DNA from: Chloroflexus sp.
Lineage (GTDB): Bacteria > Chloroflexota > Chloroflexia > Chloroflexales > Chloroflexaceae
Length of the DNA stretch: 64,000 nucleotides
Assembly: GCF_049970315.1 (NCBI RefSeq)
Contig: NZ_JBMFNE010000014.1
Span: 18,529-82,528, forward strand
Reading direction: 5' to 3'
The stretch's first letter is position 1; each line of letters begins with the position of its first letter. Shown here one piece after another: positions 1-64,000 of the stretch. A program made the position numbers and the translations under genes. The notes beneath the pieces were generated by a model. It saw nothing but the letters and a program-made list of their open reading frames with translations, was not told the origin of the DNA and made no database searches.

Positions 1-819
1 GTTGAGGCTGAAGAGCGCCGTATTATCCTCGACGCCGGTACCGGTTTACGCCTACTCGGTGCGTCCCTTCAGCAGCAACATACAACATTGCATCATATTG
101 ATCTCTTGATAACGCACACCCATTGGGATCATATCATAGGTTTTCCTTTTTTTGCGCCTCTCTTCGATCCCAATCTGAAACTCGATATCTACGGCCTCGC
201 CCGTACTCAATCGAGTTTGCGAACGACACTGGCCGGTGCGTTGAGCGACCCGCTGTTGCCGCTCACTATGGATGATCTGCGGGCACAGATTAACTTTTTC
301 GAGATCGGTGCCGGTCATTGTTTTGAATTGGGTCCGGTACAGGTGCGAACGGCGCTTGCCAATCACCCGTACCGCGCACTCGCGTATCGGCTAGAGACGC
401 CGGACGGTGTGCTCACCTTCATCCCCGATACCGGCCCGTTTCATACCGTCCTGTTTGGCGAAGAGCGCATTGAGTGGACCGGTCAGCCTACAGCGCGGAG
501 TCAGAGTGATCTACGGGCATTGGCGGCGATGAAAGCAGCGATTATTGAATTGGCTTACGAGTCTGATTGGCTGATCTATGATGCGCAATTCACCGATGCC
601 CAGTATGCCCGCTTTCCCCATTGGGGCCACAGCAGCGCTTCCCAAGCCCGTGAAATCGCCGAAGAAGCACGGGTGCGCCAGTTGATATTGTTTCATCACG
701 ATCCCCACCGGACAGATGAGGAACTCGACCGCATCGTAGCCGAACAGCAGGCGATGGCAGCACCGGGGTTGTTGGTAACGGCAGCATTTGAGGGAATGGA
801 ATTACGGAGGTCGCGATGA
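1..819 (+). CDS. MBL-fold metallo-hydrolase (RNase Z/phosphodiesterase-like), 5' end outside the window
   Basis: Frame is open from base 1 (VEAEERRIILDAGTG). Intact HTHWDH metal motif plus HP, DT, GHS and FHHDP motifs. Confidence 0.85.
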   Translation, partial: VEAEERRIILDAGTGLRLLGASLQQQHTTLHHIDLLITHTHWDHIIGFPFFAPLFDPNLKLDIYGLARTQSSLRTTLAGALSDPLLPLTMDDLRAQINFFEIGAGHCFELGPVQVRTALANHPYRALAYRLETPDGVLTFIPDTGPFHTVLFGEERIEWTGQPTARSQSDLRALAAMKAAIIELAYESDWLIYDAQFTDAQYARFPHWGHSSASQAREIAEEARVRQLILFHHDPHRTDEELDRIVAEQQAMAAPGLLVTAAFEGMELRRSR

Positions 820-1658
820 AGGTGCGTTTCTGGGGAGTACGTGGCTTTGTCCCGACTCCCCACGAGGCGATGTTGCGTTACGGTGGTAATACGTGCTGTA
901 CGGCCGTAACCGGTGACTGTGGTGAATTGATCGTCCTTGATACCGGTACCGGTTTCTGTATGTTGGGCGATGAATTGATGCAGGGGGAGTTCGGGCGTGG
1001 CCGTGGTACGCTGACCCTTTTGATTAGCCATACCTATTGGGATCACATCCTTGGTCTTCCTTTCCCCGGTGTCGTCCACATTCCCGGTAATCGCCTCGAT
1101 ATCTACGGCCCCGACAGCACCCGTGGCTCGTTACAGATGGTCTACGATGGTATGCTCTCACCGGTCTATTCACCGGTTTACGGTTTGGCCCATATTGGTG
1201 CCACTCATCGCTTTACAACTATCTCGACCGAGCCGTTTACCATTGGGCGACTGACAGTACGCGCTTTACCACTCTCACGTCATTCGCATTCTCCGATCTG
1301 GGCCTACCGCTTGGAAGAGGATTCCCGTGTGCTGGTATACATAACTGATGTGCGCTACAACGAAGATAGGATTCGGGAACAGGCCATCGCCTTTGCCCGC
1401 AATGCTCATGTCCTGATCCACAGCGCACCATACTTGCGTGATGAGCTGGTCGAAGACTATGGCCATAGCCGGATTGAAGACGCGATTGAGGTTGCCCAAC
1501 AAGCCGGTGTCGAGCGATTGTTCATTTTTCACCATGCCCCGACCCGAACCGACGATGAACTCGATGCCATTGCTGCCCGCTTTCGTGCTCAGTTGGCAGC
1601 GCAGGGTAGTTCGTTGTCCTTTGCGATTGCGGCGGAGGGGATGGAACTGCTGGTGTGA
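816..1658 (+). CDS. MBL-fold metallo-hydrolase paralogue with altered metal motif
   Basis: N-terminus MKVRFWGVRG...YGGNTCC, DTGTG, HTYWDH, GHS, FHHAP. ATGA overlap with the upstream paralogue. Confidence 0.85.
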   Translation: MKVRFWGVRGFVPTPHEAMLRYGGNTCCTAVTGDCGELIVLDTGTGFCMLGDELMQGEFGRGRGTLTLLISHTYWDHILGLPFPGVVHIPGNRLDIYGPDSTRGSLQMVYDGMLSPVYSPVYGLAHIGATHRFTTISTEPFTIGRLTVRALPLSRHSHSPIWAYRLEEDSRVLVYITDVRYNEDRIREQAIAFARNAHVLIHSAPYLRDELVEDYGHSRIEDAIEVAQQAGVERLFIFHHAPTRTDDELDAIAARFRAQLAAQGSSLSFAIAAEGMELLV

Positions 1659-1718
1659 CAGCGACCGTTGCACTATTCAATTACTACGCATGGTGAACAG
1701 TTTCTTACTCTGCGCATC

Positions 1719-1747
1719 TTGCACGACGGGTAGGGGCGTAGTAGAAT
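1719..1747 (+). promoter_or_regulatory. Sigma70-type promoter upstream of hpf
   Basis: TTGCAC (1719-1724), 17 bp spacer, TAGAAT (1742-1747). Confidence 0.6.
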
Positions 1748-1862
1748 ACAGGCAAAGCTTTTCAGTTATGCTACCGAAGTGGAGCATTAGGTTCGGGAGT
1801 AATGTACTATGACCCTGTTGTTTGGTCAAGCTGCTCCACAACCCGTTACCTTTTGAGAAATA

Positions 1863-1907
1863 GCTCGGTCTTCACCGCGCTGATGGTAAAGGCCGGGCTG
1901 TTTTTTT
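1863..1907 (+). terminator. Intrinsic terminator inside the hpf 5' leader
   Basis: Stem GCTCGGTCTTCACC / GGTAAAGGCCGGGC (with G-U pairs and one mismatch) followed by TGTTTTTTT. Confidence 0.6.
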
Positions 1908-1955
1908 ATCGCCGGTCACTCAACGATGAGTGGCGTCAGCGGATGGAGGAAACCG

Positions 1956-2549
1956 ATGGAGTTTACCATCAAGAGCCGAAACGGCAAAATCTCAGATCGC
2001 CAGCGTGCGCATATCGAGGAGAAGCTCTCCAAGCTTGGGCGTTATCTGAACGGCATTACCAGTATCACCGTCGAAGTACAACACGAACACCAGCGTAATG
2101 TCGGTGAAGTCTATCGAGTGCAGACGACGCTGGTGGCCGAGCATGGCGTCATCCTACGCGCTGAAGAGCGTGCCGCCGACCTCTATGCCGCAATCGATGA
2201 AGTGCAGGAGGTATTGCAGCGCCAAATTCAGCGCTACAAAGACAAATATTGGCGGCGAAGCCGCGAATTGCGGCGCGCGACTAATGGGTTAACTCCGGCT
2301 GAAGAAGTGGCGATTACCGAAGCTGAAGCCGAAACGATGACGGCTCCGGCTGAAACCGAACCGGTCGCGAAGGTCATTCGAACGAAGACGTTCCGGCTGC
2401 GTCCAATGTTCGTTGATGATGCAATCGAGCAAATGGAGTTACTCGGCCACAACTTCTTCGTCTTTCAAGATGCCGAGACAATGCAGATTAGTGTGTTATA
2501 TCGCCGGCGTGATGGCAACTACGGCGTAATTGTGCCAGAAGTCGGATAG
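1956..2549 (+). CDS. hpf: Long-form ribosome hibernation promoting factor (RaiA/HPF)
   Basis: MEFTIKSRN...EEKLSKL...DLYAAIDEV plus the C-terminal S30AE-like domain (MFVDDAIEQMELLGHNFFVF). RBS GGAGGA at 1945-1950. Confidence 0.92.
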   Translation: MEFTIKSRNGKISDRQRAHIEEKLSKLGRYLNGITSITVEVQHEHQRNVGEVYRVQTTLVAEHGVILRAEERAADLYAAIDEVQEVLQRQIQRYKDKYWRRSRELRRATNGLTPAEEVAITEAEAETMTAPAETEPVAKVIRTKTFRLRPMFVDDAIEQMELLGHNFFVFQDAETMQISVLYRRRDGNYGVIVPEVG

Positions 2550-2568
2550 TATTGTCGTGGGTAGCGTT

Positions 2569-2609
2569 ATCCTGCCGCAGAACTCGATGACCGCGTTCTA
2601 CGGCAGGAT
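2569..2609. terminator. Hairpin between convergent hpf and DUF4190 genes
   Basis: ATCCTGCCG ... CGGCAGGAT inverted repeat with inner AGAAC/GTTCT pairing. Confidence 0.5.
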
Positions 2610-2654
2610 TGTTGTATGTCACGTTATGAGATGTAAGATGGGATCTCGATCTTG

Positions 2655-3041
2655 TTAGCTGGCAACCATCGCTATAGCCACACAGAGCGCTACCAGCGTC
2701 AGCGCGATGTGCGCATATCCCAATCCCAGCCCCAGCATAGCCAGACCGTTCCCGACCACTGTGCCATTGCTACGCTTAATCGCCCCTTGTCCGAGATGTC
2801 CACACACGATGGCCGGTACCGCCAGTAAGAGGGGGATGAAAAACAGAATCCAGGTCGTGATCCCGAAGATCAAGCTGGCAATTGCCAACCGGCTATTATG
2901 GGTTGGCGTGAGGTTGATGGTGGTATTAAGTACCGGTGCAGGCGTTCGGTCGGCTACTCCCAGGGCCTGACCGCATACCGGACAAAACCGCTCGTTACCG
3001 GTAAAGACATGACCGCAAATCGGGCACTGTCGCACGGTCAA
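2655..3041 (-). CDS. Zinc-ribbon plus DUF4190-like membrane protein
   Basis: CPICG...CPVCG, then LAIASLIFG...AIVCGHLG...GNGLAMLGLGLGY hydrophobic pattern. Confidence 0.7.
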   Translation of the reverse strand: MTVRQCPICGHVFTGNERFCPVCGQALGVADRTPAPVLNTTINLTPTHNSRLAIASLIFGITTWILFFIPLLLAVPAIVCGHLGQGAIKRSNGTVVGNGLAMLGLGLGYAHIALTLVALCVAIAMVAS

Positions 3042-3062
3042 TACTCCTTTTCTCGCAAATCA

Positions 3063-3881
3063 CTACGTGGATGAGGTTGCGAGCGCCCGCACCTGTGCGC
3101 CGATATCACCTGCTGTCACCAATGCCTCGCCGACTAGGATGGCATCGGCGCCATAGCTACGCACTTCGGCAACGTGCTCTGGCGTAAAGATACCGCTTTC
3201 ACTCACCAGTAATGGGCGGTGCGGTGGAGGTGGTAAAGCGTCGGCAATCATCTTCGTCGTGGTGCGGTCGGTGACAAACCGATGCAGATCGCGGTTATTC
3301 ACGCCGATGATCGGGGGTTGGAGCGATAACGCACGTTCAAGTTCGGCGATAGTATGCACCTCGATCAGCGCATGCATTCCCAACTCGTAGGTAAGAACAA
3401 ACAAATCGCGGAGGAGCGCATCGTCAAGCGCAGCGACGATCAGTAACAACGCATCGGCGCCGTAGGCACGTGCTTCGTAGACTTGGTACGGATCGATAAT
3501 AAAATCCTTACGCAGCAGTGGGGTACCGACCTTCTGTACTTCAGGGAGCTTGCGGATGCCGGCTAGATACAGCAAACTGCCTTGAAAGAAGCGCCGGTCG
3601 GTGAGCACCGAAATCGCGGCAGCACCATTCGCCACGTAAGTGCGGGCGAGCGACAGATGATCGAAATCGGTGAGCAATACCCCCCGACTCGGCGATGCTT
3701 TCTTGACCTCGGCAATCAGTGCGGTACTCGGTGTGCGACGGAGGGCTGCCGCAAAATCGCGCACTGGTGGCGCTCGATGAACCTTCTCGCGCAATTCTAC
3801 CAGAGGGATTTTCGCTTGCTGTCGGCGGACCTCAAGCTGTTTATGGGCCACAATCTGTTCAAGGATGGATGGTTCAGGCAT
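3063..3881 (-). CDS. trpC: Indole-3-glycerol phosphate synthase
   Basis: IAEVKKASPSRG, AISVLTD, LRKDFIIDPYQ, GVNNRDL and SESGI motifs. Confidence 0.95.
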   Translation of the reverse strand: MPEPSILEQIVAHKQLEVRRQQAKIPLVELREKVHRAPPVRDFAAALRRTPSTALIAEVKKASPSRGVLLTDFDHLSLARTYVANGAAAISVLTDRRFFQGSLLYLAGIRKLPEVQKVGTPLLRKDFIIDPYQVYEARAYGADALLLIVAALDDALLRDLFVLTYELGMHALIEVHTIAELERALSLQPPIIGVNNRDLHRFVTDRTTTKMIADALPPPPHRPLLVSESGIFTPEHVAEVRSYGADAILVGEALVTAGDIGAQVRALATSST

Positions 3882-3951
3882 AGCGTTGGTTGGGTAGAAT
3901 TATGGGTGATCACATTTTTAGAGAGGTCTCCGCGTTTCTTATTTACTAGAG

Positions 3952-4542
3952 CTACGGTCTGCGAATACGGATCTGACCTAGTTCGGTAATTTCACCGTTA
4001 CGTACTTCAACACGAATCGCCGATCCCGGCTCACCATTAGGCGCGGGAATGAGAAAGTTAGTAGCCGGTGTCCAGATTGCGAGTGAATAAACACCCGCCG
4101 GTACGTCTCGGATAACGAAATTGCCTTGATTATCAGTAGCACCCTTTTGTGAATCGAGTGAGAAGGAGATAACCGGTCCGGTCGTATTATCGGTAATCGT
4201 GGCTAAGAATACAAAAAGCTGCGCAATTGGTTTACCCTCAGTATCAAGCAGCACGCCGCGGATTGCACCCTTGGTACTATCAACAACAATGGGTGGGGTG
4301 GGTTCTGGAGTTGAAGCAGAAACTGTTGCTTCAAGTACTGGATACGGGCTGGCTGACATTATAGGTTCAGCATTTGGTACAGGATAGACAGAAGATGTAT
4401 TGGGAACATTTGGCGTTATTACCGGATATCCTTGTGATGATGCGTTTGACGAGTCGACAACTGTTGGTGTAGCTTGAGGAGTTGTAGTCGAGCAAGCACT
4501 TAACACAATCAGTATGACAGTTAGTAATAAACGATACATCAT
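3952..4542 (-). CDS. Putative lipoprotein with Ser/Thr/Pro linker and carboxypeptidase-regulatory-like (beta-sandwich) C-terminal domain
   Basis: Signal peptide with lipobox VLSAC; GAIRGVLLD...ATDNQGNFVIRDVPAGVYSL pattern. Start re-assigned to ATG at 4542 or 4539. Confidence 0.65.
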   Translation of the reverse strand: MMYRLLLTVILIVLSACSTTTPQATPTVVDSSNASSQGYPVITPNVPNTSSVYPVPNAEPIMSASPYPVLEATVSASTPEPTPPIVVDSTKGAIRGVLLDTEGKPIAQLFVFLATITDNTTGPVISFSLDSQKGATDNQGNFVIRDVPAGVYSLAIWTPATNFLIPAPNGEPGSAIRVEVRNGEITELGQIRIRRP

Positions 4543-4667
4543 GTGAAACCTTCCAACACAAGCAGAAATAGGACCGTAACAAATACAGCCCTCGCACGAA
4601 GAAGTACAATACAACTTGTCAAGGAGCAAGGATGAAATAATTCTCATCCTTGCTCCGCATCGTAAAG

Positions 4668-6029
4668 CTATGGTTGTTTGATGAGAGCGTTGTATGCGTA
4701 TAGTTGATCCTGTGTTGCACCAACGTTCTGGTTGCTTTGATTGATCACACAAATGATATCCTGATCCGAAGTGATTTCAGCGGAGCCGATAAAGCCGTTT
4801 GGCAGTGAATTATCAAATTGCTGCAGCATAGCAAATGATTGATTCACCGCTAGGCCGGAAACCTTCTGTTGTGGCAGTAGAGTTACCGGACCACCACCAG
4901 CTTCACCGTTGAAGGCAACTGAAATATTGGCCGGTCCGTTACCAATATTCTGGCAAGTGATGGAGCTCTGGAAGCCGTAGTAATTCTTCATTACAATGGG
5001 TGCTACCCAGGATTTAGAACCACTGGAAAAACCCTCGTAGGTTGTTGCTAGTCTGCTACCGCTGCGTGACTCGTTCACTGTGACGATGATGGGTTCGTTA
5101 GTACTTGTCACAACTGCGCTGTAGGTCGAGTTGGAGGGGGGCAGTAGATTGAAATCGAGAAAAGTATGTGAAGCCCCACTGCTCAAGGTGACAGTATGGG
5201 TATCGCCATTTGAATATTGTATTGTTACGGATGTCGGACCTGTACCGACATTCTGAACGCTGGTTGCAGTGTTATATCCATAGTAGTTGCTCATAACGAG
5301 AGGAACGTAAGCAGTTTTTGAACCTCCGCTAAATGCAGTATACGCATAGAGCTGTTGATCATATGGACCCTTCCCGTAGATTTGTACGATGGCGGCTAAC
5401 GGTTGGGAGCCTTCGATTACCGCCGAATAGATCTTATTATTAGAGAACACGACACGATTTTCATGGGTCACAGTACTTGAACCATTTGGCATAAGAGCGA
5501 TTGTCTCACTCGTTATTTCAGTCGATCCGTCATAGTATTTGATTGTTACGTTGTTGTTAGAAGCAGAGGCATTCATGATGCGAAACGACGTATAGTAATT
5601 GTAATAATTATCGTACACACCGGGAACGTATAGTTTGTTTGCTGGTGATGATACACCAACGAATGTATCGCCAGAATCGCTATCCGAGTAATTAACAACT
5701 GCTGCTACCGGCTGATCGCAGCTAATAATAGCTGAAAAGACACCTGACGGGAACGAAGGTACACTAGGTGTATACACATATGCACTTTTTCCGGGGTTAA
5801 TGGAAGGTAAAGGGCTATTGAAGCTTTGACCCCCTGAAGTATTATATACGGAGTATGTACATGTAGCATTACTACTACCGAGGTTTTGAACACGGAATGC
5901 AGTAGAAAAAGGCCCGCCAGGTACACCACTATCTGGATTTGGCTGCGCCAGTACTAAGTTGTTTGGCGCAATTGCCACGCTGACTATTAAAGCTAGTACC
6001 GCCAGAATGATCCACCGTGATTGCAACAT
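4668..6029 (-). CDS. Secreted protein with four internal repeats of about 105 aa, unknown function
   Basis: N-terminal signal peptide, RBS GGAGGT, recurring xxQNxG and SAxIxxxQPxxxxVN motifs. Confidence 0.8.
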   Translation of the reverse strand: MLQSRWIILAVLALIVSVAIAPNNLVLAQPNPDSGVPGGPFSTAFRVQNLGSSNATCTYSVYNTSGGQSFNSPLPSINPGKSAYVYTPSVPSFPSGVFSAIISCDQPVAAVVNYSDSDSGDTFVGVSSPANKLYVPGVYDNYYNYYTSFRIMNASASNNNVTIKYYDGSTEITSETIALMPNGSSTVTHENRVVFSNNKIYSAVIEGSQPLAAIVQIYGKGPYDQQLYAYTAFSGGSKTAYVPLVMSNYYGYNTATSVQNVGTGPTSVTIQYSNGDTHTVTLSSGASHTFLDFNLLPPSNSTYSAVVTSTNEPIIVTVNESRSGSRLATTYEGFSSGSKSWVAPIVMKNYYGFQSSITCQNIGNGPANISVAFNGEAGGGPVTLLPQQKVSGLAVNQSFAMLQQFDNSLPNGFIGSAEITSDQDIICVINQSNQNVGATQDQLYAYNALIKQP

Positions 6030-6230
6030 AAGAAACCTCCTAACCTAAATAACAGACGAAACGTTACGGGCACATTGTAAAGGGTGCCGAGGAAAACGTC
6101 TATACCAACTTTGGGTGTAGCGTTGTAAAGTCAAGTGGTATTGCGCCATAATCCTAGTGGAGTTAAGGTTTTGCCGACGAATAATTCAAACGGGTTATTG
6201 ACATTATATAAGTCATTTTGCTGCGGTATT

Positions 6231-7199
6231 TTATTCAGCGGCATAAGGTGTGTCTGATCTAGGTTCATTCGTCGAACGGTGCCGCATTAAAAGCAGTATA
6301 GCAGAGGTAATCAAGCTCGAAGACATATCGCTCAGATTGTAGATTATTCTGATTATAAACACAACTATCACAACTTGGGGAAGATCCATAAAGCGATTGA
6401 GGAGTGCTCCGAGAGCAAGATCTCTAAGCAAAGCACTTATTGGCAGAAATTGCAAGACTAGACCGGCCAAACCGCTCATAGTACTTAATAGAACAGTATC
6501 TTTTAAGGTCAGAGGTGTCACACTTAGCGGGGCTGCCAGTAGATACAAAATGGTTGCACCTAGTAACCATGCCGTTGAATAGCCACACCAATACCAGATT
6601 AATTGCCAAGATGAGCGTAGATGATAACATTCCGGCCTACGAACTATAAGCAGTTTGAAAAAGAGCCAAGAAAGAATAAGACTAAGTAACACTGTTAAGC
6701 TCTGCCATATCGGCGACGATAGACTCACAACGATAATAATGCTCGTACCTGACATCGTTAGTAGCACTAATTCGGCAATGCTGACCCATAATACAGTAGT
6801 TTTAGAAAGATGAAGCGCACGATATACAGTAACACGTCCCAACCATTTCCACCAACCGCCCGGTAAGCGCCCCATTAAATAAGTCTGCATGAAGTCATCG
6901 AAGCCTTGATACCAGTTCTGCTGGCGATATCCTATCATGTTGATCCAGATCGTTGCTTGAATAACTAGTGATGTTATATACAAAAGCAAACAAGTAACGA
7001 ACTTCTGTATTGATAATGAATTCCAGACTACAGGAATTATCTGTCGGTTTTGGTAAAAAATAATTCCTGTCAATCCTAGAAAAAATAAATTGACAATAGC
7101 TCTAACTATTATATTCGTTGATGGTTTTTTTAGAATTGCAGAGATATGCTCGATAATGTTGTGAATATTTATTGATGTCATGTTTTTTGTAATGCCCAA
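6231..7199 (-). CDS. Multi-pass membrane protein, UPF0104/lysylphosphatidylglycerol-synthase-TM (flippase-like)
   Basis: Several hydrophobic segments, YLMGRLPGGWW motif, position within the glycan gene cluster. Confidence 0.6.
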   Translation of the reverse strand: MGITKNMTSINIHNIIEHISAILKKPSTNIIVRAIVNLFFLGLTGIIFYQNRQIIPVVWNSLSIQKFVTCLLLYITSLVIQATIWINMIGYRQQNWYQGFDDFMQTYLMGRLPGGWWKWLGRVTVYRALHLSKTTVLWVSIAELVLLTMSGTSIIIVVSLSSPIWQSLTVLLSLILSWLFFKLLIVRRPECYHLRSSWQLIWYWCGYSTAWLLGATILYLLAAPLSVTPLTLKDTVLLSTMSGLAGLVLQFLPISALLRDLALGALLNRFMDLPQVVIVVFIIRIIYNLSDMSSSLITSAILLLMRHRSTNEPRSDTPYAAE

Positions 7200-8131
7200 A
7201 CTTTAATACTTGCCAGTCCAGTCCGCTCTGTTATATACTGAAGAGGGAAGAATAGTAGCCTCCCAATTGGTGAAGTGTATATTTTTTGAAGTATGGATAA
7301 GGCTATTTGTTTGCTTCCGCTCAGATCTTGTTGTAGAAATGATAGCGAATGACCGAGCAATGCGTAAGTACCGAGGAAACATTTATGCTGGCGCACAGTA
7401 AAACCAGTTTGTTTAACCAATTCAAAAAGTGTAATACTCGGTAAGACAAATAAATGTCGTGGCAAGTCCCAACCACACCAATATTTGCCAAATATTACTC
7501 TACTCAGACTCTCATAATTTGGCACTGCAATGATTGCAATTCCATTAGGTTTGAGTGAATGATAGACCTTCTGGATGACTAATTTGGGATCGGATAAATG
7601 TTCAAACACATTCCACATTGTAACTACATCAAATGTACAGTCGGATAGCGACACTTGCTCTACTAATGAATTAATTACCGGTATCCCAAATCGCTGTCTG
7701 ACATAATTTGCGGCAGTTGTTGTTGGTTCTATGCCGTGCAGTTGCCATCGGCCACTCATCTGCATTTCTTCTAGAAACGCACCTGTACCACAGCCAATGT
7801 CAAGCAACACTCCATTTTGGGTAAATTGTTCAACGAAATGACGCATTTTCAAAGTATATCGCCGTCGAAGCCAACGGCGGATACGTGATGGTTCATCAGC
7901 TAATGCGGAAATGTAGGAGTCATAATCTCCTTGATAATACTTTTGTAATTCATCCCACGGCAATTTCGGCCATTGATAGAATGTACCACAGTAGGAGCAA
8001 CGCACAATTTGAAATACACCGGGCAAACGCATCAGACGGTCAGGTCCACTAAATACTGGAATTGCACCAGTGTGGTTGCATATTTTGCAGATAGCCTCTG
8101 GTATGAAGGATGTAGAGTGGGGGATTGTCAT
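7178..8131 (-). CDS. Class I SAM-dependent methyltransferase (glycan-cluster type)
   Basis: N-terminal CxxC...CxxC, LLDIGCGTGAF, FDVVTMWNVFEHL, DLPRHL. Confidence 0.82.
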   Translation of the reverse strand: MTIPHSTSFIPEAICKICNHTGAIPVFSGPDRLMRLPGVFQIVRCSYCGTFYQWPKLPWDELQKYYQGDYDSYISALADEPSRIRRWLRRRYTLKMRHFVEQFTQNGVLLDIGCGTGAFLEEMQMSGRWQLHGIEPTTTAANYVRQRFGIPVINSLVEQVSLSDCTFDVVTMWNVFEHLSDPKLVIQKVYHSLKPNGIAIIAVPNYESLSRVIFGKYWCGWDLPRHLFVLPSITLFELVKQTGFTVRQHKCFLGTYALLGHSLSFLQQDLSGSKQIALSILQKIYTSPIGRLLFFPLQYITERTGLASIKVWALQKT

Positions 8132-8156
8132 AGTGACACATCCAAATATATAACAT

Positions 8157-10325
8157 TTATGGATATGACATTCGATCCTTGGGTAGAGGTACGTCTACTA
8201 GTTGTTTTGTTTGACCACTACGTATACCTTGTAAGAATGAAGGTAACGATTTCAAACGACGTTTGAAGATAAATTCGCGTAAGGCAAAGTAACCTAGATA
8301 AAATATTTGCGGAAGCGGAAATGACTGCCTATGTCTACGGAAGAAAATAACACTACTTTCACCATGAGTTCGCCAAAATTGCTCAGACGCAGGGTTTGTT
8401 GTTTGTGAGACCTTATGCCACATCTTAGCTTGTGGAACTTGTAGAATGCGTAGTCCAGCTCTACGTACTCGTTGTGAAAAATCTAGGTCATCCCAGAGAA
8501 AGCGAAAGCTTTCATCAAACAAACCGGCTTTTTCAAGAGCATGTCGAGTTATCAGGAAACCACAACTAATCGCAAACTGAAGATCATGGTATGTGTTATA
8601 AATTTTACGCTCCATTACAATGGCTGGTGGAAAAGCACGATAACGTGCTCCTGCCGACCAGACCTGTTGTGGATTGTGATAATAGTAAACGATAGGCATT
8701 AGAATTCCGGCATTTGGTTCGCGGGCGGCTTGTACGAGATGTGTTATGATAAGGGGATCGACCGTTGTGTCGTTGTTGAGGATAAAGATATATTCTGCAC
8801 CATTATCAAGTGCATAGTGAATTCCGACGTTATACCCCGCCGCTACACCGAGGTTGTAGTGGTTTTCTATTACTTTTACGTTTGGAAACTGTTTTCTTAC
8901 CAGATCTGGTGTGTTATCGCTCGATCCGTTATCAACCAGTATAATATTGTATGAAGGGTAGTCTAATGATTGTAGTGAACGTAAGCACTCTTCAGTGTCA
9001 TGATAATTGTTTAGGGTTAAAATTACAATCCAAACAGGTGGTTCTTTATTGGTGGATTGGATTGTAATGGGCTGTGTTGTTGTTATTTGCTGTGCCATTT
9101 GATATGCCTGATCTAGTAGATCATCGACCTCATAATGAGTGAATTGTGCTGATCTACCTAAAATGTGTATATTCGGGTAATGTTGCAATACTTGTTGGAA
9201 CCGTTGTACTTCATTAATATAGCCCCGACTATATCGTGGATATGCAAATGGTTCACGTATCACATGTGTGTCAATTACCTCATGTGGTTGGATCAACCTG
9301 CTCTGTACTAAATCATTTACTACTCGTTCAATGATGTTTGGTGCTTCAATAGTTACCTCTGCACATACTACTGTTGTATGTGGTGGTGTTTGATAGTTGC
9401 TCATATTTTTAAATTCAACAAGACGATTGATAGTTGATGAACTATCCATGAAATATAACCAGTGATTGTTGCTCATTAAAGGTTTGTTAAGCAATAAATA
9501 GACTGCGTCAACTTTTTGGTAGTTTATTTTGATCTCTTCTCCTAATAATTGAGCTGTGACTGTTAATGGTAATGTGGATATAATGTGTTGTGCGTATAAT
9601 TCGTACTCTTGATTGTAGTGACGATACGTTATGCCTTGTACTTGCCCGTTTTGATCACGGATAAAACTAGTGACTTGTGCGTTTAGAATTACTTGGTCTT
9701 GTATTTTTTGGTATAATCCATTAACAATTGCGCCATAACCTCCACTTATTGGATAGTAAAATCGGCGAAACTTTGTCCTAGTTGAGTTCTTTAGTCGATC
9801 AAGTGGTGAAGATAGTCTAACTTTCCAAATGGCCCATTCAACTGCAATGTCTTGACCAGAGAGTGAGAAGAGTCGTTCGGTGTAACAGCGAAAGAAAATA
9901 TCGTATAGTGCATGACCATACCGCTTCGCCACATATTGTTCGAATGAATGGTCTGGTAATGTTTTGTCTCTTCTGAGGTAATCTTGTACGATGTGCCATC
10001 TTTCATACATTGATAGGTGTGAGAATAACTCGATAATATCTATCGGATCGCGTAACCAGCGTTGCTTAAAAAAAATACGACTACGCCGGTAGTGTTCAAT
10101 CATTGGAGTGAGAGATCGTACACAATCAAGCACTTCTTGATCATGTGCATAAAAACGATGTGCAGCAAAGTCACACCAGAAATCATTCCAGCGGAAGCTT
10201 CGGGCAAGTCCGCCGTAATATGGATTTTTTTCTAAGACTATCGATGGAATACCACGCTGGGCTAAGAAATAGGACATACTTAATCCTGCTATACCAGCAC
10301 CTAAAATAACGATAGGTTTTCGCAT
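8157..10325 (-). CDS. Fused FAD-dependent oxidoreductase plus GT2 glycosyltransferase
   Basis: N-terminal ILGAGIAGLS...EKNPYYGGLARS dinucleotide-binding fold. C-terminal VILTLN...VDNGSSD...NLGVAAGYN...ILNND GT2 motifs. One continuous frame. Confidence 0.82.
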   Translation of the reverse strand: MRKPIVILGAGIAGLSMSYFLAQRGIPSIVLEKNPYYGGLARSFRWNDFWCDFAAHRFYAHDQEVLDCVRSLTPMIEHYRRSRIFFKQRWLRDPIDIIELFSHLSMYERWHIVQDYLRRDKTLPDHSFEQYVAKRYGHALYDIFFRCYTERLFSLSGQDIAVEWAIWKVRLSSPLDRLKNSTRTKFRRFYYPISGGYGAIVNGLYQKIQDQVILNAQVTSFIRDQNGQVQGITYRHYNQEYELYAQHIISTLPLTVTAQLLGEEIKINYQKVDAVYLLLNKPLMSNNHWLYFMDSSSTINRLVEFKNMSNYQTPPHTTVVCAEVTIEAPNIIERVVNDLVQSRLIQPHEVIDTHVIREPFAYPRYSRGYINEVQRFQQVLQHYPNIHILGRSAQFTHYEVDDLLDQAYQMAQQITTTQPITIQSTNKEPPVWIVILTLNNYHDTEECLRSLQSLDYPSYNIILVDNGSSDNTPDLVRKQFPNVKVIENHYNLGVAAGYNVGIHYALDNGAEYIFILNNDTTVDPLIITHLVQAAREPNAGILMPIVYYYHNPQQVWSAGARYRAFPPAIVMERKIYNTYHDLQFAISCGFLITRHALEKAGLFDESFRFLWDDLDFSQRVRRAGLRILQVPQAKMWHKVSQTTNPASEQFWRTHGESSVIFFRRHRQSFPLPQIFYLGYFALREFIFKRRLKSLPSFLQGIRSGQTKQLVDVPLPKDRMSYP

Positions 10326-10515
10326 GTAGCACCTTATTAACAGATTTTTGTATAACTTGTTACCGTTTTTGATTGTGTCCAATAGTTAAGTAGCATGGAT
10401 TTTCCTAGAGTTGCTACTGCTGATCCTGAGTATAGCAGAATTGGTGATATTCGGCAAATTCTTATCCTCCATGACTGTTCCTGTCAGCATTCTTGGTTAG
10501 TTCCTATTGCCATAT

Positions 10516-12033
10516 TCACTCCCCCTGCCGTGGTCGGTACTGGATGGCTTCGGCAACGTGGACGGCAGCGATCTGGTTGGCGCCGGCCAGATCGGCGATG
10601 GTGCGGGCGAGTCGTAAAATGCGGTGGTAACTGCGCGCAGAAAGATTGAGCCGCTGGACCGCCGATTTGAGGAGAGATTGGCCGGCGTTGTCTAGGGTGC
10701 AAAAGACGCGAATTTCGGCCGGGCCGAGATCGGCATTACTGCAACAGTGCGGGTGCTGGCGGAGGCGTTCGGTTTGGCGGTTGCGGGCCAAGATGACCCG
10801 TTCACGCACGGCGGCTGAGGTTTCGCCGGGTGCGAGGCTGCTGAGTTTGTCGTATTTGATCCGTGGAGCCTCGATGTGGATGTCGATGCGATCGAGGAGT
10901 GGCCCGCTGATCCGCCGTTGATAGCGGTTGACGAGGGTTGGGGAGCAAGTGCAGGTTCGCTCGGGATCGCCGTGCCAGCCGCACGGGCATGGGTTTTGTG
11001 CCGCAACGAGCATGAAGGCTGCCGGGTAGGTGATACTGCCCTGCGCCCGACTCAGCGTGACGATGCGGTCTTCGAGCGGTTGCCGCAGTACTTCTAACCG
11101 GTGACCGAATTCGGGTAGCTCGTCGAGAAACAAGATGCCGCGGTGGGCGAGGGTAATCATGCCCGGTTTGACCCGCGTGCCACCACCAACGAGTCCTGCG
11201 GTGGAAACGGTGTGATGCGGTGCGCAGAAGGGGCGTTCCCGAATGAGCGGTGTGTCGCGTGGGAGTTGCCCGGCGACACTGTAGATCTTGGTGACTTCGA
11301 GTGCCTCCGCAAAACTGAGCGGCGGTAAGATGGAGTGTAGCGCACGCGCGAGCATCGTCTTGCCTGCCCCCGGCGGACCACTCATCAGGACGTTGTGGCC
11401 TCCAGCAGCGGCAATTTCTAACGCCCGTTTCACGTGCTCTTGTCCACGCACGTCGGCAAAATCGACATGTGGCGTTGGGACGATAGGGGTAAAACCCATC
11501 TGCCCTTGATAGGGTCGTATCGGATGCTCACCATTGAGATGGTCGATTAATTCACGGAGTGAGGTCAGCGGGATAATTCGGAGACCGTCAATTAATGCTG
11601 CCTCAGCCGCGTCTTCGGCGGGGAGATACATCGTCGTGATGCCGTGGGCACGGGCCACTGCCGCCATTGGGAGAATGCCGTCGGTGTGGCGAAGGCTACC
11701 GTCAAGGCTGAGTTCACCGACAAACACCGCATCGGCAAGGTTGGTATCGAGTTGACCGGTAGCGATCAGCAAGCCGAGCGCGATCGGCAGATCATACGCC
11801 GGTCCGGCTTTGCGTAGGTCGGCAGGTGCGAGATTGGCGGTAATACGCTGCATCGGAAAGCGCATACCACTATTTCGTACTGCAGAACGTACTCGTTCGC
11901 GGCTTTCGTGTACCGCAGCGTCGCCTAGCCCGACGACACTGAAAGCGGGCATGCCACCGGCGACATCAACCTCTACGTCAACCAGCACGCCGTCTAGTCC
12001 GATAACGGCACAACTCAACACCTTGGCCAGCAT
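10516..12033 (-). CDS. comM: YifB/ComM family Mg-chelatase-like AAA+ ATPase
   Basis: NLAPADLRKAG...YDLPIA, GPPGAGKT, LFLDELPEF, LRQPLED, ISGPLLDRID. Confidence 0.9.
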   Translation of the reverse strand: MLAKVLSCAVIGLDGVLVDVEVDVAGGMPAFSVVGLGDAAVHESRERVRSAVRNSGMRFPMQRITANLAPADLRKAGPAYDLPIALGLLIATGQLDTNLADAVFVGELSLDGSLRHTDGILPMAAVARAHGITTMYLPAEDAAEAALIDGLRIIPLTSLRELIDHLNGEHPIRPYQGQMGFTPIVPTPHVDFADVRGQEHVKRALEIAAAGGHNVLMSGPPGAGKTMLARALHSILPPLSFAEALEVTKIYSVAGQLPRDTPLIRERPFCAPHHTVSTAGLVGGGTRVKPGMITLAHRGILFLDELPEFGHRLEVLRQPLEDRIVTLSRAQGSITYPAAFMLVAAQNPCPCGWHGDPERTCTCSPTLVNRYQRRISGPLLDRIDIHIEAPRIKYDKLSSLAPGETSAAVRERVILARNRQTERLRQHPHCCSNADLGPAEIRVFCTLDNAGQSLLKSAVQRLNLSARSYHRILRLARTIADLAGANQIAAVHVAEAIQYRPRQGE

Positions 12034-12181
12034 GATTGCTCCTTCCGCGATAACTTGTCAGTACATTGCTGGGAGCAGAACACTGCTGTGCGCTCCTATC
12101 TGACCGTTCTACATAGTTATACCGTTTGAGATCGCTAAAAGATGCGCGCAAGTTTTAGTTTCCGAGTTTTGAATCTGTAAC

Positions 12182-12210
12182 TTGTCAGAATGTATGATAT
12201 GCAATATAAT
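12182..12210 (+). promoter_or_regulatory. Sigma70-type promoter
   Basis: TTGTCA, 17 bp spacer, TATAAT. Confidence 0.6.
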
Positions 12211-12251
12211 GAACTCACGTGACAAGCAAGAGCAAACGCGGGAGGCTTGCG

Positions 12252-12956
12252 ATGGAGATGGAATATTCGCTGGCACTGGCGCTGGAGGATTACCTCCCGG
12301 TGATTTTTTCGCTGATCGGGGTATGGTTTCTTGCCCGCACTGTATACCAAGTCGATCGTGGATTGGGGATGATGGTGTTTACCGGTCTTGGTCTCTTGGC
12401 AGTCGGTGGTTTGCTCAAGGCGACGTGGAAACTGTTGATGGCGCTCAATGGCACCGATGTTCCCTTGTTTAGCCAAGCACTCTTCCCCATGATTGCTCCC
12501 GGTTTTACCCTGATTGCCATCGCCGTATATAGTTATACGCGACAGTTGCGTGGTCAATCTGCTATCCGTTGGCCATGGCTCGTTTCGCTTATCATCATTG
12601 CATTGTTTGGGGGTGGATCGGCGATTATCGCGGCCAATGGCGGGCTATGGCGGGTGCCGCTCATTATGCTGGCAACTATTGGTAACGTAGCCCTCTTACT
12701 GATACTGGCAATTGGTGCGTGGCGACGTAATATGCGTGGGTTGGCAGTCGGATTTGTAGTGGTGGTGCTGGTTATTATCGGGATGTCGCAGATGGCGAAT
12801 AACGTTCCACAGACGATTGCCGTTCAGTGGTTTGAGCAGATTGCGCAGACGTTGGCTCAACTCGCTTTTTGCCTCGGGACATGGCAGTTGACGCAGCGGA
12901 TGGCGCAAGAGGCACCGGTGCGGCGATTGGTGGTACGTGTTGGTCAGGCTGGTTGA
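12252..12956 (+). CDS. Hypothetical integral membrane protein (about 7 TM segments)
   Basis: GGAGG at 12241-12245 before the ATG; alternating hydrophobic helices. Confidence 0.75.
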   Translation: MEMEYSLALALEDYLPVIFSLIGVWFLARTVYQVDRGLGMMVFTGLGLLAVGGLLKATWKLLMALNGTDVPLFSQALFPMIAPGFTLIAIAVYSYTRQLRGQSAIRWPWLVSLIIIALFGGGSAIIAANGGLWRVPLIMLATIGNVALLLILAIGAWRRNMRGLAVGFVVVVLVIIGMSQMANNVPQTIAVQWFEQIAQTLAQLAFCLGTWQLTQRMAQEAPVRRLVVRVGQAG

Positions 12957-13005
12957 TCGGCCCGGTATTCACAACGCAGCAAGTCAATACGCTCTGATAT
13001 GGAAC

Positions 13006-13033
13006 CAAGAGGCGCGGTCGACCGCGCCTCTTG
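13006..13033. terminator. Perfect 28-bp palindrome, probable terminator hairpin
   Basis: CAAGAGGCGCGGTCGACCGCGCCTCTTG is its own reverse complement and lies about 50 bp after the stop codon. Confidence 0.6.
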
Positions 13034-13235
13034 TACGTTGGTACGCCATTGAGGTTAGGTCATTACTTTAACAGAGAAACAACGGTGAAGAATATCTAAA
13101 TCACTACATAGTCTAGGTTGGTATTGCGAACTAATGTACTAATTTTGCCGTCATACATTTGATAACGAGTCTTTTTGCGATGTTGCGCGGTATTATAAAT
13201 GACAGTTTCTTCATTGAAGTGACCAGGAGACAATC

Positions 13236-13424
13236 ATGTCATTACTTCTATCACTCATCCGTCTGATTCCCCGCCCTTCGGCATCAGCTCCGCCTCCACC
13301 ACCGCCAGATCAACCACCTCACTCCGACCATCCAAATACTGAAGCTGACGAACCGCTAGACCCAGCAAATCCTTGTTGGCACCCGAATGCAGTGCGTCGC
13401 CCAATCCGCGTGCGCAGTGCCTAA
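13236..13424 (+). CDS. Small proline-rich protein (62 aa)
   Basis: AGGAG RBS 5 nt upstream of the ATG; directly precedes the ECF sigma gene. Confidence 0.45.
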   Translation: MSLLLSLIRLIPRPSASAPPPPPPDQPPHSDHPNTEADEPLDPANPCWHPNAVRRPIRVRSA

Positions 13425-13543
13425 GTGTCAAATAGATGTTGTTCAGACTCCAAGCCGGGGTGGATCTTCCACTCCGGTACCACTAACGTTTTGCAAAAAT
13501 CGTACCGTTTCGCACTACCCAAATCCTATACTTGGAGACACAG

Positions 13544-14086
13544 ATGCAATCCCCTGCACATCACACCATCGTGACCGGACTGCAACAGCGTGACCCGCAG
13601 ATCATCGGCTGGCTCTACACGACCTACGCCCCGCGTCTCCTTGGCTACTTCACCCGTCGCCTGCGTGACCCTGACCTTGCGCGCGACCTACACCACGACC
13701 TATTCCTGCGTCTCCTCGAACGCGCGCCGGCTTTTGTCGACCGGGGTGTGCCCATCGATGCCTGGCTCTTCCGGCTCGCGCACGATCTGGTCGTCGATAC
13801 CCACCGGCGCGCCGGGCGGACCGTCCCCCTGACCGACGCGGCGCACTTCGCCGCTGACGACGATGTCGCTATCACCTGCCTCCACGCCGCCGACCACGCC
13901 GCCCTTAACCAAGCTATCGCCACGCTGCCCCTTGCTTACCGGCGCGTGCTCACCTTGCGCTTTCGCGACACCTGCTCGCTTGCTGATACGGCACGTCAGC
14001 TCGGTCTCTCCCTTTCGGCCACTAAGGCCCTCCAACGTCGCGCCATCGCTCGCCTCCAGGCTATCCTCTCCCCGCCGATGGCGTGA
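13544..14086 (+). CDS. ECF-type RNA polymerase sigma-70 factor
   Basis: Region 2 (ARDLHHDLFLRL...AWLFRLAHDLVVD) and region 4 (LPLAYRRVLTLRF...SLADTARQLG). Confidence 0.87.
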   Translation: MQSPAHHTIVTGLQQRDPQIIGWLYTTYAPRLLGYFTRRLRDPDLARDLHHDLFLRLLERAPAFVDRGVPIDAWLFRLAHDLVVDTHRRAGRTVPLTDAAHFAADDDVAITCLHAADHAALNQAIATLPLAYRRVLTLRFRDTCSLADTARQLGLSLSATKALQRRAIARLQAILSPPMA

Positions 14087-14347
14087 CACCAAGATGCGGG
14101 TGGGTTGACCCCACCCGCTCTGTGCACCTTAATGATGGTCAGTCCCAGCGACGCGGGTGGGTTCCCCTCACACCACCGGCTCGACCCGCCGCTGGTCTGC
14201 GCGCAAAACGAGAAGGGGGTTACGCCCACTCGCTTCGCTTACCCCGCCGATGGCGTGACACCAAGATGCGGGTGGGTTGACCCCACCCGCTCTGTGCACC
14301 TTAATGATGGTCAGTCCCAGCGACGCGGGTGGGTTCACCCTACCCGC
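14070..14347. repeat. 95-bp direct duplication containing an array of REP-like palindromes
   Basis: 14070-14164 equals 14242-14336. GCGGGTGGG-TTGAC-CCCACCCGC at 14096 and 14268; variants at 14153, 14211 and 14325. Confidence 0.85.
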
Positions 14348-14533
14348 CCCACTCACCGCACCGATGGCGTGCCCTTGAAACGATGGTACGGTCACGCTCT
14401 TCCTCCCTCGCACCCTATTCGCCCCACCACTGGCTCATTCTACCGGTGGAATATCAGCCCTTCCCCAAGGAAACTCTATGCTATAATCAATTAGACTGTT
14501 CATTCTCTGCTGGCCCGTGTGTGAGCAACTTGT

Positions 14534-15352
14534 ATGACGATTGATCGCGAACAACTACGCGAACTCATCTTGCAAGAACTACCGGCGCTCTTCGAGCGTG
14601 ATCCAGAGTTGCAGCGTTTAATTTTGCGGCTGTCGCAACAATACTTTGCTGACCGCCGTGAAACAGAGAGTCGATTTGATCAAATTCTCGAAGAGCTACG
14701 TCGTGATCGCGAAGAGCAGTCACGACGTTGGGCAGAACAAATGCGGTTATGGGAAGAGCAAAATCGGCGGTGGGAAGAGCAAGATCGGCGGTGGGACGAA
14801 CAAGTACGACTGTGGGACGAGCAAAACCGAAAGTGGGAGGAGCAAAATCGGCGGTGGGAAGAGCAAGATCGGCGGTGGGAAGAGAATCAGCGCGAGATTC
14901 GTGAACTTATCCAGGGAATGAAAGTGCTTGATCGTCGGTTTGATTCGACCATAGGTGCACTAGGTGCTCGCTGGGGGTTGTCTTCCGAACAATCTTTTCG
15001 AAGTGCGCTTCGAGGTATTTTGACCGATTTCTTCCCGCTTGAGGTGATTCACGTCAATGAGTATGATGATAGCGGTGAGGTGTTTGGTCGTCCTGAACAA
15101 ATTGAACTCGATCTAATAATTAAAAATGGTGTTTTGCTTATTTGTGAGATTAAATCTTCAATGAGCAAAGCTGACATGTATTTATTTGAACGCAAAGCGC
15201 GTTGGTATCAACAACGCCATGGCCGAACAGCGCAACAACTTATTGTGATTTCGCCGATGGTCGACCCAGCAGCGCGGAAGGTGGCCGAACGTTTAGGGAT
15301 TGTCGTGTATAGTTTTCCTGAAGATGCAGGTGAAGCTATTACAGAATTGTAA
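14534..15352 (+). CDS. DUF3782-type coiled-coil/heptad-repeat protein with PD-(D/E)XK nuclease-like C-terminus
   Basis: WEEQNRR-type 7-aa repeats; LGARWG...E..FR; IELDLIIKNG...CEIKSS. Extended -10 element TGCTATAAT at 14479-14487. Confidence 0.75.
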   Translation: MTIDREQLRELILQELPALFERDPELQRLILRLSQQYFADRRETESRFDQILEELRRDREEQSRRWAEQMRLWEEQNRRWEEQDRRWDEQVRLWDEQNRKWEEQNRRWEEQDRRWEENQREIRELIQGMKVLDRRFDSTIGALGARWGLSSEQSFRSALRGILTDFFPLEVIHVNEYDDSGEVFGRPEQIELDLIIKNGVLLICEIKSSMSKADMYLFERKARWYQQRHGRTAQQLIVISPMVDPAARKVAERLGIVVYSFPEDAGEAITEL

Positions 15353-15379
15353 TCAACACTCGTTTTTCATGCTGGATTC

Positions 15380-16432
15380 CTAGTGGTTATCCATCGCCGA
15401 ATCTTCTATCTGGCGCATCGTGCTGCGTCGCCCCCGCCGACGTGGTGTCTCACTCACCGGAAATAGTTCATCAAGGGCTGCATTGATCGTAGCCTGCTCG
15501 GTGTGTACATTGGCAGTGTGCCGTTCAAACCAGTCACTGTGCCGCCACGTAAGCGCCAACGGTGCAATCCGCCGAATATCTTCGGTATTAACGGTATTGC
15601 GAAAATCGGCGGCAGCGCGTGCCCTTGCTCCCTCGAGCAGCGCAATTTCGGCGCGGTGCGATGGAATTTGTAAACGCTGTACTAATGCCAGCGCCTGTTC
15701 CTCCAATTCGGGTGGAATCGTCACATGGGGCAGTATCTCACGCGCAATCATAATCTCTTCAGCGAGAGCCGTGGTCTGGGCAGCATAGACTTGCCGGAAT
15801 CCCGCCGGATCGTTCCGAAAATCGCGTGCCCGCCGGTAGATTTCTAGCCGAGCACGATGATCGGCAACCGGGGCAACCCATACTCGTAAACCAAAGCGAT
15901 CGAGGATTTGCGGGCGTAATGCACCCTCCTCTGGGTTCATGGACCCGATCAATATAAACTGACTGGGAAAGAGTCGGATCATTGCGCCACGGCGTACAAA
16001 GGTACGACCCTGTGCTGCAGCATCGAGGATGGCATCTACCACGGCCTGATCAAGCAGGTTAATCTCATCGACGTAGAGAACATTACCGTGCGCACGGGCG
16101 AGAATTCCCTCTTCAAGCCGAACGATCCGCTGTTCAAGTGCGATCCGCTCGTTGATCCCCCCGACAACATCTTCAAGTCGAGCATTGAGCGGTAATTCGA
16201 TCAACCGCATCCGTTCTATAAGGGGCTTGCCATCGCTTGTGGTTGCGTCGCGCGTGACAAATGGCATAAGATCGAGGAGGCTGCGGACTGCGGTCGTCTT
16301 ACCAACACCGTAGGGACCGCTTATCAGAATGCCACCAATTTGGGGGTTAATCAATCCAAGGATGAGCGCCGTCTTAAGTTCGGTCTGACCGACCATCGCC
16401 AACAGCGGAAAGGGATAGATCTCGTCTGTCAT
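15380..16432 (-). CDS. Mg-chelatase subunit I-like AAA+ ATPase
   Basis: GPYGVGKTT, LYVDEINLL, GSMNPEEGALRPQILDRFG. Confidence 0.8.
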   Translation of the reverse strand: MTDEIYPFPLLAMVGQTELKTALILGLINPQIGGILISGPYGVGKTTAVRSLLDLMPFVTRDATTSDGKPLIERMRLIELPLNARLEDVVGGINERIALEQRIVRLEEGILARAHGNVLYVDEINLLDQAVVDAILDAAAQGRTFVRRGAMIRLFPSQFILIGSMNPEEGALRPQILDRFGLRVWVAPVADHRARLEIYRRARDFRNDPAGFRQVYAAQTTALAEEIMIAREILPHVTIPPELEEQALALVQRLQIPSHRAEIALLEGARARAAADFRNTVNTEDIRRIAPLALTWRHSDWFERHTANVHTEQATINAALDELFPVSETPRRRGRRSTMRQIEDSAMDNH

Positions 16433-16475
16433 AGTGTGTCTGTTTGTTCGGCGATGAGCGCGGTAGCTACTATCG

Positions 16476-16760
16476 TTATAGCATTTCGATTGCGTAATTC
16501 AGAAGTGGGCAATCGGGACGCTGCCGTTCAATAAAACTGACCACTGCTTCAAGTTGACGCTGCGCGTGGACCTGATCGGTAGCAACCACCGCTACACCGA
16601 GGATCGCACTCTGCCATCGATCCTGATCATCAACTTCGGCAACCGACACGTTAAACTCGTTGCGGATACGCGAGATGAGCGAGCGCAACACCTGACGTTT
16701 CTCTTTCAGCGATTGAGCAGTGGCGATGTGCAAGTGGATAGTACAAGAACCGATAATCAT
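16476..16760 (-). CDS. DUF503 (YlxP-like) protein
   Basis: SLKEKRQVLRSL...FNVSVAEV...DRWQSA. Confidence 0.82.
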   Translation of the reverse strand: MIIGSCTIHLHIATAQSLKEKRQVLRSLISRIRNEFNVSVAEVDDQDRWQSAILGVAVVATDQVHAQRQLEAVVSFIERQRPDCPLLNYAIEML

Positions 16761-16770
16761 ACGTGTTGCA

Positions 16771-17439
16771 CTAATTCAGACTATTCCAACTTCCGAACAT
16801 ATTGCGCGGATCAAACCGCTGTGGTCCGCGTGGCAAGATCGCTAATTCAGTGCGGAGAGCTTTGTTCAGACTGCGTAAACGCTCGGTGACATTTGCTTCG
16901 AGCCAACGTTGCTTCTGGACCGGATCGATTTGGAGACGGTCGGCGAGGAGATAACTTAACTTTACCGGTTCGAGTGGCAATGGTTCGACATCGATCTCGG
17001 CACCGGTAATGGTCGCGACTCGTTCCCAGTAACGTTGGTAGGTAGTGCGTAACTCATTGGCTGCAGCGATTGTCTGCCCATCAACGTGATCCGATAGCAG
17101 TTTAACCTGTGCCACAAGATAAGGCGTTTGTTCAACAATTTGTACGATCCGGAAGCGCTGCTGACCGATAACCTGGAGCAAGTAACGACCATCTTCAAGG
17201 CGAAGATGCTCTTGAATCACGGCAACCGTGCCGACATCATACGGTTCGGGGGCAATTGCCATTCGGCGACCTTCGATGACCTCGTGCCCACGCCGTAGTA
17301 ACACAATACCAAACGGCTGCTGGGTCGCCAAACACCGTCCGATCATCAGTCGGTAACGCTCTTCAAAAATATGCAGACTCAACAAGCTACCGGGGAAGAG
17401 GAGCGTGCCGAGGGGAAATAACGGTAAAGTCTGTTCCAT
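16771..17439 (-). CDS. LON peptidase substrate-binding domain protein
   Basis: LPLFPL...LFPG...LHIFEERYRLMI...FGIV...GQQRFRI. Confidence 0.85.
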   Translation of the reverse strand: MEQTLPLFPLGTLLFPGSLLSLHIFEERYRLMIGRCLATQQPFGIVLLRRGHEVIEGRRMAIAPEPYDVGTVAVIQEHLRLEDGRYLLQVIGQQRFRIVQIVEQTPYLVAQVKLLSDHVDGQTIAAANELRTTYQRYWERVATITGAEIDVEPLPLEPVKLSYLLADRLQIDPVQKQRWLEANVTERLRSLNKALRTELAILPRGPQRFDPRNMFGSWNSLN

Positions 17440-17445
17440 AATGGT

Positions 17446-18663
17446 TCATCCATCCGTCCACGTACAGGTCCAGACGGTCGTTTCCGCCGGCCCGAGGTTG
17501 AGGTCGATTATCAACTCAACTTCTGGACCAGACATCGCTTGTACTAGTGTCGTTGGGTCGAACGGTACCGGTGTACCGCGTGTCATCACCGGTACCGTTC
17601 CGATTTGCAAATCGAGCAAATCGGGTCGTAGTTCGACAGCGCTTGCACCAATTGCTGCCAATAACGCACCCCAATCGGAGGAATTACGCCGGCAAGCAGC
17701 ACGCACCGAACCAGAACGTGCGACAGCGTTGGCAATGGTCTGAGCCATTGCTCCGTCAGATGCACCCTGTACAACTACCTTTATTACTTTACCAGAACCG
17801 GCGGCATCACGCACGATCTGTCCGGCGAGATCGGCACAGAGATAATCGAGTGCTTCTTGAAATACGCCATATTCCCACGTACTCGAGTCGGTAATTGGTG
17901 GATGATCGATAGCACCGTTGGCCAACATTATCACGCTATCATTGGGGCTACGATCCCCGTCGATATTCAGTCGATTGAACGAACGCTCAACACTGTGATG
18001 GAGGGCACGTTGCAAGAGGGGCTGACTGATAGCGAGATCGGTTGTGATCATGACCAGCACCGTTGCCAAGCGAGGGTGGATCATACGGGTGCCCTTCGCC
18101 ATACCGGCGAGCGTAAAACGGGGACCGTTCCGCAATGACACACGCAAGACCCGTTCTTTCGGACGAGTATCGGTCGTGAGAATGGCGAGGGCTGCACGCC
18201 GACCGCCGTTACTATCGAGTTCGCTCACTGCCCGCCGAATCCCGTTGCGCATCCGCTGCATCGGCAACGGCACACCTATCAATCCTGTTGACATAAGCAA
18301 AACGGAGTCGCGTGGTATCTCCAGTTCATCAGCCGTGATTTTGGCGCACTCGATAGCATCATTCAGACCGGCTTGACCGGTACCAGCATTAGCATGTCCG
18401 GCGTTAATCAGCACAGCACGGATAGCATCGTGGTTACGTAACAAAATCGCTTGGCTGAGAAAAACGGGAGCCGCTTTGAAGACACTGGTTGTGAAGAGGG
18501 CTGCTGCACGACACGGATGCAGTGAATAGATGAGAGCCAGATCGCGCGCCTTGCTCCCCTCTTTCAGCCCAGCCGAGATACCGGTTGCACGAAAACCGGT
18601 CGGGCTAGCGATGTGTCCATCTTCAAAGATTGTGAAATTCATATTCACTCTGTGTTCAACCAA
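17446..18663 (-). CDS. argJ: ArgJ-family (ornithine acetyltransferase-like) protein with divergent active-site motifs
   Basis: GFRATG...DLALI, STGLIG, AILTTD, GMAKG..MIHP..AT; several conserved residues are substituted (see findings). Confidence 0.72.
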   Translation of the reverse strand: MVEHRVNMNFTIFEDGHIASPTGFRATGISAGLKEGSKARDLALIYSLHPCRAAALFTTSVFKAAPVFLSQAILLRNHDAIRAVLINAGHANAGTGQAGLNDAIECAKITADELEIPRDSVLLMSTGLIGVPLPMQRMRNGIRRAVSELDSNGGRRAALAILTTDTRPKERVLRVSLRNGPRFTLAGMAKGTRMIHPRLATVLVMITTDLAISQPLLQRALHHSVERSFNRLNIDGDRSPNDSVIMLANGAIDHPPITDSSTWEYGVFQEALDYLCADLAGQIVRDAAGSGKVIKVVVQGASDGAMAQTIANAVARSGSVRAACRRNSSDWGALLAAIGASAVELRPDLLDLQIGTVPVMTRGTPVPFDPTTLVQAMSGPEVELIIDLNLGPAETTVWTCTWTDG

Positions 18664-18675
18664 AGCGACATTAGT

Positions 18676-19878
18676 TTACCACACTCGACAGATAAAACCT
18701 TTGAGATATTCAGCTTCAGGAAAGCTAAGTAAGACCGGATGATCGGGGGCTTGGGTAAGCCGCTCAAGGATTTGGACATCGCGCCCGGCATCAACAGCCG
18801 CGCCAAAGACGACTTTCTGAAAGAGATCGGCAGAGACAAGGCCAGAGCAGCTAAACGTCGCCAGAATGCCACCCGGTCGAATCAAGTGCAATGCTTGTAA
18901 GTTGATATCTTTGTAACCGCGGGTAGCCCGTTGCAGATGTGTTTGTTGATAAGCGAACTTCGGCGGATCGAGGATCACCACATCAAATTGACGCCGTTCA
19001 TTGCGGTACTGGCGTAGTATGTGAAAAGCATCGCCGACGACAAACTCTGCCGAAGTAGTGAGTTTATTGAGGCGCAGATTTTCACCGGCGAGTGCCAGCG
19101 CATCGGCACTAGCATCAACGAGGGTTATCCGACACGCCCCGGCACGGGCAGCGGCTAGGGCAAAGCCGCCAGCGTAAGAAAAGCAGTCGAGCACTTCTGC
19201 TCCGTTACAGTATGCACCAACCCGTGCGTGATTAATTGCTTGATCGAGATAAATCCCAGTCTTTTGGCCGGTTGTCACATCAGCAAACATGCGTAGACCG
19301 GTTGCCATCTGACCAAGGGCACTAATTGGACATATCGGCATGCGCGGTGGTTGTTCGCCCCAACGCAACCCGGCGACTATTGGTAAATCTTCCTTTTCGC
19401 GCACATCCGCATCGCTACGTTCGTAAATCCCGCGGGGGGCTAACAGATCAACGAGTGCGGCCACAACCTGCTCAGCACGTACTGCCATAGCTTGGGTAAG
19501 CAATTGAATGACCAGGTAGCAACCATACCGGTCAATAATCAGGCCGGGCAATCCATCCGACTCACTAAAGACGAGGCGGCAAGCGATCGCCGGATCGATT
19601 AACCAGCGCTCCCGGCCACTCACAGCGCGGGCAATTGTGTCACGCAGCCACGTCTCATCGAGAGGCTGGGTAGCGTCCCATGTTGCGAGACGTACTCGCA
19701 ACTGCGAGCTACTGCTCCAGAACCCACGTGCCAACCAACTGCCGTCTTGACTGTATACCTCGACTACCTCGCCGGGGGCAGGATTACCGCGCACACTGGC
19801 GATAGCGCCGGAAAATACCCAAGGATGTCGTTGAATGATCGGTCGTTCCCGACCTGAATGAACTGTAACAGTTACCAT
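18676..19878 (-). CDS. RlmI-like class I SAM-dependent rRNA methyltransferase (PUA + MTase)
   Basis: HPWVFSGAI, SESDGLPGLIIDRY, GQKTG, VLDCFSYAGGF, ILDPPKF. Confidence 0.87.
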   Translation of the reverse strand: MVTVTVHSGRERPIIQRHPWVFSGAIASVRGNPAPGEVVEVYSQDGSWLARGFWSSSSQLRVRLATWDATQPLDETWLRDTIARAVSGRERWLIDPAIACRLVFSESDGLPGLIIDRYGCYLVIQLLTQAMAVRAEQVVAALVDLLAPRGIYERSDADVREKEDLPIVAGLRWGEQPPRMPICPISALGQMATGLRMFADVTTGQKTGIYLDQAINHARVGAYCNGAEVLDCFSYAGGFALAAARAGACRITLVDASADALALAGENLRLNKLTTSAEFVVGDAFHILRQYRNERRQFDVVILDPPKFAYQQTHLQRATRGYKDINLQALHLIRPGGILATFSCSGLVSADLFQKVVFGAAVDAGRDVQILERLTQAPDHPVLLSFPEAEYLKGFICRVW

Positions 19879-19887
19879 AGTACGTTG

Positions 19888-19916
19888 ACTCTATCACGCG
19901 CCTACCATACGGTCAA
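19888..19916 (-). promoter_or_regulatory. Sigma70-type promoter giving a near-leaderless rlmI-like mRNA
   Basis: Minus strand TTGACC, 17 bp spacer, TAGAGT. Predicted TSS is about 3 nt upstream of the ATG at 19878, with no RBS. Confidence 0.55.
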
Positions 19917-19927
19917 GTAGCGCAGCA

Positions 19928-20077
19928 CGGCAGTGCTGCGCCCGGCAGTGCTGCGCCCGGCGGTGCTGCCCCAGGACCGCCCGGCAGTGCTGCGCCCGGC
20001 GGTGCTGCCCCAGGACCGCACGGCAGTGCTGCGCCCGGCGGTGCTGCCCCAGGACCGCACGGCAGTGCTGCGCCCGG
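19928..20077. repeat. Intergenic tandem repeat (15-bp and 24-bp subunits, 39-bp period)
   Basis: A = CGGCAGTGCTGCGCC five times; B = CGGCGGTGCTGCCCCAGGACCGC(A/C) three times; order A A B A B A B A. Confidence 0.92.
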
Positions 20078-20157
20078 AAGATTACATTACGCAACACCGG
20101 ATTCATCAATGTTTGCTATGATAGACATATCACCGAACATTGCCAATAGGAGGAACT

Positions 20158-21138
20158 ATGCAATACACCCGCTTCGGCACAACCGGTATGCACGTCTCGC
20201 GGATCTGTCTCGGCTGTATGAGCTATGGTTCGCCGACATGGCGCGAATGGGTGCTCGATGAAGCCGCTAGTCGTCCATTTATCTTTCGCGCCTTAGAATT
20301 GGGGATCAACTTTTTCGATACTGCCGATATGTACTCGCTGGGGATGAGTGAAGAAATTCTCGGTCGTGCCATCCGCGATTCTGGGGTACGTCGCGATGAG
20401 TTGGTTATTGCAACCAAAGTTTATCAGCCGATGAGCGATCGCCCGAACGATCGCGGTCTTTCCCGCAAACATATTATGCAGGCAATTGACGCCTCTCTGC
20501 ACCGATTAGGGATGGATTATGTCGATCTGTACCAGATTCATCGCTGGGATTACGAAACACCCATTGAAGAGACGCTGGAAGCGCTGAACGATGTTGTGCG
20601 CGCCGGAAAAGCTCTCTATATCGGTGCATCGAGTATGTTTGCGTGGCAATTAGCCAAGGCCTTATGTATACAAGAACGACGCGGTTGGGCACGGTTCGTT
20701 TCGATGCAAAACCATCTCAACCTCGTCTACCGTGAAGAAGAGCGTGAGATGCTCCCGCTATGTCGTGATGCGGGACTAGCAGTGATTCCATGGAGTCCAC
20801 TGGCACGTGGTTTCTTAGCCGGTAATCGGCCACAAGGTACCGGCGCTGCGACGGTGCGTGGTCGCTCAGATACCATCTCGCACGCGATGTACGATGCCAG
20901 CGATTATGTAATTGTCGAGCGGGTGAGTGAGATTGCTCGGGAGCGCGGGGTGAGCAATGCCCAGATCGCGCTGGCATGGCTGCTCCACAAACCCGAAGTG
21001 ACGGCACCGATTATCGGGGCAACTAAGATGTATCAGCTCGAAGAGGCAGTCGCAGCCCTCGAAATCCAGCTCACACCGGAAGAAATTCAGCGATTAGAAG
21101 AGCCGTATCGGCCTAAACCGATCCGGGGGCATGCGTAA
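20158..21138 (+). CDS. Aldo/keto reductase
   Basis: VSRICLGCMSYG, FFDTADMY, IATKV, DLYQIHRWD, IPWSPLARG. RBS AGGAGG. Confidence 0.92.
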   Translation: MQYTRFGTTGMHVSRICLGCMSYGSPTWREWVLDEAASRPFIFRALELGINFFDTADMYSLGMSEEILGRAIRDSGVRRDELVIATKVYQPMSDRPNDRGLSRKHIMQAIDASLHRLGMDYVDLYQIHRWDYETPIEETLEALNDVVRAGKALYIGASSMFAWQLAKALCIQERRGWARFVSMQNHLNLVYREEEREMLPLCRDAGLAVIPWSPLARGFLAGNRPQGTGAATVRGRSDTISHAMYDASDYVIVERVSEIARERGVSNAQIALAWLLHKPEVTAPIIGATKMYQLEEAVAALEIQLTPEEIQRLEEPYRPKPIRGHA

Positions 21139-21150
21139 GCAGAGTAATCT

Positions 21151-22152
21151 ATGACAGCTCGTATTGATGTGAAGCCGGTAGCCATCTTGACAGCTCGTCA
21201 ACACATCGCCGGTATTGTCCAACCTACGCCACTTGAGTTGAGTCGGCCACTGAGTACGTTGTTAGGCGCTGAAGTGTGGCTCAAACTTGAATTAGCGCAG
21301 GTGACCGGTAGTTTTAAACTACGTGGTGCCGCGAATGTACTACGCCAGTTACCGCCCAATGTGTATGTGGTTGCGTGTTCGGCCGGGAACCATGCTCTTG
21401 GCGTCGCCCACGCATCAGCACTGACCGGCCATGCCGCTACACTAGTTGTGCCGGCGACAGCTTCACCGGCCAAGATCGCTGGGTTGTATCGTTATCCGGT
21501 AGATTTACGCTTGCACGGCCAAAGCTACGATGAAGCTGAAGCTGAAGCATTACGGCTGGCCAAAGTGCATGGTTGGTATTTTATCTCACCCTACAACGAT
21601 CCGATGGTCATTGCCGGGCAAGGCACATTAGCGGTAGAAGTGTGGGAAACGTTACCCAACGTTGAGGTGTTGGTCGTCGCCGTCGGTGGTGGTGGTCTGG
21701 CGAGCGGTGTTGGTCTATGGGCAAAAGCTATCAATCCACAGGTGCGCATCATTGGAGTCCAGGCGGCAGCGTCCGCGGCAATGGCAGCAGCCTTACGGGC
21801 CGGACGTGTTGTCCCGATACCTGATGGACCAACATTAGCCGATGGGTTGGCCGGTGGGTTGGAAGCTGATACGATCACGTTGCCGATATTACAGCAAGTG
21901 CTCGATGAGGTAGTATGCGTTGATGAAGCGGCAATTATGCAGGCAATGCATTGGTTGTTCGTCGAGCATCACCTCATTGTCGAGGGGAGTGGAGCTGTGC
22001 CGTTGGCAGCGTTACTCTCCGGCCAAATCGGCGATTTGCAAGGACGGCGAGTCGTGGTGTTGCTCTGCGGGCGAAACGTTGCCGCCGAGACGTGGCAGCA
22101 TGTGATAGCAACGGTATCAGGTGAAGCAGGAAGGCCACGTGCAGCAACGTGA
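21151..22152 (+). CDS. PLP-dependent threonine/serine dehydratase family
   Basis: GSFKLRGA, CSAGNHA, GQGT, VGGGGL, EGSGAV. Confidence 0.88.
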   Translation: MTARIDVKPVAILTARQHIAGIVQPTPLELSRPLSTLLGAEVWLKLELAQVTGSFKLRGAANVLRQLPPNVYVVACSAGNHALGVAHASALTGHAATLVVPATASPAKIAGLYRYPVDLRLHGQSYDEAEAEALRLAKVHGWYFISPYNDPMVIAGQGTLAVEVWETLPNVEVLVVAVGGGGLASGVGLWAKAINPQVRIIGVQAAASAAMAAALRAGRVVPIPDGPTLADGLAGGLEADTITLPILQQVLDEVVCVDEAAIMQAMHWLFVEHHLIVEGSGAVPLAALLSGQIGDLQGRRVVVLLCGRNVAAETWQHVIATVSGEAGRPRAAT

Positions 22153-22241
22153 ACCGCGAAAGCACCATTTCCGTACCGACGAGATAATTGTTCGTGGCGA
22201 CACGTGGCTTATGATCAGCCCAAAGACTGAGGAAACCCACA

Positions 22242-22270
22242 TTGACAATCGTGAAACTGCGTGTTATGCT
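22242..22270 (+). promoter_or_regulatory. Sigma70-type promoter
   Basis: TTGACA, 17 bp spacer, TATGCT. Confidence 0.7.
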
Positions 22271-22314
22271 GCACGAGCAAGCATTAACGTCTATTCTGGT
22301 CAAAGGAGGAGCGC

Positions 22315-22407
22315 ATGCCACTCATCAGCGATAGAACCCCAACGATTGTTGTGATGGTACTGTGCGACTCCATTGATGCAGGAGGGGCTTCACACAGCAC
22401 AGGCTAA
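22315..22407 (+). CDS. 30-aa leader peptide or small protein (absent from the ORF track)
   Basis: AAGGAGG RBS, then ATG...TAA encoding MPLISDRTPTIVVMVLCDSIDAGGASHSTG. Confidence 0.55.
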   Translation: MPLISDRTPTIVVMVLCDSIDAGGASHSTG

Positions 22408-22428
22408 ACAGGCTAACCTGTGATACCG

Positions 22429-22505
22429 ACGGGCTGTGGGAAGCTGCTAAGCGCCTACAGCCCGTTACTTATTTGGGCTGTGGCGTCAGCAACCACAGCC
22501 TTTTT
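22429..22505 (+). terminator. Tandem hairpins, the second an intrinsic terminator (attenuator-like)
   Basis: ACGGGCTGTGGG / CCTACAGCCCGT, then GGCTGTGG / CCACAGCC followed by TTTTT. Confidence 0.7.
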
Positions 22506-22573
22506 ATTCCCTCCGCACAATGAAGTCGAATGGCACTGAGGCAGACGGGTACTGAGAACGAGGATTGCTAACG

Positions 22574-22837
22574 ATGACAGATCATCAGGCTATCACCACC
22601 GCCGTCCATCAAACGCGACCAATTGTTGCGGAGGGAACCATCATGATTATTCTAGAGCGTGACGGCTCGCTAACGTATCATCCGCCCAAAACGGGGCAAC
22701 CGCGATCGGCGCACACGACGCTGAAGGCGGCTACCGCCGCAGAGCTGCCGTCACCGTCGTTGATCGAGCGGATTATTAGTGTGGCATTCGATCTCTTGGG
22801 AGTACATCGGCTGGAGGTGCGCATTGATGAATCGTAA
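22574..22837 (+). CDS. Hypothetical protein (about 87 aa)
   Basis: ORF overlaps the rsgA start and contains its RBS (GGAGG at 22813-22817). Confidence 0.6.
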   Translation: MTDHQAITTAVHQTRPIVAEGTIMIILERDGSLTYHPPKTGQPRSAHTTLKAATAAELPSPSLIERIISVAFDLLGVHRLEVRIDES

Positions 22838-23807
22838 AGCAGCCGCTGTGGAGATCGAGCAAACCGTATCGGCGCCGGAGACCAAGACTGGCCGTCTGAT
22901 CGGAACGGTATTGCGGGCGCAGAGTGGCTTTTTCTGGGTACTGACCGAACAAGGTCTGCTCGAATGCCGCTTGCGTGGTCGCTTGAAAAAGGAGCGTCAG
23001 GCAACCGACCTGGTCGTGATCGGTGATCAGGTTGAAGTGGTTTTGGTCGGTTATGGGCAAGGTGCTATCGAGGCGGTTTTGCCGCGGCGCAGTCAGTTGG
23101 CTCGGCGGGCTGCCGGTTCACGCGGCGCGTACAAAGAGGACGTCATCGTTGCCAACGTCGATCAAGTGTTGTTGGTCTTTGCGTGCGCTAAACCGGAGTT
23201 TACCCCGCGTATGCTCGACCGCTATCTGGTCATCTGTGAACACAGCGAACTACCGGCAATCATTGTGGCGACCAAAATCGATCTCGTCGGGCGTGAAGTC
23301 GCTGAGTCGCTGTTCAGACCGTATGAACAGATCGGCTACCCGGTCGTGTATACGAGTACCATCAGCGGCGAAGGGATTGCCGACCTGCGCGATCGGCTCA
23401 TCGGCAAGATTAGCGTTGTCACCGGTAAGTCAGGAGTTGGCAAAAGCAGCCTGCTCAACGCGATCCAGCCCGGTCTCAATTTGCGCACCGGTGAGGTGAG
23501 TGAGCGCCTCACCAAAGGGCGCCATACGACGACTGTCGCCGAACTCATTCCCCTTACCATGCCGGGAGGTGGCTATGTCGCCGATACACCGGGCATTCGT
23601 GAGATCGGGTTGTGGAAACTGCCGGCGCGCGATTTGGCATGGTGTTTTCGCGAATTCCGTCCCTTTCTCCGCGATTGCTACTTTGCCGGTTGTACCCATT
23701 TGCATGAACCTAACTGTGCAGTACGCGCTGCGGTCGAGCGGGGAGAAATCACGCCTGAGCGCTACGATAGTTATGTTCGGTTGATGAACAGTGATGAGGA
23801 AGGGTAG
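22827..23807 (+). CDS. rsgA: Ribosome small-subunit-dependent GTPase A
   Basis: OB fold, TKID, GKSGVGKSS, GRHTTT, DTPG, CxFxxCxHxxEPxC zinc finger. Confidence 0.93.
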   Translation: MNRKAAAVEIEQTVSAPETKTGRLIGTVLRAQSGFFWVLTEQGLLECRLRGRLKKERQATDLVVIGDQVEVVLVGYGQGAIEAVLPRRSQLARRAAGSRGAYKEDVIVANVDQVLLVFACAKPEFTPRMLDRYLVICEHSELPAIIVATKIDLVGREVAESLFRPYEQIGYPVVYTSTISGEGIADLRDRLIGKISVVTGKSGVGKSSLLNAIQPGLNLRTGEVSERLTKGRHTTTVAELIPLTMPGGGYVADTPGIREIGLWKLPARDLAWCFREFRPFLRDCYFAGCTHLHEPNCAVRAAVERGEITPERYDSYVRLMNSDEEG

Positions 23808-23825
23808 TTCGATACCAGGGAAGGG

Positions 23826-24398
23826 TTGACGATGAACGCCCACCCACAAACGCGACCGGTCGTTGTAGCCGGTGAGCGGGTCTTTCTGAGCCATATCTTC
23901 GCCGATGATGCACCACTGCTGGCACAGTGGTTTGCCGATCTGGAATTCACTGCTCTGTTAGGCCAACAGGGGTACAGTTACACCCTCGAACAAGAACAGC
24001 AGTGGATTAATGCAAACGCCATAGCCAAAGACGATCGGCGTACTTTTACGATAATACTGCGTGACGGTGAGCGGCTGATCGGCACATGTAGTTTGTTTCG
24101 TATCAACCTACTCCACGGCATTGCCGAACTGGGCATCGCTATTTGTGATAAAACGGTGTGGGGGCAAGGTTGTGGACGTGAAGCGGTTCGTTTGTTAGTC
24201 GATTACGGGTTTCGCTATCTCAACCTTTATAACATCTCGTTGTGGGTGTATGCGTTCAACGAGCGGGCGTACCGGGCCTATGTGCGGGCCGGCTTTCGCG
24301 AAGTGGGCCGGTTACGTGGAGCTATCATGCTAGATGGGCGTCGTTACGATCGTATTCTGATGGAAATAACACGCGATGATCGCATAAGTGTTGGATAA
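23826..24398 (+). CDS. GNAT N-acetyltransferase (RimJ/RimL family)
   Basis: AELGIAI...WGQGCGREA...FNERAYRAYVRAGF. Confidence 0.85.
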   Translation: MTMNAHPQTRPVVVAGERVFLSHIFADDAPLLAQWFADLEFTALLGQQGYSYTLEQEQQWINANAIAKDDRRTFTIILRDGERLIGTCSLFRINLLHGIAELGIAICDKTVWGQGCGREAVRLLVDYGFRYLNLYNISLWVYAFNERAYRAYVRAGFREVGRLRGAIMLDGRRYDRILMEITRDDRISVG

Positions 24399-24399
24399 A

Positions 24400-24615
24400 C
24401 ACAGCGGTATGACATATCCTGTTGAACTACTTGTTTCACGGCCTCGATCAGTTCTTGGTGGTCTTTGCGGTTTGATCGCAAATGTTGCGCCCATCTACAA
24501 CCGGGATGGAGTGGGTTCCATAGAGAACACTGTTGATTGTACCGCCCTTTACCGGGATCGTGGTTGCCAAAACCGGTTACGATTGTATGCCAAATTGGAG
24601 AAAACTCAGTTCGCG
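24400..24615 (-). pseudogene. C-terminal fragment of an Eco29kI-family (GIY-YIG) restriction endonuclease
   Basis: FSPIWHTIVTGFGNHDPGKGRYNQQCSLWNPLHPGCRWA resembles the family C-terminal P-W-(N)-x-x-x-(D)-GFGNH-x-PG...W-x-x-x-HPG pattern. The GIY-YIG N-terminal half is absent. Confidence 0.65.
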
Positions 24616-24949
24616 CATTGTCATTGTACGGTAGAATGCTCGAACGTCTTCCCACACCTGCGGACATACGTTCCGGGATGAGTCGCACGCAGAGAAGATT
24701 CGCTCGCTGCCATACGGAAGGTGGTAATGAGTTCAGGACAATAGCGCACGTTCCGTTCAACAGCCGGGCTAAACAATGGGAGACGTGAATAAAAACCCGC
24801 AGGTGGTTGGATATTGATGCCGTCAGGCAATGCCTAATCTCCTCACCATTTAAAAATATACGAACAACGGATACGGTACGGCGATGCGCTTCAACCGCCG
24901 ACGTTTCTGTTGCCGCTGCTACACGAGCTAGATAAACATGAAAAGCGCT

Positions 24950-25250
24950 ACACTTTGTTTTTGCCGCGAGGGTAGCACAGGGGTTAATATCAAACTCGAT
25001 ACCATTGAAGCTGTTCCGTAATCCCTCAACGAGGGTTGTTCCAACACCGGCAAATGGATCAAGTATCGTTGCGTGGTAGTTGATGTTAGTTGAGATATAG
25101 TATCGTAATATGTCGGTCACGAAGCCGGTAAAGAATCCGGCGATCCAAGGTACCCAACGGAGGATCGCATTATGTTGGTTCTGGGCAAAAGTTGAGTCGT
25201 GGAACAGGGACGTGCGTGGTGTGAGGTGGAAGGTAGATCATTGGATCACC
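24950..25250 (-). pseudogene. N-terminal fragment of an amino (N4-C/N6-A) DNA methyltransferase
   Basis: STFAQN...RWVPWIAGF...ILDPFAGVGTTLVE...EFDINP...AAKTK. No in-frame ATG, and no catalytic motif IV downstream. Confidence 0.65.
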
Positions 25251-25347
25251 ACGGTGGTATTTTCTCACCAGAGTGGGAGTAGGACGGCTTGCATTCATCC
25301 TATCACGCTTTGGAATTGATTGAGTTACGATTTTTTTCCTCACCGCT

Positions 25348-26607
25348 TCACCCAAGCTCGCCATATAGCGGGCGAATTCGTTGGTAAACGGCATCCCACG
25401 TCAGTTCACGCCAAACACGTGCTCGTCCGGCAGCGCCCATTGCTCTCGCCAACGTGCGATCACGCAGGAGACGGTCGATGGCCTCAGCAATCGCCGGTAC
25501 GTTTCCAAATGGCACCAACCAGCCATCAACCCCGTGCCGGATTACCGCCGGTACACCACCGGCCCGCGCTCCGATCACCGGCACACCGTTGCACCACGCT
25601 TCGAGATAGGTGATACCAAAGCTGTCGGTGCGCGATGGCTGCACATACACGTCGGCAGCGGCGAGTGCGTCGCGGCGGGTATCGTCATCAACGTAGCCGA
25701 GAATCCGCACGCGCGTTCGTTCGGACGGTGTCAGGGCCGCTACTGCTTCGGCAAAACCACCGAACGCCGGTCCACATTGCACCCATACTGCGTCACTTCC
25801 TTGTGCCCATAACCGTCGCATCGCCGCTAACGTATGGATAGCGCCTTTGTCGAACGCAGCCACACCCAAACTCAGCACCATCGGCCCATTAATCTGCTGG
25901 GTGGCTCGAAAACGCCGTCCATCGCCACCGGTAACTTCGGCGGGCGTTACTCCTGCACCGATGGTGACGATCTGAGCAGCGGGAAGACCACGCCGCATCA
26001 GGTACGCTCGTTCAATCTCGGTCATGGTCGCTATATACGTTGCCCGTCGGAGCAGATCGATCTGGTGTGGCATCGCGTAGTAGCGAACAATTTGCTCACT
26101 CCCCGGTTCACCGACATGCACGAATGGTGTGCAGATGTGGCGTAGGCCGTGTTGTTGGGTCCAGCATGCCACCGGAATCAGGGCAAAGTCGAGGGTGATG
26201 TTGGTGGTGTGAACGACGGTGACATCGGACAGTGCCGGATCGGCGAGGGTTGTGATGAGATCGGGGATCTGTGGAGTGAGCATAGCGAACCGGCGCAAGA
26301 TTGACACGCTTGGTCGGCCCAAGCGGCCCACTTCGACCATCAGCCGACGGATGATCGGGTAGAGGAGCGCCGGACCGGGTAGTCGGCGGATCGCTAGTCG
26401 TCTGATTTGCACCCCATCGTGTTCACCGAACGGCTCGGTAATCCGTCGTTTGCCGGGCATCCAAAGGTGTTCAAGGTCAAAGGCATCGGTCGTCAGTACC
26501 GTTACCCGATGACCTTCGGCGACGAGGCGGGCGCCGATCTCTTGAAAGTAGCGGGCTGCCCCACTAGGAGCAGGCCAGTAGAGTTGGACAACGTGTAGGA
26601 TGTGCAT
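25348..26607 (-). CDS. Glycosyltransferase family 4 (GT-B)
   Basis: MHILHVVQLYWP..SGA, ADVYVQPSRTDSFGITYLEAW, RAGGVPAVIRHGVDGWLV. Confidence 0.87.
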   Translation of the reverse strand: MHILHVVQLYWPAPSGAARYFQEIGARLVAEGHRVTVLTTDAFDLEHLWMPGKRRITEPFGEHDGVQIRRLAIRRLPGPALLYPIIRRLMVEVGRLGRPSVSILRRFAMLTPQIPDLITTLADPALSDVTVVHTTNITLDFALIPVACWTQQHGLRHICTPFVHVGEPGSEQIVRYYAMPHQIDLLRRATYIATMTEIERAYLMRRGLPAAQIVTIGAGVTPAEVTGGDGRRFRATQQINGPMVLSLGVAAFDKGAIHTLAAMRRLWAQGSDAVWVQCGPAFGGFAEAVAALTPSERTRVRILGYVDDDTRRDALAAADVYVQPSRTDSFGITYLEAWCNGVPVIGARAGGVPAVIRHGVDGWLVPFGNVPAIAEAIDRLLRDRTLARAMGAAGRARVWRELTWDAVYQRIRPLYGELG

Positions 26608-26711
26608 ATCGCCGATGTACAACAGAGACGCAACTATACTTGCAAATCATACCAGGGTTTCGCCGATCCGTGGTGTTCGTTGGCAACGTTGCGTCTCTGC
26701 ATCCCGTCCCG

Positions 26712-28793
26712 TCACCCCAACTGTTCCAGCAACGCTTCGGGTGTCGTGACCGGCAACCGGCAAGCAAACCGCTCACAGAGATAGGCTGTTGGTTGACCAT
26801 CGATCAACGTGCGTCCGGCGAGTAATGCCACCTGTTCAGCGATCGGATCGCCGGGTTCGGCGTGGGCGATCACCAGTCGGGGCCGATAGGCAGCGCGGGC
26901 CACCGCCAATAGGGCTTGAGTCGTCGGATGGCCGGAGGGACCGATAATGGCCAATTCGCGAGTCGGCCCGATCATCAGATCGGCAGCACACAACATGCGA
27001 CCGAAGCCAAGCGGAAAACGGATCAACATCGGTGCTACTTGTTGCAACACCTGCTCGGCCCGCGTAGCGTATAGATCATTGCCGGTCAGTGCATGCAATC
27101 GCAACAACGCCATCGTTGCTGCCGACGTACCCGACGGTGTGGCATTATCGCTGAGATCGCGCGGACGAGTCACCAATGCCGGCTGATCGCGCCCGGTATC
27201 AAAAAACATCCACGACTGTGCATCCCAGAATAGATCAAGCATCGCCTCGGCCAACTCGATGGCTGTTGCCAAATAGTACGTCTCACCACCAGCAGCGTGC
27301 AATTCGAGCAGTGCATCGCAGAGTAGCGCATAATCATCGAGAAAACCGGCCGGGCCGGGCCGACCATCCTTCCAACTGCGCAACAACCGACCATCAGCGC
27401 GACGCAGGTTTGCCAGAAGAAAATCGGCGCACCGGCGGGCAGCGGACAAATATTCTGGCACCCGCGCGCTCGCCGTCGCCAATGCTCTGATCGCCAGTGC
27501 ATTCCATGCGGTAATAATCTTTTCATCACGGAAAGGGCGTGGACGCTGCTCACGGAATGCACGCAGAATCGGTCGCGCACGTTCAACTGTCTCGGTAACT
27601 CGCTCAACCGGCACTCCGAGCCTTGCCGCGACTGCCGACGCCGAGCGTGGCACATACAAAATCGACTTACCCTCAAAGTTGCCCTGCCGCGTTACCCCAT
27701 AGTAAGCACCGACGATTGTCGCATCGTCGCCTAGCGCCAACCGCAATTCGTCCGGTGTCCAGACATAAAACGCACCCTCTTCGGCGTGGGCGGCGCCGGG
27801 TACCGGTAAGCTATCGGCATCTTCGCTGCTAAAAAATGCACCTTCGGGATGGTGCAGATCGCGCAGCAGATAGGCAAACGTTTCGTCGGCGATCTGGGCA
27901 AGGAACGGATCACCGGTGACGAGGGCGGCCAGATGATAAACTTCGGCCAACAGCGCGTTATCGTAGAGCATCTTCTCGAAGTGGGGTACTAACCAGCGCG
28001 TATCAACACTATAGCGGTGGAAGCCGCCCCCAACCTGATCGTACATCCCACCGTGAGCCATCTGTTCGAGGGTTTGGTGGAGCATCGGCAAAGCCTGCAC
28101 GTGACCTCGCAGGTGGGTTCGTAAGAGAAATTCAAGCACGAGCGGCTGCGGAAACTTCGGCGCATCACCGAACCCGCCGTACTGAGGGTCAAATTCACGC
28201 TCAAGCTTGGCCGCAGCCTCCATCAGCAGTGCCTCGTCAACGGTTGCCGTTTCGGGCAGTGGCTGAGCCAACAGTTTGATATGATTGAGTAACTCTTGGG
28301 CTGAAGCGGTCAGATCGTCGCGTCGAGTACGATAGGCTTCGGCGATCGAGAGTAACACCTGGCGCCAACTCGGCATCCGATACCGGTTCGCCTTCGCATC
28401 AGGTGGAAAATAAGTACCGGCGAAGAACGGTGTCCCGTCGGGAAGACAAAAGACGTTGAGCGGCCAGCCGCCCCGTCCGGTGAGCGCCTGGGCCGCTGCC
28501 ATGTAGATGCTGTCGAGGTCGGGCCGCTCTTCGCGGTCAACTTTGATGTTGATGAAATATTCGTTTTGGATAGCTGCAATCTCTGGATTGGCAAAACTCT
28601 CGTGGGCCATCACGTGGCACCAATGGCAGGCTGCGTAGCCAATACTCACCAACAGTGGCTTATCTTCACGTCGCGCACGTTCGAGTGCTTCTTCCCCCCA
28701 CGGATACCAATCGACCGGATTATCGGCGTGCTGTTGTAAATATGGACTGGCTTCTCCGGCGAGCCGGTTGAGTGGGCGGGCATCGGTGCTCAT
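26712..28793 (-). CDS. YyaL/SSP411-type thioredoxin-domain protein (DUF255)
   Basis: [58 protein letters not shown]. Confidence 0.9.
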
Positions 28794-28868
28794 GCTCCCT
28801 CCTTTCGATAGTAGGTACTGTTTGAATTGTAGCATAGCTGCTGCTCTAGAACATGTTTTCAACAGTAT

Positions 28869-28897
28869 TCGACAAAACCACTCGGATAGGGTATAAT
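28869..28897 (+). promoter_or_regulatory. Sigma70-type promoter of gyrA
   Basis: TCGACA, 17 bp spacer, TATAAT. Confidence 0.6.
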
Positions 28898-28952
28898 ATC
28901 AGATGGCAAACATCGCATTATGATGCGCTAAAACCCGATAATGGAGTAACCA

Positions 28953-31427
28953 ATGGAAATCGGTATCGTCCGTCCCGTCAGCATCACCAACGAGATGCGG
29001 ACGGCCTACCTCAGTTACGCGATGAGCGTAATCGTCTCACGTGCCCTCCCCGATGCACGTGACGGGCTCAAACCGGTGCAGCGGCGCATCCTGTACGGGA
29101 TGTGGGACATGGGCTTCCGCAGCAACCAGCCCTACAAGAAGAGCGCCCGTATCGTCGGCGACGTGCTCGGCAAGATGCACCCGCACGGCGACAGCGCCGT
29201 CTACGATGCACTGGCCCGCATGGCGCAGCCGTGGAGTATGCGCTACCCGCTCATTGATGGGCAAGGTAACTTTGGTTCAATTGACGGCGATCCACCGGCA
29301 GCAATGCGGTATACCGAAGCGCGTCTCGCCCCAATTGCTGAAGAATTGCTGAGTGAAATTGATAAAGATACGGTCGACTTTCGGGATAATTTCGACGGCA
29401 GTTATCGCGAGCCGGTGGTATTGCCAGCCATTTTACCCAATCTGCTGCTCAACGGTGCGTCCGGTATCGCCGTTGGCATGGCGACCAATATTCCGCCCCA
29501 CAACCTCGGCGAGTTGTGTGATGCCATTAGCTATCTGATCGATCATCCAGAGGCTACCGTCGAAGAGCTGATGGAAATTATTCCCGGTCCCGATTTTCCC
29601 ACCGCCGGACTGATTTTGGGCACGGAGGGTATTTTGGCTGCTTACAGCACCGGACGCGGCCAGATCACGCTGCGAGCCAAGACCCACATCGAGGAAGCCG
29701 GGCGGGGTGCGTATATGATCGTCGTTACCGAACTGCCGTACCAAGTGAACAAAGCTCGGCTCCAAGAGCGGATCGCCGAGTTGGTCAAAGATCGTAAGAT
29801 CGAAGGCATTCGCGATGTGCGCGACGAGAGCGACCGCAACGGGATGCGGTTGGTCATCTTGCTGAAACAAGACGCTCAGCCCAAGAAGGTGCTTAACGCG
29901 CTCTACAAGCATACGCAGATGCAAACCACCTTCGGCATCAATATGCTGGCGCTGGTCGAGCATGGCCGCCAGCCGCGCGTTTTGACGCTCAAGCGATTGC
30001 TGCAAGAGTATATCAACCATCGCCAAGAGGTTATTCGTCGCCGCACCGAGTTCGATTTGGCCCGCGCCCGTGAACGTGCCCATATCCTTGAAGGTCTCAA
30101 GATCGCGCTCGATAATCTCGATGCGGTGATCCAGACCATCCGCGATTCGCGCACCGCCGAGAGCGCACGCAATAACTTGATGCGCAATTTTTCGCTCACC
30201 GAACGGCAAGCACAGGCAATTCTCGAACTCCAACTGCGCCGATTGGCTGCTCTCGAACGGCAGAAGATCGAGGAAGAATATCGCGAGGTGATTAAGCTGA
30301 TCGCCGAACTCGAAGATATTCTGGCTAATCCGCGCAAGGTGCTGCATCTGATCAAAGAAGACTTGAGCCGTCTGAAGGACAAGTACGGCGACCCGCGCCG
30401 CACCCGCATTATTCCCGATGTCACCGGCGAGGTCAGCGACGAGGATCTGATCCCTGATGTGCGGGTGATGATTACCCTCACCGACCGCGGCTACATCAAG
30501 CGCCAATTGCCCGATGCCTACCGCACTCAGCGCCGCGGCGGGCGCGGCATTAAGGGCATGCTCACTCGTGAGCAGGATATTGTCCGCCACTTGCTGACCT
30601 GCAATTCGCTCGATAATCTGCTCTTCTTCACCGACCGCGGCAAGGTCTACCAGATCAAAGCCCACGAAGTACCCGACAGCTCGCGCACGGCCAAAGGCTT
30701 ACCGTTGGTTAACCTTGTGTCGCTTGAACCGGGTGAACAAGTGACCTCGATGCTGGCCGTGCGCGAATTCGACGCCGAGTATCTGGTGATGGCGACGGTG
30801 CGCGGCAAGATGAAGCGCACCCAACTGCGCGAGTATAGCCAAGTGCGCTCGAATGGGTTGATTGCGATTGGCCTGGAAGAGGGTGATGTGCTCGGTTGGG
30901 TGCGAGTTAGTCACGGTCACGAAGATATCTTGCTGACCACTGCTCGTGGCCAGACCCTGCGCTTCGCGCAGAGCGAGGTGCGTCCGATGGGACGACCGGC
31001 TACCGGCGTGATCGGGATCAATTTAGCCGAGGGCGACCGGGTGGTGAGTATGGATTTAGCCGAAGAAGGTGCCGATCTGCTCGTCGTCACCGCCCGCGGC
31101 ATTGGCAAGCGCACCGCGCTCAGCGAGTACCCGGTGAAAGGACGGGCGACCGGTGGTGTGATCACGATTAAGCTGCGCAACGAAACCGATGAAGTCGCTG
31201 CCGCCGCGGTTGTGCATGAGCATTCGCTGCTCACGTTCATCACCACCGGCGGGATGGTGATGCGTACCAGCGCCAGCGAGATCTCGCGCTTGGGTCGGGC
31301 GACCCAAGGCGTGACGGTGGTGAACGTCGCTTCTGGTGATCGTGTCGCTGCCCTCTCGGTGGAAGATCCCGATGAGAACGGGAATGGCAACGGCGCCGCG
31401 CCAACGCTCATTGATCCGATGGGGTGA
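28953..31427 (+). CDS. gyrA: DNA gyrase subunit A
   Basis: [33 protein letters not shown] catalytic Tyr, GyrA-box QRRGGRG, C-terminal beta-pinwheel repeats. Confidence 0.97.
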
Positions 31428-31445
31428 TCGATTGCAGTGTTACGC

Positions 31446-31477
31446 ACTGGCGGGTGCTGCGTGCTGCACCCGCCAGT
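31446..31477. terminator. Hairpin between convergent gyrA and cupin genes
   Basis: ACTGGCGGGTGC / GCACCCGCCAGT 12-bp stem sharing the GCGGGTG/CACCCGC core with the REP-like units at 14096. Confidence 0.65.
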
Positions 31478-31486
31478 TTCGATCAA

Positions 31487-31828
31487 TTACCGCGGCATCA
31501 GGCCCCCGCGTTGGCGGTGCGCGGTCAAAAAGACCAACGGCCCGCGCAAGCAACGCAGCATGCGCTGCGCATTGCGCGGTACCACCACCGCCACGCCGGG
31601 ACCGAGTGCAATTGCCTCGCCATTGACGATCAATTCGCCCTCGCCTTCATACACGGCTAACAACACGTCAAGCTCGGCATTGACGTGTTCGGGAATCGTT
31701 GCACCGGTGCGCAGCCGCATCAGATTCACGTTCATCTGCTCACTATTCACGCTCCAAATCGCGCCGTCATGGCGTGCTGAGCGCACCGCTTCGGCTATGT
31801 CGATCACATGTTCCGGTGAAAATGCCAT
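31487..31828 (-). CDS. Cupin domain protein
   Basis: IPEHVN...VYEGEGELIVNGE...LGPGVAVVVPRNAQR. Confidence 0.8.
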   Translation of the reverse strand: MAFSPEHVIDIAEAVRSARHDGAIWSVNSEQMNVNLMRLRTGATIPEHVNAELDVLLAVYEGEGELIVNGEAIALGPGVAVVVPRNAQRMLRCLRGPLVFLTAHRQRGGLMPR

Positions 31829-31833
31829 TACCG

Positions 31834-33204
31834 CTATCCTTTCCGCTGCCGGATCAGAACACCTGCCAACAATCCCCCTGCAACCAGCGCCACTAGCCAT
31901 AATGCCGGGTTGGTTGCCGGCATTGAAGCCGGTTGTACACCAATGTTCGGCCTCAGCGCCGGATATTGGTCGATGACTCCATCAAACATAAGTGGCTGAT
32001 CGGCAAACCCATCACGATTGCGATCGTGCCGCCAGAGTTGCATCCCCAGCCACCAATCAGCCGGCCAGCCGCGTTGCCAATAGTTGCCGGCCCACACGAC
32101 CACCGGCGCTTGCGGTTCGCTGGCTAGTAGCACGCGGTAGTGTACGATATCATTGCCGCGCAGCGTAACTGCTGCATCACCGGTCAGCAGCGCTAGCAGT
32201 GTTTCGTGATTAGCAAACCGGTTGCGCTGCGCCGTCAGCGCCCCGCTGCCGCCAACGGTGATAGCGCGGGCATTGCGCTCAAACCGATTATCCTGCACGA
32301 TCAGGCCAGCACTATTATGTACGAGCAAGCCATCGCCACGCTGGCCCTCGATCAAATTGCCTTGCACCGTCACTCGCGCGCTGCCAGCCAATTTGATGCC
32401 AGTGACATTCTCAGTCAACGTATTGCGGTCGATCAGCACATCACTGGCTGACGGCAAACAGAGGGCTGCGCTGAAGAAGGTAGCGGTGACGCCAAGGATT
32501 GTTGCAGCGCCTGCAATGAGCGGCGAGACGATGCCGGTCTCGCTCCGGCTCACCACATTACCGCGCACCACACCACGCGACGCGTTGTCGATAGCAATGC
32601 CGATCTGCACCGCCAAGATCGTGTTTAATTCAACCCTCACACTGGGTGCATTTAGCAAGGCAACCCCAATGCTGTGCTCGCGCGGCATATCGTCCAGCGC
32701 ACCGATGAAGGTATTGTTGGTCACCATCACATTCGCGCCATTATCAACCACGACCCCGCGCACAAAACGCTCGAAGCGATTACCACTGATCATTACTGCC
32801 GCTGCGCGCACCAGAATCGCCGCATCAATCGGTTTCAAACCACTGCGCTGAAAACTGAGGCCCTGCACTGTCACTCCCGGCGCGGTAATGGTGAGCGTGG
32901 AACCCGCCTCACCGCCATCAAGCACCGCGCCATGCCGGCCACGCAATACCAGCGGACGGTCGATCGTCCATTGCCCCTGTTGCACGCCGGGCAAGACCTC
33001 AATCACCATGCCGGGATGGGCCGCTGCCAACGCAGCGCCGAGCTGTGCGTAATCGCCGCCGGCGCCAACGCGAATGAGCTGATAGTCGCCGCCCCACCCA
33101 TCATCGAGCACTGGCGAAGGCGCTGCTAGCGTCACCCATGGCAGCAGCCCCCCTAGAATGCCGACCACCAATATCGCCCGCCAACGCGCTATGTTTGCCA
33201 TCAT
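31834..33204 (-). CDS. NosD-like exported right-handed beta-helix protein with C-terminal membrane anchor
   Basis: Signal peptide, IDRPLVLRG...LDGG..GSTLTITAPGVTVQGL, parallel beta-helix repeats, GNYW...DRNRDGFAD motif. Start is 33204 or 33201. Confidence 0.72.
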   Translation of the reverse strand: MMANIARWRAILVVGILGGLLPWVTLAAPSPVLDDGWGGDYQLIRVGAGGDYAQLGAALAAAHPGMVIEVLPGVQQGQWTIDRPLVLRGRHGAVLDGGEAGSTLTITAPGVTVQGLSFQRSGLKPIDAAILVRAAAVMISGNRFERFVRGVVVDNGANVMVTNNTFIGALDDMPREHSIGVALLNAPSVRVELNTILAVQIGIAIDNASRGVVRGNVVSRSETGIVSPLIAGAATILGVTATFFSAALCLPSASDVLIDRNTLTENVTGIKLAGSARVTVQGNLIEGQRGDGLLVHNSAGLIVQDNRFERNARAITVGGSGALTAQRNRFANHETLLALLTGDAAVTLRGNDIVHYRVLLASEPQAPVVVWAGNYWQRGWPADWWLGMQLWRHDRNRDGFADQPLMFDGVIDQYPALRPNIGVQPASMPATNPALWLVALVAGGLLAGVLIRQRKG

Positions 33205-33243
33205 CGCCATCCTGCCTTGATGATGCGTGCTTTCACTATGGCT

Positions 33244-33313
33244 ACTGTAGACTAGCGAGCCTGCTTGTGCTGTGACTTTGTTCACAGCGAGCGCGTGAAA
33301 ACGGCTGTACAGT
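33244..33313. promoter_or_regulatory. Bidirectional Crp/Fnr-family class II promoter
   Basis: TGTGA-N6-TCACA at 33271-33286, with TACAGT -10 hexamers at mirror positions (+33308-33313 and -33249-33244). Confidence 0.78.
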
Positions 33314-33363
33314 GGGTATCAGGCGATCGCGCCACGACGCAAGCATAGAGATGACGAGGTGCT

Positions 33364-34470
33364 ATGATGATACTATCGCCTACCAACGTCTTCCGAGCCG
33401 GTTTTGCCGCCGGTGTGATAATGATGCTGACCAGCGCCCTTTGGGCTGGATTGCTTCGCATGGGATGGGCGCTGCCGTTATCATCGCTCACGCTGGCTGC
33501 GATTCATGGCCAGCTCTTCGTAGGCGGAATGCTCGGCACAGTGATTGGGCTAGAGCGAGCAGTCGCCATCGGGCGACCATGGGCCTTTGCCGGGCCGCTG
33601 CTGACATTGTTGGGAGGAATCAGCCTTTTGATGGGCTTACCAGCAATTATCGGCGCGTTGCTCATCACGGGCGGCAGCGTTGGCCTGCTTGCAATCTTCG
33701 CACTGCTGCTCAAGCGCCAACCGGTACGCTTTGTGGTCACCATGGCGCTCGGCGGGATGGCGTGGTTTGGCGGCAATCTGCTCTGGCTAATGGGGCAGCC
33801 GTTAGCGCTCGCGTCGCTCTGGTGGGCCAGCTTTCTCACCCTCACCATCTTCGGTGAACGGCTCGAATTAGGGCGGCTCCGCCACCTGCCGGCGTATACC
33901 TTCTGGAGCTTTAGCCTTAGCGTTGGCCTGCTCTGGCTTGGGTTGGGATGGTCGCTAGCGGATTACGCCAACGGCACGCGGCTTGCCGGCATTGGCCTGC
34001 TGGCAAGCGGTCTCTGGCTCTTAGCCTACGATATTGGCCGGCGCACGATTCGCCGTCCCGGCCTGCCCCGCTTCAGCGCAACCTGCATGCTCTCAGGCAG
34101 CGCATGGCTCACGATTGGCGGCTTGCTCATGGCGCTAAGCGGCGGTGTCTATGGCGGCTTGCTATACGACGCCATCTTGCACAGCATTTTCGTTGGCTTC
34201 GTTTTTGCGATGATCTTCGGCCACGCGCTGATCATCATTCCAGCTTTGCTCAGCGTTCCAGTCCGGTTCAGCGGCTGGAGTTACCTACCGCTCGGATTAT
34301 TGCACGTGTCGTTAGCGTTGCGAGTGATTGGCGATCTATGCATGTTGATCGAATTCCGGCGTTGGGGCGGAATGATGAATGCGGTGAGCATCATCGTCTT
34401 TCTGATGATCACTGCCACCAGCATTGTGCGCGCTCATCGGCAAGCATCTCCGGCCACGATGCCGCTGTAA
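33364..34470 (+). CDS. NnrS-like multi-pass membrane protein
   Basis: HGQLFVGGMLGTVIGLERAVA, IFGERLEL, LHSIFVGFVFAMIFGHA (conserved His residues); about 12 TM segments; RBS GAGGT. Confidence 0.65.
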   Translation: MMILSPTNVFRAGFAAGVIMMLTSALWAGLLRMGWALPLSSLTLAAIHGQLFVGGMLGTVIGLERAVAIGRPWAFAGPLLTLLGGISLLMGLPAIIGALLITGGSVGLLAIFALLLKRQPVRFVVTMALGGMAWFGGNLLWLMGQPLALASLWWASFLTLTIFGERLELGRLRHLPAYTFWSFSLSVGLLWLGLGWSLADYANGTRLAGIGLLASGLWLLAYDIGRRTIRRPGLPRFSATCMLSGSAWLTIGGLLMALSGGVYGGLLYDAILHSIFVGFVFAMIFGHALIIIPALLSVPVRFSGWSYLPLGLLHVSLALRVIGDLCMLIEFRRWGGMMNAVSIIVFLMITATSIVRAHRQASPATMPL

Positions 34471-34494
34471 TGCAGATGCACTGGTCATCATCGC

Positions 34495-35817
34495 TCACCC
34501 TGCATCAGGGGTCGGGGTCGGCTCAACCTCCGGCGACGGTTCTGGTTCAGGGGTAGGGGTTGGTGTGGGTATTGGCACAACCGTCACCGTTACCTCAGGT
34601 GGGTCACCGACGATGCTCACACCGCCGGGAAGTAACGGTCGCACGGCAAATTGGTACGTGCCAGGACCAAGGTTGGTAAGATCGAGCTGTACCACGAGGG
34701 GAGTTGCGGCTAATGCCGTCAATTGATCGGTCGTCCCGGCGAAGGTCATCTCAATTACGTTCGGTCGGACTGATGCTTGGAGATCGCCGCCCAGACCACT
34801 CAACGTCACTTCAACCGGTAGCCGCGCCTGAAATGGCATAGGAATCGGCATAACGGTGATCGTCACCTGTACTGCGTTCGGCTCACCTTGGGCAGGTGAC
34901 GTGCCGATCGGAATAATCAAGGGGACAATCCGCACAACCGTCTCACGGGCATCACTGATATCAATCGCTTCGGTCTGCAACAGATTAATCGCATCGAGCG
35001 GCCCAGAACTACCGGTCAGCGTGATCAGTGGTGGGTCAACAACAACATTACTGACGAGATAGCCCGGTGCCGGTGAGCCGATGATAATCGGCGATACCGG
35101 CACCAACCGCAGACCGACCACCGGATTGATCGGAATGATCACAGTAATAGACGCCGGTTTCACCTGCACCCCCTCGACCGGTAGGTTATTCGCATCAATT
35201 GGTGTCAGGGTGAGCGGTGCATTATACGTTGCTCGAAGCTGATTAATATTGGCTACCGTTCGTGCTGCACTCACCCGGATCACGCGGCTCTGTGGGCCAC
35301 TGACCGACACATTGGTGATCAGCTCGCCATTTGATCGCAATTCCGGTGTCCCACGTTCAAAGCTGAATGGTGGGGAGCCGACTATCTCGAGCCTAATCGG
35401 TACCGTTAACGTCACGAGCGGTTCTAGCCGAATATCAATCGTCGGTGGCTCAACCCCATTGGCCGGCACACTAAAGGAGAGATTGCTGCGCGTCGGTTGT
35501 ACATTCAGTGGTACGACATGATCGCCAGGGCCAAGCCCACTCAGATCGGCCACGACTCGAATATCAACCGGGCGTAGTTCCGAGCGTTGACGACGGTCGG
35601 TGCGCAGGGTTACATCAACATTGGGGAAGGTAGTGGTCGGTATACCGTTAGCATCCACGATGATCAAATCATCGCGTAACCCCACAACCTGTAAGGTCAG
35701 ATCTTCAAACCGTGCCGTCTCTTCTGGGTTCTCACTAAACGAGACAAATGACCAGAGGGCAAAACTCAAGCCAAACGCCAATACAGCGCGCAAGACAATC
35801 GAGTGCACACCATTCAT
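34495..35817 (-). CDS. cdaR: CdaR/YbbR-like regulator of diadenylate cyclase
   Basis: N-terminal TM (LAFGLSFALWSFV), repeated YbbR-type modules (PxxVxVSGP), overlap with the cdaA stop. Confidence 0.8.
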   Translation of the reverse strand: MNGVHSIVLRAVLAFGLSFALWSFVSFSENPEETARFEDLTLQVVGLRDDLIIVDANGIPTTTFPNVDVTLRTDRRQRSELRPVDIRVVADLSGLGPGDHVVPLNVQPTRSNLSFSVPANGVEPPTIDIRLEPLVTLTVPIRLEIVGSPPFSFERGTPELRSNGELITNVSVSGPQSRVIRVSAARTVANINQLRATYNAPLTLTPIDANNLPVEGVQVKPASITVIIPINPVVGLRLVPVSPIIIGSPAPGYLVSNVVVDPPLITLTGSSGPLDAINLLQTEAIDISDARETVVRIVPLIIPIGTSPAQGEPNAVQVTITVMPIPMPFQARLPVEVTLSGLGGDLQASVRPNVIEMTFAGTTDQLTALAATPLVVQLDLTNLGPGTYQFAVRPLLPGGVSIVGDPPEVTVTVVPIPTPTPTPEPEPSPEVEPTPTPDAG

Positions 35818-36650
35818 ACTGCCCTCTTCGTGTTCGACTCAAGCGGTATCTGCATCAGATCGGCCAGCATCGTCCGCAGACGTGACTCGGTCAGGTAACT
35901 CACCATCCGGCCATCACTGACCAGCGAGATAGCGCCGGTTTCTTCTGACACCACCACTGCAATAGCATCAGTCTGCTCGGTAATGCCTTTTGCCGCACGA
36001 TGACGAGTACCGTACCGTCGTGGCCCGGAAATATCTTCACTCAACGGGAGCACAACATTAGCAGCCAAAATGCGGTTGCCGCGAATAATCACGGCCATGT
36101 CGTGTAGCGGTGAGTTAGGGTAAAAAATATTGAGTAGGAGCGGGGTCGAAATCCGCGAATCAAGAATAACGCCACGGTCGGCGAACTCCTGTAACTGTGT
36201 TCGTCGCTCGATCACCATCAATGCGCCCACCCCTTGCTGCGAGAGCTGAGCAGCAGCCCGACTGATAACGGTGATCGTTTCGAGCAATTCTGAGCGGTTC
36301 GCGCCCCCAAATGGTCGGCCAAACAGATCACTCGAACGGCCAAGACTTTCTAATGCCCGACGTAATTCGGGTTGGAAGAGGACCGGTATGGCAACGATCA
36401 AGGCTGGTGAAATGATATTGACAACTAACCAGTTGAGCAGGGTTAATCGATCACTCGCGATCGAGGGCATCACCAACGCAATCACGAGTAAAATCCCAAC
36501 CCCACGTAGCAATTGGACGGCGCGTGTCCCGCGCACAATGCCCAACAGCCAATAGAAAAATCCTGCGACCAGCAGAATGTCAATCAGCGTAAAGGGCGAG
36601 GTGAGCGGATTCAGCCGCGCCCAGAGACGCTCGATCTCTATCATTGTCAA
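35814..36650 (-). CDS. cdaA: Membrane diadenylate cyclase CdaA (DacA), DMA variant
   Basis: Three TM helices, FQPELRRALE, SPLHDMAVII, GTRHRAA, VVSEETG. Confidence 0.88.
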   Translation of the reverse strand: MTMIEIERLWARLNPLTSPFTLIDILLVAGFFYWLLGIVRGTRAVQLLRGVGILLVIALVMPSIASDRLTLLNWLVVNIISPALIVAIPVLFQPELRRALESLGRSSDLFGRPFGGANRSELLETITVISRAAAQLSQQGVGALMVIERRTQLQEFADRGVILDSRISTPLLLNIFYPNSPLHDMAVIIRGNRILAANVVLPLSEDISGPRRYGTRHRAAKGITEQTDAIAVVVSEETGAISLVSDGRMVSYLTESRLRTMLADLMQIPLESNTKRAV

Positions 36651-39600
36651 CTCTGTGGCGGCGCCGGCTTGCGTTGCTCAAGCATACGATTGGCGGCGCT
36701 CAACATCGCTTCCACCCGTTCCGTTTCAATTCCCGGCAGCTTCAACATGCGCCGACACAGTTGGCTGGCCTGTCCGTATTCCTCGCGTCGCATGAGCATA
36801 TCGTAGAGCATGAAGTAGGCTTCTAAATCGTTCTGATCGAGGCCAATAATCTGGTGCAGCTCGGCAATCGCATTGTCATAATCGCGTTGTTGGGCAAAAA
36901 TGCGCGCGATCTGTTTCTTTTCGCTGATCGCTTCTTTGGTGCGACGCGAGAGGGTGTGCATGAGGGCCAACCATTGACGCGCATCAACATCGTTAGGTGC
37001 TATCTGTACAATTCGGTTGTACATCTCGCGCGCACGTTCATGATCACTCAACATCCAGTACGTTTGCGCTACTTCCTGTAACGACGCAACGGCATCTTTC
37101 AATTGACCGGCACGTTTTTGTAGTTCACTGACCCGCACCAGCCCGGCTAAACCTTGGTCGAGTTTCCCAACCCGCAGTTGTAAGCGCGCCAACCGGTTAC
37201 TCATGCCGATATGGTTAGGCGCAAGCTGTACTGCGAATTCGAGAAGCTCTATCGCTAAATCCAATTGTTGGCGTTCTTCGTAATATGTTGCCAGCTCGTC
37301 GAGTTGGGCCAATGCCTCGGCGAGCTTACCCTGCCGAAAATAGACGTTCGCCAGCTTGGTGTAGATCGCCCGATCGTATGGCAATAACTTTTTCGCTTCC
37401 AGTAACGCTTGCTCTGCCCCGACTAAGTCATCACTGACCGCATACGCTTCGGCCATGCGACGCACCATATCGCCACGCGACGGTGGAATGGCGAATGGAT
37501 GGCGGATCGATGAGTTGGGCGTTGTCTGCTCGGCAACGGCTTGCCCTTTGCGTAACTGTTCGAGTGCCTGCTCGGCTTGCCCTAACGCAATATAACTATC
37601 GGCGGCTGCGCGATACACGAGGGTGAGTGGAAGCATCGGATCGGGTTCGTTGTTGAGCAAGATTTGAGCTTGTTCAAGCTCAAGGAGAGCCAGATGGTGT
37701 TGCTCGTGCTGTTGTTGGATGATCGCCAGAATATAATGGAGCAACGCGCGGTCGTCGATCAACAGGGCAGCCCGGTATTCCGCTTGAACGGCAGCAAATT
37801 CAGTGGGATGCTTGCGTAATTGCTCCAGAACGGTGGCAAGCGAGTCCCAAATGACATTTGGTTGTTCGCCTATCAGAGCGAGCGTGATGTTGAGCCGTGC
37901 TAGCGCGACCGGATCGTCCGGTGAGCCGAGTTCGAGTGCCTGCCGAAATTCATCGAGTGCGGCTTCAAATCGCTCCAGTTTAAGCAAGGCCAGTCCATAT
38001 TGAGTGTGTACCTCGCGATGTTTGGGCGCCCATTGTAACAAACGGCGAAACTCTTCGAGGGCTTTGTTCGTTTGACCCAAGCGAAAATAGGTATTGGCAA
38101 CCTGTAACGACTGTTCGACAGCTTCATCGATACGGCCAGTCTGCCGTAGTATCTCGGCCAACTTCGAGCGTGCATTTATGGAATCGGGTGATAGCTCGAT
38201 AAAGCGAAAATAGACATCAATCGCCTTTTCGGCTTCGCCTCGTACCTGATACGTCTCGATCAGTAACTGATATTTTGCCAATGCCTCTTCAGGGCGCCCC
38301 TGCCGTTCATAGATCTCGCCCATACGTAAGTGAATGGGTAGATATTCGATATTGTGGTGAATCACCTCCATACAAGCGTCGAGGGCGGCATCGAGCAGAC
38401 CCTGTTCAAGATAGGTGCCACTCAGTTCGAGCCAGCCGGCCGTTACCTCATCAAGACCGGACGGATCGAGCGGCGTCGGCGGTGGAAATGCTGGCGTGGG
38501 TAGGCTGGTCGGCACACTCATCCGCTCGATGATCGGCAATTGTTCAAGCGTTGCTGGTGTGACCTCCGGTGTTACTTCTTCTTCAGAACGCTCACCTGAC
38601 CGCAAGACATCGGTGATCGGGCGCAGCTTGCCCCATCGCTCACTTCCAGGGTCAATTATCGGTGGAGATGGTGGTGGTGCAGCGGGTGCTGGTTGGAGAA
38701 CACCGGTACCGATTGTGCGTAGCTTCGCGAACATATTGCGATCGGCCAGTTCTTTGGCCCGATTTTTGAACTCGGCAGCACGATCGCGCCCCCACCGTTT
38801 ACTGGCTAGAAACTCGGCGAGGGTACCATAGAGCAGTGAGGCACGAGCCAGATCGCCCAGTTGCTCATAGATCGTTGCCGCGCTCTCGTACATTGCAATC
38901 AGGTCATCAACCTCGGCCTTGCCGATAGTTTCGAGATCAACCAGCCCGATGGTCGTCTCAAATTCTTGCGCCGCTTGTGGTAATTGACCGAGGTCTCGAT
39001 AGACTTGACCAAGCGCAAAGTGGGCGGACAGGGCGTATTCGGGGTCGCCGGCTGCGCGCGTGAGAACGCTGACCGCAGCTTTAAGATTACCTTGACTTTG
39101 GTACAGTAACCCGAGTGAATAGAGGACATCGGCCCGTTCGATCCCGGCTTGCACCGCCTGTTCGTACAAAGCGATAGCCCGCTCCTCATCACCCGCTTGC
39201 TGACAAGCCATTGCTTCAGCGACCAACTGCTCAGGTTGTGTATGTGAGCCGCGCGGTGTGCTGGTTGGGTAGGCTGGTCGTAAGCTACTAGTACCGCGAA
39301 GGGAGGGAGACGGTCCGCCCAGTTGTTCGCGTAGGCGCGTCGCCAATTCACGGGCAACGCGGTGATTGGCATCGAGGCGCAAAACCCACTCGACCTCAGA
39401 CAACGCTTCAGCCGTTTCTCCCCGTGCGAGAAGACGTTGAGCCAGTTCAAGATGAGTCTCGGCTGATTCGGCGATGGCGCCAAGGTCTTCATAGAGCTGA
39501 GCCAAGCGCCGACGCTGATCGTCTCGTTCAGGCTGTAACGTCAGTAATTCACGCAACGCTTCAGTTGCTTGCAGCGTGCGCTGCTGGGCGCTATGCAGAG

Positions 39601-39910
39601 CGGCCAGGGCACTGTAGGCCTCGACGGCGGCAGGAATGTTTCCTTGACGACGATAGCACTGAGCGATGTAATTGAGATAGAACGCATTATTTGGGTCGGC
39701 CTCGTACAGATCGCTAAACGCCTGCAATGCTTTATCTAACCGATTCGTTTGGAATAAGGCAACGGCTGCCGCAGTGCGCGCTTCAATATCTTGGGGAAAC
39801 TCTTGTAAAGCGCGCACTGCCGCGCGTAACGAGTCGTCCCAGCGTCCTTTTGCGGATGCCTCGCGGCACTGTTCCATCGCCCGATCAAAGATTGCCCGGT
39901 TGCCTGCCAT
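36647..39910 (-). CDS. Large tetratricopeptide-repeat protein (1087 aa)
   Basis: Many TPR-like helical repeats with two Pro-rich linkers. Its stop codon overlaps the cdaA start. Confidence 0.85.
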   Translation of the reverse strand: MAGNRAIFDRAMEQCREASAKGRWDDSLRAAVRALQEFPQDIEARTAAAVALFQTNRLDKALQAFSDLYEADPNNAFYLNYIAQCYRRQGNIPAAVEAYSALAALHSAQQRTLQATEALRELLTLQPERDDQRRRLAQLYEDLGAIAESAETHLELAQRLLARGETAEALSEVEWVLRLDANHRVARELATRLREQLGGPSPSLRGTSSLRPAYPTSTPRGSHTQPEQLVAEAMACQQAGDEERAIALYEQAVQAGIERADVLYSLGLLYQSQGNLKAAVSVLTRAAGDPEYALSAHFALGQVYRDLGQLPQAAQEFETTIGLVDLETIGKAEVDDLIAMYESAATIYEQLGDLARASLLYGTLAEFLASKRWGRDRAAEFKNRAKELADRNMFAKLRTIGTGVLQPAPAAPPPSPPIIDPGSERWGKLRPITDVLRSGERSEEEVTPEVTPATLEQLPIIERMSVPTSLPTPAFPPPTPLDPSGLDEVTAGWLELSGTYLEQGLLDAALDACMEVIHHNIEYLPIHLRMGEIYERQGRPEEALAKYQLLIETYQVRGEAEKAIDVYFRFIELSPDSINARSKLAEILRQTGRIDEAVEQSLQVANTYFRLGQTNKALEEFRRLLQWAPKHREVHTQYGLALLKLERFEAALDEFRQALELGSPDDPVALARLNITLALIGEQPNVIWDSLATVLEQLRKHPTEFAAVQAEYRAALLIDDRALLHYILAIIQQQHEQHHLALLELEQAQILLNNEPDPMLPLTLVYRAAADSYIALGQAEQALEQLRKGQAVAEQTTPNSSIRHPFAIPPSRGDMVRRMAEAYAVSDDLVGAEQALLEAKKLLPYDRAIYTKLANVYFRQGKLAEALAQLDELATYYEERQQLDLAIELLEFAVQLAPNHIGMSNRLARLQLRVGKLDQGLAGLVRVSELQKRAGQLKDAVASLQEVAQTYWMLSDHERAREMYNRIVQIAPNDVDARQWLALMHTLSRRTKEAISEKKQIARIFAQQRDYDNAIAELHQIIGLDQNDLEAYFMLYDMLMRREEYGQASQLCRRMLKLPGIETERVEAMLSAANRMLEQRKPAPPQS

Positions 39911-39935
39911 AACGCTCTTTCCGCTACTACCGGTG

Positions 39936-40865
39936 CTACTTTCCTAGCAAAAATAAGATCAGCGCTTTTTGAACATGCAAGCGGTTCTCCGCTTGCTCAA
40001 ACACGACCGATTGCGGTCCATCGATCACATCTGCCGTTACCTCTTCACTACGATGCGCCGGTAGACAGTGCATTGCCAGTGCATGCGGTGCAGCATGGGC
40101 CATCAGCGCTGCGTTCACCTGATACGGCGTAAAGACGGGGCGACGACGAGCGGCTTCATGTTCTTGGCCCATCGAAGCCCATACGTCCGTATAGACGGCA
40201 TCCGCACCACTCACCGCCTCAATCGGCGAAGTAGTGATCGTGAGGGTCGCATCGTGTTGGTTGGCTAACTGCTCGGTCAGTTCGGTAATGTCAGGAGCGG
40301 GACGATAATCCATCGGACACCCAACCCGTACATTGACGCCTAATGTCGCCCCTAATAACATCAACGAGTGGCACACGTTATTGCCATCACCAACGTAGGC
40401 TAGCGTTAAACCTTGCAACCGGCCAAACCGTTCGCGGAGTGTCAGCATATCGGCCAGTGCCTGACACGGATGCTCTCGGTCGGACAGTGCATTGATCACC
40501 GGTACCGTTGCATAGCGAGCGAGCGTCTCAACTGTTGCGTGCTTGAAGACACGTGCAGCGATAATCGCTACCCAACGGCTCAGGTTCCGTGCCACATCAG
40601 GAACACTCTCGCGTCCGCCCATATCGATGTCATTGGCGGAAAGGTACGACGGATGACCACCAAGTTGAGTCATTCCGGCCTCGAACGCCACTCGCGTGCG
40701 CAACGAAGGCTTCTCGAAGACCAATGCAAGCGTCTGTCCCAACAACGGTCGGTCGCTGGTAACACCGGCACGCCACGTAGCTTTCAACGCTGCTGCCCGG
40801 TCGAGCAACGCTTCGGCTTCAGCACGGTTCAGATCGGCCGCTGAGAGAAAATGTCGCAACGTCAT
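39936..40865 (-). CDS. argF: Ornithine carbamoyltransferase
   Basis: FEKPSLRTR, HPCQALAD, GDGNNV, TDVWASMG, HCLP. Confidence 0.93.
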   Translation of the reverse strand: MTLRHFLSAADLNRAEAEALLDRAAALKATWRAGVTSDRPLLGQTLALVFEKPSLRTRVAFEAGMTQLGGHPSYLSANDIDMGGRESVPDVARNLSRWVAIIAARVFKHATVETLARYATVPVINALSDREHPCQALADMLTLRERFGRLQGLTLAYVGDGNNVCHSLMLLGATLGVNVRVGCPMDYRPAPDITELTEQLANQHDATLTITTSPIEAVSGADAVYTDVWASMGQEHEAARRRPVFTPYQVNAALMAHAAPHALAMHCLPAHRSEEVTADVIDGPQSVVFEQAENRLHVQKALILFLLGK

Positions 40866-40915
40866 AAGGCTATACTTTCTGTTCTCACGTTGCCATCGAC
40901 TGGTTCCAGGTGGTG

Positions 40916-41758
40916 TTACGGTTGCGACCGAGATTGGTCGTTCCGTCGCCGACGCGGATGGTACCGCTGTTCAAGGCTTAAACGGCGGTAATCACCCGCC
41001 TCAATAATGATGCGTTCCCGGCAGATGGCAGCATCAAACATCCGGGAAAGGATGCGCGGATCGATATCCTTCGGGTCACGATTACTGGTGATCACCGTCG
41101 GTAGAGCATAATTATACCGATGGTTCATGATCTGGTAAAGTTTTTCGCGCGCCCACGGCGTGGTGTTTTCGGTGCCGAGATCGTCGAGGATCAAGAGAGC
41201 GACGTCCCGAACGAGTTCAAAGCGTTCGTCGTAGGCCGTCTCCGAATTCGGCCCGAAGGTCGACCGAAGATGATCGAGTAAGTCGGGCACGACGGTGAAT
41301 AACACCGGCATGTGCCGTTCGAGTGCCTCGTTGGCAATGGCTGCCGCCAGATGAGTCTTCCCACAGCCATAGCCGCCGAATAAGATCAGCCAACCTTGAG
41401 GGTTTTGCGCATATTCAAAAGCGCGGGCAAAGGCCCGTTGTACGCCGGGGACAGTGCGGTCAAAGTTGGCAAAGATCTTATCACGGAGTGGTGCGAGGTT
41501 CGAGAGCCGTTCCAGTTCTTCATAACGGCGACGCTCTTTTTCTGCCTGCTTACAGCGACAAGTGATTAATACGCCGAAGTTCGGATCTCCGTATCGCACA
41601 TCGAGCGTGTAATAGCCTGCTCCCCGACAAATCGGACACACCGACTCAGAGGTCGCTTTCGTCGCTTCCGCGGCGGAAGAGGTGTCCGAGTTGTCCGCCG
41701 GTATATTTTTCAATATCGATAGGTCGTCCGGCCTGATACGGCGTAGTTTCTCGTCCAT
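40916..41758 (-). CDS. DnaC/IstB-like ATP-binding helicase loader
   Basis: CPIC...C.C zinc motif, GGYGCGKTHLAAAI, LLILDDLG, TVITSN. SD GAGGTG upstream of the ATG at 41758. Confidence 0.85.
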   Translation of the reverse strand: MDEKLRRIRPDDLSILKNIPADNSDTSSAAEATKATSESVCPICRGAGYYTLDVRYGDPNFGVLITCRCKQAEKERRRYEELERLSNLAPLRDKIFANFDRTVPGVQRAFARAFEYAQNPQGWLILFGGYGCGKTHLAAAIANEALERHMPVLFTVVPDLLDHLRSTFGPNSETAYDERFELVRDVALLILDDLGTENTTPWAREKLYQIMNHRYNYALPTVITSNRDPKDIDPRILSRMFDAAICRERIIIEAGDYRRLSLEQRYHPRRRRNDQSRSQP

Positions 41759-42353
41759 TGGCGGCCCACCTCTCCAGCATGCGCTGAATATAACGCCACG
41801 AACGTACATTCGCTCGCACAGCTTCGCGGATGGCGTCTTCAAGCCATTCCGCAGGGTAACGGTCGCTGGCGGTACGTAATTCTTCAAGCAGCAGCGGCGT
41901 GACTAGTCCGATATTTTGTTCGTACAACTCGATGATGCCCGGCCGTTCCGCCGGTTCCTCGAAGGGTGGAACGATCCCACTTGTCCCCATGCGCTCGATC
42001 CATTGTCGGTTGGTCGGGGTATTGATCAGGTACCAGTTGCGTACCCGCCCGTCGAGTGGTTCGACAAAATGCAGGACGGTGCCACGCCGGACTGCTGCGG
42101 CTAAACCTTCCTCGAGCAGCTCCTCGAATGAACGGAGCGAACTGAGGGCCTGCAATGAACGACGGAGCGGTTCGTCACGGTACAGATCGTCCCAACTGAT
42201 CCGACGGGGACGGCTACGCTGCCGACTAAGCCGGTAGAACAGGTGCAGTGTCACTTTGAGTTCGCTCGGTTTAGTGATCGCCGGTAAGACGTCGGTGAAA
42301 AATTCCGGCGGTATACCGATGAGTCGTTCGGTTGTGAAGCCATGAAAGGTCAT
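41646..42353 (-). CDS. dnaD: DnaD/DnaB_2 domain primosomal protein
   Basis: YEQNIGLVTP...EEL...YPAEWLEDAIREAV...SWRYIQRMLERW. RBS AGGAG. Confidence 0.8.
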   Translation of the reverse strand: MTFHGFTTERLIGIPPEFFTDVLPAITKPSELKVTLHLFYRLSRQRSRPRRISWDDLYRDEPLRRSLQALSSLRSFEELLEEGLAAAVRRGTVLHFVEPLDGRVRNWYLINTPTNRQWIERMGTSGIVPPFEEPAERPGIIELYEQNIGLVTPLLLEELRTASDRYPAEWLEDAIREAVRANVRSWRYIQRMLERWAANGRETTPYQAGRPIDIEKYTGGQLGHLFRRGSDESDL

Positions 42354-42458
42354 ACTGCTCCTGTGTTCGGCAGGTGCCGGCCGTAGCAGCTTCATGATAC
42401 CTTGCTTTTGCTATTCATGCTACCATATGTCGCCACTGTGCAAATTCCGTGCAAAGTA

Positions 42459-42487
42459 TTGACAAAATCTGTGAACGGCCATATAAT
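42459..42487 (+). promoter_or_regulatory. Perfect-consensus sigma70 promoter of the MFS gene
   Basis: TTGACA, 17 bp spacer, TATAAT. Confidence 0.8.
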
Positions 42488-42540
42488 TTGCACAGCAAAC
42501 CTTTTTGGTTGCAATCTAATCAACAGTAAGGTTCTCTTCT

Positions 42541-43824
42541 ATGAAACGCCATTCACCACTCCTATTTATCTTTCTCACAATTTTTATCGACCTCCTCGGC
42601 GTCGGTATTGTATTGCCGTTGCTGCCTGAATATGTCAAAATCGTCGAACGCTCAAGTTGGTCGTGGTTGGCCGATAACCGTGCTCTGGTGGTCGGTGCGC
42701 TCACTGCTTCGTATGCGTTGATGCAGTTTCTCTTTGCGCCAATCCTTGGTGCGTTAAGCGATCGTTTCGGACGCCGACCGATATTGTTGCTGAGTCTGTT
42801 TGGGGTCGGTCTGAGTTATCTCGTTTTTGCCGTCGCCGAAAACCTGACGTTCCTCGGTGTCGAGACGGTTATCGGGTTGCTGTTCCTTGCCCGTATTACT
42901 GCCGGTATCACCGGCGCCAGCATCAGCACAGCGCAGGCGTACATTGCCGATGTTACACCTCCCAGTGAGCGTGCGCGTGGACTGGGGATGATCGGCGCTG
43001 CCTTTGGACTCGGTTTTATACTTGGCCCGGCTATCGGTGGCCTCCTTGTGAACATTAGCTTGCAGGCACCGGCGCTGTTCGCTGCTGCACTCAGCTTTGC
43101 TAACGTTATGTTTGGCTTCTTCCGCTTGCCCGAATCGTTGCCACCAGAGAAGCGGATGCGGTCGGTGTCACGCAATCTGAATCCGGTTACTCGTCTAACG
43201 GCTGTCGCGCGCGATCCTCGTGTTCAACCTTTTATCTTCGGTAGTGTGTTATTTAATCTTGCCTTTGCCGGCCTGCAAAGCAATTTTCCGGTCTACAGCG
43301 ACGTGCGCTTTGGGTTTAGCCCACAGCAGAATGCGATCGTTTTTGCCTTCATCGGGTTGATTGCGGTGTTGGTGCAGGGCTTTCTTATCCGCAAATTGGT
43401 GGCACGCTTCGGCGAGGCTCGCCTGGCTCTGGCCGGTCTGACTCTGATGGCCCTCGGCTTTGCTGCGACCGGTCTCGCGCCTGCGAGTTGGATGCTCTTC
43501 CCGGCAATCGGGATCGTGGCCCTGGGTAGTGGTATGCTTACTCCATCGCTGACCAGCCTGATTTCGCAGTCGGTGTCGGCTACCGAGCAAGGCGCGATTC
43601 TCGGTGGAGTGCAGTCGTTTAATAGCCTCACGATGGTGCTAGGGCCGCTGCTGGCCGGTACCCTGTTTGACCTGATTGCGCCGAATGCGCCATACCTGTT
43701 TGGGGCGGTCTTGCTGACCGGTGCGCTCACAGTTCTGCTCTCTACCCTGCGTCAGCGCTTTGTTACGATACCGCAGCCCGATACCGTGGTGGTTACTGTC
43801 GATACGCCGGTTCACGTTGAGTAG
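42541..43824 (+). CDS. TetA-like MFS drug/H+ antiporter
   Basis: IDLLGVGIVLPLLP, GALSDRFGRRPILL motif A, AYIADVT...RARGLG, GPAIGG. Confidence 0.88.
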   Translation: MKRHSPLLFIFLTIFIDLLGVGIVLPLLPEYVKIVERSSWSWLADNRALVVGALTASYALMQFLFAPILGALSDRFGRRPILLLSLFGVGLSYLVFAVAENLTFLGVETVIGLLFLARITAGITGASISTAQAYIADVTPPSERARGLGMIGAAFGLGFILGPAIGGLLVNISLQAPALFAAALSFANVMFGFFRLPESLPPEKRMRSVSRNLNPVTRLTAVARDPRVQPFIFGSVLFNLAFAGLQSNFPVYSDVRFGFSPQQNAIVFAFIGLIAVLVQGFLIRKLVARFGEARLALAGLTLMALGFAATGLAPASWMLFPAIGIVALGSGMLTPSLTSLISQSVSATEQGAILGGVQSFNSLTMVLGPLLAGTLFDLIAPNAPYLFGAVLLTGALTVLLSTLRQRFVTIPQPDTVVVTVDTPVHVE

Positions 43825-43969
43825 TCTGTTTGTTCTGGCCGAACGTGGTATACGTGGTATACTAAGAATAGATCGTTACAGTGAGCCGCACTCGGTGCGG
43901 CTCGCAATATGAACGGCGTCGCCGGTGGGGCGGCGCTTTCGCTTCTACAGCATCAGCGTGGAGACGGTC

Positions 43970-46894
43970 GTGGCTAAGTCGACAATCGTGATCAAAGGTG
44001 CACGGGAACATAATCTCAAGGGGATCGATCTTGAGATACCCCGTGATCGGTTGGTGGTCTTGACCGGAGTGAGCGGTTCGGGCAAGAGTTCGCTGGCGTT
44101 TGATACCCTCTATGCTGAAGGTCAGCGGCGCTACGTTGAGAGCCTGTCGGCCTATGCGCGCCAATTCCTTGGGCAAATGGAGAAGCCACAGGTCGATCTG
44201 ATCGAGGGTTTGTCACCTGCTATCGCTATTGAGCAGAAGAGCGCCAGCAAGAATCCTCGTTCGACGGTTGGTACTGTTACCGAGATTTACGACTATCTGC
44301 GGTTGTTGTTTGCCCGTGTCGGTCAGCAGTATTGTCACCGCTGTGGTCAGCCGGTGGCGGCTCAATCGGCCCAGCAGATGGTGGATCGTATCTTGACCTT
44401 GCCGTCGGGGACACGCTTTGTCGTATTAGCACCGGTTGTATCGCAGCGTAAGGGTGAGTATAAAGATATTTTCGCCGAAGCTAAAGCCGAAGGTTTTGTC
44501 CGTGTACGTGTTGATGGCGAAATTCGCTCTCTTGATGAAGAAATTAAGCTGAATAAGAAGGTAAAACACTCCATCGAGATTGTTGTCGATCGTTTAGCCA
44601 TACCCTCAACCACTGATAACGGTGACCTCGCCGGGTTCACGACGCGTCTCACCGATAGTATTGAGACGGCATTGCGGGTTGGTGAAGGCAAAGTTCTGAT
44701 CAGCCTCGCCGATCAACCGTCTGATCCCGATCAGCCACGCGAATGGATGATGAGTGAGAGCAATACCTGTCTCGCGTGTGGCATTTCTTTCCCCGAACTG
44801 ACGCCTCAGATGTTCTCGTTTAACTCGCCGCAAGGCGCGTGTCCGACCTGTACCGGGCTTGGCTTCCGGCTTGAGGTCGATCCGGCCCTGCTTGTCCCCA
44901 ATGGAGCCTTGTCAATTCACGATGGTGCAGTGACGTATTGGGGGGAGATGCGTAAAAAACAGGACACGTGGGCCTACAAGGCGTTGCAGGCAATAGCCGC
45001 TCATTACCACATCGATCTCGATGCACCTTGGGACTCGCTCAGCCAAGCTCAACGCGATGTGATTATCTACGGTAGTGGTCACGAACGGATCCGCTTTACC
45101 TGGGCACACGAGGGCGGTTCGCGTGGTGAGTACTATCGCACATGGGAAGGATTGGCCAGCGAGATCCGGCGGCGTTATATGCAGAGCGGCTCGGATGTGA
45201 TGCAAGAGCACTATGCTCAGTACATGAGTGAGCAGCCGTGTCCTGATTGTCAGGGTGCTCGGCTGCGTCCAGAAAGTCTGGCTGTGCGCGTGGCCGGTCG
45301 CTCGATCCGTGATGTGACGCGCATGAATATTTCCCAGGCCCTTGATTGGGCGCGAGAGTTGCCAAATTATCTCAGCGAGACTCAACGACACATCGTTGAT
45401 GATGTGTTGAAGGAGATCCGTGAACGACTCGGCTTTTTGCACAATGTTGGCTTGCACTATCTCACCCTCGACCGCGCTGCACCAACGTTGTCCGGCGGTG
45501 AAGCACAGCGCATCCGCCTTGCTTCGCAGATCGGCTCAGGGCTGGTCGGCGTTATGTACATCCTCGATGAGCCGAGCATTGGTCTCCACCAGCGTGATAA
45601 TCGTAAACTCCTCGACTCACTGCTGCGTCTGCGCGATCTAGGCAATACCTTGATCGTCGTTGAACATGACCTTGAGACGATGCAGGCCGCCGATTGGATT
45701 ATCGACTTTGGTCCCGGCGCCGGTGTGAAGGGTGGTCAAGTCGTGACGGCCGGTACGCCAGAGCAGGTGGCGCAACATCCGACATCGCTCACCGGTCAGT
45801 ATTTGTCGGGACGCCTTACTATTCCGGTGCCGACGACCCGTCGCCGTCCTGATAACGGCTGGTTGACGATTGAAGGAGCTACGCTCAATAATTTGCGCGA
45901 TGTGACGGTAAGTTTTCCGCTCGGCTGTTTTATCGCCGTGACCGGTGTTTCCGGTTCGGGTAAATCATCGCTGATCACCGAGACACTGTATCCGGCGTTG
46001 GCTAATCGACTCAACCGTGCCCAGCTTAAACCTGGCCCCTTCCGTGCGCTCCACGGTCTCGAACGACTCGATAAGGTGATCAATATCGATCAGCAGCCCA
46101 TCGGGCGTACACCTCGTTCCAATCCGGCTACTTACGTGAAGCTGTTCGATCTGCTCCGTGAGCTGTTTGCCGAAACACCCGAAGCGAAGCTACGTGGCTA
46201 CGGTCCCGGACGGTTCAGTTTTAACTTGCGTGGTGGACGGTGCGAGGCTTGTGAAGGGAACGGTGAAATTAAGATCGACATGCAGTTCCTCGCCGATGTA
46301 TGGGTGCGGTGTGCTGAATGTAAGGGAAAGCGCTATAATCGCGAGACGTTACAGGTTAAGTACAAAGGTAAGACGATTGCCGACGTGCTTGAGATGGATG
46401 TGCAAACTGCCCTCGAGTTTTTTGCCAATGTCCCACGAGTACGTCGTATCTTGCAGACCTTACACGATGTTGGTCTCGATTATATCAAACTCGGTCAGCC
46501 GGCCACTACCCTTTCTGGCGGTGAGGCGCAACGGGTGAAGTTAGCCAAGGAATTGGCCCGCGTTGCCACCGGTCGAACCATTTACATTCTTGATGAGCCA
46601 ACGACCGGTTTGCACTTTGCCGATATTCAACATTTGTTGCAAGTTTTGCATCGTTTGGTTGATGCCGGCAATACGGTGGTTGTGATCGAGCATAACCTTG
46701 ATGTGATTAAGACGGCTGACTATGTGATCGATATGGGGCCAGAGGGTGGTGATGGTGGTGGTGAGGTAGTGGCGCTTGGTACACCAGAAGAGGTTGCACG
46801 TCATCCGTCTTCGCACACGGGGCGATTCTTGCGTGAGATCCTCGAAGCGGTCGGTTTGGTGGGTGTTGGCGATAGCCAAACGTATGTGGATTAG
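43970..46894 (+). CDS. uvrA: Excinuclease ABC subunit A
   Basis: GAREHNLK, two GVSGSGKSS Walker A motifs, LSGGEAQR twice, zinc fingers. GTG start. Confidence 0.97.
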
Positions 46895-47022
46895 ATTAAT
46901 GGTTGGCATGACCGAAAGATGTTGATGGCACGGTAGCGACCAGAATATATTTTCGGTGAGGGGGCCGGTGCCGACGCACTGCGCCCCTTCTACACCCACA
47001 TCTGCTCCCGTCGCTGCCGCTT

Positions 47023-47958
47023 CTACCGTAACCCCTTCGCACCGCTCAGATCACAATCGGTTAAGTCGGCGTCGGTTAAGTCGGCATCGGTCAAATCGGC
47101 ATCGGTCAAACTCGCCTCACGGAGATTCACCCCACAAAGATTCGCACCGCGTAAATTGGCACCGCTCAAGTTGGCCCGCGCCAAATTCGCGCGCGTGAAG
47201 CTCGCGTTGCGTAAATGTGCCTCACTGAGATAAATCCCACTCAGGTTAGCATCACTAAAATCGGCATTGCACAAACTTGCCTCACTAAGGTTTGCCTCAC
47301 TCAAATTTGCCCCAATGCAATTCACCTCATCGAGCGTCGCCTCACGTAGATTAGCGTGCATCAAGTTAGCCCCGGCCAAATTCGCGCCGTTGAGGTTTGC
47401 CCCGTTTAAACTGACGCGAAGCAAGATCGCCCCACTCAAGTTCGCTCCACTCAGATTAACCAATTGCGCTTCACGTAGTTGAGCTTCGCTCAGATTGGCG
47501 CCAATCATCACCGTATCACGCAGATCGGCCCCACTTAAGTTACAGAGGCTTAAATTTGCGCCATACAGATTCGCACCGCTGAAATCAGCCGCACTCAGAT
47601 TGGCGCCACGTAGGTTTGCCCCGATCAGCGTTGCAAACTCAAGATTGGCCCAGCTCAGATCAGCTTTGCGTAAATCGGCATCGCTCAAATCGGCCCGCAC
47701 CAATTGCGCCCAATTGAGTTTCGCTTCACGGAGATTGGCCCAGCTCAGATTTGCTTCACCCAACTCACAAATACTCAGATCGGCTCGATAGAGATTGGCG
47801 TCGGTCAGCCGCGCACGACTCAATTTGGCTTCGCTGAGATTCGCCCCGCTGAGGTTTGCGGCACTCAGGTTTGCCCCGCTAAGATTTGCTCCCACTAACC
47901 ACAGTGGGCCAGGCCGGTTGAGTAAATCGTAGATCTGATCAGGTGTCAAATCGGCCAT
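47023..47958 (-). CDS. Pentapeptide repeat protein
   Basis: Nearly the whole sequence consists of A(N/D)LxX pentapeptides. RBS AAGGAGG. Confidence 0.9.
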   Translation of the reverse strand: MADLTPDQIYDLLNRPGPLWLVGANLSGANLSAANLSGANLSEAKLSRARLTDANLYRADLSICELGEANLSWANLREAKLNWAQLVRADLSDADLRKADLSWANLEFATLIGANLRGANLSAADFSGANLYGANLSLCNLSGADLRDTVMIGANLSEAQLREAQLVNLSGANLSGAILLRVSLNGANLNGANLAGANLMHANLREATLDEVNCIGANLSEANLSEASLCNADFSDANLSGIYLSEAHLRNASFTRANLARANLSGANLRGANLCGVNLREASLTDADLTDADLTDADLTDCDLSGAKGLR

Positions 47959-47975
47959 ACAGCCCTCCTTCTTCC

Positions 47976-48657
47976 TCAACGCCCCGGCAAGGCCGGCATT
48001 TTCGCCACCAGCCAGATTGACGCCGGTGCTCCCATTGACCGACAGGCCATCTGCTCAACGGCAAACTAACTCATGCCCGGTTTGCCAGTGTAATGCTTCT
48101 TGCAAGATTCCGCACTGGATGTAACCAATCGGTTCATCTGCCTGCTTACCGGCTGACATTGCACATGTGTAGTCGATGTATGCCCACGCCTCGCCACGAT
48201 CCTCAATCGCCAAGCGCCGGTCTTGGTTCACTGCCTGACTAAGCCGACGTAAACCGGCTTGCATCGCCGATAAGCCGAGTTTGACCTGGGTAGCGAATGG
48301 CAAGACCTTCGAGGCGATTAACGCCGCAGTTCCAAACAACGCACTCTGCTGCTCGATAGCCAATCGAGCGGTCTGTCGGCCAATCCGTAGTGCCATACTC
48401 CTTGCCGAACGGCCGAAGAAGTTGAGTAGACCGGCGTTGAGCGAGGCGTAATGGTAAAAGGTGAGGCCACTCGTCGCCTTCAGATGTTCGGGCGGATAGT
48501 TACCGATGAGATGGCTAAGACCGGCTTGGCGCAAGACCACGGCTAACCCGTTGCGCCCGATCACTTCTTCCGCCGCCAGTAAGGCCCAACGCATATACGC
48601 ATCGACCAACAGCATATCGGCAACCGGATCGTGGTCGGGGCGATCGCGGATCTCCAT
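47976..48657 (-). pseudogene. V4R-like domain protein frameshifted near its 3' end
   Basis: AACT is duplicated at 48064-48071. Removing 4 bp restores ...HEFAVEQMACRSMGAPASIW... and a 678-nt ORF. Confidence 0.75.
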
Positions 48658-48755
48658 GCTCTCCTCCTCTGCGCGCCCTCAGTGTGTGGATACGCATAGG
48701 ATACCACAAACCGGTAGCAGATTTGACTGCTACTAAGATAAACGTGAACAGTGCG

Positions 48756-48790
48756 AAAAATAACGAGGACGACGCACTGCGTCGTCGTTA
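48756..48790 (-). terminator. Intrinsic terminator of the pot operon
   Basis: Minus strand GACGACGC-AGT-GCGTCGTC stem, followed by CTCGTTATTTTT. Confidence 0.7.
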
Positions 48791-48815
48791 TGACAGAATC
48801 ATTATCGTCGTATTC

Positions 48816-49964
48816 TTACTGACCTTTAATCTCCGTCCATAGATCGTCAAAAACCGTCGTCCCTTCGTTACGCACGATCCACTCTAGCCGCTTATACATC
48901 TCTTCATTTGGCGCAAAACCTTGGGCGTAGAGCGTGCGCAACTCCTCCGACAGCAACTCGAGGGCATCCTTGTTTGGCGATAGATAACCGATGTATTCGG
49001 TATTCTGGGCCGAGATCTCCGGACGCAGGAGGTAGTTGATGAACACGTGCGCAGTGTAGGCATGTGGCGAGTCTTTCAAGATGACAAAATTGTCCATCCA
49101 AATAGTGCCACCCTCTTTCGGTACGATAAAGGCAATATTCGGATTACCGCTAAACTCTTCACCCAACCCATTGCGGGCTTGAATAGCTGTGCCACTCCAC
49201 GCATGCGCCAGGACATATTCTTCACTGGCGAGTTTGCGGTTGACATCCGAGCTGTTGTATGCTGCTAAGTACTGCTTTTGAGCCAGTAAAATCTCCTTCA
49301 CCCGCGCTAATGCTGTCGGATCGGTCGAATTGAGTGATTGACCAATGTAACGCAGTACTGCACCCGGTGTCTCCCGCGCATCGTCAAGCATGCTGAATTT
49401 ACCGGCAAATGCAGCAACTTGATCTGGTTCAAGGATGGCTGCCCAACTATCAATTCCATTGGGGAAGAACTTCGTGTTGTATGCAATGCCGGTCAGACCG
49501 TACATGTACGGGAGTGAATAGACATTCCCCTTATCGAAATACTGATCGAGCAAGTTTGGATCAAGATGAATGATGTTAGGGATGAGCGACTTATCAATCG
49601 GCAGTGCCATTCCTTCGGCGATCATGATCTGCACGGCGTAATCCGATGGTACGACAAGATCGTAGCCCGAATTACCGGCACGGATCTTTGCCAACATGTC
49701 TTCGTTACTATCGTAGGTGTCGATGATCACCTTCACGCCGTACTCAGCCTCGAATTGATCGAGGATGGCGGGGTCAATATAATCTGACCAATTGTAGAAG
49801 TAGAGTTCCTTTGCCAGCTTGCTGCGATCAACGCCATCGGTGGTGGTTGTGGTATCACCACCACTCGCCCCGTACTCATTACCCGGCCCATCTGTGGTAC
49901 TGCCACCGCCACAAGCTGTTAGCGCCAGCAACAGCGCTACGAGAAATACCCGGAGCATCTGCAT
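48816..49964 (-). CDS. potD: Spermidine/putrescine ABC transporter substrate-binding lipoprotein
   Basis: Lipobox LTAC, YNWSDYID, DSNEDM, GYDLVVPSDY, WSG, PKEGGTIWMD. Confidence 0.88.
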   Translation of the reverse strand: MQMLRVFLVALLLALTACGGGSTTDGPGNEYGASGGDTTTTTDGVDRSKLAKELYFYNWSDYIDPAILDQFEAEYGVKVIIDTYDSNEDMLAKIRAGNSGYDLVVPSDYAVQIMIAEGMALPIDKSLIPNIIHLDPNLLDQYFDKGNVYSLPYMYGLTGIAYNTKFFPNGIDSWAAILEPDQVAAFAGKFSMLDDARETPGAVLRYIGQSLNSTDPTALARVKEILLAQKQYLAAYNSSDVNRKLASEEYVLAHAWSGTAIQARNGLGEEFSGNPNIAFIVPKEGGTIWMDNFVILKDSPHAYTAHVFINYLLRPEISAQNTEYIGYLSPNKDALELLSEELRTLYAQGFAPNEEMYKRLEWIVRNEGTTVFDDLWTEIKGQ

Positions 49965-49994
49965 CTTTTCCTCCCTTCCTATCGTAAACCTATC

Positions 49995-50861
49995 TCAGCG
50001 CCGTCGCTGTAGTAGCTGCGAGAGCGCAACCAGGGTCATCGACAAGAGAAGCATTAACGTTGAAATGGCGTTTATTTCAGGGGTAACTGCCCGGCGCACA
50101 CGGTTATATACTTCGACCGGTAGTAAAGAGGTACCAGGACCGGACAAAAACAGTGAAATGATGAAATCATCGAGTGAAAGCGTAAACGCGAGTAATGCCC
50201 CACCGGCAATACCGGGTAAGATCAGTGGAAAGGTGATCCGCCAGAAGATGTTCCAGCTATTTGCACCGAGATCGGCAGCCGCTTCTTCAAGACGGCGGTC
50301 GAAGTTTTTCAGACTGGTGCGTACAACGACCACCACGAACGAGATACTGAACGCAATATGACCGATAGTAACGGTCGTAAGATTACGGCGCAGCGTCTCT
50401 CCGGTCAGCCATTTGATCACATCGAACACAATTGCCGAAAAGGCGAGCAGAGCTACCGCCATCACGATTTCAGGTACAACGATTGGGAGATAGATCAGTC
50501 CTTCCATCGCATTACGCCCGCGAAAGCGATAGCGCTCCATTGCTATCGCCAGAAGCGTGCCGATAACCGTTGACACAAGGGTAGAGACACTCGCCACCAC
50601 GAGCGTATTCCAAGCCGCCCCCATCATACGGGGGTTATTGAAGAGGCGGATGTACCAATCGAGAGTAAACCCGGTCCAACGTACCCCAAACTCGTCGCGC
50701 GTAAACGAGAAGAGCACGAGAATGGCGATCGGTGCGTAGAGAAACAGGTACACGAGTACCGAAAAGAGAGTTAATCCCAACCCGCTCCACGTCAACTGCC
50801 CGGCAACAAAGACCTTGCGGCTCCGCGTTGCCGTTGTCGTAGCAGGCGCTGTTTTGATCAT
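49995..50861 (-). CDS. potC: Polyamine ABC transporter permease
   Basis: FLYAPI..LVLFSF, LEEAAADLGA, AFTLSLDDF. Confidence 0.88.
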   Translation of the reverse strand: MIKTAPATTTATRSRKVFVAGQLTWSGLGLTLFSVLVYLFLYAPIAILVLFSFTRDEFGVRWTGFTLDWYIRLFNNPRMMGAAWNTLVVASVSTLVSTVIGTLLAIAMERYRFRGRNAMEGLIYLPIVVPEIVMAVALLAFSAIVFDVIKWLTGETLRRNLTTVTIGHIAFSISFVVVVVRTSLKNFDRRLEEAAADLGANSWNIFWRITFPLILPGIAGGALLAFTLSLDDFIISLFLSGPGTSLLPVEVYNRVRRAVTPEINAISTLMLLLSMTLVALSQLLQRRR

Positions 50862-51727
50862 CGCTCTTCCTCCGTCGTTACGCGGAAGTACATCATGATC
50901 AGCACCAGCAAGACTAACATCATCAGTACCGCCAGCGCTGAACCGAGTGGCCAGTTGATCGGATTTGCGCGCAAGAAGAAGCGTTGAATCAAGTTGCCGA
51001 GATAGTCGACTTTCGCCCCTCCTAATAGTTCGGAGACGACAAACTGGCCCAGCGTCGGAATGAACACCAACACTGAGCCAGCCACGACTCCCGGCATTGT
51101 CATCGGTAACATCACGCGGAGAAACGCTTGTACCCTATTCGCGCCTAGATCGGCTGCTGCTTCCATTAACGTGAAGTCGAACCGATCTATTGCTGCATAC
51201 AGCGGCAGGACCATAAACGGTAACTCACCATAAATCAGACCGATCAACGTAGCCCCTTCCGTATTGAGGAGAGTCAGCCGGCCTACCCCGATCAATTCGA
51301 GTATACTATTGATAATGCCGTTGTTCGATAGAATGATCTGCCAGGCGTAAATGCGCACCAAAAAGTTCGTCCAAAACGGGATCAAGATCAGCATTAACAG
51401 CGGCATGCGCCATTGTTGTGGGCTACGGGCAATGAAGACGGCAAGCGGATAGCCGATCAGGAGACAGATCACCGTCGTCAGCACACTCGTCCAGATCGAA
51501 CGCCAATATGCGTTGATGTACAAACTCTGGGTAAAGATGGTAATGTAGTTGTCGAGCGTTGGTTGGTAAACGACTCGCCCCAGTGCATCGTTGGTCATAA
51601 AGCTGTAGACAACGATGATCACCAACGGTAAGGCAAAAAAGAGCAACAGCCAAAGAAAACCGGGGCTGAGGAGCAATGCTAACCGCAGACGATCACGGCG
51701 CTGTTGTTGTTGGTGCAGTGTTGCCAT
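50858..51727 (-). CDS. potB: Polyamine ABC transporter permease
   Basis: LIPFWTNFLVRIYAW, LPFMVLPLY, EAAADLGA, NWPLGSA. Confidence 0.88.
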   Translation of the reverse strand: MATLHQQQQRRDRLRLALLLSPGFLWLLLFFALPLVIIVVYSFMTNDALGRVVYQPTLDNYITIFTQSLYINAYWRSIWTSVLTTVICLLIGYPLAVFIARSPQQWRMPLLMLILIPFWTNFLVRIYAWQIILSNNGIINSILELIGVGRLTLLNTEGATLIGLIYGELPFMVLPLYAAIDRFDFTLMEAAADLGANRVQAFLRVMLPMTMPGVVAGSVLVFIPTLGQFVVSELLGGAKVDYLGNLIQRFFLRANPINWPLGSALAVLMMLVLLVLIMMYFRVTTEEER

Positions 51728-51736
51728 TGACCCTCC

Positions 51737-52834
51737 TCAGTCGCTGAGGACTAGTGCATTATCAGGCGGACAGATGATCACTGCTGCTTCCCCGGGTTGC
51801 CAATACTCATTACGGTCGACGGTGGAGCGTGTATTCTGCTCCCATACGTCAATGGTGCGTCGGTCGTTAAGACGCACAGTGATGCGGGTATCGCTCCCGA
51901 TGTAGTTGACCGTCAACACCGTTCCTGCTAAACCATCAGGTGGTAATTCGCCGTTAGGCGCCATGAGTCGGATCTTTTCGGGCCTGATGGAGTAGGTTAC
52001 CGTCGTACCGTTACTCAGGGGGTTGATGGCTACACCGCGAAACCGTAATCCATCTGGTGTCTCGAGCACGGTATATGCACCGTCCCGCCCGATGACTACG
52101 CCATCGATAAAGTTCGTCTCACCGATAAAATCGGCGACAAAGCGGCAGTTGGGCCGTTCGTAGATTTCAGTTGGTGTTCCTACTTGTAAAATCTTCCCCT
52201 TATTCATGACCGCAATCCGATCAGACATGATCAAGGCCTCTTCCTGATCGTGGGTCACGAACACGAACGTAATCCCAACGCGGGCTTGGAGGCTTTTCAA
52301 TTCATACTGCATCTCTTTCCGCAGTTTTTGGTCGAGCGCACCGAGTGGCTCATCGAGTAAGAGCACTTCAGGATGGTTGACCAGCGCACGGGCTAACGCT
52401 ACCCGCTGCTGTTGCCCGCCGGAGAGTTGCCGTGGCCGACGATGTTCAAGACCGCTGAGTCGCACCAGTTCGAGCGCTTCCTTGACCCGTACTGCAATCT
52501 CAGCCTTGGGTGTCTTCCGCATCTCAAGACCGAAGGCAATGTTTTGGGCGACGGTTAGATGGGGAAAGAGAGCGTATGACTGAAAAACGGTGTTCACCGG
52601 GCGAAGATGAGGTGGGGTTAATCCCATCTCGCGCCCGTGAATTACAATGCTGCCGGAAGTTGGCAGTTCAAAGCCCGCAATCATGCGCAGGGTTGATGTT
52701 TTGCCACATCCGCTTGGTCCCAACAACGAAAAGAACTCGCCGTCACGGATCTGTAGATTCACGTGATCGACCGCAACCACGTCTCCAAATCGCTTGACGA
52801 CATCGCGGAGTTCAATTGCGATCGAGTCGCTCAC
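51737..52834 (-). CDS. potA: Polyamine ABC transporter ATP-binding protein
   Basis: [48 protein letters not shown]-terminus. Confidence 0.9.
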
Positions 52835-53319
52835 CTGAACACACCTCCCAAATACGTTGATGAACAGTGATAAGTGACGAAGAGCGAGGTGTTATCGATA
52901 CATTCACCTCGCTTCGCAGTGTTGCCCCGCCAAAAATAAGATACCGGCATCGTGGCCCGCTAGCATCACGCTGTGCGTTGATATGGCAGTAGTATACCAT
53001 AATCTATCAGCGGAATCTTGTGGCATGTTACACAAACAATGTAATGTCATCACCTCAATGGTACCACGTACCGGCCTCGCGTCGCACCGGGATCTAACCG
53101 ATCATCGTTCGCAAACACTGCGGGTAATTCGCCGATCTATTTGTAGTTGTTACCGGAGCACCAAAACCATTCTCACGAAAGAGGAATGCAGTGAGATGAG
53201 CGGCATCGGCATGTAACGAGGAACAGTTCCGCAGCGAGCAGGTCTGTTTCACTCACGCGGTATGAATCGATGGCGGCGCCGTCACGAATGCGTACTCCAT
53301 CTCCGGTAAACTATTCATC

Positions 53320-53351
53320 CCTGCCAGCTCTCTGTGATCAGAGCTGGTAGG
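53320..53351. terminator. Hairpin in the long potA to M24 peptidase intergenic region
   Basis: CCTGCCAGCTCT / AGAGCTGGTAGG 12-bp stem. Confidence 0.5.
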
Positions 53352-53486
53352 ATTTTATCATCATCTGGTGAATAAGGGCAGATCACATGCGCGAAAGGCC
53401 GCGTACCCTGTCAGTCTATCTGTCCACGCCTGCGGGACATCAGCGACTCGGTCTCAGCAATATCATCGTTGACCCAACTACACACC

Positions 53487-54668
53487 TCACCGGATCAACC
53501 ACAACTCCTCTTGTGGCGGACCGATCCACTCGCAACCGTCCGGTGTTACTAGAATCTCTTCTTCAAGCGAAATATAGCCGTAGCGTGTGCGCACGCCAAG
53601 CTCGAGCGTCAAGATCATCCCTGAATCAATGGTGCCATACGGCTTATCACCGTAGCGCTCCCAGCGAGGGTAGAAGCCCACACCACCGTCATGCACGGCT
53701 CGTCCAACCTGATGACCGAGAGCGTGAGGGTATTCCGGGTAGCCGGCAGCCGTAATCGTCTGGCGCGCAACGGCATCGATCTCCCAACCGACAACGCCGG
53801 GTCGGATGGCCGCTGCCGCTGCTCGAATAGCAGCCTTCACCGCATTGAATGCATGCTGGGCTTCCGCAGGTGGTTCGTCCTCACCGGGGCGTAAGCAATA
53901 CCAGACCCGCTGATGGTCTGAGCAGTAGCCGTCGATCTGCACGCCAAAATCCATGTGGAAGATTTCACCGGGGCGCATGATTTCGTCTGATGGACCGGTA
54001 TGACCCCACGGCGAATTGGGACCGGCGTTCAGACCAGGGCAGTGAGTGGGATCCCACGCTGTAGTCGCACCGGCAGCCGCAGTTTGCGCGTGCACAAAGG
54101 CGGCTACCTCGCGTTCACTCACCCCAGGGCGCAGAAAATCACCTACTGCGGTAAAAATGCGCATGCTCAACTCGGCGGCGGCTCGCATCCGCGCCACCTC
54201 TTGTGGCGTCTTACGGCTGCGCAGCGCCGCTACAAAATGCTCCGCCGAAACGAGACGGTCACGATACGGTGTACCATCAAGGTAATCGCATAGGTTAAGG
54301 TACATACCGTAGGTCAATCCGTCGGCACTGACATCACTCCGGCTAATATTGATCCCAATCCGTTTGGGGTCGAGACGTTGCAACAATCTGACCAGCTCAG
54401 GGCCAATACTCTGCGTGTATGGCTGCACTTCATCGAATAGGCCGGTACAGCGCACTGCATCATCATCGCCCAGACCGGTCAGGGCAAAGGCGTGCCCATC
54501 ACGTGTCACGGCAATGGCCGTCGGCCACGTCAAGGAAAAATGACCAAGCAGTTTTAACGCCGGGTCGGTGTGCTCTGACGTTTCGCGGACGAAGATCAGC
54601 CAGAGATCAAGGTCGTGTGCGGCGAGCAATTCGCCGGCTTGGTGCAGTTTTTCGCGAAAGAGATCCAT
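53487..54668 (-). CDS. M24 family Xaa-Pro peptidase
   Basis: H..P, DFG...YCSDHQR, HALGHQVG..VHD, TLELG, LEEE. Confidence 0.88.
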   Translation of the reverse strand: MDLFREKLHQAGELLAAHDLDLWLIFVRETSEHTDPALKLLGHFSLTWPTAIAVTRDGHAFALTGLGDDDAVRCTGLFDEVQPYTQSIGPELVRLLQRLDPKRIGINISRSDVSADGLTYGMYLNLCDYLDGTPYRDRLVSAEHFVAALRSRKTPQEVARMRAAAELSMRIFTAVGDFLRPGVSEREVAAFVHAQTAAAGATTAWDPTHCPGLNAGPNSPWGHTGPSDEIMRPGEIFHMDFGVQIDGYCSDHQRVWYCLRPGEDEPPAEAQHAFNAVKAAIRAAAAAIRPGVVGWEIDAVARQTITAAGYPEYPHALGHQVGRAVHDGGVGFYPRWERYGDKPYGTIDSGMILTLELGVRTRYGYISLEEEILVTPDGCEWIGPPQEELWLIR

Positions 54669-54720
54669 TTGTGGTGCTCCGTATCGATATTCTGATGAAG
54701 GTTAACGCTGTATTGCACGG

Positions 54721-54990
54721 TTACCGCCACAAGCTATTCCATAGGTCCTGTAGCGTCGTCTGCACACCGGCGATTGTCTGCCGGATCGGGTCGGGCGAGA
54801 GGCGCGCATCGAGACGGGTGCGGGCATCTTCGATCACCTCATGGAGCATCCGATGGGCCTCTTCGGCGTGGAGTCGGGTGAGCAATTCGGCGTAAGCATC
54901 AAGCAATTGCTCGCGATCGGCTTTAGGTGTCTCGGCCAGCAGATTCGCCAATAGTTGGCGCGCACGAGTATAAAAATCTTCGATCGCCAT
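54721..54990 (-). CDS. Small helical hypothetical protein (89 aa)
   Basis: AGGAGG RBS upstream of the ATG at 54990; amphipathic helices. Confidence 0.65.
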   Translation of the reverse strand: MAIEDFYTRARQLLANLLAETPKADREQLLDAYAELLTRLHAEEAHRMLHEVIEDARTRLDARLSPDPIRQTIAGVQTTLQDLWNSLWR

Positions 54991-55149
54991 TACCGCTTCC
55001 TCCTGGTGGTGTTGGTGTGTGGTGAGATGGTATCCTGTGTTGCCGATGATCATCGATCAGACGCCACGGCTCACCGAATCGTTGCGCTTTGCGCGACAGA
55101 AACGAGAAAAGCGCAACCTACTGCTACCGACGACCTGCGTAAATACGGC

Positions 55150-57498
55150 TCAGCCGTTCTCTCTTATCGAGGAGAGACCGTCGTGGCGCAAAACCTCACG
55201 TGAACGACTCCCATCGGCAGGACCAACATACCCCTGCTGTTCAAGCAGATCGATCAACTGTTGCGCTTTGGAATACCCAATCCGTAAGCGTCGTTGCAAG
55301 AGCGAAGCTGAAGCACGCTGGTGTTGTGAGACCAACGCAATCGCTTGTGGTAATAGTTCATCTTGTTCGGCAGGTGAGAGGAACTCTGCCGGAGGTTGGA
55401 AGCCCTCGCCCCCGGCCGTTGGCTGGCTTGTGCCACCGGTATGCTGCTCACCAGATGTCGATTCGGTCGGTGGCGATGCGTTACGCCAGAACTCAACGAT
55501 CCGTTCGACCTCATGATCGGCCACATAGGTGCCCTGAATGCGGATCAGCTTTGCCGAATCGGCGGCCATATACAGCATATCACCCCGCCCTAACAGATGT
55601 TCGGCGCCCGGTACGTCGAGAATCACGCGACTATCAACTTGTGATGTGACGGCAAAAGCGATGCGTGAGGGGAAGTTGGCCTTGATCAGACCGGTAATGA
55701 CATCCACCGAGGGGCGTTGCGTGGCGATGATCAGATGGATTCCGGTGGCACGAGCCATCTGCGCCAAGCGGCAGATGTAGGTCTCGACTTCATCGGCGGC
55801 CATCATCATCAAATCGGCCAGCTCATCAATGACTATTACGATATAGGGCATCGGCTCAAGATCGGCCCGTTTGCGCATCAGTTGTCGGTAGCTGTCAATA
55901 TTGCGACACCCATTGCGTGCAAACACTTTATAGCGCCGTTCCATCTCACGGGTTGCCCATTTGAGGGTCGGTACAACTCGCTCGACCTCGGTGACCACCG
56001 GCGAAAGGAGGTGGGGAATATGATTGTAGACAATCATCTCGACCATCTTCGGGTCGATCAAGATCAGCTTCAGCTCATCAGGAGTGTGTTTCAGGAGTAG
56101 CCCGCAGAGGAAGGCATTAATTGCTACCGATTTACCTGAACCGGTTGCCCCGGCCACCAGCAAGTGCGGCATTTTGGTCAGATCGGCAATGATCGGGGTG
56201 CCACTCACATCCTTGCCGAGCGGTAACTTGAGCCGCCCGCGATGGAGTTCGTACTCTTCACTATCGAGCACTTCACGCAGCGTGACCATCGCGATGGCGC
56301 TGTTGGGAATCTCGATCCCGACTACATTCTTCCCTGGAATCGGTGCCTCGATCCGGATCGATTGCGCGGCGAGTGCCAGCGCCAGGTCGCGTTCGAGGGT
56401 CATGATTTTGGCTACTTTCACCCCAACTGCCGGCTGCAATTCAAACTGCGTTACTGCCGGTCCGGTATTGACACCGACGACCCGTGCCTCGACTTTAAAG
56501 CTTGCCAGTGTCTCTTCGATCACGCGCGCTTTCAACCGACGTTCTTCATCGGTGATCCCCCCCTCTATCGTTCGCTCGAGGAGCAGATCAAGCGATGGCA
56601 GGGGCCATGCCCGGCGTACCGGCGAAATCTCAAAGCCGTCGAGTGGTTCTTGTACGATCTCTTGAGTCGGTTCGGGCTTCGTTGGTGTGAGGGGTTTGGC
56701 CGGTTCGGGCGGTTTGGTTGATGGTGGTGGTAACTCAGGTGTAGGTCGTTGGAAAAGACTGGCCCGAGTTGGGCGAGCGGCGATGGGGGTTGGGATAATA
56801 TCATCAATTTCCCCTTGCGGCGGTGGGGCAAACACCAGATCGGAGATCGAGCGTCGGGTTGAGGTTGTCGGTGGTGGTGTGCGACGTGGTGCGCTCCACA
56901 TGAACTGCCAGAGCGCTATCGTCCGCTCAACCATACCTACAGTCAGCTCGCGCACGGTGAGGTTGAAGGTGAGCAATACACCGACAAAGCCTAGGGCCAG
57001 GATCACAACCACTGCCGCGATCTGCCCGATAGCTATGTACAGTGTCTCGCACAGCCAATAGCCGATCCAACCACCACCCTCGTTCAACCGGTCACCGATG
57101 GCAATGTTGTGTACCGGTACTTCGAGCAAGCCAAGTATAGCAAGAAGTATCAGTAGAGTACCGAGGACGTTTGCCCCACTCAGACTGGCATCGCTCAACT
57201 GCTCTTGCCAGAGAATAGCGATCCCGATCAGCACGAGGGTGAGCGGGATAAAGAAGATCCCTGCGCCAAACAGCGAGCGAACACCATTAAGATATAGATC
57301 GCCGATCCGACCTGACTCGCCGGTCACGACGAAGATGATCGTGATCGCAGCGATCAGAATCAACCCCAGCGCAAATAGCTCTCGCTGATGTTCGGGTCGC
57401 AACGAGATAGCCCAGCTCGTCTTCGCGCTCCTCTTGCGGCTGCGACTGCCGTTGGATCGCCGCTTACTTTCTGATTTATTCCCGCTGCGTGAGGCCAT
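55150..57498 (-). CDS. ftsK: FtsK/SpoIIIE DNA translocase
   Basis: N-terminal 4-TM domain, Pro-rich linker, HLLVAGATGSGKS, DELADLM, ATQRPS, gamma domain LLQRRLRIGY. Confidence 0.94.
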   Translation of the reverse strand: MASRSGNKSESKRRSNGSRSRKRSAKTSWAISLRPEHQRELFALGLILIAAITIIFVVTGESGRIGDLYLNGVRSLFGAGIFFIPLTLVLIGIAILWQEQLSDASLSGANVLGTLLILLAILGLLEVPVHNIAIGDRLNEGGGWIGYWLCETLYIAIGQIAAVVVILALGFVGVLLTFNLTVRELTVGMVERTIALWQFMWSAPRRTPPPTTSTRRSISDLVFAPPPQGEIDDIIPTPIAARPTRASLFQRPTPELPPPSTKPPEPAKPLTPTKPEPTQEIVQEPLDGFEISPVRRAWPLPSLDLLLERTIEGGITDEERRLKARVIEETLASFKVEARVVGVNTGPAVTQFELQPAVGVKVAKIMTLERDLALALAAQSIRIEAPIPGKNVVGIEIPNSAIAMVTLREVLDSEEYELHRGRLKLPLGKDVSGTPIIADLTKMPHLLVAGATGSGKSVAINAFLCGLLLKHTPDELKLILIDPKMVEMIVYNHIPHLLSPVVTEVERVVPTLKWATREMERRYKVFARNGCRNIDSYRQLMRKRADLEPMPYIVIVIDELADLMMMAADEVETYICRLAQMARATGIHLIIATQRPSVDVITGLIKANFPSRIAFAVTSQVDSRVILDVPGAEHLLGRGDMLYMAADSAKLIRIQGTYVADHEVERIVEFWRNASPPTESTSGEQHTGGTSQPTAGGEGFQPPAEFLSPAEQDELLPQAIALVSQHQRASASLLQRRLRIGYSKAQQLIDLLEQQGYVGPADGSRSREVLRHDGLSSIRENG

Positions 57499-57581
57499 GG
57501 TTCACCGGCTATCTACCAGTAGATATGTGGCATGATTATAGCATATTTGTGCGAGCAAGGGTGATCGCGGTTATCACCATC

Positions 57582-57610
57582 TTTACAAATCGCCTTCGAG
57601 CCCATATAAT
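57582..57610 (+). promoter_or_regulatory. Sigma70-type promoter of greA
   Basis: TTTACA, 17 bp spacer, TATAAT. Confidence 0.7.
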
Positions 57611-57655
57611 TGTGGCTAGGAGCAACAGAGTCGGCAACGACTTAGCTCCTTACTC

Positions 57656-57688
57656 TAACTGAGAGAATCGCTCTCAGTTATTCTTTTT
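57656..57688 (+). terminator. Intrinsic terminator in the greA leader
   Basis: TAACTGAGAG-AATCG-CTCTCAGTTA perfect 10-bp stem followed by TTCTTTTT. Confidence 0.72.
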
Positions 57689-57746
57689 ATATTGAGAAAT
57701 TCCCAGCCGCTCGTTTGCGCGGCATGGGCAGCGTAGAGGCAGTAGG

Positions 57747-58220
57747 ATGACAGAGAAGCCGACATACCTGACTCGTGAAGGCCGCGCCCGCCTTGAAGCC
57801 GAGCTTGAGCACCTTATGACGGTGGAGCGCAAGCAAATCGCCGAGCGGATTGCTGCGGCGAAAGAATTGGGCGACATTTCTGAGAGCGGTGAATACGAAG
57901 ACGCTAAAAAGGCCCAAGCGTTGCTCGAAGGCCGAATCCGTGAGCTGAAGCACCTGCTCTCACGCGCTGAAATTATTGATGAAGATCAGGCAAGTACAGG
58001 CGAAGTACGCATCGGCTCTTCGGTAACGGTACGCTTTGAAGATGATGGTTCAGAAGAGACGTGGACAATCGTCGGCAGCGCCGAGGCTAATCCCCGTCAA
58101 GGTCGTATCTCAAATGAATCGCCGATTGGCGCTGCTCTGCTGGGCAAACGGGCCCGCAATAAGGTCACGGTGCATACTCCCTCTGGGGTGATGAAGTTGA
58201 CAATCCTTAAAGTGCGTTAG
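57747..58220 (+). CDS. greA: Transcription elongation factor GreA
   Basis: [40 protein letters not shown]. Confidence 0.95.
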
Positions 58221-58251
58221 GGCTCGTGTGCGCAACGTCATCGAGGTAAAC

Positions 58252-58279
58252 AAGGGGCGGTTTTCGCCCCTTTCTGTTT
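58252..58279 (+). terminator. Intrinsic terminator after greA
   Basis: AAGGGGCG-GTTTT-CGCCCCTT followed by TCTGTTT. Confidence 0.65.
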
Positions 58280-58383
58280 GGTTGTGTCCCCTTTTTCGGC
58301 AGTGTTGCTTTTTCCGTTATAATGAAAGCAACTACACCGGCACGATAGGAATATGCCGGTACAAGCAATGCAAGATGTTGGTT

Positions 58384-59865
58384 ATGGAATTAAACGACCT
58401 ACAAGCCCAACGCGCTGCCAAACTCGAACAATTGCGCGCTGCCGGTCTCGATCCATACCCCCCACGTTGCCGGCGTAGCCATACTATCGGTCAGGTACTC
58501 GCTGCGTTTGATGAACTTGCCGCTGGTGAAGCCGTCGTAACCCTCGCCGGGCGGATTATCGGCGCGCGCCGCGTGATGGGTAAAATTGCGTTTGCCCATA
58601 TCGAAGACGGTACCGGTGAAATTCAGCTCTGGCTGAGCCGAGCCGATCTCGGTGATGAGTGGTTTGAGCGCTTTCGCGACCAGATCGATACGTTCGATAT
58701 TGTCCAAGCAACCGGTACCCTCCGTCGCACCAAGACCGGTGAGCGTTCGTTATTCGTGCGCGAGATGGCCGTGTTGGCTAAGGCGATTAATCCGCCACCG
58801 GAAAAGTGGGCCGGTCTGCAAGATGTTGAAGAGCGCCATCGTCAACGTTACCTCGACCTGATCGTCAACCGCGAGCGACGCGATATTTTTCGTGCCCGTG
58901 CGCAGGTGATTAGCACGATGCGGCGCGTGCTTGACGATCGTGGCTTTCTTGAGGTCGAGACGCCGGTTTTGCAACCGATCTACGGTGGTGCTGCTGCGCG
59001 TCCGTTTATTACGTACCATAATGCACTTGGTCAGAATCTCTATCTCCGGATCGCCACGGAACTCTACCTCAAGCGGTTGATCGTCGGTGGTTTTCCCGGC
59101 GTGTATGAGATCGGTAAAAACTTTCGTAACGAAGGTGTTGATCGATCCCACAACCCTGAGTTTACGATGATGGAGTGTTATCAGGCGTATGCCGATTATC
59201 ACGCTATGATGACCCTCGTCGAAGAGATGGTGGGTGAGATTTGTCTCGCCGTTCACGGCACGACAACGGTTAGCTACCAGGGACGCGAACTTGATGTTCG
59301 CCCGCCATGGCCACGGATCGCAATGGCTGATGCGATTGTTGAGCATACTGGTATCGATATTACCCGGCATACCGATCTGGATTCGTTGCATGCCGCGATT
59401 GCCGATCGTGGTCTGCGGGTTGATCGAAAAACGTCATGGGCTAAACAGGTTGATGAACTCTTCTCGGAGTTTGTTCAGCCCCATCTTTTCCGGCCTACGT
59501 TTATCATCGATTATCCGGTGGCAATGTCGCCGCTGGCTAAGCGGATTCCCGGTCGGCCCGATTTCGCCGAACGCTTCGAGGCGTTTATCGCTGGAATGGA
59601 GATCGGGAATGCATTTACCGAGCTTAACGATCCCTTTGATCAGGAAGAGCGTTTCCGTGAACAGTTACGGGCGTTTGCGGCCGGTGATGAAGAAGCACAT
59701 CAGATGGACGAAGATTTTATCAATGCACTACGCTATGGGATGCCACCAACCGGTGGTCTTGGTATCGGGATCGATCGATTGGTGATGGTTCTCACCGACC
59801 AAGCATCCATCCGTGAAGTGATCCTCTTCCCGCATCTACGGGAACGGTTGGAAGGACGGGGATAA
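58384..59865 (+). CDS. lysS: Lysyl-tRNA synthetase, class II
   Basis: OB fold (MGKIAFAHI), RQRYLD, FLEVETP, FRNEG...[21 protein letters not shown]. Confidence 0.96.
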
Positions 59866-59925
59866 CCCCACGCTGGTTTGCAATCTATGCGGTGCTGGCA
59901 AACCGTACCCAGAAAGGAGGCACCT

Positions 59926-60141
59926 ATGCCCCGCTCGTTTACGGTCGAGCGTGAGAGTTTGCCGGCGGTTGTGCAACGCTGGATCGAGGCAATTGGTCTT
60001 GGGAATGAAGAGGTGATCGAGTTAGTCTTTACCGAGCGTGAATTGTTGATCCGCCGGCCGATGAGTCCTCATCTACGCGCATGGGCCGAAACGATGTGCG
60101 ATCAGTACGACCGGGCGTTTCGTCAGATCATTGGGATTTGA
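59926..60141 (+). CDS. AbrB/MazE-like small protein, putative antitoxin
   Basis: LP...IGLG..EVIEL......LLIRRP swapped-hairpin pattern plus a C-terminal helix. RBS AGGAGG. Overlaps the doc-like gene. Confidence 0.6.
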   Translation: MPRSFTVERESLPAVVQRWIEAIGLGNEEVIELVFTERELLIRRPMSPHLRAWAETMCDQYDRAFRQIIGI

Positions 60142-60586
60142 GCCTATGGTTCCGGTAGAGTGCTGGCGTATGTTGGACGAAGATGCAACTCCGATCACCT
60201 ACCTTTCGCCTGATGAACTGCTCGATTTGCACACATTCGTGATCGAGCGCTACGGTGGTTTGTTCGGTATCAAAAGCCAAGATCGCTTGCAAATGGCACT
60301 GCAAGCACCACGCCAGATTCTCTTCGGTTCAGAACTGTATCCCGATCTGTGCAGTAAGGCGGCTGTGCTTACCTTCATGATTGTCAAGCACCATCCGTTT
60401 AATTTTGCCAATGAGGCAACGGCGTTTTTCGCGTTGTTACGGTTCCTCGCTATTAATGGCGCCAGTTTACGGCCTGAAGTTGGCCCAGATGAAATTGAGT
60501 GGGTCTTTCGTGCCTTAAGCCATGGTGATATGGATCGAGAAGAGCTTGAGCGCTGGCTGCGCGAGAATGTGGAAATGGTGTCATGA
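60131..60586 (+). CDS. Fic/Doc family protein with degenerate catalytic motif
   Basis: LLDLH...YGG..GIK...L..AL.APRQ..FG.ELYPDL..KAA......KHHPF. Start is uncertain (60131, 60146 or 60170). Confidence 0.78.
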   Translation: MGFEPMVPVECWRMLDEDATPITYLSPDELLDLHTFVIERYGGLFGIKSQDRLQMALQAPRQILFGSELYPDLCSKAAVLTFMIVKHHPFNFANEATAFFALLRFLAINGASLRPEVGPDEIEWVFRALSHGDMDREELERWLRENVEMVS

Positions 60587-61548
60587 CACGGGTGTTGATT
60601 AACGGCGCGACCGGGGCGTTGAGTGTGCGGTCGGCCCAGTTGCTAAGCCAAACCCACGAGGTGATCGTGCTCGGTACACAACCTCCGCCTGGGCCGATTG
60701 GCCGCGCCGATTGGCTGGTTGCGCACCTTGATCGCCAGCAGTGGATTGAATTGTTGCGCGCCGAACAGATCGAAACGGTGATCCATTTCGATCTGCTCGG
60801 TTTTGATAGACCGTTACCCGATCACGAGACGACCGTCCAGCACAATGTCATCAGAACGATGCAGTTGCTTGGTGCCTGCCGAGCAGCCGGCGTTCGCCAT
60901 ATTGTTGTGCGTAGTCATGGCTGGATCTACGGGGCGAGTCCGCTGAATCCGTTGTTCATTACCGAAGATCGTCCGATCACGATCCAACATCGTCACGGCG
61001 TGTTGCGCACGTTGGGCGAAATAGAGCAGGTTGTTGCCGATTTTGCTGCACATCATCCCCACATAACGGTGACACTACTGCGTTATGTGCCATTACTCCT
61101 ACACGACACGCCCCTCATGCGGTATCTCAATGCACCTTCACCGCCAATGCTGTTTGGATTTGACCCGATGATCCAGTTGCTGCACGTTGATGATGCTGCT
61201 CGTGCTGTGCTCGCGGTAGTTGATCGACCGACCGGCGGTGCGTTTAATATTGCTCCTGAACAGCCGATGCCGCTCAGTCAAGTCATTCGTCGGCTCGGTA
61301 AGCAGCCGTCATCGGTGGTCGGGCCATTGTTTGACAACCAACCGCCGACTGGATGGCCGTTCGATACCGATTTCTTGCGTTACCGCTGTACTATCGATCC
61401 CCAGCGCGCCTGTCGCTTATTAGGCTGGTCGGTGCAGTACGAAATGGTTACTGCCCTCGATTCGCTTATGCCGCGCTCACCGGAAGCGGAGCGGGCAGCA
61501 GCCGCGCAGGCACTGAAGGAGTTTTTACAGCGCAGGAGGCGTACGTAA
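60583..61548 (+). CDS. NAD-dependent epimerase/dehydratase (atypical SDR)
   Basis: RVLINGATG, NVIRTMQLLGAC, YGA, ITED, QLLHVDDAARA, GAFNIA. Confidence 0.78.
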   Translation: MTRVLINGATGALSVRSAQLLSQTHEVIVLGTQPPPGPIGRADWLVAHLDRQQWIELLRAEQIETVIHFDLLGFDRPLPDHETTVQHNVIRTMQLLGACRAAGVRHIVVRSHGWIYGASPLNPLFITEDRPITIQHRHGVLRTLGEIEQVVADFAAHHPHITVTLLRYVPLLLHDTPLMRYLNAPSPPMLFGFDPMIQLLHVDDAARAVLAVVDRPTGGAFNIAPEQPMPLSQVIRRLGKQPSSVVGPLFDNQPPTGWPFDTDFLRYRCTIDPQRACRLLGWSVQYEMVTALDSLMPRSPEAERAAAAQALKEFLQRRRRT

Positions 61549-62840
61549 TGAATGAAGATTATCAGGAGTCGGCTTTTGCGGAATCAGAGGTGCGTCGCCC
61601 TCGTCGACGTGGGCGGACTAAAGCAGTTCCAGTAGAGATTGAATCAGAAGTACCTGCACCTGCGGTTGCTTCACCCGATCATACGGCAAGCGTTGAAGAG
61701 GCTGCCGATTATCGAGAAGCGACCGATCCGCCGTCGGCGGTATCGGTTGAGTGGGAATCGCCGCAACCATCAGGCTCAACTGCCGAACAACTCTTCGAGG
61801 TCGAAATCGACATTCGTCAACACAGCGAGCAACAAACCGGTCCGCAAGCTGCATTGGGTAATTTTGCCGCCGGCGTAGTGCGCCTCATCGGCGAAAATCT
61901 GCAACGTATGACCGCAGCGCAAATCGAGCGCGTGAATAGCATGTTGCAAGATGTCGATCTGCGTGATTATCTTGATCCCGATTTCTGGCGTGGAATTGGA
62001 ATGGTCTTGCGTTACCAGATCGATGAACAGGTGCAATTTATTCAACGCCGATTGCGCGGTGATTACACGACCGATCCGTTCGGCATGGATCGCGATATTA
62101 TCGAAGTGGCGCGCCCCTTCCTTACCTTTATGTACCGCACTTGGTGGCGCGTAACCACGACGGGTCTAGAGCATGTGCCGTCTGAAGGTCGTGCGTTACT
62201 GGTGGCAAATCATAGCGGAGTACTACCGTGGGATGGGGCGATGATCGCTACCGCAGTGGCTAATGACCATCCGGCCCAAAATGAGCGGATCGTTCGCTCA
62301 CTCCATCTCCACTGGTTCACCACATTACCGGTGATTGCACCGACACTCGCTGCTTTAGGGCAGGTTCCGGGTATTCCCGAAAATGCCATTCGCCTCCTCG
62401 AACGTGATGAGCTGGTATGCGTTTTCCCGGAAGGTCTGAAAGGGGTAGGAAAGCTGTTTAAAGATCGTTACAAACTGGCTCGGTTTGGACGTGGTGGGTT
62501 TGTGCAAGCTGCCCTCCGCACTCAAGCACCGATTGTGCCGGTGGCCGTTGTCGGTGCCGAAGAGATCTATCCGATGTTGGCAAATGCGGAAGGGATCGCG
62601 AAACTATTCGGCTTTCCCTACTTTCCGTTGACACCCTTCTTTCCTTGGTTTGGGTTGCTTGGTGTTATTCCTTTACCGACACATTGGTATATTACGTTTT
62701 GTCCGCCGATTGATACCGGTGTGTACGGACCCGACGCCGCCGATGATCCGATTACTGTACTTGCCCTATCAGAGCAGGTACGCGAGACAATCCAAGCGAC
62801 CATTAATCAGAAGCTAACCGAACGTCCATCAGTGTTTTAG
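61548..62840 (+). CDS. Lysophospholipid/glycerol acyltransferase with acidic N-terminal extension
   Basis: LLVANHSG...D, FPEG.KG, FGRGGFV, APIVPVAVVGAEE. TAATG overlap with the epimerase. Confidence 0.82.
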   Translation: MNEDYQESAFAESEVRRPRRRGRTKAVPVEIESEVPAPAVASPDHTASVEEAADYREATDPPSAVSVEWESPQPSGSTAEQLFEVEIDIRQHSEQQTGPQAALGNFAAGVVRLIGENLQRMTAAQIERVNSMLQDVDLRDYLDPDFWRGIGMVLRYQIDEQVQFIQRRLRGDYTTDPFGMDRDIIEVARPFLTFMYRTWWRVTTTGLEHVPSEGRALLVANHSGVLPWDGAMIATAVANDHPAQNERIVRSLHLHWFTTLPVIAPTLAALGQVPGIPENAIRLLERDELVCVFPEGLKGVGKLFKDRYKLARFGRGGFVQAALRTQAPIVPVAVVGAEEIYPMLANAEGIAKLFGFPYFPLTPFFPWFGLLGVIPLPTHWYITFCPPIDTGVYGPDAADDPITVLALSEQVRETIQATINQKLTERPSVF

Positions 62841-62856
62841 TTAGAATGAGAGGCGT

Positions 62857-63600
62857 TCATTCCTCAGCTGAACCCGGCTGAATCTCTTGTGGTGTCTCGA
62901 TCCAACCACGCCGAAGGGCAAAAATAACGGCTTGGGTCCGGTCGTTCAGTGACAATTTGCGCAAGATCGACGAAATGTGGTTTTTCACCGTTTGAGTGCT
63001 GATGCCGAGGGCATCGGCAATTTCTTTGTTACTACTACCGGCGGCAATCCGCTCAAGGACCTCAATCTCGCGTTCACTGAGCGGGGTAAAAATCGGCATG
63101 CCAAGCTCGCCGGACAGCGTTTGTACTTCAGGTAAGCTGCGGAACTGCGAAAGGATACGACCGGCAATGCGCGGTTCCTCCAGCAGTACATCGTTGATTA
63201 CGTACTCGCCACGTGCGACCCGACGAATGATGTCGGCCAGTGCTGCCGGTTTAATGTCTTTTGAGCGATACGCGGCTGCTCCCGCACGTAGTGCATTGAA
63301 CGCCGCCTCGTCATTTTCGTGCATGCTGAGCATAACAACTGCAATACTCGCATATTGCCGGCGAATCTGACGGGTCAGTTCGAGACCGCTCATACCGGGT
63401 AAGTTCAGATCAACCAATACCACATTCGGTTCGAGGCTCGGATCGACTTGAGCTAACCAGCGTAATGCTTCTTCACCGTTGGCAGTTTCGCCCACGATCT
63501 GAATAGCCGGTTCGTACGAAAGCGCCCAGCGCACGCCTTGTCGAAAGAGCGGATGGTCATCGACGATCAACAGTTTCGCAACTACGGTTGAGTTGGCCAT
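62857..63600 (-). CDS. NarL/LuxR family response regulator
   Basis: IVDDHPLFRQG, VDLNLPGMSG, LSEREIEVL...NKEIA...TVKNHISSILRKL. Confidence 0.92.
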   Translation of the reverse strand: MANSTVVAKLLIVDDHPLFRQGVRWALSYEPAIQIVGETANGEEALRWLAQVDPSLEPNVVLVDLNLPGMSGLELTRQIRRQYASIAVVMLSMHENDEAAFNALRAGAAAYRSKDIKPAALADIIRRVARGEYVINDVLLEEPRIAGRILSQFRSLPEVQTLSGELGMPIFTPLSEREIEVLERIAAGSSNKEIADALGISTQTVKNHISSILRKLSLNDRTQAVIFALRRGWIETPQEIQPGSAEE

Positions 63601-64000
63601 GGCGCCGGTTCCTTTCCCTGACTGCACAACCATGTCGCATATGCCTGTATCGGATCAACGGGTGGGGTAATGCCGGCAGTTCGGAGCAAACGGGCTACCG
63701 CCAGGAGGGGGAATCCTACGACATTCGTGTAGCTCCCTTCGATAGATGCGATCAGAGCTGCACCACCACTCTGCAAGCCATATCCCCCCGCCTTATCAAG
63801 CGACTCACCCAAGGCGACATACGCAGCGATCTCCTCATCGCTCAGCGAACGGAATCGTACTCGGCTGGCAACCAGATCGAACAATGCTCGCCGTCTCTCA
63901 TAGACGATTCCATCAACACCAAATGTGAGCGGCATAAGCAAACATAACCCGGTGAGTACCGTATGTGTTCGCCCGGCCAAGCGGCGGATCATCGCACGGG
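63582..64000 (-). CDS. maf: Maf/YhdE nucleoside-triphosphate pyrophosphatase, 5' end outside the window
   Basis: HTVLTG, EEIAAYVA.GESLDKAGGYGLQ, IEGSYTNVVGFP. Confidence 0.85.
   Translation of the reverse strand, partial: RAMIRRLAGRTHTVLTGLCLLMPLTFGVDGIVYERRRALFDLVASRVRFRSLSDEEIAAYVALGESLDKAGGYGLQSGGAALIASIEGSYTNVVGFPLLAVARLLRTAGITPPVDPIQAYATWLCSQGKEPAPWPTQP

Follow-up and report, generated by a model that had tools for sequence, protein, structure and literature searches.

A probable ribosome-mediated relay attenuator with two serial terminators upstream of the rsgA operon of Chloroflexus and related Chloroflexia

What lies between a strong promoter and the first gene of the rsgA operon of Chloroflexus, and does it control the expression of that operon? 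This question arises from a short segment of the 64,000-nucleotide stretch of Chloroflexus DNA that was analyzed here as a whole (the window); positions are counted from its first nucleotide, and features are on the + strand unless stated otherwise. The operon consists of an ORF for an 87-aa protein (22574 to 22837), rsgA (22827 to 23807), the start of which overlaps the stop of the preceding ORF, and a gene for a GNAT acetyltransferase (23826 to 24398), with which the unit ends in the window. RsgA is a late 30S maturation GTPase, and the GNAT is of the RimJ/RimL type. The rsgA product matched the RsgA_GTPase (5e-56) and RsgA_N (5e-12) models and is 88% identical to RsgA of C. islandicus. The GNAT product belongs to Acetyltransf_3 (RimJ/RimL-like), and its similarities to AAC(6') and RimJ/RimL models are weak, all of them far under the cut-offs. 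The 87-aa protein had no match in Pfam or NCBIfam and no real similarity to the GNAT; its homologues are exclusively Chloroflexus hypothetical proteins, and its AlphaFold model has a pLDDT of 47.5. Just upstream of the promoter is the gene for a PLP-dependent enzyme (PALP). As set out below, the segment is probably a ribosome-mediated (leader-peptide) relay attenuator with two serial terminators that controls the 87-aa protein-rsgA-GNAT operon.

The segment begins with a sigma-70-type promoter (22242 to 22270), in which TTGACA (22242 to 22247) is separated by 17 nt from TATGCT (22265 to 22270), the latter forming with the TG at 22262 to 22263 an extended -10 motif, TGnTATGCT. This promoter matches 10 of the 12 consensus positions and is the sole promoter-like site between 21500 and 24500; from its position, transcription is predicted to start at about 22277. 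A Shine-Dalgarno (SD) sequence, AAGGAGG (22303 to 22309), is located 5 nt 5' of the ATG at 22315 that opens an ORF of 30 aa (22315 to 22407; MPLISDRTPTIVVMVLCDSIDAGGASHSTG) with a TAA stop codon at 22405 to 22407. A sequence-only reading of this DNA had claimed a strong promoter, an AAGGAGG ribosome-binding site and this 30-aa ORF, and all of them were found where it had placed them. As in an attenuator, the ORF, equipped with an SD and a start codon, directly follows the promoter and precedes the structural genes, and it is presumably translated.

Downstream of the ORF are two hairpins. Hairpin T1 (22429 to 22474) is formed by segments 1 (22429 to 22440) and 2 (22454 to 22465), a 12-nt inverted repeat with 11 of 12 positions paired (92%), and has a U-rich tail, TTACTTATTT. 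Hairpin T2 (22475 to 22505) is formed by segments 3 (22475 to 22483) and 4 (22493 to 22501), which contain an inverted repeat (22476 to 22483 and 22493 to 22500) paired at all eight positions; TTTTT (22501 to 22505) comes next. The four segments, the 3' U-run and the pairings 1:2, 2:3 and 3:4 are present as the earlier reading had proposed. That T1 bears a U-rich tail of its own, giving two tandem terminators, had been missed, and T2 was missed by a simple terminator scan, because its loop is 9 nt long and the limit of the scan was 8. Two intrinsic terminators separate the leader ORF from the first structural gene, the arrangement found in attenuators. Segments 1 and 3 are identical in sequence, with a direct repeat of GGGCTGTGG at 22431 to 22439 and 22475 to 22483. 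As a consequence, segment 2 can also pair with segment 3, and a third, nested fold exists (1:4+2:3). The 2:3 duplex, which had been put forward as an antiterminator, has an energy of -17.4 kcal/mol (z = -4.3). The nested fold, another feature that had been overlooked, is the thermodynamic minimum free energy (MFE) structure in the window; its hairpin still precedes the U-run, and it too ends in a terminator.

The element that would connect these hairpins to the leader ribosome is found in the ORF itself. Segment 0 (22387 to 22398; GCTTCACACAGC) covers the codons at the end of the leader (A S H S) and can base-pair with 22433 to 22444, in segment 1 and the T1 loop. A pairing of 8 of 9 nt between 22390 to 22398 and segment 1 had been described before; it exists, but is longer than claimed and forms a 12-nt inverted repeat (22387 to 22398 and 22433 to 22444) with 11 of 12 positions paired (92%). 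In the window, the 0:1 duplex has an energy of -25 kcal/mol (z = -3.1, p ~0.007). A small hairpin of CACAGG or ACAGG with CCTGTG (22398 to 22422) lies over the stop codon and just past it. The RNA from 22276 to 22510 folds with a z-score of -5.3, and none of 200 shuffled sequences was equally stable.

With respect to known RNA classes, no tRNA or tmRNA was detected in the window, and the Rfam covariance models gave nothing relevant between 21000 and 24000 at E ≤ 10, the only match being to the lncRNA RMST_1 (21030 to 21092; E = 0.65), a chance match outside the element. A repeated or mobile element was considered and rejected, as GGCTGTGG units form hairpins nowhere else in the 64-kb window. 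On the minus strand, GCTGTGGGAAG also occurs near 41357, within a DnaC-like CDS, as a chance match.

The question of whether this architecture is particular to the window was addressed with 33 loci retrieved via RsgA. The leader architecture precedes the rsgA operon in 30 of these 33 Chloroflexia loci, which fall into five sequence clades (A to E, clade A being Chloroflexus); no such element was found in the Anaerolineae locus L032. The leader sequences are unalignable between some clades, and the four further clades are unalignable with Chloroflexus. Common to them is the succession of a TTGACA-17-TGnTAnnCT promoter, a 5' UTR, an SD, an ORF of 17 to 42 codons, a stop-codon hairpin, T1 and T2. 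The promoter is present in the 30 related loci as TTGACA-N17-TGnTA(T/C)xCT, and the SD is located 5 to 9 nt 5' of the ATG in all 30, as is an ORF of 17 to 42 aa, so that the leader ORF proposed earlier is indeed conserved as an ORF; frame +2 is likewise open in 16 of the 30 leaders. Clades A to C share a hairpin whose loop or 5' arm contains the stop codon, and the U tract of T1 is canonical in clades B, C, and E. Representatives of the five clades (L004, L011, L017, L025, and L027 for clades A, B, C, D, and E, respectively) had no Rfam match at E ≤ 1. In the 11 other Chloroflexus, the region from the promoter to the U-run is 70 to 79% identical, and conservation ends directly past the terminator. 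The ORF measures 30 to 32 aa in the 12 Chloroflexus, indels are in frame, and TAA, TAG or TGA occurs at one alignment column. Leader peptides end in ..LPTFRLLRS in an Oscillochloris/Chloroflexaceae clade, in ..HTAPIFRRLKR in Roseiflexus and its allies, and in ..SAHDPA in a two-member clade, whereas the peptide of the deep clade (E) is MMNTTALSSVNLIRLPR, with the element ending 10 to 31 nt before the rsgA start.

The same linkage was obtained in the opposite direction. A leader-peptide profile built from the 32- to 42-aa relatives retrieved 40 unannotated small proteins; relatives of the leader ORF are called hypothetical proteins in public data. Three of the 40, looked up by identity, are each encoded about 180 to 250 nt upstream of a small hypothetical gene, and the genes following these leaders are a small hypothetical gene, (an ABC ATPase gene), rsgA, a small ORF, the GNAT gene, and (an ABC-2 permease gene). 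The leader and the rsgA operon are thus linked whether the search starts from RsgA or from the leader peptide.

The earlier reading had named covariation as a check on the hairpins. We analyzed T1 and T2 in an alignment of 24 sequences from clades A to C with 500 column shuffles. T1 was 96.5% and T2 97.7% paired, and none of the 500 shuffles reached the covariation score. A total of nine pairs had changed on both sides (five in T1 and four in T2; for example, from U-A to C-G). Of the alternative helices, 2:3 was paired to 90.7% and contained an A.C mismatch in clades B and C, whereas 1:4 was 97.7% paired, retaining a wobble pair in these clades.

For the 0:1 duplex, the last 33 coding nucleotides were compared with the 5' arm and loop of T1, using dinucleotide shuffles. 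Its energy ranged from -21 to -31 kcal/mol in clades A to D, with z-scores of about -2 to -5 in clade A, clade D, and part of clade C, and it was no better than shuffled sequences in clades B and E. In the 12 Chloroflexus it is 92% paired, and both arms are nearly invariant; the genus thus shows conservation, not covariation. Among the conserved bases are a synonymous Ser position, where the only mismatch falls, and AAGC in the T1 loop. In clades B to D, the pairs flanking the CCCAC:GUGGG core change together (CUA/UAG, CUG/CGG, GCG/CG, and UUCUG/CAGA); the 7-bp core is 92 to 100% paired, and 8 of 500 shuffles reached its score. The element at the leader end had been proposed to act as a competitor, and in clades A to D the 3' end of the ORF does compete with segment 2 for segment 1. 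Segment 0 therefore mimics segment 2, the 3' arm of T1, which is a defining trait of attenuators. There are thus mutually exclusive helices (0:1 versus 1:2, and 2:3 versus 3:4), one arm of which is within reach of the leader ribosome; this pattern is weakly supported in clades B and E.

These data bear on a simpler view, in which the segment is an independent gene for a small protein or dual-function RNA, with its own promoter and tandem terminators, the operon is expressed through constitutive leakage past the terminators, and the complementarities result incidentally from repeated GGCYGYGG units. In accordance with this view, the conserved ORF has been called as a gene in public data, both hairpins make good terminators, and the equilibrium fold of the window terminates. 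However, the peptides are unrelated between clades (ASHSAG, PTFRRLKR, and LIRLPR), the conserved blocks coincide with RNA pairing partners and do not vary at synonymous sites, and the complementarity between ORF and T1 loop covaries; in addition, both search directions show strict linkage to rsgA, and there is no promoter-like site downstream. We consider this view quite unlikely. As for a peptide of the type I toxin or membrane micropeptide kind, no hydrophobic stretch of 18 or more residues was found in the leader peptides, which are polar or acidic at the C-terminus.

A separate promoter past 22505 was the condition that the sequence-only reading had named as refuting control of the operon by the leader. 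A scan for consensus sigma-70 promoters between T2 and the next ORF, a gap of 10 to 83 nt, found none in 28 of 28 loci, and in clade E the 10 to 31 nt between T2 and rsgA leave no room for one. Metatranscriptome contigs from four runs, with their upstream ends at about 22048-22214, extend unbroken across the terminators into rsgA and the GNAT gene, and in two runs the contig that starts at 22214 had about 3.3 times the depth of the upstream contig. This pattern is weakly indicative, being compatible with the leader promoter as well as with read-through, since these are assembled contigs of flat depth that may contain DNA.

A further layer of structure, also absent from the earlier reading, concerns initiation on the leader. 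In the fold of the window, an anti-SD sequence inside the ORF (22366 to 22375; GACTCCATTG) is paired to the SD region, closing a long 5' hairpin (about 22289 to 22388) that buries the leader AUG as well; the SD pairs with GACUCC. The anti-SD block is invariant across the 11 other Chloroflexus, third codon positions included. When the 5' hairpin of the window was projected on the Chloroflexus alignment, no signal was obtained (63.7% paired versus 62.1% in shuffled alignments), and the figures that follow rest instead on folds computed per sequence. The GGAG of the SD was in register with the CUCC of the anti-SD in the separately computed MFE structures of 10 of the 12 Chloroflexus, and in L005 and L008 the register moves to adjacent bases. 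In 30 of 30 leaders, folded independently, the SD-AUG region was paired with the distal ORF over 8 to 14 of 17 nt, with a mean of 11.5 as compared to 7.4 in shuffled sequences; sequestration is consistent over the leaders and weak for each leader alone against its shuffles. A conserved CCCTCC box (22509 to 22514), just 3' of the U-run, can pair either with GGAGGG (22381 to 22386) or with the leader SD; its pairing is 86% paired, and L005 has GAAGGG/CCCTTC.

How the competing helices might be resolved was assessed by folding. Between 22380 and 22501, three folds are isoenergetic, namely, T1+T2 (-53.3 kcal/mol), 0:1+2:3 (-52.0 kcal/mol), and 1:4+2:3 (-52.5 kcal/mol). In snapshots of the growing chain, 0:1 is the MFE structure once segment 1 is out (to 22446), and T1 overtakes it only after segment 2. 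Since the nested fold is the MFE structure at equilibrium and terminates, read-through must be a kinetic outcome. In clades A, B, C, and E, T1 follows the stop codon at a distance of about 20 nt, and a terminating ribosome would therefore mask segment 0 and not T1. The earlier proposal that a ribosome at the leader end favors termination was borne out in predicted folds: with the footprint at the stop codon blocked, T1+T2 formed in 22 of 23 leaders, the window folded as the nested 1:4+2:3, and all 23 leaders ended in a terminator hairpin. When 0:1 was enforced, T1 was lost everywhere, and most Chloroflexus then formed 2:3 and lost T2; in clade E, T2 remained intact with a perfect U tract. The antiterminated 0:1 state is the unconstrained MFE structure in L013, L022, and L026, and is within 0.7 to 1.6 kcal/mol of it in L014 and L020.

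Taking these folds as a guide, the attenuator may operate as follows. The strong promoter would yield leader RNA in which the distal part of the 30-aa ORF, once transcribed, would bury the SD and AUG in the long hairpin, so that a 30S subunit would have to load early. A ribosome at or near the leader stop would cover segment 0, and with segment 0 covered, 1:2 (T1) and 3:4 (T2) would form and transcription would end at the U tracts. With the ribosome absent, lagging or stalled upstream, 0:1 would pair as soon as segment 1 emerges, segment 2 would be left free to capture segment 3, segment 4 would stay single-stranded, and RNA polymerase would enter the operon. An untranslated or lagging leader would thus give read-through, and operon output would be higher when the leader is poorly translated, which agrees with feedback regulation of genes for 30S maturation. 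We infer from the structure and the gene content that leader translation promotes termination and that the physiological signal is ribosome status; the targets, RsgA and a RimJ/RimL-type GNAT, suggest feedback on translational capacity.

Classical attenuators sense the supply of an amino acid, and stalling at codons for a scarce amino acid, as in thr, ilv or his leaders, would equally cause read-through. Thr, Ile, and Val abound in the leaders of Chloroflexus (e.g., MILITNQDIMIATVVVMTNDS), and the PALP enzyme gene is just upstream. This gene is, however, upstream of the promoter and not downstream, the regulated genes (RsgA and GNAT) are not biosynthetic, and no run of a single codon is conserved within or between clades, which makes amino acid sensing extremely improbable. 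Very improbable, too, is a nascent-peptide arrest sensor of the TnaC/SpeFL type, in which C-terminal residues would stall the ribosome near the stop in response to a ligand and thereby set the fold. Conservation is indeed concentrated in the last 10 to 12 residues, with variable N-termini (GHTAPIFRRL in about 20 proteins; SDSAxxxxASHSAG). Yet these motifs are wholly different between clades, and the conserved codons are also conserved as nucleotides and overlap segment 0 and the anti-SD; constraints on these RNA pairing partners therefore explain them without a role for the peptide.

The attenuator could share its cis-logic with an antibiotic-sensing leader, in which an inhibitor-stalled ribosome frees segment 0 and the relay induces a protective operon composed of GNAT, RsgA, and, in Roseiflexus-type loci, a DrrAB-like exporter. 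These loci contain the leader, a hypothetical gene, a DrrA-like ABC ATPase gene, rsgA, the GNAT gene and a DrrB-like permease gene, and the weak resemblance of the GNAT to AAC(6') points in the same direction. A precedent is the bmrB-bmrCD system of Bacillus subtilis, where a leader ORF is combined with three alternative stem-loops, including an intrinsic terminator, and ribosome-targeting antibiotics induce expression in a manner that requires leader translation (PMC4191407). Like bmrB-bmrCD, the rsgA leader would be ribosome mediated, respond to impaired translation and be co-transcribed with the downstream genes (PMC4191407). In contrast, the bmrB terminator is inside the ORF, whereas the terminators of the rsgA leader are about 20 nt or more past the stop codon, and the bmrB target is a multidrug ABC transporter as opposed to rsgA/GNAT, to which only Roseiflexus-type operons add a DrrAB-like transporter (PMC4191407). 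ABC genes are missing from the window and from all Chloroflexus operons; the only constant partner over the five clades is rsgA, which in clade E directly follows the leader; and no drug-specific stalling motif is recognizable. Antibiotic sensing is for these reasons unlikely.

Returning to ribosome status as the signal, a more specific form of the attenuator model is possible, although we put it forward tentatively: the leader may be a homeostatic gauge of initiation-competent 30S subunits, in which timely loading would cause termination and too few mature 30S subunits would cause relay antitermination. The perfect SD would be open for only about one second, until the distal ORF folds back, so that the outcome would depend on how probable it is for a mature 30S subunit to load within that interval. 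More speculatively, the 87-aa protein might be an autoregulator that binds the repeated GGCYGYGG hairpins. It follows the leader in clades A to D, always after leaders of the GGCYGYGG type, and is absent where the hairpin sequences differ (clade E).

Textbook cases of leader-peptide attenuation are the amino acid operons of Proteobacteria, together with some resistance genes in Firmicutes. A close structural parallel is the his leader of Salmonella and E. coli (also trp, thr, ilv, and leu), which likewise has a promoter-proximal short ORF, the 3' part of which is an arm in a chain of mutually exclusive helices, and an intrinsic terminator. As in the rsgA leader, more than four segments form a relay in his (A:B, C:D, and E:F versus B:C and D:E), and the terminator fold of his-type leaders is not less stable than the antiterminator, making the outcome kinetic. 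Unlike this class, the rsgA leader has no regulatory codon run, carries two U-tract terminators in series, sequesters its SD and AUG, and targets ribosome-maturation genes in Chloroflexia; furthermore, its untranslated state is predicted to read through, whereas that of trp terminates. In the E. coli pyrBI leader, termination depends on how far the first ribosome is behind RNA polymerase and involves no specific regulatory codons, which resembles the rsgA leader, but there a close ribosome prevents the terminator hairpin, whereas here the terminating ribosome would stop short of T1 and mask an antiterminator arm. The L20/infC, L10, and S15 leaders (Rfam) similarly exert feedback in cis, in the 5' region, on genes of the translation apparatus, but they are protein-binding RNA mimics without a sensing ORF.

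Full-text literature searches and Rfam yielded no description of a leader attenuator for a ribosome-assembly GTPase or of one in Chloroflexia. The statement of the sequence-only reading that no equivalent has been described holds for the rsgA element itself and not for the mechanism class, which is well known (his/trp-type and bmrB-bmrCD; PMC4191407). New in the rsgA element, which has the structural hallmarks of the his/trp type, are the targets and the phylum; its predicted polarity is opposite to that of trp. If the direction of the switch is true, this compact element (~230 nt), kept across the whole class, would couple the synthesis of 30S maturation factors to translational capacity directly and without a protein; how assembly factors are matched to ribosome demand is still poorly understood. 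Natural variants of the element contain one terminator, two terminators or extra hairpins, and such terminator and hairpin variants make the model easy to test. One locus, L034, was left out when the picture was built; its promoter, SD, ORF, T1, and T2 are all present, and its unconstrained MFE structure is the 0:1 fold.

Around the stop codon of the 30-aa leader ORF (22315-22407), the repeat search of the window revealed a direct duplication of ACAGGCTAA at positions 22399-22416 that includes the stop codon itself. An exact duplication of this type at the leader stop was absent from all other Chloroflexus loci compared. Immediately 3' of the U-run that ends the second terminator hairpin, T2 (22475-22505), lies a CCCTCC box (22509-22514) that is kept across Chloroflexus. 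This box is complementary to GGAGGG at 22381-22386, directly 5' of segment 0 (22387-22398), or to the leader Shine-Dalgarno sequence, and may pair with either; in the Chloroflexus locus L005 the box pair takes the form GAAGGG/CCCTTC.

The hairpins varied among clades. Two additional hairpins were observed between the leader stop and the first terminator hairpin, T1 (22429-22474 in the window), in the two-member clade of L025 (1834-1970) and L026 (1827-1960), where the distance from stop to T1 is ~89 nt, whereas it is ~20 nt elsewhere. In the Oscillochloris-type clade (L012, L015, and L021), T2, the second hairpin, lacks a U tract, and termination can occur at T1 only.

Downstream, the rsgA start codon (ATG at 22827) is located inside the 3' end of the 87-aa ORF (stop codon at 22835-37), and this overlap (22827-22837) suggests that both genes are translationally coupled. 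In Roseiflexus-type operons (L017, 1810-5465; L036), rsgA and the GNAT gene are interspersed with two ABC transporter genes, one for an ATPase resembling DrrA and one for an ABC-2 permease resembling DrrB; each of these two transporter proteins also matches the model of the ribosome-associated ATPase RbbA, both below threshold. A Chloroflexia-type rsgA locus and leader were also present in two metagenome-assembled genomes titled "uncultured Klebsiella sp." (L027 and L028), bins that are probably mislabelled.

Elsewhere in the window, a 39-bp tandem repeat (19939-20077; 3.6 copies, 99% matches) is intergenic and is flanked by two divergently oriented genes, at 18676-19878 (-) and 20140-21138 (+). 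Contig comparison showed that 292 bp at 24544-24837 are missing from the strain in four metatranscriptome runs; this segment lies within a minus-strand ORF (24344-25120) that carries an N-terminal DNA-methyltransferase-like motif, DPFAGVGTT.
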